From the NCBI GenBank assembly GCA_951406725.2, contig OX597824.1, forward strand, positions 48,980,001 to 49,044,000: a DNA stretch of 64,000 bases. Reading direction: 5' to 3'. Below, piece by piece: positions 1 to 64,000 of the stretch. This stretch comes from Octopus vulgaris (taxonomy: Eukaryota). The stretch's first letter is position 1; the number at the start of each line of letters is the position of its first letter. Under the pieces are notes generated by a model. The model did no database searches. It saw only the letters and a list, made by a program, of their open reading frames with translations, and was not told where the DNA came from. The position numbers and the translations under genes are program-made.

Positions 1-420
1 ACCGCGCAGAGGGACTGAATCCCAAACCATGTGACTGCAAAGCGAGTTTTTTAATCATACAGCCATGCCCATGCCCATATAATGTAACCATTAACTGTGC
101 GCGCACGCGTGCGTTCTGTCTGTCTGTATATCTGTATGTATATATGTAGATATACACATGAATACATATACTTGTGTATGTGAGTGTAGGCACGAATGTA
201 TGTATATAAAGTGAGCCAATTTACTCGGAGATCACGAAAATTAATTCTGTAGAGGTGAAATAACAATGCCAACAACAATCCCGTAATTACCATCATTAAC
301 GCCATTTTCACCAACAGCAGCAGCATCGCCATCATCGTTATCATCATCATCATTGTTGTCGTCGTAGTCATCGTCATCATCATCATTATCATCATCATCA
401 ACAACAACAACAGCACTACC

Positions 421-452
<32 letters not shown>

Positions 453-576
453 CGTCGGCAATCGTGTCTAAAAGACACATGTACAGTATTCAATTAATCT
501 TTGTTAGTTAACTACACCCCACATACACACCCAACGTATCCTCATACAAACACACTCGTACACGTATATACACGCA

Positions 577-644
<68 letters not shown>

Positions 645-976
645 CACACGCACACACACACACACACATAACCACTTACATTCATAGACACAAATTATCG
701 TTAGCTTTGATCATCATTATCATTATTGATGTTAACAAAGGATTGCAAAGAAACCCTCAAGGCCCTCCTCTGCTATGGAATATCAGAGCAACCTATTACT
801 TCTTCTGTTGCTGCTGCTGCTGTTGTTGTTGTTGTTGTTGTTGCTGTTGCTGCTGCTTCTTGTTTCAGACAATTAACTTCTCAATGGCTTAATTATCGTC
901 AAAAAACACCCAGGACATGAAAGTGTCAGTGATAAAGGCCTGGTTTTCTTCTCTTCTTCCATTTGTGTGTACGTGT

Positions 977-1041
<65 letters not shown>

Positions 1042-1059
1042 CAGCTGTCTTGCACACAC

Positions 1060-1560
1060 TTTCACATCATAATCATTAACAGCAGCAGCATCAGTAATGT
1101 CACTATTACCTTCATCGTGAGTGTAATCATCATCATCACTATCATCATCATCATCATCATCGTCATCGTCATCGTCATAATTGTCGTCCTCGTCTTCGTC
1201 GTCGTTATCATCGTCAATGTTATCATCAACATCATCATCATAGCCATCACCATCATCATCATTCTCTTCAGAAATACCATTATCGTCACTACCATCATGA
1301 TCGTGATGATGATATTCATCATCATCGTTATCTTCGCCATCATTAGAATAGCTCTCATCATCATCCTCATCACTCCCGCCATCATTACCACCGTATTCAT
1401 CAGTACCATCACCCCCATCATCATCACTAGCATCTTCATCATCATCATCATCGTCATCATGCTCAACTCTACCCCCATCCCCATCATCACCATCATCACC
1501 ATCATCTTCACCACCATCACCCTCGCCGCTAATGTTGCTGCCCCAATTACCATCAATTTT
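1060..1560. repeat. degenerate (ATC)n trinucleotide tract
   Basis: Low-complexity catcat/caccat/cgtcat sequence; a similar tract lies at 280-455. Confidence 0.9.
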
Positions 1561-2190
1561 TAACCCTCGGCACTATCATTTCTTACTTTTTTACTTTGTC
1601 CTCTCGAAAACCCTTAGGGACCATCGCCGCCTCCTCCACCCACTATCAAGCACCAACAGTAATTCTCTAACTTTTCATTTAAGGTGGTGGCGAAGAAGGG
1701 AGTAGATTTCAGAATCAGTAGAGCATACATTGTCCTTTCACACGTTTATGAGTTCAAAGCCTACCCAAGCTACCTCTGTATTTCATTACTTCTGGGGCAA
1801 GAAAATAAGTGTCAATCAATGTATACACACACACACAATTATAAATAATGCAAAAAGAAAAAATTCTCTTTGCTAATAATCTGAAAAATGGATGCTAAAT
1901 CATCTAACCACATAAAATATTTTCACTTACATTATTACACCACATATTTTATATGCTGGTCGCTGGTAAAATTTGTTTGATAACATTTTATCCTTAAATT
2001 AGAAGTAAATTAATTCTCATTCACTTTGCGACTGGTTAACCACTTGTGTGCGTTTCCTGACCGACTACACTTGTGTCGATGCTTGCTACGGAATTTCTAT
2101 TTGGATATATTTGGAGTACTTAAATGTATTCATGGCTTTGCGTCTGCTTTTCCGTGGGTATGTCTAAGTATTTCCATTTATTTTCATTGT

Positions 2191-2257
2191 GTTCCTCGCT
2201 GATGAAGGAAGAATCCTTTTGGATTAATCCAGAAATCGGAACCGATTCGGTGATAAC
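2191..2257 (+). ncRNA. candidate degenerate type I hammerhead ribozyme
   Basis: CTGATGA (2199-2205); stem II gga-aatcc-tttt-ggatt-tcc; GAAA (2232-35); stem III atcgg/ccgat; AUU triplet. Stem I is imperfect and there is an A.A mismatch at the base of stem II. Confidence 0.4.
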
Positions 2258-2585
2258 TTTATGAATTTCTGTTAGCTTGCTTTCCTCGTTTCGACACGTG
2301 AAAATATCTGATGTGGTTAGACGATTTAACGTCTATTTTTCAGCATATTGGCAAAGAAATTTTTTTTTCTTTTTGCTCTTATTTATAATTGCATTTATAG
2401 TCTTCGCCTTAAAGGGTATTTTTCATATTCTGGCCACTGATAAAAAAATTTTATCCTTATGTTAGAAGTGTACATATAATATATATATTGATAAAAACGG
2501 TAAGATAACAAAAGAAAGAAAGAGACCTCGATATTATGTAAATAGAGGAATTTATCTGTAAAAATAATATGTGACAATTATTCGG

Positions 2586-2659
2586 TAGCCAAGATAAAAC
2601 TCCGAGTTTTGGATGCCGAGGTGGAAATCCACGCCACCATCTCTTCAGTTATCCGGCCA
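2586..2659 (-). ncRNA. candidate minimal type I hammerhead ribozyme (Penelope pLTR type), core probably mutated
   Basis: Minus strand reads tggccggataa-CTGAAGA-gatg...catc-c-AAAA-ctcggagtt-ttatcttggcta: ~11-bp stem I, near-palindromic stem III, GUU triplet. The GAAA box reads AAAA. Confidence 0.55.
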
Positions 2660-2682
2660 TCGGATTATTATGTATATATCTG

Positions 2683-2940
2683 CGTGTTGTGTTCTTGAGC
2701 AAGGCACTTTATTTCACGTTGCTCCAGTTCACTCAGCTGTAGAAATGAGTTGCGACGTCACTGGTGCCAAGCTGTATCGACCTTTGTCTTTCCCTTGGAT
2801 AACACTGGTGGCGTGGAGAGGGGAGGCTGGTATGCATGGGCGACTGCTGGTCTTCCATAAACAACCTTGCCCGGACTTGTGTCTAGAAGGGTAACTTTCT
2901 AGGTGCAATCCCATGGTCATTCATGACCGAAGGGGGTCTT
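2683..2940 (+). mobile_element. tRNA-derived SINE body (Nin/Deu-like central domain), head missing
   Basis: gtgttcttgagcaaggcactttatttcacgttgctccagttcactcagctgtagaaatgag...; homologous to the copy at 22703-23020. Confidence 0.7.
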
Positions 2941-3029
2941 TATATATATATATATATATGGGGGAGGGGTATTTCTTTTACTTGCTTCACTCATTGGAAT
3001 ACGGCCATGCTGGGGGCGCCGCCTTGAAA

Positions 3030-3260
3030 GTTTCAGTACCAATAGCCAGTTATTACAACTCAATCACGTAATAACTGGCTATTGGTCCGTTTCGGACTCT
3101 TATGTGAAGCATCTGATCAATGTGGAGCGTAAGATTAATTAATAAATGAATGACAAAAGAACGGGAGTTACGTAATCTTATGACTTCATCAGAGCCTCAA
3201 CAAGACATCATTTTAAGGCTCTGACTAAGCGATAAAATGTCGCGCTGGTACTGAACCCTG
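3030..3260. mobile_element. small multi-hairpin element, possible hAT-like MITE
   Basis: Terminal inverted match ttcagtacca/tggtactgaa; right end ...aaccctg; perfect 19-bp internal stem at 3038-3056/3068-3086. Confidence 0.4.
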
Positions 3261-4196
3261 TGTGCCTAGTTCTTTATAATCGAAACATGGAGTACGTACC
3301 ACGGTATTTCTACTAAGATACATTTGCTACAGTTCATTTATACTGATATGCCTATCACATTACATCTACAATAGTACACGTACCCTACTGTTCACAACTG
3401 AGAAATATACTTCATCCTGATACCTCTGTAAAGCAATCTATCAATGAAGAACTTTGAGAATCAGTTTCTTTTCCGCGAACACAGTGTACTACTGAGGCCG
3501 GGACATGAACCACTGACCCTCAGGCATGCAAGCCAGAGCCCTAATGACTTGTTAGAGACTTGCAACATTCTAAATTGTAGGACGTTTCACAATAATCCAT
3601 TATATTTTTCTATTACTTCATCAAATACTTATTTGTATGCAGTGGTGAGTATCTCGTCCTTTTGCTCTTATTTTTTTATCTGTTTTGCTTTTGTACTTTG
3701 TTTTGTTTTGTTTTGTTTTGTTTTGCTTCGTTTTTGTTTCATTTTGTTTTATTTTTTATAGGGGAGGAGGCTCCCAGAAAGATAAAAAGCAAATACATTA
3801 GCTATTATAACAAAGTATCTAATGAAGCTTATTTCCTCATTGTTATAGTCAGTTCCACGAGAATTCATAATGGCACAGTGACGTGAATTAACAAGTCTTT
3901 ATTTGACTAAACTAATTGCTCACAAGTAGCCGCGTTCAACACCACATTAACGTTGGCTTGCTCAATGATGAACCAATCACTTTATCCCCTTTTCTCTCTT
4001 TATCTTGCTTTTCTTCTCGTATCTCTCCTCTCTCTTTCTCCCTCTCTCTCTCCCTCCCTTGCTCTCTCCTTATATATATATATATATTCTTTTACTCATT
4101 TACTTGTTTCACTCATTAGACTGCGGCCATGTTAAGGCACTATATGTATGTATGTATGCGTGTACGTGTGTGTGTGCGCGTGTGTGTGATGTGTAT

Positions 4197-4232
<36 letters not shown>

Positions 4233-4417
4233 AACATTGCCATGACTACGAAGGGGTGGTGTGATATTTCTAAGCAGGCAAAAGTGATAGTAGTTCGGCG
4301 TTCCTTTAGTACTCAGTTAAGCGAGATGTCGAAAACGTGAACCCTCTTTTGGCCAATGGAAATTGATTAAATGAATAGATCGAAGACACAAAACCAACAA
4401 CAACAATAGCAAAAATA

Positions 4418-5079
4418 ATCATTTCTACTATAGGTACAAGGCCTGAAACTTTGGTGGGGGCTAATAGTTGACTACATTGATCCCAGTACTCAACTGGTAC
4501 TTCATCGACCCCGAGAAAGAGGAACGGCAAAATCGACTCCGGCGGAATTTGAACTCAAAAATGTAAAGGCGTGCTAGCGATCCTGCCAAGCTTACCGCCT
4601 TAATTATTATAATAATAATGGTTTCAAATTTGGGTACACGGTCACCAATTTCGGAGCAGGGATTAAGTCGATTACATCGACCGCAATGCTCATATGGTAC
4701 TTATTTTATCGACCCCAAAAGGATGAAAGGCAAAGTCAAACTCGGAGGCATTTGAACTCAGAACATAAAGACGGACGAAATGCTGTTAATCATTTTGCCC
4801 GGTATCCTAACGATTTTGCCAGCTCGCCGCCTCGATAATATTATTATTAATAATAATAATAATAATAATCCTTTCTACTAAAATCACAAGGCTTGAAATG
4901 TTGTGCGGGGAGGCTAGACGATTGCATCAATCCCAGTGTTTCACTGGTACTTAATTTATCGACCCCTAAAGGATGAAAGACAATGTCGACGTCGGCAGAA
5001 TTTGAACCCAGAACAGAGACAGACGAAATACCGGTAAGCATTTCGCCCGGCGTGCTAACAATTCTGCCAGCTCGCCGCC
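4418..5079 (-). mobile_element. three tandem tRNA-derived SINEs (Meta/MESC-like domain) separated by (AAT)n
   Basis: Copies at ~4418-4599, 4619-4831 and 4869-5079. Each has a ggcggcgagctggc head, a gttcaaat B-box and a gcctttcatcct..ggggtcgataaa..gtaccag core on the minus strand. Confidence 0.85.
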
Positions 5080-5082
5080 TTG

Positions 5083-5149
<67 letters not shown>

Positions 5150-5188
5150 TAATAATAATAATAATAACAACAATAATAATAATGATGA

Positions 5189-5222
<34 letters not shown>

Positions 5223-5458
5223 GGTGGTGGTGGTGGTGGTGGTGGTGGAGCAAGCCCAGAAAACTGCGCTGCTCGGAACAGTTGGAGTTTTAAGATTGGT
5301 ACTTGGATGTTGAATGTCTCCCACGATAATTAACAACCAATTATCAAAGCTTATAATATGCAGAAAGAGACCCCGTGAGACGTTTGACAGCAGGTTGCTG
5401 TCCGTTTTCTCAGAATCTACCAGAAAAAACAAGACCGAACGTTTCGAGAAGTAAAACG

Positions 5459-5526
<68 letters not shown>

Positions 5527-5550
5527 GAAAACAACAACCATAATAATAAC

Positions 5551-6005
5551 AATGCCAAGCACTGGTTCTCAATACCACAGATTTGCTTCTCAGTTGCTTG
5601 ACCTTAACCAGTTGAGCGTATCCCTTCGCGGCTGACAATACGTTCATCTCTGATCACGAGCAGAAGTGGGGGATTATCAAAGGCATGTGTTCAAAAGAAG
5701 TTTTGGGAGTTTGAATTATTCACTTATGGAAACGTGAGTGTTTCGTTCAACATCCTTAAACAACCCTTCTTCGGGGACCTTTTGAGCGGGATGGGCTACT
5801 CCACCTGAAGAAAATTCCAACTGGGTCCCACCTGCAAGGTCTCATGCGCTGTTTACCTTCATATAAGATCGTATTGTCACGCACATATGATTGTGATGCA
5901 TGTACCTGTTGTGCCCTCATCAGACGGGTAGTCAAGATGGGCATAATGGGCTTCGTATATTTGAACTCCAGTGTCACTTTGACGGCATGCGCTACTCACC
6001 CGCTC
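5551..6005 (+). mobile_element. non-autonomous retroposon in (AAT)n, copy 1 (internal deletion)
   Basis: Aligns with 6077-6632 and has (AAT)n on both sides. About 90 bp are lost at a CTCA microhomology near 5568. Confidence 0.75.
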
Positions 6006-6076
<71 letters not shown>

Positions 6077-6078
<2 letters not shown>

Positions 6079-6632
6079 GCCCTGATGCAGTACCAGGCAG
6101 CGGCTCTCATGGCTTCTGATCTTAACTGACTGGAAGTGTTATCATGTACATTGTTTTGTCTTGGTATAAAAGATGGGCTACAGTAAATATTCTGCTCAAT
6201 ACCACAGATTTGCTTGTCAGTTGTTTGACCTTAAGCAGTTGAGCATGTTCCTTAGTGGCTGACGATATGTGCATCTCTGATCACGAGCAGAAGTAGTGGG
6301 GGAGCATCATAGCCATGTGTTGAGAGGGATTCTTTGGGGTTTGAATGATTCACCTCTGGAGGCATGGATGTTTCATTCAACATCCTTGGATAACCATTAG
6401 TCAGGGACCTTTTGAGTGGGATGGGTTACCCGACCAGTGGAGAATTCTGGCTGGGTCCCACCTGTGAGGTCGTGCGTTGTTTGTCTTGTTATGAGATCAC
6501 CATGTCGCGCACATATGGTTGTGATGCATGTGCCTGATGTACCCTTATCAGACGGGTGGTCATGATTGGTATACTGGGCTTCGTATATTTTACCCCAGAG
6601 TCACTTTGATGGCATGCACTGCTCTCTCACTC
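6077..6632 (+). mobile_element. ~556-bp non-autonomous retroposon in (AAT)n, copy 2 (longest)
   Basis: Ends ...gcatgcactgctctctcactc(aat)n like the other copies; no intact ORF. Confidence 0.75.
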
Positions 6633-6671
<39 letters not shown>

Positions 6672-7079
6672 CCTTTCTAATATAAGCACAAGGCCTGGAA
6701 TTTTGGAGGAGGGGTTTTATAATAATAATTATTGTTGTTGTTGTTGTTGTTGTTATAAACAATAGCAGCAACGAAAGGGACAACAGTAGCAGTAACATCA
6801 AAAACAATACAGACAATATTGGCAAGAACAGCATCAATAGGAATGACATAGTTTACAGAAGATTCATTAAGCAAACATTTATGAGGATGGTGAGCGGCGA
6901 GTTTGATTGGACTTCTTCATGCATTCTTTAAATGGACGGCTTCAATGCATAAAGATAATTTTTCATTAAACAATGTATGATGCCGTCACCCACCTCTCAC
7001 TCGCCCTTTCCCTTCCAATCACACACACGCACACATACACATGCATGCATTGACATTCACTCACTGACACACACATACA

Positions 7080-7116
<37 letters not shown>

Positions 7117-7121
7117 GTTTA

Positions 7122-7163
<42 letters not shown>

Positions 7164-7570
7164 AGCATACACAAAATCATATATATGTGTGTGTATGTAT
7201 ATATATATATATATATATACACACGCACACACACGCTTATATTCATATATATATATATATGTATGTGTGTATATATATCGATATATATATATGTTAGTAT
7301 ATGCACACATATGTATGTATGCATGTATGTATGTATGTATATATGTATGTGCGTGTGTATATATATATATATATAAGTATATAATTGTCTGTGTGTGTGC
7401 GCGCGCGCGTTGCCACTCTCGCTCCATTACACAAGATAATTGTCCTCTTTTCTCGCTTCTTTCCTTGCATTTATTGATCCCAACTTCCCATGCAACGTCA
7501 TCGATTATCTATCTTTATTCAAGACATTGGGAGATGCATGCATTCATACACGTTCATGTTCATGCACAGT

Positions 7571-7602
<32 letters not shown>

Positions 7603-7606
7603 TGTA

Positions 7607-7649
<43 letters not shown>

Positions 7650-7862
7650 ATGATAAAAAATGTTGGATGAAATGAAATGCATGTTCCCTTGCATTTACAT
7701 TTGAGCAGATATATATATATATACATGTGAATTTATAGATATGTGAGAGTATATATACATATATATATATATATACATACACACATCCACATATATACAT
7801 ACATGCGCTCATAAAGTACATTATGGTGCAATTAATGGATGTGTGCTCATGAATTCTGATAT

Positions 7863-7894
<32 letters not shown>

Positions 7895-8231
7895 TGATAC
7901 AAAGGAAAAGGGAAAAAATTATGGGAAGATGAGATAATGGAGATAAGCACTCTGTTATATATTCAAACATCTTATTTCTTTTCTTTGTTTTCTCGTTTGT
8001 TATAAACTTTTTCTTCTGATCGCAGTTTCTCGTTTCTATAGGCTGGAGGTCTCTTATTGCTATTTCTTTTTACACATTTTCTTTTCTCTCTCTCTCCCTC
8101 TTTCCTCCCCTCCCTCCCTCTTTCTCTTCTTTCTTTCCCTTTCTCTCTCTCCTTCTCACTGCATTTATATACACATACATATACACATATATACACACAC
8201 ACACAAATACACACTTAGCTACACACACACG

Positions 8232-8319
<88 letters not shown>

Positions 8320-8322
<3 letters not shown>

Positions 8323-8590
8323 GAGCTGGACAAAATAATAGAAGCACCTCCTTAAACGGAAGTTTCATTATTTAATACGAAGTTGGCCCACCTTTGCTAT
8401 CAATCATAGCTTTAATACGTCGAGGAATTGACTTGAACAGATTCTGAACGGTTATTAGGGAAATTTTGGGCCACTCTTCAAATAACATCTCCTTTACCTC
8501 TTTGATGCAATGGTGAAGGGAAGTGGCCTTCCACATGTTGCTTAAATGTTTAATTGTATTGAGATCTGGGGATTGTGGAGCGGAATGCAA
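8320..8590 (-). mobile_element. Tc1-like transposon 3' end (transposase C-terminus and TIR remnant)
   Basis: PQSPDLNTIKHL...SIPRRIKAMIDSKGGPTSY*; TIR-like caagagctggacaaaataatagaagcacc at ~8320. Confidence 0.8.
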
Positions 8591-8632
8591 TTCAAGTGAT
8601 ATATTCCTTTTCTGTGCTCTTCATACCAATTT

Positions 8633-8699
<67 letters not shown>

Positions 8700-9202
8700 G
8701 CATTGTCGCTGTGAATTTTCTTTCATTTTCCCCTTTATTTTATTTGTTCATTTATTTATTTATTTATTTATTTGCTTTTTCTCTATGTCTTCTCCTTTTT
8801 CTCTATCACATGACTTTGTAAATGAACAATCTGGTGTGTTTATTTTAATGGCCTACGAATGTATACGGTACGTCTCTCTGCCCTAGATGTCAGGAAGACA
8901 TTCGGCAAGAAATAATGGAAACAGAATTTAAAGAAGAAGAAGAAGAAGAAGAAGAAGAAGAAGAAGAAGAAGAAGAAGAAGAAGAAGAAGAAGAAGAAGA
9001 AGAAGAAGAAGAAGAAGAAGAAGAAGAAGAAGAAGAAGAAGAATCTTAGTATAAAAGATAGGCTACAGCAAATATTCTGCCCAGTATCACAGATTTGCTT
9101 GTCAGTCGCTTGACCTTAACCAGTTGAGCATGTCCCTTAGTGGCTGGCGATATGTGCATCTCCGATCACAAGCAGAAGTCGTAGGGGAGCATCATAGCCA
9201 TG

Positions 9203-10040
9203 GGATCTTTACCTTTTGACCGGCAGATTTAGAAAATAATGTTTTGTAACTAAACACTTTCAAACTCCGTATACTGGTAGAATGTGTCATATAAAACATC
9301 TTTTACTCTTAGCATTTTTTGAGAAAAGTTTGTTTACAAAGTTAACGGCGGTGTATATTTCATTTGTCACTGTTATTTATGACATCGTTCGTGCGTTTGT
9401 ACTGGTTTTAGCTTTAAGGTTTTAGGGTTAGGGTTAGGATTAAGGTTTTAGAGTTAGGGTTAGGGTTTTAGTGCTAGGGTTAGGATTTTAGAGTTAGGGT
9501 TAGGGTTAGGGTTAAGGTTAAGGTTTTAGGGTTAGGGTTGGGGTTTTAGGGTTAAAGTTACGGAAAAACTGAAAAATGAAGACGTTGGATGGGTAGTGGT
9601 AAGGAGTGGGGGGGGCAAAAAAGTATTTCCGAAAATAGTAGCTGAAAAACAGGAAAAAATACTAAATGCAATATAAATGCATGAACGATTATGGTGGTGC
9701 CATGAAGTAAACGTGCTTCAGGTACATTCGTTTATTCATACAAACATAACTGAGATGAGATATGTCATAAATAACAGTGACAAACGAAATATATACCGCC
9801 GGAAGTTGTTGTTGTTGACAAACAACAGCAGTAATTTTATTCAGCTGAACACACATCATTGATTGGTTGAAATTACCGAAATACGAGAATTTTAACACGA
9901 AATAACTTCGTAAACATAAACTTTTCTCAAAAACACTAAGAGTAAAAGATGTTTTATATGACACATTCTACCAGTATACGAAGTTTGAAAATGTTTAGTT
10001 ACAAAAAATTATTTTCTAAATCTGCCGGTCAAAAGGATCC
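9203..10040. mobile_element. 838-bp MITE with long TIRs, 8-bp TSD and internal telomeric repeats (Merlin-like ends)
   Basis: TSD tagccatg at 9195-9202 and 10041-10048; GGATC termini; ~140-bp outer TIR (9203-9344/9901-10040) plus an inner inverted block (~9346-9386/9759-9801). Confidence 0.9.
9404..9560 (+). repeat. interstitial degenerate (TTAGGG)n telomeric repeat
   Basis: ttagggttagggttagg... with ttttaggg and ttagag variants, inside the MITE. Confidence 0.9.
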
Positions 10041-10373
10041 TAGCCATGTGTTGAGAGGAATTTTAGTGGGGTTGGATAATTCATCTCTGGAGACATGAGT
10101 GTTTCGTTCAAAATCCTTAAACATACCTTATTTGGGAATCTTTTGGGTGGAATGGACTTCATGACCTGAAGAAAATTCTATCTGGGCACTACCTGCAAAG
10201 TCATGCGCTGTTTACCTTGATATGAGATCACCATGTTGCACACATGGTTGTAATGCATGTGCCTGGTGTACCTTTCTCAGGTGAGTAGTCACGATGGGTA
10301 TATTGGGCTTCGTATACTTGTTCCCCAGTGTCACTTTAATGACATGCACTGCTCTCTCACTCAATAATGATGG

Positions 10374-10413
<40 letters not shown>

Positions 10414-10533
10414 AACAATAATAATAGAAGAGTTAAAACAGCGTATCATAGCGGTAGCAGGCAAGCTCTCCAGATATCAACAGAATAGATTATTTGAGAC
10501 AGAATAGATTATTTGAGACAGAATAGATTATTT

Positions 10534-11432
10534 GACAAAGCCCTTACTCATCAGTGGCTAATGGCTTCTGGCTTAAAATCAGAAACAGAAGGGTTTATCA
10601 TAGCAGCCTAAGACAAATACCTACCTACAAGGAACTACCAGGCCAACATATTGAAGAACGGCAGCTTCCCAACATGTCGTGTATGTCAACAACAAAATGA
10701 ATCCCTTCATCATGTTGTCTCCATGTGCAGTCTTCTAGCGCCGACAGAATATCTCATCAGGCATGATAGAGCTGCACAAGATATTCACTTGGTAATTTGC
10801 AAAAACCTGGATTTGCCCCATGATAAAAACTGGTGGGAACACAAACCACCTCCAGTGCTTTAAAATGATCACATCTCACTCCTCTGGAACTTCACCATTC
10901 AAACTGACAGAAAGATAGATGCAAATATGCCAGACATCATATTGAAAGACTTCAGACAAAAATCATGCCTCCTTATTAATATGACTGTCCCAATCGATAT
11001 AAACGTATCTGTCAAGACCTACCAAAAACTGAGTAAGTATAAAGATCCTGAAATAGAAATTAGCAAAATGTGGAACCTAAAGACTAAAACAATACCTGTT
11101 GTCATAGGTTCCCTAGGAATGATACAAAAGGGGCTGATTGCTACCTAGCTCAGATACCAGGAAATCCCAAAATGGCAGAAATTCAAAAGATAGTGCTCAT
11201 GGGAACTGCCCATATCCTACGCAAAATACTGTCCATGTAATCTCAAATTTTAAAACAAACATAATTTTCTGAAGGTTTCTTAAACATTCTCTAGAATAAC
11301 ACTATGTACAACACCAAATATATGGCACCCTAAGCATAACACGAGCATGAACTTCTAGCTTGTTGTCTCTTGAAGTCTCTGGGTGAGACTTGGAGCCAAC
11401 TTGTACAAATGCAAAGCAAAAGTCAAACATAA

Positions 11433-11490
<58 letters not shown>
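10534..11490 (+). mobile_element. 5'-truncated R4/Dong-like non-LTR retrotransposon (CCHC knuckle and restriction-like endonuclease), decayed
   Basis: WL...LKSETEGFIIAA*D...CRVC..ESLHHVVSMC...RHD...LLWNFTIQTDR...PDIIL...KLSKYKD...IPVVIGSLG, with stops and a frameshift; 3' UTR then an (AAT)n tail. Confidence 0.9.
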
Positions 11491-11491
<1 letters not shown>

Positions 11492-11510
11492 CAACAACAA
11501 CAACAACAAC

Positions 11511-11845
11511 CGTGTGAATCGGCACATTGTCGTCCTGAAATATTGCATTATCACTAGGGAATAATGTTTGTACTATAGGATAGACATGATCAGCCAAAAT
11601 ATTCAGGTATCCCTTGCCATTAATTGTGCCCTGTAGAAGAACTTAAGGGTCATGAGTATTCCATGATATGGCTGCCCGAATCATCACAGAGCTTCCCCCA
11701 TGTTTCACAGTCAGGATTGAAGGCTTCTTTGAGTTATCTTCTGACATAAATTCACCTCAAAGTGGAAAAGAATATTAATACCGATTTATCAGAGAAGATG
11801 ACAGTGATCCGTTGGACCATTGACCACTTCTGATAGTTTTGACAT
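11511..11845 (-). mobile_element. Tc1-like transposase middle fragment (DDE region)
   Basis: VIFSDKS...TVKHGGSSVM...YLNILADHVYP...IFQDDNVPIHT. Confidence 0.85.
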
Positions 11846-12307
11846 CATCTTTTCTGTTTATCAATGTTGAATAGGGACAGCAATTGCAGCCCTCCCATGC
11901 TATGTAGCTTCATGGAGTTCCCGACTATTGAGACCTGCTGGGCGGTGGCATATGCGAAAGCCCCTTCTAAGTGAGATGGATTTATCTCCTTTTCAACGGT
12001 TCCAATTGTGTCCGGATTTATGTACGATTTCTGTTCAGTAGTCAGCAAGTGGGGAAGTTCATGTCTCCAGAACACCGACTAAATTTTTCACTTTTGTATC
12101 AAGTGAAGTTTTTAGGTTCCTTATTCGGCCAAGCAAAGTTTGAAACGTCAGATCCAGTTAAGGTATGGTCCAGGCTGTTCCACGAGTTTCCATTTAATCC
12201 TGTATGTCGGTCTCCCTTCTTTTAAGCACCATATGTAGTTGGCCAAAGATTTACGTTGCGCTTCTCTGGGATCCTAAAGGAGGACTGGTGATTATTTAGT
12301 CCTAGCT
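11846..12307 (-). mobile_element. Penelope-like element fragment (GIY-YIG endonuclease C-terminus plus downstream sequence)
   Basis: NNHQSSFRIPEKRN...YRIKWKLVEQPGPY...KLCLAE resembles the PLE NNHxSSF...IKWxI...CxLCLxE pattern; decayed. Confidence 0.7.
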
Positions 12308-12495
12308 TAAAGTGGCCCTCCATCTATGTCTCCTTGCGTTGTCGGTGCTGCTGCTGTTGTTGATGATGATGGTGATGCTGCTATCACTGCTGTTGCTGCT
12401 GTTACTGCTGGACACGTCGCTGGTGCTACTGTTGTTGCTGCGGTTACTGATGGACACCGCCTCTGCCTCGTAAACAACGTGTCCATAACCAATGA

Positions 12496-12514
12496 CTACA
12501 TTATATATTTATAC

Positions 12515-12588
<74 letters not shown>

Positions 12589-12677
12589 CATACATATATA
12601 TATATATACATACATATATATATATATATATACATACATATATATATATATATACATACATATATATATATATATAC

Positions 12678-12740
<63 letters not shown>

Positions 12741-12749
12741 CATACATAC

Positions 12750-12786
<37 letters not shown>

Positions 12787-12831
12787 CATACATATATATA
12801 TATACATATATACATATATATATATACATAC

Positions 12832-12887
<56 letters not shown>
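12496..12887. repeat. long (TA)n/(TACA)n microsatellite
   Basis: Directly visible; one of many simple repeats (CA, ATC, AAT, GAA, TACA) in 1-16.4 kb. Confidence 0.95.
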
Positions 12888-12889
<2 letters not shown>

Positions 12890-12942
12890 AGAGAGAGAGG
12901 GGGAGACAGACAGACAGACAAACATACATACAAACATACATA

Positions 12943-13455
12943 CGTGATTGTTTCATCTTGTGAGATGATAGCCATCCCATCAACACGTACACCATACCTC
13001 ATCACACAGTACAATAATTCCATTGATGAGTCCTTCGATGACTTTTAAGACCAGCTGCTGATTGACAGGGTTTAAAACACAATTGACAGATATTATGTAA
13101 GTTTCTTCTATATCTTTGCCCTTTGGAATCTGATTCTGAAGGAATGTTTTTGTGAACTAACATGTCTTTTAAGTCCAGATATTGTCTTACAAGTTTTTTT
13201 TACATATAACATAAGTCATAAGAGGTGGTTGGTGTCCCAAATCATTACCTATCTGGGTATTTCGATTTTCATGTGACTTCATATGGTTCATGTATCCTAC
13301 TTTTGACAACAGAGCACGATCACATATAATACATACCCTATGTTCACCGTTGATTACAGTTCTAATTGTTCCTTTACGACAAGTTCTTTCAAGTTCAGAG
13401 TGCTGAATCAACTTTTCCTCCCAGGTATTACAACCAGTCGTAACAGCACCTCCCC
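12943..13455 (-). mobile_element. 3' end of an RTE-like LINE with three C2H2 zinc fingers
   Basis: CIICDRALLSKVGYMNHMKSH, a degraded second finger (..ICKK..SGLKRH) and [21 protein letters not shown]; bounded by (TACA)n. Confidence 0.6.
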
Positions 13456-13488
13456 ATATACATACATACATACATACATACATACATG

Positions 13489-13731
13489 CTGAAGATCAGT
13501 GAAAGAGAGAATATCTACACTGAACTATTGAGAAATCTGCAGTTATTCTATCCAGATTACAAGTTCAGGTTTATACCTGTAATTATTAGGGAACTGAGAT
13601 ATGTAACACACTGCCTAAATGCCAATCTTGAGAAATTAGGCTTCTCAAAACCATAAAGGAGAAGGCTAATTCGAAGACTACAGATCCAGTCCATCACTGG
13701 AACTGTAAAATTCTGTAAAACTTTCCAAAAG
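13489..13731 (+). mobile_element. restriction-like-endonuclease retrotransposon C-terminal fragment (second family)
   Basis: KISERENIYTELLRNLQLFYPDYKFRFIPVIIRELRYV...LEKLGFS resembles the K..Y..L...PVIIGALG tail of RLE elements. Confidence 0.6.
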
Positions 13732-14166
13732 CTTTCTCCACTTTTTGAAAAAGTGGATTTTGTGTTTCCCTGTTCGAAACGAAACCTGCTTTCTTTAGAA
13801 GAAGGTGCTTATATCAAATTACACCCTCGTAAGTAGCTGCTATCGGTCAAAAATAGAGATTTGAGATTTGATTTGTAGAGGTTAACTGTCATGATGGGCC
13901 GATTTTTCAGTTCAGAATTTGACGACACGATGAAAGTCTGCTCCATTGGTGAAAATTAGTCATGTGACCTGCAAAACCGTTCGGACTGAGAAAACCGGAT
14001 TAGACAACGACAAAAGTCTACTACTAAAATGTATCAAAATAACCAACTCGTGAGTAAATATACATGCATTTGGTGGTAATATAGACACATATTGTGCAGA
14101 TATGCACACACTATTGTGTGGGTACATACATGCAAACATACATACATACACACATACATACATACA

Positions 14167-14204
<38 letters not shown>

Positions 14205-15647
14205 TATACATATATATAAGTTAGGGCTAAGTCAGTTACATCGACCCCCAATACTTAACTGTTACATATTTTATCGACCCCGAAAGGATAAAAGACAAAG
14301 TCGACCCCGGCAGCATTTGAACTCAGAGCATAAACTCGGACGAAATGTCGCTAAGCATTTTGCTCGGCGCGCTAACGATTCTGCTAGCTCACCACCTTAG
14401 AATTACAATATAATGTCGGCATTTATTTTGAGTTTGTTGTTTATAGCACTTTCATTCTAATTACATACTTAGACAATAGTTATATATGTAGAAGTCAAAC
14501 ATGCTTGTTTCTCCCTTTTCTCGGCAAACGCAAAAGATGTTACATCTTGTTCTCTCTTTATATAGAATTCAACCACAAAAGGTCATTGTACAAGTCTAGT
14601 CCTTGTACAAGGCGCGTTTTGAACGAAACATCAAATTGCCATGTTCCACCAAGTCACGTATGCTCATATGCCTTATTTCTTTCTCGGTAACACTTTACCT
14701 TCACGCTACACGAGTAAAATAGGACCAACTCAACTCAAGAACATCTTTCTTTATTAAGCTATTTCTACATCTTTAACTCAAACTTCTACTAACGAACTCT
14801 TTGACCATACATGTTCTTATAACACATTGATTTATAGTGTTACATGTGCTGAGAGACGCCTAATTTCCTAATGGTATATAAAATATAAAAGGAAAGTATT
14901 ATAATTTATCTGTTGTGTCTGGGGAGAGTCATTTTCTTTTTGTGCCTTATATTACACATTCACCGGTAAAATTTAAAGAATCTTGCAAACCAAATCCAAA
15001 AACGAAATATTATAATTAACTTATTCATATTATATTTGCGTATCTATATCTCCTAAAAACCTCAAAACGCAGACTGAAGACTAAAGTGGCTAAATCTGTG
15101 AAAGGAAACATTTTCGCTTTCCAACCCAAAACATGTCAAGTACTGATCATCTCAACCCTGGCGAAAGGAAAAGTAAAGTTGATTCTCGCCCTATTTGAAC
15201 TCAGATGTTAAGATATTCAATTGCTTACGTTTTCTGCTATTCCAATGCTTCACAATCAGTGTTAATCATAGAATGACTAGCTATTGGTGTTTAGTCACTT
15301 AGTAAATTCTGATCGCGTAAATTTATGATCAAATGCTTTCCAGCCACGCCCATCCCGTCTTTTTGTATATCAAGGATTTTGTTAGTGTATTTCCACTTTA
15401 TTTTAAATGGTGGTATGTAATTTGAGGAGCAATATTTGCTTGATTATTAATATGGCCATTTATTATATATCAATTATTATGTTGTTACAATGGGTAAGAA
15501 ATATACAACCTCGTCGAGTTTTTTGTATGTACACAGCTTCTTTCTAAATCTGCAGTTCATTCTGTATGATAGTAGGTAGTTTCATCGCTGTGACTGCTGC
15601 AGAAAGACCGAATAAAACGAATATAGATAGATAGAAACAGTAAGAGG

Positions 15648-15882
15648 AAGGTGGCGAGCTGGCAGAAACGTTAGCACATCGGGCGAAATGCTTACCGGCA
15701 TTTCGTTTGCCGTTACTTTCTGAGTTCAAATTCCGCCGAGGTCGACTTTGCCTTTCATCCTTTCGAGGTCGATAAATTAAGTACCAGTTACGCACTGGGG
15801 TCGATGTAATCGACTTGATCCCTTTGTCTGTCCTTGTTTGTCCCCTCTATGTTTAGCCCCTTGTGAGCAATAAAGAAATAAA
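15648..15882 (+). mobile_element. Meta/MESC-like SINE with a 13-bp TSD
   Basis: TSD aaacagtaagagg at 15635-15647 and 15883-15895. Other copies lie at ~14220-14398, 44157-44370, 45172-45368 and 48710-48912 (all minus). Confidence 0.88.
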
Positions 15883-18800
15883 AAACAGTAAGAGGTCCAC
15901 CTTTACGCGTTGATCAACATTCAGAGAAATGTTACTCTGACCATGAGACCGGTCAATCCAAAGAGTCAGAAAACTATTTAGCTTGTGTATTTATAGCTTT
16001 TGAAGTTTAATTAGGTCAACCGGAAACAATAGGATTCTTCACTATATCAGATTTGATCGATGGATGTCTCGAAAAAGGCCTAAGAAGTCAGTTTTTTCTC
16101 AGTAATCTCTTAGTTCAAAAAAGGCTAAGAAAATAGGCCGAGAACTTGTTTGACAATGTGGAAAAATGCAGATTCGCTTGTGTCATACTTTTCTCAGGTT
16201 TCAAATGTGATATTGTTTTCATTATCTACATTTCAACGATGGGGGTTTGTATTTTTATTAGAAACCAGCTCCTTCCTCGGCTGAAGAATTCAAATAATTA
16301 AAAACAGAAGAGAACATACATACATACATACATACATACATACATACATACATACATACATACATACATACATACATACATACATACATACAGGGTGTTC
16401 ATTAATTATCTTTACGACTTCCATAGTTTATTGTATCTATTAAAGTATTACAGTTGAGAGTTATCTTTATTTTTCATTTATTCCTGATTTTTTTTAAATT
16501 GTAAAGCTAATTTATGGATAACTTGTATGTATGCGTGTATGTATGGATGGATGTGTGTGTGCGTGCGCACACACACACATATATGTAAATGAGTATTGCA
16601 ATTTGCTTGAACTTTGTTAAGGAATATATGAAGAATTTAGAGTACCGCAGTAACGCAGTTGGTAGAAAATTAACTACATTTAAGATCAAAAACAAAGTAT
16701 ATTTAAAATCCTGGTATTTCAAGTATAATACTCCTTATCAAAACAGGGGTTATCAAGTCTCTTTACTGTGTTTGCTCTTAAGAGTTTCTATAATAACAGC
16801 GAAAATTGGGGCAAAAGATTATATTCCAGGGACTGTCTTTGATCAGGTATCTGTTGTCGTGTGTGTGTGTGCGAGATAAAATATAGTCCGCTGAATTCTG
16901 TTATACAGTGGCTGATGGAGTGATCAAATTACCCAGTAGGTTTCGTCCAATTCCAGACGGCTATTAACGATTGGTTGGAGTTGTTTATATGATCAGCGTG
17001 TTTATGACTTTTCGGTTTGAGGCTTTGGTCGTAACTAGGAGATGCTGATTATGGAACTTATCCAGGTGTTTTTAGACCAATGAGATATATGTATAAAGAG
17101 AAATTCTTTGACTCAAAACGTGCCTGTATCGTTTCACCGCACTTGGTGCACTCAATCTTGTTATGACATAAGTTCTCAAACCAGCGTGCGTAAGTTGCTG
17201 GTATCAAGGAACTGTTTCCTATGGACTTTAGCAGACTGTATGGAACCATTACAGTTAAGAACTGGATAAGTATCATAGTTCAGTTCGTTAAAAACTTAAC
17301 GATTATGCTCCAGTTTCGTCAACTATATTAGAAATGCAGTCAAGTATAGACTGTCGTACATAAAATGATGAGCTGACAATAACTTTTTAAATCAGTTGAG
17401 ATTATAACAATAAGAAGGAAAGGTACTAGTGTTAATGGAAGTTCCACTCTAAAGAGACGAGGGAGAGAACTCTCGAAAAGCCAATTCATCAAAAACTGAA
17501 ACTGAGTTATGCAAGGTGAGGAATGAGTCCGACCTTGGCTGATGTGGTGACAAAGCCGAACATGTTTTGTTGTCAAACTAAGATTCATAAATAACAACTG
17601 TAACTGACAAGATCTTAGAATGACAATGTGAAGGTAAGTAACTGAGTAGGCAAATAAGGATAACATCAATGGAAAAGTTCGCAATGGTACATTACAAATA
17701 TAAAGCCCCTAATCATCGTGCCTTCCACTTGGAACCATCCGTCAATCACCGATTGTATCAGTAGCAATCTCATCTTGACAGTCATTGGCATCTCCATTGT
17801 ACTGCGAATTCAAATCGCAGAGAATAACTTGAACCATTTAATACATTAGCAGTGTGTTTCTTGCGATGAAGGAGACCTTTAAGGATTAAAAGGAGGGAAA
17901 ACATACTGCCAGGTTTAATAAAAATTCAAGTTTCAAACTTTTAACTTTTGAACTTTTCTAAACCATACCGAATCAAAGACTCTCAAACTGTAATTTCTAT
18001 GTTTTCTCATTAATAAAGAGAGAGTGGAGGAATAAAAAAATGTTCACCAATATTTGCGGTGAGAGTGGGGTGCTGTTCGTTAGTTTGAGATTGGCTGCCT
18101 TAGAATAGTGACTGCTCGTTTATGTAATGTGACTCCGCCGCTATATTCCGTAATTAAGTTTGGATATTTTATAATTTAACTGAGGAAATAAAGAGCCTAT
18201 CATTCCATCATATGTATATACATACATGCTTACATATATAAGTACACACCTACGTGCACACATGTGTGTGTGCGCGCGCATACACACACATATGTATATA
18301 CATATATATTTTTATATAAATACATACATAAACACGTACATACATGCATACAGGTATACATACGTACATATGTGTGTGTGTTTGTAATTGTGAAACTGAC
18401 AGCCAACCTCATTATAGACAGGTAAAAAAAAAAACATTGTCCTAGTTCGCCCACTCTTTTAATCTCCATTGTAAAACATATAACAACGCTATAGGAGATT
18501 TGCCTGGTATTTTACTTATTTCTGTACAGACGATCATATAAAATTAAAAAGTATTAGTTAAGAGACAACAATATTGCCAATATTTTATCAACAATAAATT
18601 TATTGTCATCAGTAACTTCGTCTTTAATGTGAAATGACATTCAAAACTCAAACGAAATGTATAAATACCTAACGAGTCGTTTAATCGGAATGGTGGGATT
18701 CTCGGAATTTTCTCTTAAACATCGGATATACTTTGTTTCTTTTTTTAACAAACCATATAGGAAAAAAAGACATCAGAAGAAAGATTAAAAGAAACAATTA

Positions 18801-21800
18801 GTTTGTTACATAAATTAATTAAAATTTTCACCGTTCATATTTTTTATTTCATCGAGGCATTTAATTTCAAATACAGATTAAATAATTTTATAAATATTTT
18901 AAAACCTATGTGGCTGTTGTTTCTTTCCTCTTCCTTCTATATTTGCTAAGTAATACTATGTTTGATGTAAGTGTAACAACAGGAGTCACAATTTTTTTTA
19001 CATCTTCCACGTCCTCATTTATTTTATAGTAACATTTTTTTTAGTCTATAAATTGAATAATTTTGTACATATCTAAAAGCTGATATGGTTGTCCTTTCTA
19101 TCCCTCTCCCCTTCTACAGGTTTGCTATGTAACATTACGTGTGACACTAATGTAACAGAAATAATCAGAATTTGGTAGTACTTGATGTAAGGGACATAAC
19201 TCTTGCTGACATTAGAAATGGCTGACTGTAACAAGCGGAAAGGTAGAAATAGAAAATATTCATCTTTTACTGTTCTTGTTATTTTTAATATAAAACTGAA
19301 AGTGTAACTATTTCAATTGAAAGCATATCGTGTCCGTAGTTGTTGTCCCTACTTTGTAAGTAAAATTCCAACCCAGAGTAGACATTTGTAAGCCGCATAA
19401 CAAGCAGCACATGTTGAGTTTTGTATCTTAATTGTGCCAGTAAGTCATATTTGTTTTTTTTAAATATTTCCATCTGAATGTACGATACATTCTTCATATT
19501 ACTATCATACTTTATTTTCTTTTCTTAGTTTTCACTATCGAAACAACTACGCATTAGTAACTGGTGAGAAAATAGAGCTGGACTTAAATCTGTGATGGAA
19601 AGAATCAGTTCTGTTTCTAATTCATCGAAAAGTCTTATTTTCTTCTTCACGTTGCCCACTTTGGTTAACCTTCTAAGTTTCGTCTTAATAAAAAAAAAAA
19701 CTTGTTATATTTGATAAATTATTTTCAACAACTGTTAATTTAGTTACGAGTTAAAAGGGGTTTTTATTATTATTATTTTACGACTGAAAACAAAACAGTT
19801 AAAGGTTATTCCGTATTTGATTTCTTTTTATAAACAACTAACGGTCAGTTTTGTATCTTGAAAGTAAATTATCAATATAATAACTGCAACAGTCGATTGA
19901 CTTTACTAAATCCATAATAACTGGACTTAATGTGTCAATTGTTGAAAATATACTTGTCTTGAATTGTTTCGATATTCTCGTGACCTTCACTCCATTTGTT
20001 ACATGTATCAATTCGAAAAACATCAATACACACATATATACATATATATAATCAAAATTCTCCTCTGCAATATATGTCATTTTGGATAGTGAGAGAGAGA
20101 GAGGAAATACCTGTCGAGTTGGCTTAGATAATATCTGACTTCTTTGTTTCTCTCTACTGTTTGATTATGTAAAAACTGAATTGTTGATTTTTTTTTCCCT
20201 CTCTCTCATCTAATTATAATCACTACTACCAACATCTGAACATTTTGGGGATCTGAATTGATTGATACGGAGAGATCTACTCTCTCTCTCTCTCTCTCTC
20301 TCTTAGATTTTAATTGAAACCAAATGTCTTAATTAGTGCTGACACACCACTGTCATCAAACTTCCTCATTAATACCGACTATGTTAATTGCATCTGAAAA
20401 TAGATTAACATCAATTACCTATCTCTTCCACTTCTCTCGCCTTTTAACAATAAATTCGCCGGCATCAACTCATGGATTTAGTCCTTTAACTTAGGAAATT
20501 CACTCTCCCCGCCTCTTGCAACACTTTCATTAAAGAACATTCCTGCATCCTGCAAGACTGTTTTATAGATTTTTATGATTTGTTTTGTTCTTATTTTTAA
20601 TCGGATTTCTTTGGGGGAGGCTGTTTCTATATTTCTCTTTCCCTCTCTGAAGCTTTTGTTTGTATACTTTTATGGAAAATTTCCCGATTCTTATTCTATT
20701 GATTGGATATATTACCTTTTTTTATAATGCATAATTCCTGCTCGGTGTAATATTTATTGTCAGTGGAATGTGACTGCACTCAAGAGAAAGTCGTTTCTCT
20801 ATCATTATTATTATTATCTTTCTCTCTGACTATTGTTATTGCACACACGCACTGTTTACTGCAATTTAATTATTTAATATGGACTTCTACCCACGAGATT
20901 ATGGATATATTGGTGGCATTGTTTCCCAATAAATTGACAGCATTGTTTAAAAGACAAACAAAGAAAAGTAATAATAAACCCCGGAAAGCTTCAATTACAG
21001 ACTTGTTGGCATTTCTCTATATATTTGGTAACAAAATAGATTGTGTGAACGGTTGGACTTTTTTGTTATATCTGTAGGAACGAAACTAACTTCCTTTCAC
21101 GCTAATGCAGTATATCAGAAAGTCACGTTGACATAGAAACTATTAATAAATTATTTATTTTCCTAATAATACCATCCTCATTACACCTTTGCATCAATTG
21201 ATGGGGAGAACTAGAGACGATTTTAATTGTTATTCTGACTATCAAGAAGATAATCAAAACAAACCTCATTGTTATCTGATCCTGGAATATTTACCCAATC
21301 TATTTAGAAATGTCATGGCTGAATGGTTACCGTATCTACTCGTGAATTGTGAGTTCAAATCGGCTGTGAGCGTTTCGTTGTGTTTCTGAATAGATTGTTT
21401 TCAATTAGATTCTGTTAGTTCATCTAGCTGTCAAAACTGGCACCAAATTAACTTGGGATGTTAACAGAAAATACTGGTACATATACTTTAAGCATTAGTA
21501 CTGCTTAACCTTAACTCAGCTATTCAGAGGGTAACTTCACAGATTTAGTCTTGAAAGATCTAAATATATATGAAGGGCTGATCATACTCTGAAAAAAAAG
21601 AAGCAAATCAAGGCTAACTCTTGTATGTCCATTTCCAGATATTTCTACATTTATTCAGCAAAAATCAGCTGATGATTAAAGTTAATATGGTACCTTCTTC
21701 ACCATTTCCTTTGTACAAGGAAACTATGAGAAATAAATGTAAAATGTTTGTAGATATTATTAGACAGAAAGAGCAACAAACACTCACTGGCAGGATTCTA

Positions 21801-22386
21801 ACCAAATAACTATCACTTATGCTACAACATAATTAGTTGCCATATATTATTTTGTGTACCATTTTATTTCTACAAATATCTTTCTTGATTCACGTAATAT
21901 GTCAGCCATTGCTGCTCAGCACAATAGTGTATTCTAATAATCTCCAATATGAAAATATGGCACTTCAGTTTGATGTTTGTTAGTGCCATTATGCTATTAT
22001 TCTAAAGGGAATTTATATCCCACTATAAGGTATTGCAATAGTGCTCGTTTCACAGATAATATGTCAGCCACTGGTGTTACACTGGATAGTGTTCTAATAA
22101 AGTTCAGTATAGAGGTGTCACACTTTGCTTGATGTTCACAACTAGCTGTTAGTTTATAATTCAAAGAGGAATTTAGACCCCACTAAAAGGTGATTCAATT
22201 ATACTTAGATACAAAATTATTATCCTTTCTAGATCATTATTGTGTTCAGACGCTAACTCATGATGACTTCAGCATTGGGTGTTCTTCCACAGACCCCTGT
22301 AGTCCACTAAGACTCTGCTTGCCTCCAGCTTCCAAAATACATATTCTTGGGGCAACACTAAAGGGTTAAGTAGGAATATATATATA

Positions 22387-22436
<50 letters not shown>

Positions 22437-22702
22437 TTGAAGTAAATCTGAAGTATAAATAGCATAAATGAGTGCTATTGAAGCAAATATAATTGTGTTA
22501 ATCAGATTCAAAGAAGTCCATTAAACTGTGATTAAAGCATCAATGCTTATAGTCATACAATTCACACCAGTTCCAGGAAATAGGCAATTATAAATTCTTA
22601 TGAGACGTAAAGCTCAGTTAAAAACACAATGTAATGCTTTATAAGCCCTCTGTAAGGAAATCTGGATATGCTGCTCCAACAAATCAATTTTGTGTACTGT
22701 TA

Positions 22703-23020
22703 AGGTGTATAGCTCAGTTAGTCAGGCCCACAATCATAAGGTGAATTTGATTCCCAGACCGGACTGTTGTGTTCTTGAGCAAGACACTTTATTTCACGTT
22801 GCTCAGTTCACTCAGCTATAGAAAGGAGTTGCAGTGTCACTGGTGCAAGCTGTAATCAGCCTTTGCTTTTCCCTTGTATAATATTGGTAGCATGGAGAAG
22901 GGTAGCTGGTATGCATAGCCAACTGCTAGTCTTCCATGAAAGAACCTTGCCTGGACTTGTGTCTTGGAGGATAACTTTCTAGGTGCAATCCCATGGTCAT
23001 TCATAACCAAAGGGGGTCCT
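22703..23020 (+). mobile_element. tRNA-derived SINE (Nin/Deu-like), CpG-decayed
   Basis: tagctcagttag A-box followed by a body homologous to 2683-2940. Confidence 0.75.
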
Positions 23021-24344
23021 CTCCTCTTTAAGCGAAAAACTAAACACTTTTAATATCAAGCCTCCTTCACAGAGACCATTGTATTGTTCTTCCCCAGACC
23101 ATCCCCTTATTGACATCCATCACTCTTTCTCAAGCAAATATATAGCTGTCATTATTGTATCTCTTCCATTACTCTCACTAGCTCTGTCACTCTTCCATCA
23201 CTCCTCATTCACTCTATTTTCTCCATCATACCCCTGTTCCTCCCAAACTACTCAACCTACCCCCTCCATCTCATTACTCCCACTTTTATTCACCCCTCCT
23301 AGGTCAAAGTGCTTTTAATAAACAAGGACACTGTAAGGTTGAGAAGGCCCTTTATTCTAGTCAAGGACATGATAAACTTTCTAGCCTTGGTACCACAATA
23401 AAATACACCCAGTACACTGTTTAAAGTGGTTGGTGTTATGAAAGGCATCCAGTCATGAAAACCAAACCAGAAATGAAACAAGCAATATGATCCTCCAACC
23501 TATCTGGGAGGTTATTAATTCTGAGTCAGAAATCACTTGAATTATAACAACACACCTAACCAATACTGGCATGGAAAGCAGATCTAAAATGAGGATCATG
23601 AGGACAACTACAGTAAAGCTAAACAAAAGTGGGTTCAAAACAGTTGACGCATCCTGTCAGAACAGTTACGCTGAATAGTTAAGATATTGATTCAAGCTTC
23701 ATGAATTCATCTACAGCTACAGTCATCATTTTGTTGTTCCTTTTACCAAAACCCTACATCACCTTATATCGAGCAAAAGAATGAATCTCTTTAGTTAGCA
23801 GATAAATCTCTCCCTCAAAGTATACATCTATTCTCTTTTTAAAAAAAGTAGTCTCTGATTGTCTACAAAAGAAAAAGATGATCATGGCTGTGTGGTAAGA
23901 AGCGTGCTTCCCAACCACATGGTTCCAGGTTCAGTCCCATTATGTGCCACCTTAAGCAAGTGTCTTCTACTATAGCCTCGTGATGACCAAAAACTTGTGA
24001 GAGGATTTGGTCGACAAAAATTGAAAGACTCGTATATATGTATGTGTGTGTATCTTTGTGTATGTGTTTGTCACCCACCACCACTTCACGATTGGTGTTG
24101 GTGTGTTTACATCCCTGCAAGTTAGAGGTTTGATAAAAGAGAACGGACTTTACAAAAAATAGTATATACTGGGGGTCAATAAGTTTAATAAAAATTCTTC
24201 AAGGGAGATAAAAGATGGCTGGAACAACCTTGATCATAGGTTTGCTGGATTAGGGATGACTTAAAGCAATGACCACAATAAATATACCAACCTTGCTTTG
24301 TAGTAAAGTGGGTATGCAGCAAATATGTTAAATATTTCATTTAA

Positions 24345-24564
24345 CCCTTTAGCATTCAGATTAATCTGTCAAATGTAAAGCCTGTTTAATTACATTGTTT
24401 TAAATTAATTGTACAGCATTTTGTAACTCTGAAATTTTGATGATATCCCTGTTTATTTTTAGAATGACTTTGCAGGGTAGGTGTGAGAGGTCAGAGCTGG
24501 CTGGTTTGAGCATAAAACAGAAAGACAATTTTGGCCTGATATAGCCGGTTTAAACACTAAAGGG
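24345..24564 (+). mobile_element. piggyBac-like MITE (220 bp)
   Basis: TTAA|CCCTTTAG...CTAAAGGG|TTAA. Confidence 0.85.
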
Positions 24565-25664
24565 TTAAAAGTACTCATTGTTTTTTCACTGATGGACCAT
24601 CAATGTTTCAGGTCCAGCTACAGATCTTGCATTGATTTCACTGTGATATGATAGAACTGTAATCATTATACAATATTATTTCTTAATACTTGGAGTAGAT
24701 ATAAACCCACTTATTAAGAAATATACATTGCTTAATTGGTAAAGAAGACTGTGTGGTAAGAAGCTTGCTTCCCAACCTCATGGTTCAGTCCCATTGCATG
24801 GCAAGTGTCTTCTACTATAGCCTTGGATCAACCAAACCTTTGTGAGTGGATTTGGTAGACTAGAACTGCAAGAAGCCTGTCGTGTGTATGTGTACATGTG
24901 TCTTCGTGTCTGTGTTTGTCCCCCACTACCATTTGACAACTGGTGTTGGTGTGTGTGCATCCCCATAACTTTGCAGTTCAGCAAAAGATCCCAATAAAAT
25001 AAGTACCAGGTTTAATAAAACAGCAAGTACTGATGTCAATTTGTTCAACTAAAAGTTCTTCAAGGTGGTGCCCCAGCATGGCCACAGTCTAACAACTGAA
25101 ACAAGTCATTATCGTTGTCATCATTTTTAATATTCACTTTTCCATGCATGCATTGGTCACAATGGAACTCATTGGAACAGATTTTCCATCACCAGATGCC
25201 CCTTCCAGTAGCCAATCCACGCCAGTTTCCAAGCAAGTTTCCATATTCACATGACCAGATATGTTTTTTTCACAGAAAATTGGAAATGAACAACATTTGT
25301 ATGACGGTAACATTTGATTACAACATCACACAATGTTAAGACAAGGGTACACACACACGCGCATGCAAGCACACACACACCACATATCCACACATATATA
25401 CATACACACTTAGACCTAGGTCTAGAACTCATAAGTCTAATTTTTTCACTGGTGTCCATAATCCAGGTGTGGTGTCATATTTTCTTAGATTTTAGTAAAT
25501 AAGTTATGAATATACTAAATTATTAGTTTCCTACTCTGTGGCATCTCAGGCAAGTGCCTTCTACCATAGCCCCGGTTTTGGCTGACCAAAACTCTTGTGA
25601 GTGGATTTTATAGACACAAACTGAAAGAAACTCCTCATATATACATACATATATATACACATAT

Positions 25665-27878
25665 ACCTTTGGTTAAGTCATTTCCGAAGATATGTCAGTC
25701 TTTCTAAAATATTAAATACAATACTGTACTGTTAGTTCTGGGTTGTATCAATTGGTTGCCTTCGTATTCATCTCTGGGAAATAAATAAAAAAGCAATAGA
25801 AACATATAATCTGTATAGCATATTAAAATTAATGTTAAAATACTGTGTGCATCATAAAGATTTGAAATTTGTTTAAAAACAAAGACATTGAAAGTTACAG
25901 GTTAATGGTAAAACAAATCTGAACAAGTGTACTAGTTCAGATGTTTTCCAATAGTGGGGATTCGTGCTCCAGCCACAAGCTTTTCAAATGTGTTCACGTC
26001 GACAGTGCTGTGAAATTTTGTACAATTATTTTTGTGATTTACATTTTAGCCCCATGGCTCCAAAGAAGAATCCTAGTCAAAGTGGTAAGCATAAAGCCAT
26101 GTTGTTGGAAGATAAAGTGGATATAATAAAATGATATGAAAAGATTGTAGCCATTGCACGATTGTTTGAGATGAACTGTACAACTGAATCAGCAATTGTG
26201 CACAATAGAGATAGGATTATGGCACATGTGAAAGATGATGCTCCAGGGATGAAAAGTACCATCATCAACAAGAAAAGAGGACGAATCTATGAAGAGATGG
26301 AGCAGCTTCTTGCCCTTTGGGATGAAAGGCAGAATCATCAGCAAGCAAGTTGTAGTCAGGAAATAATTCAGGAGAAAGCATTGTCTTTGTTTGAAGATTT
26401 GAAAGACATAAAATTTAAGGCAAGTCAGAGATCGTTTATGATATTTAAGCAGCAACAGAATTTGCACTCCCTCAAGAAACAAGGTGAAAGCACATCGGGT
26501 GACGATGTTGCTGCAGTGGAATTTCCTGCTACATTAGCGAAGATTATTGAAAATAATGGATTTCTACCCAAACAAATATTCAATGTTGTTGAGACTGGTA
26601 TCTACTGGAAGAAATTACCAGATCATTCTTTCATATCCAAGGAAGAGTAAAGAATTCCTGGCTACAGAGTATCAAAAGAACATTTGACCTTAATGTTGGA
26701 AGGCAATTGCAAGCTAAAACAGCTGCTTGTATATCACGTGCTGAACTCCCGAGTTCTTAAGAACATGCCCAAGGCATCTCTTCTTGTAATATGGATAGTC
26801 AATTCAAAGACTTGGGTCACTGTCATTATTTTTGAAGAATGGTTTTTCAATCATTTTGTTCCTGAAGCAAAAAAGTACTGTAAGGCTAAAAGGATTCTTT
26901 TTAAAGTTCTGCTTGTCTTAAATAATACTCCAGGCTACCCGAAAAACATCGGAGATTTCCATCCTTGTGTTACTGTTATCTTCTTCCCTCCTAACACTAC
27001 CTCACTGCTGCAGTCAATAGACCAGGGGATAATTGACATTGATGAAAGCATTACAGTCCATGACTTTTGAGAAAGTTACAACATCTACAAAGCCATAGTG
27101 AACATAGCAACTCCGTGGAGCTATGAATGGTGTGTGGAAGAAGCTGTACCCATAATTTGTCAATGACTTTAAGGGCTTTGACAATGTTTAAGTGAATAAG
27201 ACCTTGGTGCAGTTGAGCAATGAACTGGAAATAGAGTTGGAAGAACAGATTTTAATGAATTATTTGAGAAAGATAAACAGTCCCTAACAAACAAAGAGTT
27301 GATGGAACTTCATGAGCAAAAGGAAAAGAAAGAAGAAAAACCTGATCCTGAGCCTCATCATTTTATGTTGAAGAAAATGCAAGAGGCTTTTTTCTCATTT
27401 CGATAAATGTCTTGCTTTATTTGAGGAAATGTATCTCAATACACAGTGTTTTGTAAAAATATTGGTGGGTTGTCAAGATACTATTGCACCTTATTACTTA
27501 ATCCTTGAAGAGAAGGAGAAAAAGACAATTCAAGGAACTTTAGATAAGTTCGCACAACAATCTACACCATCACAACAGGAGTCAGCTGACAATCCCCAAC
27601 CATCGACATCTAGTGTGTAATCTCCTCCCACACCAGCCTCAACAAGTAACACCAATGTTAGCTATCAGGTAGGCAAGATTACAGTATTTGAAATTATTTC
27701 TTTCTAATATAAAAACAGCTTAGGCTTGCCTAACAATTAACCAAATCCATAGACTAACATAACAACTTAGGCTAACCTAGGTTTTAATTATTACATCTAT
27801 ATATATTTAAATAATGGTTATTTCTACCTAAATCATGTCCTCTAGAACCAATTAATGATGTAAGGTGAGGTATGATTG
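25665..27878 (+). mobile_element. Tigger/pogo DNA transposon with decayed transposase (ATG 26054 to ~27620)
   Basis: CENP-B-like HTH (EEMEQLLALW...IQEKALSLF, FKASQ), IFNVVETGIYWK, LLVLNNTPGYP, FFPPNTTSLLQSIDQG; right TIR ...gtgaggtatgattg|TA. The left end is not identified. Confidence 0.9.
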
Positions 27879-28248
27879 TATATATGTGTGTGTGTATTGA
27901 TGTCTCCTTGTCTTGATATCGTGTGACCATTATAAACATGTGTCACCATCATACAGGTTGCGATTTTTACTTCCAATCTTTTGTGAAAACATCTGGTCAT
28001 AGGTTAATATTACCTTACTTGGAAACAGGTAAGGGTTGGCAACAGGAAGGGTATCCAGCCATAGAAAATTATTTTCAACAAATTCTTTCTAACCCATGTG
28101 AATACAAGTGGGTGTATAAACAATGATTGCGATGATAATGTTGAGCCTCTTCCAGTTGCCCTTTACCAAATTTACTCACAAGGCTTTGGTCAGCCCAGGG
28201 TTCTAAAAGAAGACACTTGTTCAAAGTACCACACACTAGTACTATATA

Positions 28249-29057
28249 CAAGGTGGTATCAAAAATTCCCAGACTAGTTCTGTTGTGTGCCAACAGGTGG
28301 CAGCACATGGTTGTGTGTACAATGAGAGCTAGCAGTGACCTTCATGAGGCAGTATGCTGTAGTCTTGAATTTTTGTCAAGGACAGGAAGTTGGAGCAAAG
28401 AGCCAATGTGAAATTTTGTGTTAAACTTGGGAAGTCTGCTTCAAAGATATTGAGCAAGCTTACGGCAACAAGGCAATGGATTATATGCAATGCTTCAAGT
28501 GGCACAGGTGCTTGAAAGGTGGAAGAATGCCTCTGGAAGACCTGCTACAAGATTCACCCCCATAAATGTGGTATTGTGCATTGGGAATTCATTCCCCCAG
28601 AGCCAGTCAGCAATCGTGAGTTCTACTGTGATGTTTTGAATAGTTTGAGGGAGGACATTCGGCAAAAGCAACTGGACCTGTGGAGTGTGAAGAACTGGAT
28701 TCTTCACTAAGTTCTCCTCATTCCTGAGTTTGTTTCCAAAAAGAACATGGTATCACTTCCGCACCCACCCTCTTCACCAGATTTAGCACCTGCAGACTTC
28801 CATCTCTTCCCCAAGATGAAAATGCAGCTCAAAGGTTACCATATTAACGCTTTTGTTGAGATCCAGAGCAAATCACAGAAGGTCCTCGACTCACTTACAG
28901 AAAACGTTTCACAGACTGGATTCCAAAAGTGTTGACAATGCTAAGACTGATGTGTTGCTGTGCAAGGTGGCTATTTCAAAGGAGATGATGTTAAAACTTA
29001 GGTAAAGTTATTTTTTATTAGACATAACTAGTCTGGGAAACTTTTGTTACCACCTCA
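28249..29057 (+). mobile_element. internally deleted mariner element
   Basis: TA|caaggtggtatcaaaaattcccagactagtt...aactagtctgggaaacttttgttaccacctca|TA; EQRANVKFCVKLGKS, GIVHWEF, HPPSSPDLAPADFHLFPKMK. Confidence 0.92.
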
Positions 29058-30042
29058 TATACATATATTTAATACATATATGTGTGTGTGTATTGGTGCC
29101 TCCTTGTCTTGGTATAGTGATCATTATAAACATGTGTCACAATCATACAAGTTGTGTCTTTTACTTCCAATCCTCTGTGAAAACATCTGGCCATGGGTAA
29201 ATATTACCTTACTTGGAAACGGGTAAGGGTTGGCAACAGGAAGGGCATCCAGCCATAGAAAATTATTTTCAACAAATTCCTTCTAACCCATATGAACATA
29301 AGTGGACATATAAACAATGATTGTGATGATAATGTTAGGTCTCTTCCAGTTTCCATCTCCCAAATCCACTCACAAGGCTTTGGTCAGCCCAGGGCTATAG
29401 AAGAAGACACTTGTCCAAGATACCACACTATGGAACTGTACCTGAAACCATATGGCACAGGACTGAGAAAATTTTGTTTGAGATAATAAAATGCTTCTTC
29501 CCATGAATTCAAGTGTTTGCCATTGAAATGTGACACCACACAAAGGTGTGATATCACTTATCAAAGATCCAAAGTGAGGTGAAGACCCAGTCTGCTATTG
29601 AGGATCCAATCCATATACAATTCTTATAAAATTTCTAATGATGAGAATTATACTTGATAGTGGGGAACAAGCCAGTTAAACCTGGCTACAACATCAATGC
29701 GTTTTCAAAGTAAGGCAAAATAATGTTTCATGCTGTCTCACTGTAAAACAAGCTACTTTCCTATCATAGTCCTTTCATTGCCATTAGTAAAGGCACCTGA
29801 CTCCAAAAACAAAAATAAAGACATACCAACAAGAAAGGATTTATGTGGTTGTTCAGCATGCTAGAAATATCAACCAATTCTCCATCAAATCCACCATGAC
29901 ATCTTAGAAAAAAAGGCATATTGTCTAATGTGAACTTGGTGAACTGTGTCTAAGAAAAAGATGATATGGCCACAGCTCTGTCAAGGTTGACTTTGGGTCA
30001 AACAACTAAAAACGAAGAGTTTTGTGATATTTTTTTAAATTA

Positions 30043-32185
30043 GTCATACCCAATGACTGGCGTAGCAGCACCATAGTCAACTGCTACAAGGGTAAGGGTG
30101 ATGCTCTAGATAGAAATAACTACAGGGGTATTAAACTGTTGGACCAGGTGATGAAGGTCACAGAGAGGGTCATAACCCATCTCATTAGGGAGAGAATTTG
30201 CTTAGATGAGATGCAGTTCGGTTTTGTGCCAGGTAGAAGCACCACTGATGCTATATTCCTGGTCCGACAACTGCAGGAGAAGTACCTAGCTAAAGATAAA
30301 CCCCTCTACATAGCTTTTGTGGACTTGGAGAAAGCCTTTGACAGGGTTCCCCGTTCCCTTATCTGGTGGTCGATGCGGAAACTGGAGATTGACGAATGGC
30401 TAATAAGGGCTGTACAGGCTCTATACAGAGAGGCTATCAGCAAGGTTAGGATTGGCAACGAATATAGTGAAGAATTCCGGGTAGAAGTAGGTGTACACCA
30501 GGGCTCAGCCCTCAGTCCCCTTTTATTCATCATAGTCCTCCAGGCAATAACAGAGGAATTCAAAACAGGTTGCCCCTGGGAGCTCCTCTATGCTGATGAC
30601 CTGGCCCTCATAGCAGAATCACTACCGGAACTAAAAAAGAAATTTCGGGTGTGGAAACAAGGGTTAGAATCAAAGGGCCTTAGAGTAAATGTAGCGAAGA
30701 CCAAAGTTATAGTATGCAGAAAGGCGAACTCAGCACACACCCCATCAGGCAGGTGGCCCTGCTCGAGCTGTGGGAAAAGTGTAGGTAGAAACTCCATAAG
30801 ATGCACCCAGTGTAAGCTATGGACGCATAAGAGGTGCAGCAACATCAAAGGCAAATTAACTGATAAGATAGCTTTCATGTACGGCAGATGCACAGGGACA
30901 ATAGACACCACAAATACTCAGAAAACAGATTCCATCACACTCCAGGGGGAGAAACTAGAAGTAGTTGATAGTTTCCGCTACCTGGGTGACCAAGTTAGTA
31001 GTGGGGGTGGATGCTCAGAGAGTATCACCACTAGAATACAAATAGCCTGGGCAAAGTTTAGAAAACTCCTACCCCTACTGGCGACAAAGGGTCTCTCACT
31101 CAGAGTGAAAGGTAGATTGTATGATGCATGTGTGCGAACTGCCATGCTTCATGGCAGTGAAACATGGGGCGTGACTTCAGAGGACATGCGTAGACTTGAA
31201 AGAAATGAAGCTAGCATGATCCGCTGGGTGTGTAATGTCAGTGTGAATGCACGACAGAGGGTAAGCACCCTGAGAGAAATGCTAGGCATAAGAAGCATCA
31301 GATGCGGTGTGCAAGAGCGAAGCTTGCGATGGTATGGTCATGTGTGAAGAAGTGCCACTCCCGAACAGTTGAAGGAATCAGGGGGAGAGGTAGACCCATG
31401 AAGACATGGGATGAGGTAGTCAAGCATGACCTCAGAGCGTTGGGCCTCACTGAGGCAATGGCGAAGGACTGAGATCTCTGGAGATGTGCTGTGACTACTA
31501 AGACCCGGGATGCTTCCAGCACCAGTTCCGCATAGCCTCTGCCCATTCAAAGTACCTTGGATCCCGGAACATCTCGCTATGCTTGAGGAGACCTGTTGAG
31601 TCAAGTGCATGTACATGAACATCGAACCAAATATCAATGGAAATAGTAGTTGTGATACCTGTGCCAGTGGCACATAAAAAGCACCATCCGAACGTGGCCG
31701 TTGCCAGTGCCGCCCCGACTGGCTTCTGTGCCGGTGGCACATAAAAAGCACCATCCGAACGTGACCGATGCCAGCCCCGCCCGATGGCTTCTGTGCCGGT
31801 GGCACATAAAAAGCACCATCCGAACGTGGCCGATGCCAGCCCGCCTCGACTGGCTTCTGTGCCGGTGGCACATAAAAAGCACCATCCGAACGTGGCCAAT
31901 GCCAGCACCGCCTCGACTGGCTTCTTTGCCGGTGGCACATAAAAAGCACCAACCGATCGTGGCCGATGCCAGACCCCTCTGGCACCTGTGCAGGTGGCAC
32001 GTAAAAAGCACCCACTACACTCGCGGAGTGGCTGGCATTAGGAAGGGCATCCAGCTGTAGAAACACTGCCAGATCAGACTGGAGCCTGGAGCAGCCACTG
32101 GCTCCCCAGACCCCGGTCGAACCGTCCAACCCGTGCTAGCGCGGAAAACGCACGTTAAACGATGATGATGATGATGATGATGATG
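30043..32185 (+). mobile_element. 5'-truncated RTE-clade LINE: RT, PHD-like finger, 3' repeat array and (GAT)n tail
   Basis: ORF 30139-31347 contains QFGFVPGRST, FVDLEKAFDRV, GVHQGSALSP, YADD, FRYLG and LHGSETW; tandem hairpin units at 31658-32010. Confidence 0.95.
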
Positions 32186-32837
32186 AAAGCCATATAAATT
32201 AAAAACGTTTGATTATCATCATTGAACATCTAGCTTTCATGCTGGTGTGGGTTGAATGGTTTGACAGAGTCTGACAAGATGAGGAACTGCATCATGCACC
32301 ATGCTAAAGTAGACATTGTGTCTACTTTGACATGGTTTCTAGAGCAGATTTGCCAACCACTTTACAGAGTGGACTGGATGTTTTATTCACAGCACCAACA
32401 CAAGTAATCCTTGCCTCATATCTTGCAAGTTTTCTCTCCCTCTCTCTCTACCAAATTTTTATTACTTCTGTTACATTAGTGTCACATGTAGTGTTACACA
32501 GTAAACATATAGAAGGGGACGGGGAGAGAAATGACAATCATATCAGCTTTTAAATATGTACAAAATTATTCAAGCTGTAGATTTAAAAAAAATTAAATGT
32601 CACTATAAAGTAAATAAGGATGTAGAAGATGTAAAAGAATTGTGACTCCTGTTGTTACACTTGCATCAAATTTTGTGTTACTTAGCAAACATATAGAAGG
32701 TGGAATAAAGATACAATAAATGCATAAGTTTTTAAATGTTTATAACATTGTTTAATCTATATTTTAAATTAAATTCCTCAATGAAATAAATAAATATGAA
32801 CAGTGAAAATTTTAATTAATTTATGTGACACGTAACT

Positions 32838-33153
32838 GTGCTGGTGGCACGTAAAAAGCACCATCCGAACGTGGCCGATACCAGCTCCGCCTTGACTGGC
32901 TTCCGTGCCAGTGACACATAAATAGCACCAACCGATCATGGCCGTTGCCAGCCTCGCCTGGCCCCTGTGCCGGTGGAACGTAAAAAGCACCCACTACACT
33001 CATGGAATGGTTGGCGTTAGGAAGGGCATCCAGCTGTAGAAACACTGCCAGATCAGACTGGAGCCTGGTGCAGCCTCCTGGCTTCCCAGACCCCAGCCGA
33101 ACTGTCCAACCCATACTAGCATGGAAAACGGACGTTAAACGATGATGATGATG
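32838..33153 (+). mobile_element. RTE 3' module (repeat units plus tail)
   Basis: Same units and ggttggcgttaggaagggcatccagc...acgttaaac(gat)n end. Other copies lie at ~33465-33910, 35437-35970, 49895-50310 and 59720-59875 (+) and 48437-48690 (-). Confidence 0.85.
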
Positions 33154-34856
33154 ACTAAATTTTGTTTCTTTTAATCTTTTTTCTCTTGATGTCTTTTTTA
33201 TATATGGTTTCTTAATTAAAAACAAGACCAAAGTATATCTGATGTTCAAGAGAAAATCCACGGAAATGAAACCTATTGCTAATGGGCAAACAGAAGAGAG
33301 GGAGTGGATGATGATCCCAAATGGAGAGATGAAGGAATTGTAAGAAAGAGGGAGGAAGGGAGGAATATTGCAGGGAACAGGGGGAGAGGGAAGGAATTAA
33401 TGAGAGGGCTGAGAAAAAAGGAAGAGAAGGGGTTGGGAAGGGCAGATTAGTGATTGCTAATACATAAATCGAAATCAAAATCAAATTCGATGACTGGCAT
33501 CCATGCTAGTGGAGCACTAAGAGCACCATCCGAACATGATTGTTGCCAGAGCAGCTGACTGGCTTCCATGCCGGTAGCACATAAAAAGCACCATTTGAGC
33601 GTGATTGTTACCAACGTCGCCTTACTGGCACGTGAAAAAATATTTGAGCGAGGTCGTTGCCAATGCCACTGGACTGGCTCCTGTGCAGGTGGCACATAAA
33701 AATGCCACTGGACTGGTGCTGGTGGCACGTAAAAGCACCCATTACATTCTTGGAGTGGTTGGCATTAGGAAGGGCATCCAGCTGTAGAAACTCTGCCAGA
33801 TCAGATTGGAGCCTGGTGCAACCATTTGGTTTGCCAGTCTTCAGTCAAATCATCCAGTCTATGCCAGCATGGAAAGCAGACATTAAACGATGATGATAAT
33901 GATGATGATGAAATCAATACCTCAACGTTTCACACCCTTCCACAGTTACATCAGTTACTTATTACTCTATTTCAGTTAGCTTTTCAGAATAATAGTATTA
34001 TTAGCATTAGATAACACATCTATTTTGGTGTAAAACCACTTATGAAAGACATATCATTTCACCTATTATTGAAAGCAGTTCTCTATCATGGCCTTGGCTA
34101 CAGTAAGTAAAAGAAACTATAGAGCATAGCTGAACATGCAGAACATTTGATCCAAACATTATCACATTTTTCCAGTCCACTCAGCTAGCAAAATTGAGTA
34201 GTACCTGTATTTCAAAAGACAAGCCTTGTCGCATTTTGTGTCATGCTGAATCTCCCCCAGAACTACATTAAGGGTACATATATCTGTGAGGTGCTCAGCC
34301 ACTTGCGTATTAATTTCATAAGCTGGCTGTTCCATTGATTAGATCAACTGGAACCCTTGTCATCATAACCAATACAGTACCAGTTATATACTGTCCCTTA
34401 TTAACAAGGATCCTGTTAGGTATATCACATGGAACACAGTCTCTTCCCCGAACGCATTAACTATCCTTCACACTCTATATTAACTGCATCAGTTTCACTT
34501 TTTCCACCACTCTTCTGATCTGAGCAATGGTCATTTTTCAGTCTTGCAGAGGTGAGATGGCCGAGTGAATATAGTATTAGACAAACAACAGCTCTTATAT
34601 TACAAGTTCAGATCAAATCCAGGCATTCCATATTTCATTGATTATATTTCAAGGCAAAACACTTGAGGATGATGTTTGTGATAGACTGTGAGTTCTTAAA
34701 AGTTCTGAGACAAGGGAAAGCAGTTACCTGTTATGCCACATCATTAATTTAGAACCAAACCCTTGATTTTCTGACATTATAAAAAGGCAACAAAATCAAG
34801 CTATAATATGTGTGAACATTATTTTCAATACAAAATTATTTCTTTTTTTTCAATAG

Positions 34857-35205
34857 GTTTTTCAAAAATATAATTCAGGACATACCTATTAGAAAAAAAA
34901 CAAAACAAGAGAAGAAAGCAAAGATGACAGAACTACTATCAAAAATAGATTCTCCTGAATTTCATGCTTTATTTACTCCCCAACTGGAAATACTTATCAA
35001 AGTGTTTAAAAAACACAACCATATGCTCAGGATTACTGGTGGAGCAGTACGAGATCTTTTAATGTGGATAGGGCCAACTGACATTGACTTTGCTACAACA
35101 GCCAGCCCTGAAGAAATGAAGATAATATTTACTGAAGAAGGTATCCGAATGATTAACCTGAATGGTGAAAAGCATAAAACTGTCACTGTAAGAATTAATG
35201 ACAAG
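34857..35205 (+). CDS. TRNT1: CCA-adding enzyme / tRNA nucleotidyltransferase-like, coding exon with motif A
   Basis: Acceptor (tttttttcaatag) at 34855-56. The frame is open through FFKNIIQDIPIRKKTKQEKKAK into M(34924)TELLSKIDSPEFHALFT...RITGGAVRDLL...DIDFATTA...IRMINLNGEKHKTVTVRINDK, followed by a phase-0 donor GTAAG at 35206. GGAVRD and DxD are class II nucleotidyltransferase motif A. Orthologue versus paralogue is unresolved. Confidence 0.92.
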
Positions 35206-36000
35206 GTAAGGCATTATTCACATAACCTGTTATTAAACTTAACTTGTTTTTCCACTTCTTTAATCTGTTAATGTTTGTCTATTTTCTGATTTGAAAGGAT
35301 TTAATCTTCGTCCAGTCTAGATAAATTTCATTAAAGGATAAAGTCTTTTCCATTCAATCATTCGTTTTACATCTATTTTTTCATTCTTGCATGGGTTAAA
35401 CAAATATATATATATAAATGATGATATATATTAATGACATTGGATGAGGTGGTGAAATATGATCTTCAGATGTTGAATGTCACAGAGGCAATGACAAGTG
35501 ACTGAGACTTTTGGCAATTTTCTGTGCTTGAGAAGACAATTATGATTTCACTTAGCTTGATATGTCTTCTCAAGCTAAGTGAAATCATAATTGTGCCCAG
35601 TACCAGTGACACATGAAAGGCACCTGTGCCAGAAACATGCAAAAGACACCCATACCAGTGACATGTACAAGGCACTTGTGCCAGTGGCACATAAAAAGCA
35701 CCTGTGCCAGTGACATGTAAAAGACACCCATACCAGTGACATGTACAAGGCACTTGTGCCAGTGGCACATAAAAAGCACCTGTGCCAGTGACATGTAAAA
35801 GACAACCTGTACACTCTATGGAGTGGTTGGCATTAGGAAGGGCATCCAGAAACCAAGCCAAAACAGACAGGAGCTTGGTGCAGCTCTCCGGCTTGCCAAT
35901 TCCAGTCAAAACCATCTAACCCATGCCAGCATGAAAAACAGACACTAAATGATGATGATGATGATGATGATAAATATATATATACATACACTCACATATA

Positions 36001-37508
36001 CACTGAACTGTGAAAGAAACGCGAGACGTGTGACTGTGAGATATGTTTTTATTTCATTATGTCAGAGATAAATTTTGATAAATCTGATAAAGTCAATTTC
36101 TTGGATGCACTTTGACCACAGTCTGTGGGTTGTTGTCATGTGTTCTGGTAGTGGGCGGATCCAGCACATTGAGATTATAGGGCATGACATGTTCCATACC
36201 GCGTATGCCCTCCCTAGGTGTTCAAAGAGGCTATATACCATTGGTACATGGAGTGCATGAGGCAGTTCGCAAAAGCCATTGGCACCTGTGCTTACACCTT
36301 GAGGAAAGCAACCTCCAGTTAACACAAGTTGTTGGCCTTGGGACCACCTGGTTCAGCCGTCTCTGGATTTCATCCCACTGGTGTTCAATTGGGTTTAAAT
36401 CCAGGTTGAGAGCTGGCCACAACATGATTCTGATGTTGTGCTGACACAGGAAGTCCATGGTCACCCTGGCCATGTGGGAGGGAGCATTGTCCTGCTGGAA
36501 CACATAGCTATGGTGACACACAAAGAAGGGCACAATGTGAGGTCTTAGGATCTGGTCAATGTAGTGTTGCGCTGTGATGCCATTCCCTCTGCCTGCACTA
36601 ACATTTTGGAACACATGGGGCTCAATTCTCTGATTCAGGCCTATAGCACCCCAAACCATGATGCTTTGGCCACCCCATGCATCTCTAGCATTCACCCCAC
36701 CTATGTCACACTCTCACTCTGCCATCTGAGGTGGAAATGCAGCACTGGCTCTCATCAAAGAAACTATCGACCTTCATTGTTGATGCCACCAATATCGGTG
36801 CTGTGTAGCCCACTGTAGTCATGCCTGATGATGGCAGGTGGTGAGGACAGGCCCTCGAGCAGGACAACAGCAAGTTGTTGGCAGCCACTCGACATCATAC
36901 CATGTCGTCACTGATGGGTTGCTGTCCAGTGCCAATGGTCTCACAAGCTGTCATGCTGGCCGGTCTGAAGTGATCACAGCGGTGTTGCAGGTGGATAAAG
37001 TGGTCCTGCCTGGGCATTGTCACCCAGTGATGCCCTCTGCAGGCACAGTCTACAGTGCTGCTGGTGTTGGTGTATCATTGTATCAGGCAATAGATGGTGC
37101 TGACATGGACATTGTAAGCTTTCATAACAACCAGGGCATGCTGTCCTGCTTGCAATCAGCCAATAGCTTGTTCTCTCTGCACTGCTGACAACCGGGTCAT
37201 ACCTGATGTGTCCAAATTATTAATGCCAGACACATACTTCAAGTTAATTTATACCCAAAACCTCCACAAGATGCACGTGCATGTCAGTTTCCATGACAAT
37301 TGTTTGTGACTGCCACTCACGGCATTCAAAGCAGCTGCATTTTGGCATCTCATTTCAGGAAAAGTTGAAAGGTTACCTGCAATTTAGGTCTCAGCCATAA
37401 ACCAGCATGTCTTGCAATATTTACACTTACATCCTCAAAATAAATTTTTAGAATTTACCATATAAAAATGACATTTGAAAAAAAACGCGTTTCTTTTGCG
37501 GTTCAGTG
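36001..37508 (-). mobile_element. full-length Tc1-like transposon with pseudogenised transposase
   Basis: TA|cactgaactgtgaaagaaacgcg...cgcgtttcttttgcggttcagtg|TA; ATG ~37200 MTRLSAVQREQAIG*; FFDES, GGQSIMVWGAI, FQQDNAPSH, WPALNLDLNPIEH. Confidence 0.95.
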
Positions 37509-37551
37509 TATGTGTATGTATATATATATATATATATATCTGTATATATAG

Positions 37552-37958
37552 GCACAGGCATGGCTGTGTGGTAAGAAGCTTGCTTCTCAACCACATGGTT
37601 CCAAGTTCAGTTCCACTGCGTGGCGTTTTGAGTATGTGTCTTCTACTAAAGCTTCAGGCCAACCAAAGCCTTGTGAGTGGATTTGGTAGACAAACTGAAA
37701 AGAAGTCCATCGTATATGTCTGTGTGTGCGTGTGTGTCTGTGAGTGCATGTGTGTCTGTGTGTGTGTGTGTCTGTGTGTTTGCCCCCTACCACCATTTGA
37801 CACACCTGTAACTTAACAGTTTGGCAAAAAAATCCCAGTAGAATAAGTATGAGGCTTAAATAAAATAAGGCCTGGGGTTGACTTGATCAACTAAAACCCT
37901 TCAAGGCAGTGCCCCAGCATGGCCACAGTCAAATGACTGAAACAAGTAAAAGATAAAA
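37552..37958 (+). mobile_element. CORE-type tRNA SINE (octopus OR-like) with an internal (GT)n linker
   Basis: tggctgtgtgg A-box, gttcagttcc B-box and a CORE-like segment. Other copies lie at ~23884-24200, 24748-25107 and 40462-41643 (split) on +, and 39810-39970 and 54300-54575 on -. Confidence 0.8.
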
Positions 37959-38171
37959 GACATATATTTATATATATATATATATATTATTGATGCATTG
38001 TATTATAGCTGGATACCTTTCCTGTCACTAACTTTTAATTGTTTTTCAAGTAAGAGATTTTTTACTCCACACATCTATGGATGCATGAAACAAGTAGACA
38101 AGTTATTGACAGGAGAAATGATACAGCACCACTCACAGCAACTGCCCTAACACACAGATGTAAACAAATAG

Positions 38172-38210
<39 letters not shown>

Positions 38211-38211
<1 letters not shown>

Positions 38212-39750
38212 CTTGCTGAGTGCCACAGACTGAGTCTGTGGATGGTGCAAAGTCCTTTCCAGACCTAGAGTTACGTGGTGGTGGAATAGTGCAGTAGACA
38301 AAGCCATTAGTGCAAAGAGACGGGCCTGGAAAGCCTGGAGGGATCGGAGTAGCAGGGAACTGTACCAGGTAGCCAAAAGGGAGGCTGGCCGGCAGGTATA
38401 CATAGCCAAAGATGTAGCAGAAAAGAAGAAGTTTGCCAATGTCCAGCAACGTGAGGACCAAAGAGCTGAGGTATTTCGGATTGCCAGACAGTGTGTGAGA
38501 GAAAATAGTGATGTTACAGAAGAGAAATGTGTCCGCATGGAGGATGGGGCACTTGCTTTTACTGTTGGTGAAAAGAAAGAGGCTTGGAGAAGCCATTATG
38601 AAAGACTGCTGAATGAGGAGAATGAAGGGGAGAAACTAGAAGTAGTTGATAGTTTCCGCTACCTGGGTGACCAAGTTAGTAGTAGAGGTGGATGCTCAGA
38701 GAGTATCACCACTAGAATACGAATAGCCTGGGCAAAGTTCAGAAAGCTCCTACCCCTACTGGCGACAAAGGGTCTCTCGCTCAGAGTGAAAGGTAGATTG
38801 TATGATGCATGTGTGCGAACTGCCATGCTTTACGGTAGTGAAACATGGGCTGTGACTGTAGAGGACATGCGTAGACTTGAAAGAAATGAAGCTAGTATGA
38901 TCCGCTGGATGTGTAATGTCAGTGTGCACGCACAACAGAGTGTAAGCACCCTGAGAGAAATGCTGGATATAAGAAGCATCAGATGTGGTGTGTAAGAGCG
39001 ACGCTTGCGATGGTATGGTCATGTACTGCGGATGGATGAGGAGAGATGTGTGAAGAAGTGCCACTCCCAAACAGTTGAAGGTATCAGGGGGTGAGGTAGA
39101 CCCAGGAAGACATGGGATGAGGTAGTCAAGCATGACCTCAGAACGTTGGGCCTCACTGAGGCAATGGCGAAGGACCGAGATCTCTGGAGATATGCTGTGA
39201 CTGCAAAGACCCGGAATGCTTCTGGCACCAGTTCCGCATAGCCCTTGCCCATTCAAAGTACCCTGGATCCCAGAACATCCCGCTGTGCTTGAGGAGACCT
39301 GTTGAGTCAAGTACATGAACATGAACATCGAAATAAATATCAATGGAAATAGTAGTTGTGATACCTGTGCCAGTGGCACATAAAAAGCACCATCCGAACG
39401 TGACCGATGCCAGCGCCACCCCGACTGGCTTCTGTGCTGGTGGCACATAAAATGCACCACCCGAACGTTGCCGTTGCCAGCCCGCCTTGGCTGGCTTCCG
39501 TGCCGCTGGCACGTTAAAAGCTCCAACCAATCGTTGCCGATGCCGGACCCCCCCCCTGGCACCTGTGCAGGTGGCACGTAAAAAGCACCCACTACACTCG
39601 CGGAGTGGTTGGCGTTAGGAAAGGCATCCAGCCGTAGAAACTCTGCCAGATCAGACTGGAGACTGGAGCAGCCCCTGGCTTCCCAGACCCCGGCCGAACC
39701 GTCCAACCCGTGCTAGCACGGAAAATGGACGTTAAACGATGATGATGATG

Positions 39751-39752
<2 letters not shown>
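38211..39752 (+). mobile_element. RTE LINE copy with an in-frame deletion of the RT core
   Basis: The linker (WWWNSAV...AWRSHYERLLNEENE) is fused directly to GEKLEVVDSFRYLG; the 3' part is close to 30950-32185. Confidence 0.9.
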
Positions 39753-39799
<47 letters not shown>

Positions 39800-40617
39800 T
39801 TCATATGTACAATGGGCTTCTTTCAGTTTCTGACTAACAAATTCACTCACAAGCATTTGATCAACCTAAGGCCAAAGAAAGTTACTTGCTCAAGGTACTG
39901 TGCAGTAGGACTGAATCCAAAACCACATGGTGGGAAGTGAATTTCTGAACCACATTGCCTTGCTTGCACCACTAATCTAGACAAATGGTGTTGAGTAGGC
40001 AGTAAAATTTCTAGCAGACTAATTCATCACTATTTGCACTTTAATAAAAATCTTGGTTTAAGGGCCAGCATTGCAACCCCTTCCCACTAATTCTCCCTTA
40101 TACCCAAACTCAATAGAACTGATCAATCACCAATTAGTGGATATCTTTGGCCACAAAATGACCAATAATTGACTCCTTATTTCTCCATTAGGTTAAGGCA
40201 GCTAATTTGTCACTTAGCTGTTGGGCATCGTACAACTTATAAGTCTCCAATCAGTTCTATATTTCTAATATTGATATCTATTCATTTTCTTTACCAACTC
40301 ACCTCCTTCCTTCCTTCCTTCTACCCCCTCACCCCATCCACCACCATTCTCAGTAATGATTCTTCATTAGACCTGGAGAAAAAATCTATTTTCTTCTAAT
40401 TCTTTCTTGATCTTATCTCATATCACAGGACTGGCAATCTCTGATTGATTGTTTAACATATAGGTGCAGGTATGGCTATGTGATAAGAAGTTTGCTTCCC
40501 TATCACATGATTCTGGGTTTAGTCCTACTGTACAGCACCTTGAGCAAGTGTCTTCTACTATTGTGAGTGGATATCAGAAATGGAAATTGAAAGAACCCTG
40601 TTGTAAATATATATTAA

Positions 40618-41370
40618 TGGCCGTAGCCAGTACCGCATCGACTGGCCTCCGTGCTGTGGGCACGCAACAAACACCATCCGATCGTGGCCGTTCGCCAGCC
40701 TCATCTGGCACCTGGGTCGGTGGCACATAAAAACACCATCCGAAGACCCGGCAAGACTAGTCAGGCCATAACCCGTGGCCCCTACCTGGGACATAGTCAG
40801 TCCACCTGTGCATACCTTCCTTCTTGTGACACTTGTGAAGACCTGTTGAGGCAAGTGAAAATCAAATCAAATCAAAACAAATCAAAATAGATGAACATCA
40901 ATGGAATTTGTATCTTTGTGGTACCAGTGCTGGTGGCACACAAGAAAATCATCCGAACGTGGCCGTAGCCAGTACCGCATAGACTGGCCTCCGTGCTTTG
41001 GGGACGTAACAAACACCATCCGATCGTGGCCGTCCGCCAGCCTCATCTGGCACCTGTGTCGGTGGCACATAAAAACACCATCCGAGCATGGCCGTCTGCC
41101 AGCCTCGTCTGGCACCTGTGTCGGTGGCACATAAAAACACCATCCGAGCGTGGCCGTTCGCCAGCCTCGTCTGGCACCTGTGTCGGTGGCACATAAAATC
41201 ACCCACTACACTCTCGGAGTGGTTGGCGTTAGGAAGGGCATCCAGCTGTAGAAACACTGCCAGATCTGACTGGCCTGGTGCAGCCTTCGGGCTCCCCAGA
41301 CCCCAGTTGAACCGTCCAACCCATGCTAGCATGGAAAACGGACGCTAAATGATGATGATGATGATGATGA
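40618..41370 (+). mobile_element. young RTE 3' UTR insertion (another subfamily) inside a CORE SINE
   Basis: CpG-rich repeat units and a (GAT)n tail; SINE head on the left and SINE tail on the right. Confidence 0.85.
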
Positions 41371-43749
41371 TAAACAGCACCCTCGGTTACAATTAGTGAC
41401 AATTATGAGTGTGTGTGTGTGTGTGTGTGTATCTTTGTATTTGTGTTTGTCCCCTACTACTGCTTGACAACCAGTGTTGGCATGTTTATGTCCCCATAAC
41501 TTAGTGGTTTGGTAAAAGTGACCTGTAGAATAAGTACTTGGCTTTAAAAAAAATAAATCCTGGAGTCAATTCATTCAACTAAAAATTCTTCAAAGCAGTG
41601 CCCCAATATGGCCACAGTCTAATGACTGAAACAAGTAAAAGATACATGTTACAGAATTGGTCAGCTGTCAGTTTTCAGTTGAGTGTTATTTCCAGCTGGT
41701 CAAGCCACCACATTAATGGCTCTAGGGTTGATAGAGTGTGTATCAGAGAGAGCCCCAACTGTACTTGCTGCAACAAAGCAGCAGTGTATCAGAAAACTAG
41801 TGATTCAAGATGTGAGGGACAGATGGAGTCTGCACAGAGAAACAATTTGACAGTCTATTTGTTGAAAGATGGCTGTGTGGTTAAGAAGTTTGTTTCCCAA
41901 CCACATAGTTTTGGGTTCAGTACCACTGTGTGGAAAATTGGACAGGTGTAGCCATCTTTGTTGAGTCAATGCTTAAAAAAGATTGCTTTAGAGAGAAAAA
42001 GAGAGAGGAGTTGAATGAAAGTAAGAGTTACTTTTACAACTTACAGTTTGACGATAGTGGAATGACTCTCACTCTTTTCATTGCTTCAGAAGAATCGTGA
42101 GTAAGCTGTTTCCTTCCAAGGTATCACAGGAGCATGAACAAGTTGACTTGAAGTAGCAGATTGTATGAGAAGTCAGGTTAAGCTGTGTAGTAGGAAGAGC
42201 ATTGATTGATCCAATGGATGCTGAAATAATTATTATCTTAACACAAAGCTATCATTGTGGAAGGTAGGGCACTAGTTGATACCATCAGTTCTAGTACTTG
42301 ATTGGTACTTTAATTTATCAACATCGGAGAGATGAAATGCAAAGTTGATCCCAGCAGGATTTTTATACAGAAAGTAAAGAGTTGAAAAAAAGTACTTTAA
42401 TGATATCTACCAGCTCACGGGACTTGAATACAAAGATAAAAATAGCCTGGGTTTAGAGTAAGAAAGGGATCAATGACATTTGGATTGTCAGTGTGTCAGT
42501 GACGGATACAAGTATGAGAAGGTTGTAAGTGATGCAGTTTGGAATGGCAAAGAATTCAGCATGTGCCATCCACATCAGTGTAGGTGGTGTGTGTGAGTTA
42601 AGAAGGTTTTTATGTATTAAAGTCATTAAGGATGATAAGTTTAGAGAAAGTAGAGAGTAAATAGATGTCCTCAATGCATGATGAGCAAAAAAAGCAAACT
42701 TGCACTTCATCAGTTATGATGATGAGGGTTCCAGTTGATCTGATCGACAAAGCAGACTGCTTGTGAAATTAATGTGCAAGTAACTGAGCACTCCACCGAC
42801 ATGCATACCTTTAAGATAGCTCTCAGGGAGATATTAAGCATGATACAGAATGTGATAAGGATGGCTCTTTGAAATACAGGTACTACTCATTTTTGCCAAC
42901 TGAGTGGACTGAAGCAATGTGAAATAAAGTGTCTTGCTCAAGGACATAATGCACTGGCAGGAATTGAACTCATGAGCCAAATGCCCCAAAAGGATGTGCA
43001 AAAAAGGTTTACCGAGTTACTGGATGTCTTGCAAACATAATATTTTTGAGTCAAGTTGGATTATAAATGTGTAGGCTGGAGAATAGAGATAGATTAGAGG
43101 TAGGAATTGAGAAATGTGTGTCTCAGAGAAGATTAAGTTTTGTGGCTTACATGTATGTTAATTGGAGATGATGGTTCAAGTTTGGATTGATGTGCATAGG
43201 CGTTGATGTATCAGATTGGCCCCTTTCCTGTATTTTAGTGGGTGACTAGGAAAAGAAAACTTTGTTGGCACTATCTTTTAAATTATGTCAGTTCATATAA
43301 ACCAATAGTAAATCAATGGTGAAAGGCGGACCCTTTGGAATTCTGTCTCCACAAAGAGGAAGTCATGGGATTATATACCATGATAGACAACCTCCCTAGT
43401 TGTTACTTATGCGATTAGCCTTTTGTCCTATAGAGTATGTCTTGATATCATATCTTATCTACTATTAATTTATTCATTATTTCCTCAGGTATATTTACCA
43501 TCAGAGATACCCAGCATTACCCAGGTATCAAATAAATAGAAACATATTTGTCAAATTAAAATGATTTAACTCATATGGTAGTTATTTTGGGGATTGCACA
43601 TTCAGAAAGCTTCTCATGGTTTATATAATTCTTTGATAATTATAAATACAATAAACTTTCAGTAGTATTTCTTGAGATATGTTGATGGTTCTTCAGTTTT
43701 TGTTTGTTCTTTTGCTTTGCATTCTTTTGTTTCTTTTTTTTTTGTTACA

Positions 43750-44770
43750 TCTCTGCTCTCAGTGCCACCTAGTTGCTGATCATCCCCCTCCCTCTTCACG
43801 ACCTTAAGTGAAATGAACTTTTAGCAAATTTGGCGGGTGTGACATTTCTATGAAGTGCAACTCTCATGTTGGTAGAAAGACAAAGTTTTCTCTAGTCTTC
43901 AAACATAAATTTCTTTGAGGTGTGCTCCGAATTTCACTTGTAGGTGTACTTTTGGGATGACTGACAGTGTTTGATTGAAATTGCCTGAGAGCAAGATTGT
44001 GTGACTCCACCTATGATGTTCATGTCAACTCTGAGGTCTTTTAAGGTGCAATCAAGAACCTCAGATGCAAGTCCTTTAGACAATATGCTCTCATCATATA
44101 CTGTCAGATTGGCTTACTTCAGAACCTCTGCTTGTCCAGATTCTTTGTAAATATTGATTACAAATTTTGGCATAGGGCCAGCAATTTCAGGGGAGTGGGT
44201 AAATCAATTACATTCACCCCAATGCTCAACTGGTACTTATTTTACTGACCCTGAAATGATGAAAGGCAAAGTCGACCTTGGCAGAATTTCAACTCAGAAT
44301 GTAAAGACAGATAAAATGCTGCTAAACTTTGCCTGGCATGCTAATGATTCTGCTAGCTTGCTGCCTGATCCTTTGTAAATATTGCATACAAGACTGTTAT
44401 TGTGTGCAATGTTGAGTGACAGTTTCAAAGCAGAACCAGCAGTCCTGTCCCTGTGAGTAAAGTTGCAGCAATTTCAAATGAGGCCACTGCTTGAGTGAAT
44501 GAAATTTTGTTAAAATTTGATTGACCAAAGGTTTTACCTGTTCCATCATAAGTATCAAGGAAAATAATTTCTCCCATACCAGATGTCACCAATTGTTTTT
44601 TATGTATCAAACCAAGATTAATTCATTTTGGTAGACCTACTTTTCCCGTTGTTGAATGTTATAGCTGGTTACCTGAAGAAACTCTCAACTGAGATTTGTG
44701 ACTGCGGTGCTTCTGGAGGTGATGGTTTACCCTGATCAAAATCCTTACCAACCATAGAATATAGGGTATT
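43750..44770 (-). mobile_element. Helitron PIF1-helicase fragment interrupted by a SINE
   Basis: IFLDTYDGTGKTF, AVASFEIAATLL, VYDES...LDCTLKDLR...LLSGNFNQTLSVIPK...STNMRV. The SINE at 44157-44370 has a 14-bp TSD ctttgtaaatattg. Confidence 0.85.
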
Positions 44771-46295
44771 TTCAATGAAAATCTATGTATATGATTGAGG
44801 TTAAATCTAGATGTTTTTTTTAACTCTTGTGCTTAACAAAGTATGTTTTTTATCATGTTGTACTCTTGATTATGCCAAAGTTGCTGAAAATTGGATGATG
44901 AACAGGCATAAAAATGATAACAAAGGAACTTTCTTCTTGCTTCCAAGCTACACAAAACTACAGTTTATTTTCAAGACACTGTTCCTGTTTGCATTGTCTC
45001 TGGCAAGCTTTATGGTTTGTTACACAGGTATATCAAACAACTGTTTTGAGGTCCTGGAACGAGAGTGAACCATGATATTTTTAGCACAAGTATCAAATAT
45101 TCCATCAGTATGTGTAACAATACCATGAGCTAATTTATATTGCACACAAAATATACAAAGAATGTAAATAATGATTTCAAATTTTGGTAAAGGCCAGCAA
45201 TTTGGGGGGAGGGGTAAGTTGATTACATTGACCCAAGTGCACAACTGGTACTTATTTCATTGACCCTGAAAAGATGAAAGATAAAGTCAACCATGACAGA
45301 ATTTAAACTCAGAACATGCCACTAAGCATTTAACCTGACATGCTAACCATTCTACTAGCTTGCTGCCTTATAAAGAGTAAATATTGGAACACAATCATTA
45401 TGAAGAATTCCTCTTTAAAAGAAATCACATTTCAGAAAGTTAGTTTGTGGTTCCAAATACCATGACAGATAGAAAATATATTTCCTGTTTCATGTTTAAA
45501 TCATTAGGCTTGTAAAATATTCAAACATTAAATAAGTTAACAGTTTGGTTTGCAGAATATGAATCCTGAATATTTTAGAAACAGAGACAAATTTAGTGAG
45601 AGACAATGAAAGAATAAATTACTTTCTGCTCCCATGGTATTTGAGACCATGTATTAACTTTACAAAGATATTACTTTTGAACATGAAAATTTGATGACAA
45701 CAGCTTTCCATATGTGTTTGTGTATGTGTGTGTGAGAGAGTGTGGGAGATTATTGAAAGACCAATAGAGAAAGAAAAACCACATTTTGATGTGACAAACT
45801 GCCATTTCTGTGCTTTGCACTATCACTCCTACTCCATGACAGTTTGCAGCCTCTCTACAATTTTTCACTTTTCTTGACTTATCCCTATTTTTCCCTAAGG
45901 GGACCTCAAACTTGGGATGTTTTGCTCATACATAATTCTGGATTGCATCTGGATCTCCCTGCAAAATTTGATAAAGGTTTGTTGGGAAATGATGATGTTG
46001 TTTCAAGACAAACAGACATTGATGCTTATAGATATAGATTATTAGCCATATTTCAATGCTAAATAATTAATGTTTATTACATTTATTCTTCCCTAGTTGG
46101 ATTTGTGAGCTTTTAGAGTTGAAAAAAAACCCCCAGCTATTGTTTTGTTTTCCATCCCATATTTATCGATATATGCACAGATGTATCATGTGCATGGATG
46201 CATGTACATGTGTGCATGTAAATATTAGATGTAAATGTCAGTGAGAATAAACTAATCAATAACATTTATAACAATTTATATTTCATGGTTTATAG

Positions 46296-46425
46296 GAAAA
46301 CTTTGAAATTTCTACACTTCGAACAGATTCAGCAATTGTCAAGGGAGCTGCTACACAAGAACTTGATTCGTATTGGCAGCAAGATGCTAACAAAAGAGAT
46401 CTCACCATAAATGCAATGTTTCTCG
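46296..46425 (+). CDS. TRNT1: TRNT1-like coding exon (flexible loop and motif B)
   Basis: tatag|GAAAAC...TTTCTCG|gtaaag encodes ENFEISTLRTDSAIVKGAATQELDSYWQQDANKRDLTINAMFL. Phase 0 in and phase 1 out fit both neighbouring exons. Confidence 0.92.
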
Positions 46426-49400
46426 GTAAAGTATAAAACCAATTATTTCTTTTGTCACATTATTTGAAGGTTTGTATAGTTGTACTTTCATGGAAAGATG
46501 AAAAGCAAAGCTGACTTTGGTAGAAATTGAACTCAGTGGCAAAGGTTTGAATATAAGACCAGATAACATATCTTCCCTGGCCACTGGTCTCTCTGTCTTT
46601 GTTTCTCTTCCCTAATAGTGGTTTCTGATTTAGACACAAAGCCTGCAATACTGAGGGGAGGGGATTGATTGATTACATTGATCCAGTAACTGACTGGTTA
46701 CTTTGGTTTATAGACTCCCAATGGGGTTGTAGCATGAGTTATGACAAGACTTGATGTCAGTGTATATACATTTATTGCTACATTTTATACAAGGCTTCAT
46801 GAAATACAGACAGTGCCAAATTATATGCACATCATATTCACAGGTGTTGAAAATCATTACGGATAATTAATGGTTAAACTGATCTTCATATTGCTGCAAA
46901 AATGTATGGCATTGATTCATCCTCATCTCTGAGATGATATGGAACTGTGAAAATAACTATTAGGAAAATCCACCCACATTGATGCTGATGATATAGATGT
47001 ACAAGGCAAGCATTTTGGAGGCAGGGTGCATCAGTTGATACCATCAACTCTAGTACTTGACTGGTACTTTAATTTATCAACATTGGAGGGATGAAAAGCA
47101 AAGTTGATCCCGGCAGGATTTTTATCCAAAAAGTAAAGTGTTGAAAAACAATACTTTAATAATTCTGCCAGTTCACAGAACTTGAATGCAAAGATATAAA
47201 TAGCCTAGGTTTAGAGTAAAAAGGGGTCAATGATATTTGGATTGTCAGTGTGTCAGTGAAAGATACATGTATGAGAAGGCTGTAAATGAAAGTTGTATGA
47301 AGCTGTGAAAACAACTTTGAGAAAGAAACTAACCGGAGCACCATAATGAGCGGGATTCAAATTCTCTCTGGCTAATCATACCAAAAAAGAGCTGTTTTGA
47401 AAGAACTGTCTAGAAATTATCATATAAATAGTTAACCTTGATTGGTTGAAATTGGGTTCTGCACACATAATAAACTCATGATACACTTGCGATAGAAAAT
47501 AAAATTGAAGTCAAACACCTTAGGGTGAAAGGTAAAGTTAACCTTGATGCAATTTGAACTTGGAAGAAAGTAACAGAAGAAATACTGCAATGCCTTTAAC
47601 AATTCTCCCAGCTTGAGTAATATCAACTAAATCAACCATCATCATTTTATGTCAGGTATTTATTTTATCATACAGTTGACCCGACCCTTGCAGTATTTGA
47701 ACTCATAACTGTGAAAGATAAACTCAATGCTGCATAACATTTAGTCCAGCATGTAACCAACAAATGTAGATTTATCACAAAAAATTCTCTGCTTTCTTTA
47801 ACAAATGAATATTTATAGAAATCAGCATGTTTACTTTGATTCTGATCACTCTAAAATTATGGTTCTAATTGGTTGTTAATTATACATTTGAACTAAGATT
47901 CATTTCCTAAAATTAGTATTGACACAAGGATCACTCACACTGTGCAGTACCATGATCAAGAGTCTTCTACAATACCTTCAGGCCTTGTGAGTGAATTTGG
48001 AAAATGGAAACTGTAAGAAACCTGTCATATTTGTGTGTGTGTGTGTGTGTGCACATGTGCATACATGTGTGTTTGTGTTAGTCTATATATGCGTTTTATA
48101 AAAGTTGTTAGCTATGGACAGTGTTAACTTCATGCCTTCAAACAGGTGAAATAAAAAAAATCTCTTAACTAGAAAATCAAATAACAGTCAGTGACAAGAC
48201 AGACATCCAGTTGTAATACTATATCTCAATTATATATTCCTCTAACCCATGCTAGAGTGAAAAATTAATGTAAAGCAAATGAAAGTGTTGATCTAAACCT
48301 GTTTGAAATAAACAGCTTTTACTCTGTTATGAATTGTTCTTCAACTAATGATACTAAACCCTTGAGATTTATTCTAATGCCAGTTCTAACTAGTGCTGCT
48401 ACTATTACTGAGACTGCCATCACTTTTAATATTCATTATCATCATCATCATTTAACATCCATTGTCCATGCTGGCATGGGTTGGATGGTTTGACCAGAGG
48501 TGGTAAGCTGAGGGGCTGCACCAGACTCCAGTCTGATTTGGCATGGCTTCTACAGCAGAATGCCCTTCTTAACACCAACTACTCCAAGAGTGTAATGGGT
48601 GCTTTTATGTGCCACCAACATCAGCCACATTGCCTCCATGCTTTTTACAAGCCACCATCACAAGTGCCAGTTTCATGACACTAGCATCGGCCACATTTCT
48701 TCCATGGGGCCAAATTTTGGGACAAGGCCAGTAGTTTTGGTGGAGAGACTAAGTTGATTAAATCAAACACAGAGCTCAACTAGTACTTATTTTATCGACC
48801 CTGAAAGGATAAAAGGTAAAATCAACCTTGGCAGAATTTGAACTCAGAACATTGAGACGAACAAAATGCTGCTTCGCATTTTTCCCCAGTATGCTAACGA
48901 TTCTGCCCGCTCACTATCTTCATCACTACTAATATTAATACTACTGCTACTTTTCTTCCCATCACTACTACTACTATGATCTCATGTTCTTTTTCCTCTC
49001 TCCTTATTTTCCTATTGTTCATCCTTGTTTTCCTATTGTTCTCCTTCTTATTGTGCATAGACAGTCCAAGGAATTCCAGTTTCAATATATGTCTCTCTAA
49101 TCCTAGATAAAGCATATTTACTTGCCAAAAATATTTGGAAGATTATCTTGTTTTCTTACAGAACTAGGAAATGGTTATTTTCTATCATCTGGATGTGTAA
49201 CTTGAGTCAAAATTGACTCTGGCATGTGTGCATACATGCATGTGTGTGCACATTTGTGTATATGTGTGTGAGTTTCTCACTACAATATCTTTCTAAACTG
49301 TCTTTCAGTCCTATTTCTATTTTTCATTAGTCTTATCTACAGACATAACCAATAGAAAAAAATGTAAATTTACTGAGTTTGTAGTTTTATCATTGATAAA

Positions 49401-52363
49401 TAAACAACACTGTTAATTATCCCATGTTAATTAACATAATAGTTAATGATTTCCATGTTGATAAACAATTTCATAAGAAGCGTTACAGCTCTAATTAAAA
49501 TTCATGAACCACTTAATGGTTATTATTAACAAAAACATCCAGTAATTGTTTTATTGATTAATATTTTAGTTACTTTTCAAGCTGTCCACCATAATCTTGC
49601 AGAAATATTGGTGTCTGGGATATTGCTTTAAAATGGCTTCATTCCTTCTTTTTTTTTTCTCCCCCCCACCTCGCTTGAAAAGAAAATCATAAGCCATCAT
49701 AAAGTATACTTGCTTTGTCAGACTTCTAATAAGTTGAACCTGAAGATATATTGTTGGAGGAAATCTGTGCTATTTTAAATGTATTGCCATTTAACATATA
49801 TAATTTTTTCTTGAAGTCTGTCTTTCAATTATTTTACACTCTTAACACTATTTTTTGATGATTGCTTAATCCCACCATAATTTATGTGAAGGTCTGGTGC
49901 CATGTAAAATGCACTCATGCCAGTGTCACATAGTATACACTTGTACCAGTACCACATACTATGCACTTGTGCTGGTGTCACGTAAAATAACATTTATACC
50001 AGTGTTTCTTTTATTTTACCACCTAATACATTTTTACAATATTACCACCTAATACATTTATACCAGTAAAATACATTTATACCAGTGTCACTCATGTTGG
50101 TGCCATGTGAAATGCACTCATGCTGGTGCCACATATAAACCACCCAGCACACTCAGTAAAGTGGTTGGCTTTAGGAAGGGCATCCAGCCATTGTAACCAA
50201 GCTAAAACAGATGATTAGAGTCTGGACAAGTTTCCAGCTGGCCAGCTCCGTGTCAAACCATGTCAGCATGGAAAACACATGTTAAACAATGATGATGATG
50301 ATGATGACAATGATGGTATCATTTTCAAATAGCTTCTGACTTCATTAATTTTTGTCTTGTCATCTTCTTTTCAAAGAGACATTCAAGACAACTAATTCTA
50401 TCCTTCTGTTGTACTTTAACCTCTCATTGCCTGGCATAAAACCTCCTTCAATACTACACCCCCACCCTCAGTTTTGTGAGTTACTTGATAACCTTATTTG
50501 TGTCAATACAATATAAAAGCACTCAGTACACTCTATAAAATGGTTGGCATTAAAAAGAGCATGGAGTCCTCTGGCTCCTGTCAAATTGTCCAACCCATGC
50601 CAGCATGGAAAACAAACATTAGATGGCAGCGGCTCCTCCTCCTCAGGGTGACAGAATTTCTGGTTCATTAGAATCTAAAGATGAATTAAATCTGTACACC
50701 TTTACCTTAATAAATCTAAAAAAATTTAATCTATTCTGAGACATTGCATATTCCAGTGCATTTCCCCCTGCCGCCAGCAATTTGGGTAAACATTACTTTT
50801 AAATTTATGAAATAATTATGTATCTTAATTACATAAATAAATTTAAAAAATGAGGTTTGATGCCAATGAAACAGTGATTGAGCATAATTAAAATATGACC
50901 TATGTATGTGAAATTTGTGCTTTTCTGCATTTTATTCTTAATATGATATATTTTAGTAAATCTAAAATTTTGCAGTTGTGGTTTAACTGTAAAATATCTG
51001 GCTAATTATTTTATCGTGTTAATGAATTTTATTTACCATAAGACCCACAAATTGGCAGAGTTATTAGAGCGTCAGAATGCCTCAGTATTTATTCCAACTC
51101 CCTGCAGTTTAAGTTTAAATCCCACTTAAGTCAACTTTTCCTTTTGCCTTGTAACACTGTCTGGCCAGGAGCATTGTGGTATGTGTTCTGACTCATTGCA
51201 TTTCTGAGTTCTAATTCCACTTCTACCTACATGGGTGGTAGGATTAATCCATCACCTGATATAGCACAACCACCACCTGGCATCTTGGGTGCTTTTAGTG
51301 GAACCTACTCTGTTGCCAGCATTCAGGTCAGTTGTCCAGTTTGAAGATACCTTTCTCCCCCTTCTCTCTTTCTCTCTTTCCCCCTCCCTTTCTCCCTCCA
51401 TCCCACCAATCTCAGAGGTTCTAAAAAGGGTCATTGGCACTGTTTTCTCTCCTTACTGACCAATAAAATAAAGAAAAACAACCTACAATTATCTTTATTT
51501 CAGAAATATGACAAACATCCATAGTTTTTTGTTTATTATCTTCATTCTCTATCCCTTCATGAAATCTTTATTTAAATATTGATATTTGTCTCACTACAAA
51601 CTATGTTCAGACTAATTAAACATCATTAGTAGGTTAAACATGAGTAAGTTAACTCCCCAGAATGACAGACTCTATCCTGTAGTCAATATATGCATTAACA
51701 AAAGTCCCTGATATTGCCATGTAAATGCTATCGACTCAATATTGATTAGAATATCAGTGAAGATTCTATCATTGGTATATAAATTTCTTAGCTATATTAT
51801 TGTAGTTGCCAAATTGTAACACTCTTTTATATTAAGATCTTTATCAATTCTGACACTGTTGAGAGCATCATTCTTGACCTGCTTTTCTTTATTATTGGAA
51901 TGACCTTTCCATTAATCTCCACCTATATAGATTGATTTCAACATTCAGACACATGAGTCACCAGACAAAATATTGGATATTTTATCAGCTCATTTACATG
52001 TCTCTTTCTCTCTCTTCTTTGATACAAATTACTCTGTAATCTGTTCTATCTTCACACTGCTACTGTTTTGCTATCTTTCTCATTGTAAATCTCTAATATC
52101 TTCATTGTGCTACTGTCCTCCTACTTTTTTCACTGTAAATCTCTTATATCACCACAGTATTTCTGTCCTATCGTTATGAAAGTAATCTGCCATATCAATT
52201 CAATGTTATTGTCTTCCTGTTAGACATTCTTCAATTTCATGATGACAGTCTTTGTTCTTGGCAACAGAAAACTGGCTACATACCTTTCAAAACAGCCCTG
52301 AATTTCCTACCATCAAATGGGATTCTAGAATGAATAGTTTAAACATTTAAAATAAGATTTTAA

Positions 52364-52583
52364 CCCTTTAACATTTAAACTGGCCATATCCAGCCTAAAT
52401 ATTCTACCTGTTTTATGTTCAAACCAATCAGATCCTGCCTCTCACACCTACCCTACAATGTTAATCTAAAAATAAGTAATCACATCATTGAAATCTCAAA
52501 GCTATGAGATAAGATATGATTAATTGGAAGCAGTATGAATAAATAAGCATTACATTTGACAGAGTAATCCAAACACTAAAGGG
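52364..52583 (-). mobile_element. piggyBac-like MITE (220 bp), copy 2
   Basis: TTAA|CCCTTTA...TAAAGGG|TTAA; reverse-complement homologue of 24345-24564. Confidence 0.85.
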
Positions 52584-52619
52584 TTAAAAGCATTTTTACT
52601 CTACTGGGTAAAATGTTAG

Positions 52620-52980
52620 TCATTTCTTGAACCCCTAGTATTACTCATTGGTTGTACAGTTCCTCATGCTGAGAGATTAGGTCCTTCTCTGATGGAATAT
52701 CAAATCCATGCATCATTGACCATGTCCTACGCTATAGATCAACAGTCACCTTGGGTATTCTTCCCTACCTTCACATTCCAGTCACCCTGTATGATTGATA
52801 AGTATATCCTGTCTATCTTAGTGATGACATCATGAAGCTCTTTACAGAAGTCTTCATCATCAAGATCTGTTGCTGGGGCAGAGTATTGTGCCAGTGTAAC
52901 ATTGAAGGGCTTTGCCTGCAGGCAAATAGACATGAGCCTACTTCACACTAGCTGGTATCTTAGTACAGTCTTCATAGATC
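52620..52980 (-). mobile_element. RTE (BovB-like) AP-endonuclease fragment
   Basis: MSICLQAKPFNVTLAQYSAP...IIQGDWNVKVGK. Confidence 0.8.
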
Positions 52981-52984
52981 TTTA

Positions 52985-54120
52985 AAAGAATTTGATAGAA
53001 TCCAACATGGTGCCCTATGCACCACAATGAAAAAGTTCATCATGGGGCAGAATTTCACTTGTAAAATTGAACAACAATAAAGCAACCAATGTAGTACACA
53101 TACAAGACAATGTTGGAGAATGGTTCCATGCCATTGGAGGAGTCTATCAGGGCTGCTTCCTTTTGCCCACTATCTTTAACATCTTTCTGGAATTGATTAT
53201 GATCAATATTTTGGAAAACTATGTGGGTGTAGTCAGTATCAGAATGGGGAGACATCAAAAATTTTTAATTTGTTGATGATATTGTTGGATTAGTTGGAAG
53301 ATGAATTAGTCTAGAACTTTGATACAGCTTCCACCAAATTTAGAATAGAAGTCAGTGCTAGAAAAAATAAACCAAATCTATGGCATTGTACTAGGACAGA
53401 AACTAGTTAGTGTAGCAGTTCAACTACCTGGGAGTAAAAGATCAAGGCCTGAAATCCTTGCAAGAGCCGCATAGACAATGACTACATTCACCAACTCAAA
53501 ATATGGAAAGATAAGAACATCACTGAATAGACTTTCCCTGCATGCATTGATACTGACCATTTTCCTGTACACATGGGAGACATGGACTCTCACAGCAGAG
53601 ATTCAGAGGAAGATACAGACAATGGAAATGAGATGCTACTGCAACATCTTAGTCATCATATACTTGGACCACAAATTATTGGATTCAAGAAATCATCTAG
53701 CATCACAGAGCCTCTCATAAGGACCTTCTAAAAACAGTGAAGAAAAGAAAATTGAGATGGTATAGCGTTTTACAAGATTCAGTGGTCTTGCAAAAACCAT
53801 TCTTTAACTCTGTAGCAATTAGGTTACACTGTTAAATGTATTCCTTATTTACTCACATTGTTTTTAGTTAATCATACATTATCTTGTGACTTTGAGATTT
53901 TGATGATCTAATTGTTGATTTTTAGAATGGTATTGTATAATAGGTGTGAGAGGCTGGATATGGCTAGTTTGTACATAAAATGAGTTGAATTTTTGGCCAG
54001 ATATGGCTGGTTTAAATGCTAAAGAATTAAGGAACCATGGTAGGGAAAAGAGAAGGAGAGGCAGACAGAGGAAAAGACATAGGCAATACCAAGAAAAGGA
54101 TAGACAAATCATTAGCAGGA
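52985..54120 (+). mobile_element. old RTE (BovB-like) RT and C-terminal fragment
   Basis: GVYQGCFLLPTIFNIFLE, FLYTWETWTLT...MEMRCY, AKTIL|GT..RRRGRQRKR. Confidence 0.8.
53808..54026 (+). mobile_element. piggyBac-like MITE, copy 3, inserted in the RTE
   Basis: TTAA at 53804-07 and 54027-30; splits KTIL/GT. Confidence 0.75.
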
Positions 54121-55331
54121 ACCCATACTCTCACACACAACTGTAGCAGATGGAAAAAAATTGGTGTACAGTATGTCACAATGGTGCCCCTATAACTCCA
54201 TTAGAAAGTGAACATCCATAACATGACTTATCTCCACATTGCTAATCTCTCTCTCTCCTGTAATATTTTATAGTTTCACAGTACTACTGTCTGATTTTAT
54301 CTTTTATCTTTTGCTTGTTTCAGTCATTAGACTGCAGCCATGTTGGGACACTGCCTTCAAGAACTATTAGTCAAATGAACTGATTCCTGTACATTTTTTT
54401 TAAGCCTGGTACATATTCTCTGTGTCTTTTGCTGAACCACCAATTTACAGTGACATAAACACACCAACACTGTTTTTCAAGCAGTGGTGGGGAACAAAGA
54501 GACACACACACACACACACACACAAACCTGGAACCATGTGGTTGGCAAGCAAGCTCCTTACCACAGCCATGCCTGTGTCTTCCTAAGTTTTTTGTTTAGT
54601 CTTTTACAGCTCCTTCTGTGTTCCCATTTTCATCATAAATCCTTACATCTTCCCAGTGCTACTGTTCTCCTAATCTGTTTGACAGTCCTTCTCCTTTTGT
54701 GAAACATCAGATCCATGCATTGTTGGCAAAGTCCTGATTTGAGATTCCATGATACAAGATGAAAGACTACTACCATTACAAGGAATGGAATCAGGACTTT
54801 GGCAGTGGTAATGATGCCGATTGTTGTTATGATTCCTCTTCTGATCTGAGAATCATCAGTGATAGTGGGGAATCAAACTTGCAGTGAAAGAGCCCTTAGC
54901 CCTTAGAAAAATATTTGGTGTACTAAGGGTATTAAGCTTTTGTATTTACAGGGAGATAAAGATATTAGTGTTATAGGGAAATACAAAACTATTAATATGA
55001 ATTGTGAAACTATTATCATATAAAAACTCATCTTCTAATGTATGTGTGTGTGTGAGAGAGAGAGAGATCTGGTGAGAAGTTAGTATTTTGTTGTTGAGAA
55101 GACAAGCTAGATGACAACATAAGTGGAAGAGACCCTTAAAAGTTTCTCTCTTAAAGTGACTTTTTATGCATGCTATATTGAACATGCATTTTACATTTTA
55201 TTTGATATATAAATGGTCATTGCCCAACGCTTTATTGCTAAATGTTTGTGAGATGTTTATAGCATAACAGTCCTACCTTTCCCATTACTGTGCTACTATT
55301 GAACCATTTCCATCATAATCTGTGATATTCT

Positions 55332-55362
<31 letters not shown>

Positions 55363-55894
55363 TATATATACTGCTAATGCACTCCTGTATTTGTCTATAT
55401 AATCTGACAGCAACATAACACTGTGGTGTTTACTATGAGAAATATAGGAAGACATAAGAGATTACATTGACAAAGGTTTCTGAAGGACATTACCATTGTG
55501 GTTATTAACAAATTACTGCAAAAAAGGTGAAATATTGTCAGTGTGGAGATATAGCAGATCGTAATAATGAAGGTAGGATAATATAACTGAGAAGATATAA
55601 CAAAGAATCAGTTACATCTCCACAGTGATACTATTCTCCTAATTTTGTCACTGTAACTCTTTGGGGCTACAGCTCCTCTACCCTCCCCATTGTAATCTGT
55701 TCTATTTCCATGGTGTCACTGTACACTAAGCTTTCACAATGTAATCTGTCATATCTCCACAGTACCACTCTTCCTTTACTTTTCTCATTTTAATGTCTTC
55801 TATCTCCTCCCCCCCCCCCGAGCTTCTATCTTACGCACCTCTTCTATGATTTATTACATTCCCTATCCTTCCTTTCTCCTTGTAAGCTGGGGCT

Positions 55895-57060
55895 GTGTAA
55901 TTCCACCCCACGTCTTTCTGCTGGGTATTTGGATTAATGCCATCACCAGCATTGAGGTACTGGACACAGCGTTCAAGCCTTGGATTAAGGAGGTGACCCA
56001 AGAAAAGCTACCCTATTATAAATCTCTTTTGTTCATTGAAAACTGAACTATTGCTATCCAGACTAAGTATGTTATTGTGAAAGACAAATCATGTGAACTG
56101 ATAAGTGGGCCTTTTACAGTGTGCAGTACATAACTGAAACTGAAATAAATTTATTGAAACAAACATATACTGTACTAAAAAAAAAAGCAAAATGTTTTGA
56201 GAAAAATAGTATGCATGTTCCACTATATATTTTATAGAAACAGATTACAGCAGAAACTGGTCTCATTGCCTCAATAACATCATCCTCAGTACTATCACAA
56301 AATAGCCATGTGGAGGTGGTTTTCATTCATGTTGCTCATCACATCCTCTATAGCCAGCACAGAACTGATGTTTGTTGTCCCTCTCAATGATGTTTTAGAT
56401 GAAGATGTCCAGGGGCTTCAAGTCTTTAGAGCTAAGGAGAACACATGTTAGGGTTCACGTGGTCATGGAAATTGTTGACAAGCCACTCATGAGTTGTGAA
56501 GACCATGTAGGAGGAAGCAGAGTTTTACTGGAATATATATAGTTTTTCTTGGGCCACCTCCTTAATCCAGGGCTTGAACACTATCCAGCAGCTCAATGCT
56601 GGTGATGACATTGACCCAAATAGCCAACAGAAAAGTGACATGGAATGGCATTGTCCTTATTGTCCATGATCTCTAGAAACTTCAAAAATGTACCTCCATG
56701 GGCTCACATAACAATTTATTTCTCCTGTTGAGCTTCTTGGTCAAAGTTTCCATCAGAGAAGAATCCAGACATGATGGGTTCCTTTGGGTGCTTGAGCTAT
56801 CAATCAAACATTTTGAACAGAGCACACAGTTTTGTGTTTTACCAGACATGAATCTGCTCTCCTAATCTCATAAAACGTTACAAGATGTCTTCATACACTA
56901 CATGTATGATAGTGGGCTCCGCCACCTCCAATTGTTCAGCAAGACTCTCATTGATTTGGTGAGGTTGTCATTGAAGATGTTCTCAACCTACTGGACAAAC
57001 CCAGTCATCCTGATGTCTGATCACTGACAATGTTTCTTTTCTGTCGTCACAGAGGCCAAG
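55895..57060 (-). mobile_element. decayed maT/DD37D-like transposase with an inverted partial duplicate
   Basis: Minus strand: KPWIKEVAQEKLYIFQ*NSASS...WLVNNFHDHVNPNM...DLKPLD. The plus strand at 55895-56090 repeats ..KPWIKEVTQEKLPY. Confidence 0.7.
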
Positions 57061-57829
57061 GATTTTAGATAAAAACATGCAAACTTTATACTGGAATTTT
57101 GTTAACTTGATATATTATAACATTACATGTCTTATAGATAAACTAAAGTGTGTGTTGTGTGAGAGCTCTTCTCAAAAAGTATGCCTAAAACTTTGTCTTC
57201 AGGCCTAATTAATTCTGAGGTAAAACTTAATAGATTTCAGCAATGTGCCTCTAACACTGTAAATACTACAATCAATGACTATCATAACACATAACTTGAA
57301 ATAATTATATTACATTATAGTTTATTTATTTATTTTCATCATTAGTTTTGCCATCTAAACTAATTAGGCTCCTAATAAATGTGTTAGTAATTTCCATTGA
57401 CCTTAATAACCAAACTTAGCATTGTGAAATTAAATAAAGAGTTCCTCGTTAACATAAATTGGCTCAAATTCAACAATCTTCATTTGCTGCCTTGTCATTT
57501 TTGCTCCCTTTTCCTGGGTTTCTTAAGCCTTTATCAATTACTTTACTTTTTTGTGGTTTCTTACTCTTAGTAACACATCTTAATGTCACTTTAATAGCTT
57601 ATTTCAACTCAGAGAATTAACTGAAAACATTATCTCACCAGAAGCTTTGAGTTAATCAATGTTAAAATATGAGATATTCTGAGAAAAATGAACGGGTTTA
57701 TAATATTGAAAATAAACTTTAATTTTTTCAAGGATAAGATTTCTAGGTTAAAATACAATGGTACAATGGAAATTAAATTTTATTGACATTTTATTTTTGT
57801 CAATTTTGTTTTATTATTTCATTCTGCAG

Positions 57830-57956
57830 ACTTTGATGGTGTCTTATATGATTATGTCAATGGTCAGGAAAACCTGAAAAGCAAAGTGGTGAAATTTGTT
57901 GATAATCCAGAAGATAGAATCCAGGAGGATTACCTCAGAATCCTTCGCTACTTCCG
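57830..57956 (+). CDS. TRNT1: TRNT1-like coding exon (motifs C and D)
   Basis: ttcattctgcag|AC...TTCCG|gtaagg encodes (D)[42 protein letters not shown], with the EDxxR nucleotide template intact. No later exons were found before the window end. Confidence 0.93.
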
Positions 57957-58620
57957 GTAAGGAATGCTTTTCTTTCTAACACATACACGTATATCTATAT
58001 ACCTGTATACATTCACACACGCACGCACACACACACAATGTGCACAGATCAGCCTTCAAAGAGCTGAGTTATCTCAAATAGTTCTGGATTGTCTCCCTTG
58101 TTTAAGTTGGCAATGTCAAAATTTTGGCTTACTTCAGAATAAAGTTAGAATGTAAAATACATGAAATACCTGAACCATCACTATAGTACGATTTAATAGA
58201 GGTGTGTGTGTGGGTGGGGTGATGCTATAGTTACACTCTATCACTACTCTGTGATCATCATCATTATGTATAAATAATGATGTATTACCACTAATTTAAG
58301 GACATAAACGATAATTTCACTCAAATGGAAACTTAAATTTTAATAATTATAAAAATCTAAAATCGATCATGGTATATGTATGAAGGTAATTTGAAAAATC
58401 TATGGTGTAGATTTTTTATGTTTTTCCACCATTATTATTGGTTTAACTGTTACAAACATATAATCAAGATAACAGTGTTAGAATTTTTAGGAAAACAATA
58501 GATGAAAGGGATTTAGAAGATCCTTTTAGCAAACATTCCCCGGTAGAGAAGCCAGAACATCTGGGCTTCTCAAAAATTAAGGTGAGTGACCTCTTTTCTT
58601 TTTTTCTTTCTCCAACTAGC

Positions 58621-59715
58621 ATGACTGTGCTTAGGGTGGGATGTGTGAATGTGTGTGGCCTGGGCCCAGCTTGGAAGCAAAGACACTTGCTCAACAATCT
58701 CTGAACACTTGATTTAGGTATGACCAACATTAGCAAAAGGCAAGAATTTTCAGGAAGCATGCACTAGCATCAATTTTCAAAGGCTACAAGATATTCTCAT
58801 CTTATAGTCTGTAAAGGCCAGGTGACAGTGTAGCAATGCTATTCCAGAAATCCTTAGATCTCAAGGTACAGGCAGTCTTCTTGGACCCAGACAGTACGGT
58901 AATGGTCCTGGATATGAATGGCAGCAAAGGTGACACCTTTAGACTGCTGACTGTTTATGCCCCAACAAGGGCTGGAAGGCCAGATTTCTTCAAGAGTCTA
59001 GAAACATTCCTTGGAATGTTTCACACTTTAGTATTAGTGAGGAACTGGAATAATATTTTGGTTGAACAGAGGGACTGTGTGAGGTTAGTACATAGCAGAA
59101 GGGGATGCAAAAGCCTTGGAAAGCTGCTCAGAAACTTTCAGCTGTCTCACAAGTATCAATTGTATTTCCCTGTTGTGCCAGTGTGGACATGGAGCAACAA
59201 CAGTGGGTCATCCAGATCATATCTAGAGTATTTGTTAAATCAGCAGATAGGGATACTGTAGGGTGTTCATAATCCAAATTGGTCAGCTACACAGAACCAC
59301 AAATTTGTGATTTACACAGTCAGTTTAGATAAAACCCATATATAGGGACCGGGTTACTGGAAGCTGAACTTGTCTTTACCAACAAGACTACAGGGACCAA
59401 ATTAGTGAACTTGTTAAGCGGTAGTTGATGGGGCAATTGCCAACAACCGGCAGGGGATTGCCCTGAAGAGAGTGATGAAAGTAGAATCAATATTAACAAA
59501 GAGTTAACAATAAAAAGAAATAGATTAGAGGAAGACCTAATCATCAAACAATAAGAGGTGATTAGTACAGGCATCGCAACTGACATACTTGTGGTGAGAA
59601 TGGCACTCAAACATTTCTTCAATGTGAAACAGGAAGGCTACATTGTCAGAGCTAATGCTCATTGGCTCAAAGATAAAGGAACTGAAGCTGTCTGATTGGT
59701 CCAAACAGTGGAAGT
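58621..59715 (+). mobile_element. Tx1/L1-like ORF2 endonuclease fragment
   Basis: RVGCVNVCGL, FRLLTVYAP...PDFF, WTWSN..SRSYL, GPGYWKLN; stops and frameshifts. Confidence 0.8.
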
Positions 59716-59923
59716 ATACTCTACAAAGTAGTTGGTGTTAGGAAGGGCATCCAGCCATAGAAACCATGCCAAAACAGACATGGTACCTTGGCAGGTCTTC
59801 AGCTGGCCAGCTCCTGTCAAGCCATCCAGCCTATGTCAACATAGAAAGCAGATGTTAAATGATGATGGTTATGATAATATATGTTTCATATTAAATATAT
59901 ATGCATGTGTGTGTGTATACGTA

Positions 59924-60144
59924 CAGTAATCTCTCACCATATCACGATTCACCTATCATGGTTTATTATTTACATTTATGTCGATTCCCCTGTTTTGTTT
60001 TGCATTTCTAATACCATAAATATATACGAATTATAAAAAAAATAACAAAAAAATTTACAGTACAGTACTGTTTCTACTTCACGGATTTTCACCTGTCACT
60101 GGGGGTTTTTGAATAAAATACCTGCGATAGTTAAGTGACTACTG
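59924..60144. mobile_element. Tigger-derived MITE
   Basis: TA|cagtaatctctcaccatatcacg...gcgatagttaagtgactactg|TA. Confidence 0.7.
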
Positions 60145-60334
60145 TATATATAAATTACTGACTCGAAAGGACATGGTCTTTTGTTATGCACCTATAATAT
60201 ACTTTATATAAATATATACATTGTATTAAATTATTTTATTCATACATAAATATACTTATATATTATTTATATATTTATATATATTATATGTAATATATAT
60301 ATAAGATAGAATAACAATGCACCAATATTTACTT

Positions 60335-62241
60335 GAAATAGCAGCAATTAGAGCAAGGTCATCTGCATAGAGGAGCTCCCAGGGGCACCCTGTCTTGAAT
60401 TCCTCTGTTATTGCCTGGAGGACTATAATGATTAAGAGGGGGCTGAGGACTGATCCTTGGTGATCCCCTACCCCTACCCAAAATTCTTCACTGTACTCAC
60501 CTTACTGACAGCATCCCTCTACACGGCTTGCACAGCTCTCACTAACCATTCATCTATCCCTAGTTTCCTCATTGACCATCAGATAAGGGAACGGAGGACA
60601 CTGTCAAAGGCTTTCTCCATGTCAACAAAAGCCAAGTACAGAAGTTTATCTTTGGCTAGGTATTTCTCTTGCAACTGTCTTATATAGCATCAATGGTGCT
60701 TTTCCCTGGCACAAACCCAAACTGCATCTCATCTAGACTGACTCTCTCCCTAATTAGTTGGTCTATGACCTTCTCCGTGACCGTCATTACCTGACCGAAC
60801 AGCTTGATACCTGTAATTATTTGTATCTAAAGCGTCACCTTTACCTTTGTAGCTGTTGACTATGGTGCTGCTACACCAATCATTGGGTATGACTCCTTCA
60901 TGTATCACCTGGTTAACTATATGGGTGACTAGGCTATAGCCGATACTGCCAGATATTTCGAGCATCTCTGCGGTGATTCCTGATGGGCTGGGGGCTTTCC
61001 CTGTTTTCATACCCTTAATTGCTTTATCTACCAAGGTACTGTCAATTCGGATAGTTGGTCCTTCTGTTGGGTCAGCACTCGGCAGACTCTTTCTCCCATT
61101 CTCCATTACTTTATTTAGCAACCTTTCATAGTGGTGTCTCCAAGCCTCTCTCATTGCAGCCTCGTTTAATGCAAGTGAACCATCATCCATGTGAATACAT
61201 TTCTCTCCTACGACATCACAATTCTCTCTCACACACTGCCTTGCAACATGAAATACCACAAATCTTTTGTCCTCATGGTGCAGAACATTGGCAGATTTTT
61301 TCTTATCTGCTTCCCCTCTGGCTAAATAAACCTGCCTCCTAGCTTCCCTTCTGGCAGTCTGATACAATTCCCTGCTACCACCATTCTTCCAATCCTTCCA
61401 AGCCTGTTTCTTTTCTCTAATGGCCCTGTCAGCATTGTTCCACCACCACGTTACCTTGGGTCAAGAGGGGACTTTGCACCATCCACAGATCTGGTCAGTG
61501 GCCCTCAGCATGTTGTCTTGTAGAAATTTCCAAGTTGTCTTCCATATAATGTGATGCTATATCCCCCTCTATTTCATCAACAGCTTTCAATAATATGTCT
61601 CTAAATTTCTGTCCATTTGCAGGATCTTTAAGCTTCCAGACCCTTCTCCTCCATGCTGGTCGTCTTTTGGGCATCCATTTAGCCTTGATCCTGAAGTCGC
61701 TAACTGCTATTCTATGTTGTGGGGTACATTCTTCGCCTGGGAAGGTTTTCCTGGCAAGGATGTAGTCAATTTGACTAGTGTGTCTACCAGATCGGTAGGT
61801 GACAAGATGACTGGCAGGTTTCCTGAAGTTAGTATTGCAAAACATAAGATCATTTGCATCACAGAACTCCAGCAGCCTGGTTCCCTCATTGTGGGAACCA
61901 AAACCATATCCTCCATGTACACCATGGAAGCCCCTTGCATGTTGTCCAACATGCCCATTGAAGTCAGCACCTACAAAGAGAAGGTCCGTGTCATTTATCA
62001 ACGAAGTAATCAGCAAGAGGGTGTCATAAAATCGGTCTTTCTGAGGGGCATAGGCCGAGATAATGGTTGCTAACCAATGATGTAGTACTTATCCAATCTG
62101 CAGTATTCTATCGCAGACTCTGACTACCTCGATAACCTTATCAACCCATTTCTCCCTAAGAAGTATACCCACTCCCCCGACCCCATCAGTGTTCCCTGCC
62201 CAGAAAATCTTGTACCTATGTTCTTTGTGTATGAGGAGCCT
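60335..62241 (-). mobile_element. RTE LINE: endonuclease, linker and RT up to YADD, 3' part missing
   Basis: YKIFWAG..GVGILL, GADFNGHVG, SQIDYIL, MKTGKAPSPSGI, VIPNDW, LLYADDLALIA. Confidence 0.9.
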
Positions 62242-62242
62242 A

Positions 62243-62638
62243 GTGGAGTGGCTGTGTGGTAAGTAGCTTGCTTACCAACCACATGGTTCCGGGTTCAGTC
62301 CCACTGCGTGGCATCTTGGGCAAGTGTCTTCTACTATAGCCCCGGGCCGACCAATGCCTTGTGAGTGGATTTGGTAAACGGAAACTGAAAGAAGCCTGTC
62401 GTATATATATATATATATATGTGTGTGTGTATATATGTTTGTGTGTCTGTGTTTGTCCCCCTAGCATTGCTTGACAACCGATGTTGGTGTGTTTACGTCC
62501 CCGTCACTTAGCGGTTTGGCAAAAGAGACTGATAGAATAAGTACTGGGCTTACAAAGAATAAGTCCCGGGGTCGATTTGCTCGACTAAAGGCGGTGCTCC
62601 AGCATGGCCGCAGTCAAATGACTGAAACAAGTAAAAGA
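62243..62638 (+). mobile_element. young CORE-type SINE
   Basis: Intact A and B boxes, cttgggcaagtgtctt and retained CpGs. Confidence 0.85.
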
Positions 62639-62675
62639 CTATATACACGTAATTATACATATATATAATTATACG

Positions 62676-62701
<26 letters not shown>

Positions 62702-62706
<5 letters not shown>

Positions 62707-64000
62707 TCATCATTGTTTAACGTCCGCTTTCCATGCTAGCATGGGTTGGACGATTTGACTGTGGACTGGCAAACTAGATGGCTGCACCAGGCTCCAATCT
62801 GATCTGACAGAGTTTCTACAGCTGGATGCCCTTCCTAACGCCAACCACTCTAAGAGTGTAGTGAGTGCTTTTATGTGCCACCAGCAATAGGGCCAGTCAG
62901 GCGGTACTGGCAATGGCCACACTCAAATGGTGTTTTTTTACATGCCACCAGCATGGAAGCAAGTAAGCTGCTCTGGCAATGATCACGCTCGGATGGTGCT
63001 CTTAGTACTCCACTAGCACGGATGCCAGTCATCGAATTTGATTTCGATTTCACTTGCCTCAACAGGTCTTCGCAAGCAGAGTTTAGTGTTCAATGAAGGC
63101 AAGGTATGCATAAGTGGGCTGGTTACACGCCTGGCATAGGCCACGAGGTTATGGTCTCACTTGGCTTGCCGGGTCTTCTCAAGCACAGCATATTTCCAAA
63201 GGTCTCAGTCACTGGTCATTGCCTAGATGAGGCCTAATGTTCAAAGGTCATGCTTCACCACTTCATCCCAGGTCTTCCTGGGTCTACCTCTACCACAGGT
63301 TCCCTCAACCGCCAGGGTGTGGCACTTTTTCACACAACTATCTTCATCCATTCTCGCTACATGACCATACCAGCGCAAACATCTCTCTTGCACACCACAA
63401 CTGATGCTTCTTAGGTCCAACTTTTCTCTCATGGTACTTACACCCTGTCGAGTATGCACACAGACGTTACACATCCATCGGAGCATATTGGCTTCATTCC
63501 TTGTGAGCTTACACATGTCCTCAGCAGTCATGGCCCATGTTTCACTGCCATGTAGCATGGCTCTTCATACACATGCGTCATACAGTCTACCTTTTACTCT
63601 GAGCGAGAGACCCTTTGTTACCACCAGAGGTAAGAGCTCTCTGAACTTTGCCCAGGCTATTCTTATTCTAGCAGCTACACTTTTAGCGCACCCACCCCTG
63701 CTACTGACTTGGTCACCTAGGTAACAGAAGCTATCAACTACTTGTACTTTTTCTCCCTGAATGTCGCAGAAGTTGTTCTCTGCACATTTTCAGTGTTTAT
63801 TGCTCCTGAGCATCTGCCACATACAAAAACTATCTTCCCAGTTAGCATTCCTTTCATATTGCTGCACCTCTTATGTTTCCGTAGCTTATACTGGGTACAT
63901 CTTACAGAGTTTCTACCTATGCTTTTTCTATAGATCAAGCAGGACAATCTACCTGAATGGATTTGTGGTTTGCCTGCCTTCCTACTTATTAGGAATTTGG
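62702..64000 (-). mobile_element. RTE LINE 3' half (PHD-like finger, thumb, 3' UTR, (GAT)n tail); continues beyond the window
   Basis: RNSVRCTQY..HKRC...CGRC, MLHGSETW, RGRPRKTWDEVVKHDL; tail at 62702-62712. Confidence 0.9.

Follow-up and report, generated by a model that had tools for sequence, protein, structure and literature searches.

A TRNT1 paralogue with a rewritten flexible loop in Octopus vulgaris: a candidate CC-adding tRNA nucleotidyltransferase beside an intronless canonical copy

The window analyzed here, a stretch of 64,000 nucleotides of Octopus vulgaris DNA (GCA_951406725.2, contig OX597824.1, positions 48,980,001 to 49,044,000, forward strand), contains three exons of an intact seven-exon TRNT1 gene encoding a protein of 413 aa. 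Coding exon 1 (34924..35205, plus strand, as are all window features given below) encodes residues 1-94, with the annotated start Met, motif A and the wedge turn, and is followed by a phase-0 GT donor. Coding exon 2 (46296..46425), of 130 bases, encodes residues 95-137 and carries the third carboxylate E98, the B/A motif, the flexible loop and motif B; a phase-1 intron follows. Coding exon 3 (57830..57956) encodes residues 138-180, comprising motif C with the changes F147V and D152N, an FVD in the place of FVG and the template EDYLR (57925-57939), and ends in a phase-2 donor at the codon of human c.608+1. Four further coding exons were found beyond the window, at C11:49050202-49069996. Each of the six introns has GT-AG ends, and the exons join into a frame of 413 codons free of internal stops, confirming the three clean in-phase exons with intact GGAVRD/DID and EDYLR given in the preliminary description of this stretch; the downstream exons proved intact as well. 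The joined product has the same sequence as the annotated protein P0125 (CAI9730192.1).

The motifs of the window protein were compared with those of its orthologues in O. sinensis, O. bimaculoides and Argonauta hians and with a panel of 192 matches of at least 380 aa, some of them unverified as animal, from which four window-type proteins, four proteins of a second octopod copy on C9 (see below) and three rows of the sister group of the latter (P0008-P0010) were left out. Motif A (35038..35088) reads GGAVRD (35038-35055) and DID (35080-35088), and its catalytic D53 and D55 (human D77, D79) are intact in 4/4 orthologues and 192/192 panel proteins. In the wedge, a beta-turn at H84-K85 (35173..35178), the His is kept and the next residue, a Gly in all 192 panel proteins (human G109), is Lys in all four orthologues. 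The B/A motif R103-T-D105 (46320..46328; human R126, D128) is present in 3/3 Octopus proteins; the Argonauta orthologue additionally carries R103Q and D105T, reads Q-T-T and has lost the motif. Motif B (46392..46400) is KRD in 4/4 orthologues in place of the RRD of full CCA-adding enzymes, with Lys at the position of human R150, which is Arg in 191/192 panel proteins (one gap), and with the ribose-reading R128 and D129 kept.

Between the latter two motifs lies the rewritten flexible loop SAIVKGAATQELDSY (46329..46373; residues 106-120, 45 bases), flanked by TLRTD on its N side and by WQQDANKRD on its C side. As the preliminary description had stated, its length is unchanged and the DGRHA signature is gone: the alignment with human TRNT1 (PDB 4x4w) is ungapped, so the loop deletion that is the hallmark of bacterial-type CC enzymes is absent. 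D-G-R (human 132-134), found in 189/192 panel proteins, is replaced by V109-K110-G111 in Octopus (46338-46346) and by V-Q-E in Argonauta, and where the holozoan loop consensus has DGRbAxV the two read VKGAATQ and VQEASSQ. The loop of the paralogue contains no Arg, whereas 191/192 panel proteins have one.

The gene is spliced and expressed. The stretch of the last exon was contained in 18 of 24 rows, none of them RNA on record, and next to nothing of it occurred in the 6 others, a result that weighs neither way. Four of the 18 runs, from four studies, were examined for introns 1 and 2; their RNA nature was judged from exon-only cover and spliced ends and not from the records. In all four, exon 2 was covered exactly by one contig with 0 other letters, and the loose ends of the contig, from which the two introns were read, matched exon 1 at its 3' end and exon 3 at its 5' start, which shows exon 2 joined to both neighbors. 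Recoding by A-to-I editing that would restore the loop was not seen in the four runs, in contigs that hide minor variants. An assembly error at the loop was rejected because O. sinensis has the same loop, O. bimaculoides differs by one change and 4/4 runs match the exon. A pseudogene was likewise rejected, given the intact frame and splice sites, the spliced exon 2 and the conservation to Argonauta.

In each of the four window-type proteins the start is the equivalent Met and no leader precedes it, as read from four annotations and the genomic frame. The frame of the window gene meets a stop 37 codons upstream of the start, and no other Met lies between. Over 22 codons 5' of the start Met (34857-34923) it is open, behind a possible splice acceptor, and this stretch ends in a lysine-rich segment. 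It is possibly the relic of a lost leader, and an upstream coding exon may be joined through the possible acceptor near 34857. Elsewhere in exon 1, codon 48 (35065-35067) specifies Trp in O. vulgaris and Gly in O. sinensis, O. bimaculoides and Argonauta, the difference being either allelic, at a single base, or fixed, or else due to misassembly. A shorter window-type isoform is annotated in O. sinensis (isoform X2, P0172), which stops after residue 388 and is devoid of most of the last tail helices. Fragments of LINE-type reverse transcriptase and endonuclease lie upstream of and within the gene at 30028-31347, 38234-38995 and 60750-62088, the second and third of these calls resting on likeness to the frame at 30028. 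DDE transposase fragments were observed at 26135-27070 and 36231-36713 (Tc5/DDE_1 and DDE_3).

By its domains, carboxylates, EDxxR template, motif E, fold and place in the tree the window protein is a class II tRNA nucleotidyltransferase of the animal a-type (TRNT1 family). PF01743 and PF12627 both score over the cut-off, D53, D55 and E98 are present, and the best sequence match is human TRNT1 (phmmer E 3e-116). AlphaFold2, run on both octopus copies with the same 40 alignment rows, gave a confident TRNT1 fold for the window protein (mean pLDDT 91.4), with human TRNT1 as best Foldseek match (TM 0.81-0.85). The loop of the C9 copy was modeled as a two-strand hairpin, whereas the window loop, at a pLDDT near 70, had no strand and a helix from residue 114. 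Human TRNT1 and the animal CCA enzymes (PDB 4x4w, 1ou5, 8cbm) share with the window gene the carboxylates, the template and at least one intron position and are closest to it in sequence and fold; the window protein differs from the human enzyme in having neither the D132-G133-R134 signature nor G109, R150 or the mitochondrial leader. It does not read as a bacterial poly(A) polymerase, the diagnostic stretches being LNGEKHKTVTV and ERIWQE.

In order to compare the loop with the background divergence of the protein, conserved columns were defined as those with the same residue in 90% or more of the panel of 192, which gave 131 columns. The O. vulgaris window protein differs at 21 of them and its Argonauta orthologue at 26, against 9 and 8 for the C9 proteins and a panel median of 2. 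Within residues 103-120, 8/11 conserved columns are changed in all four orthologues compared to 12/120 elsewhere (Fisher p = 9e-6), so the rewriting of the loop exceeds background divergence; the C9 copies show 0 changes at the conserved columns of this segment. At 15 of the 20 columns changed in all four orthologues, O. vulgaris and Argonauta share an identical replacement, a pattern that would suit an acquired function no less than a loss. Fixed changes beyond the loop that are absent from the 192 panel proteins are G85K, R127K, F147V, D152N, G162D/E and A38T. Kept in 4/4 orthologues are D53, D55, E98, H84, T86, R128, D129, R167, E170, D171, R174, E213, R214 and E218, and the tail retains its PVSG(H/Y)D motif and the tail Gly. 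Identity between Octopus and Argonauta is 311/404 for the window copy and 320/400 for the C9 copy, which makes the former about as constrained as the essential-looking C9 gene. For residues 103-120 alone it is 10/18 in the window copy against 17/18 in C9 (p = 0.018).

The genome contains exactly two TRNT1 loci, as found in agreement by searches with exon 1, the last exon and PF01743; the window gene is not the sole TRNT1 of this animal but a second copy of an enzyme that, according to PMC4538823, is usually single-copy in eukaryotes. The other locus (L002:526-1875; minus strand, C9 near 90781000-90782300) is an intronless frame of 450 aa encoding a canonical TRNT1 (P0004) with DGRHA loop, B/A motif, HG wedge turn, RRD, EDYIR and ERIWVE, the last being the ERxxxE signature. 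Its leader of 32 residues, 6 basic and 0 acidic, is of mitochondrial type and is followed by a second Met. The window and C9 proteins are 49% identical. Annotated entries for both copies exist in O. vulgaris, O. sinensis, O. bimaculoides and Argonauta hians, and the databases do not distinguish the two by name ('CCA tRNA nucleotidyltransferase 1, mitochondrial' or '-like'). The preliminary description had noticed neither that the parent is the window gene, with its introns, and the normal-looking copy the intronless one, nor the changes from HG to HK, from RRD to KRD and in motif C, nor the missing N-terminal leader.

The relation of parent and copy was read from the introns. At the codon of intron 1, 6/6 exon read-through records from ENA (P0127-9, P0133, P0141, P0143) lose homology; P0136 also breaks there, P0138 does so within one or two codons of it, and a further five short records continue spliced. 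Intron 3, of phase 2, falls within the codon that corresponds to human R203, and the human donor variant c.608+1 reported in PMC7312816 maps to this same site. Because introns 1 and 3 are shared with the genes of relatives, we regard the window gene, by its structure, as the ancestral, intron-bearing parent locus. The C9 copy has an intronless coding region and a paralogue with ancestral introns, as expected of a retrocopy, and is likely to be one; no poly(A) remnant was evident in the 900 bases downstream of it.

The tree places the window clade (100/100) as sister of a group made up of the C9 clade and P0008-P0010 with their cluster members (99/96; 97/94 in a second tree). A topology test, the groups of which were defined after the first tree had been viewed, rejected a grouping of the two octopod copies (p-AU 0.026) and did not reject one of the window clade with the P0008-P0010 group (0.117). 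Stem branches measured 0.95-0.98 for the window clade, 0.59-0.60 for C9 and 0.25-0.29 for its sister group P0008-P0010. The duplication is certainly older than the split of Octopus and Argonauta and probably older than the split from the P0008-P0010 lineage, which we infer from the tree to be another cephalopod group. P0008 (ENA) is a full-length frame of 448 aa on a contig of 71,532 bases, the other ENA matches being single-exon read-throughs, and there is a weak hint that the copy of this sister lineage is intronless too. Window-type orthologues outside octopods were not found among the best 120 of 1568 matches or the best 150 representatives, but this absence weighs little because squid and cuttlefish were not represented by any named protein. 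On account of its very long branch and odd composition P0283, placed with the window clade at 87/72, was disregarded.

The C9 enzyme most likely adds all of CCA, to judge from its motifs, all of which are kept, and from its leader, the only one of the two copies, since animal mitochondrial tRNAs require the addition of the whole CCA. This bears on the proposal in the preliminary description that the window gene may be half of a split CC + A system, in which it would add CC and the C9 gene A only, as in Schizosaccharomyces and Salpingoeca. Both genes are indeed retained together in four species, the C9 stem is longer than that of its sister group, and eukaryotic A-adding enzymes cannot be identified reliably from sequence (PMC7014341). 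However, the only candidate partner keeps every catalytic, loop and B/A residue, including DGRHA, RRD and EDxxR, and carries ERxxxE as do CCA and CC enzymes, not the sRxxxE signature of bacterial A-adding enzymes (PMC2910056). Its sister group P0008-P0010 has no window-type partner among the best 120 of 1568 matches. A third or e-type nucleotidyltransferase that might serve as A-adding partner was not found in the genome either (PF01743, E <= 0.001; 43/43 candidates scored, 3 matches at 2 loci). Because the C9 partner looks fully competent, we consider a true split very unlikely, and this part of the earlier proposal found no support.

The other part, a candidate CC-only or altered-specificity paralogue in a cephalopod, gained support from the two loci, the splicing, the conservation to Argonauta and the nature of the lost residues, which are those at which the human enzyme becomes CC-only (PMC2910056, PMC11784652). 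In the human enzyme D103A, G104A and R105A (mature numbering of D-G-R) add CC only, the first two given as data not shown and R105A with 1.3% of kcat for A (PMC2910056). Saturation mutagenesis at position 105 returns Arg alone, and motif C is described as the spring of the switch (PMC11784652). As to the B/A motif, human D128G abolishes ATP addition alone, and the equivalent of R126 in T. maritima is needed for ATP addition only (bioRxiv 10.64898/2026.03.02.709036). A changed first Arg of RRD, as QRD, is named typical of CC-adding enzymes in PMC7947759. Against the sequence features of eukaryotic-type CC enzymes in PMC7014341 and PMC2910056, the window protein has the loop present with its consensus destroyed, motifs A-E kept and ERxxxE.

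Because single changes in D-G-R suffice to make the human enzyme CC-only, our best explanation, to which we assign an even chance, is that the window gene encodes a CTP-only (CC-adding) tRNA nucleotidyltransferase, likely extramitochondrial, that stands beside the intronless and likely full CCA-adding C9 copy. The retrocopy, with its mitochondrial leader and second Met, would have taken over essential CCA addition in both compartments, and the parent would thereby have been freed from selection on the C-to-A switch, that is on loop, B/A motif, wedge turn and motif C, while selection would have kept its metal site, template, tRNA-gripping body and tail. The window enzyme would then bind tRNA and add C74 and C75 through the D171/R174 template; its rewritten loop would be unable to dock so as to open the pocket for ATP, and the tRNA-CC released would be finished by the C9 enzyme. 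Such an arrangement would be a one-sided division of labor between a CC helper and a complete enzyme and not an obligatory CC + A pair.

By these sequence criteria the octopod enzyme would work like the CC-adding enzymes of Salpingoeca and Schizosaccharomyces. The CC enzyme of Salpingoeca rosetta is likewise an a-type class II protein with a full-length loop devoid of DGR and the core motifs kept, and it too has a second nucleotidyltransferase alongside. There the partner is an e-type A-adding enzyme of separate origin, whereas in octopods the duplication occurred inside cephalopods and the partner resembles a full CCA enzyme. The S. rosetta enzyme also keeps HG and RRD, so that the octopod paralogue, with KRD and a G85K found in 0/192 panel proteins, departs further than the known a-type CC enzyme. 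Schizosaccharomyces pombe offers a duplication origin, a point-changed loop and a B/A motif damaged as in the Argonauta orthologue, but in an e-type fungal enzyme that belongs to an obligatory CC + A pair (PMC7014341), the octopod gene being a-type and its sister copy without sign of lost C addition. Ntr3 of Acanthamoeba castellanii is a CC-only enzyme in a eukaryote that also has full CCA enzymes; it differs in that its loop is deleted and not rewritten, its C75 addition is inefficient and the organism also has an A-adding enzyme (PMC7947759), for which the octopus genome holds no candidate.

What speaks against a CC-adding enzyme is, in part, that a CC helper beside a full enzyme has no obvious advantage; the Acanthamoeba enzyme so placed is said to work inefficiently and to be probably in decay (PMC7947759). 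A second point is that a new, co-evolved loop is conceivable for Octopus, which keeps R103 and D105. The window gene would on this account encode a full CCA-adding enzyme for cytosol and nucleus and leave the mitochondria to the C9 copy, in line with the unchanged length of the loop and with a leader on the C9 copy only. Loops of working CCA enzymes do differ between lineages and function in their own context, with no universal loop residue (PMC2910056), and in Acanthamoeba a putative import signal is carried by one of two full CCA enzymes (PMC7947759). This account is hard to square with the Argonauta orthologue, which has lost both B/A residues needed for A addition. Nor does the loop behave like a working lever, being less conserved between Octopus and Argonauta than the rest of its own core (10/18 versus 140/178 identical, p = 0.039), and the second Met behind the C9 leader could yield a cytosolic form. 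We therefore judge a full CCA-adding window enzyme quite unlikely.

The changes outside the loop raise the question of whether C addition itself has survived. Mutating the R150 equivalent in T. maritima eliminates the addition of CTP and likewise that of ATP (bioRxiv 10.64898/2026.03.02.709036), and K127 could for this reason weaken or kill C addition too. Human T110I, one residue past the site of the wedge-turn Lys that follows the His, reduces both activities according to the same source. A catalytically dead or very weak protein, serving as tRNA binder or regulator or in slow decay, would agree with these two substitutions, with the Acanthamoeba precedent of a feeble, redundant CC enzyme (PMC7947759) and with a Trp48 unique to O. 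vulgaris among the orthologues. It would not account for the retention of D53, D55, E98, H84, R128, D129, E170, D171 and R174 in 4/4 orthologues while the adjoining loop drifted, nor for an intact frame with intact splice sites and a conservation to Argonauta about that of the C9 copy. Between the two paralogues pN is 0.335 and pS 0.695, a ratio on which we do not rely with pS near saturation. A dead or very weak protein is accordingly rated as unlikely.

The same fixed changes (G85K, R127K, F147V, D152N, G162D/E and A38T, in 0/192 panel proteins), together with the long window stem followed by a rate about that of the C9 copy, would also suit an active terminal transferase with a changed product or substrate, for example one that adds oligo(C) tails or tags tRNA-like RNAs, SINE RNAs or others, its hold on the primer being altered by the wedge Lys and KRD. 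E. coli poly(A) polymerase has GRRFR 16 residues from the third carboxylate where the window protein has GEKHK at 17, with a basic residue where CCA enzymes have Gly. This likeness, however, amounts to one residue placed by offset, MAFFT left the two turns unaligned, and the accessible part of PMC2532741 contains nothing on a likeness of the wedge turn to the poly(A) polymerase turn. EDYLR, the tRNA-contacting E213 and, in the tail, the PVSG(H/Y)D motif and the Gly are all kept and point instead to tRNA and CTP as substrates, and we hold such a neofunctionalised transferase to be possible but doubtful.

A parallel on an independent branch was encountered in tsetse flies. Among the 149 other representatives of 50% clusters, 138 have RRD, 4 another first residue and 7 are unmatched by the pattern; the one KRD is that of P0252 (cluster members P0391-P0395), a protein of 364 aa from Glossina austeni, G. 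fuscipes, G. palpalis and G. pallidipes. Its loop is shortened, the B/A acid and the tail domain are absent, and besides KRD it reads FVD in the place of FVG. Because P0252 groups with dipteran enzymes (93/86), descent from one ancient form in common with the octopod paralogue was rejected and the likeness is convergent. The parallel lends some weight to the neofunctionalised transferase, since loop loss is there accompanied by KRD and FVD. It might be, as a tentative and rather improbable extension, that the retrocopy took over CCA addition, that the parent was rebuilt as an RNA 3'-end enzyme which C-tails tRNAs or tRNA-like RNAs as a mark or gate, and that tsetse did likewise independently; if so, there would be a recurring, undescribed animal class of TRNT1-derived C-tailing transferases.

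To return to the CC-adding enzyme, CC-only enzymes are on record from bacteria, fission yeast, a choanoflagellate and an amoeba, and our literature search, which covered mostly journals free of subscription and judged most papers by title and the start of the abstract, found none in an animal. The window gene, if it acts as proposed, would encode a natural animal CC-adding enzyme that was kept across octopod lineages next to a complete one. It would bear on a question left open in PMC7014341, namely whether neutrality or usefulness lets partial enzymes persist, and would exemplify an essential housekeeping role that passed to a retrocopy, with the parent locus repurposed. The Octopus/Argonauta pair would form a natural series for the C-to-A switch, with the loop alone changed in the one and loop plus B/A motif in the other. 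Finally, the searches also returned several TRNT1-like proteins of very divergent sequence, in which the loop and often the template as well are altered, namely P0304, P0296, P0283, P0273 and P0267.
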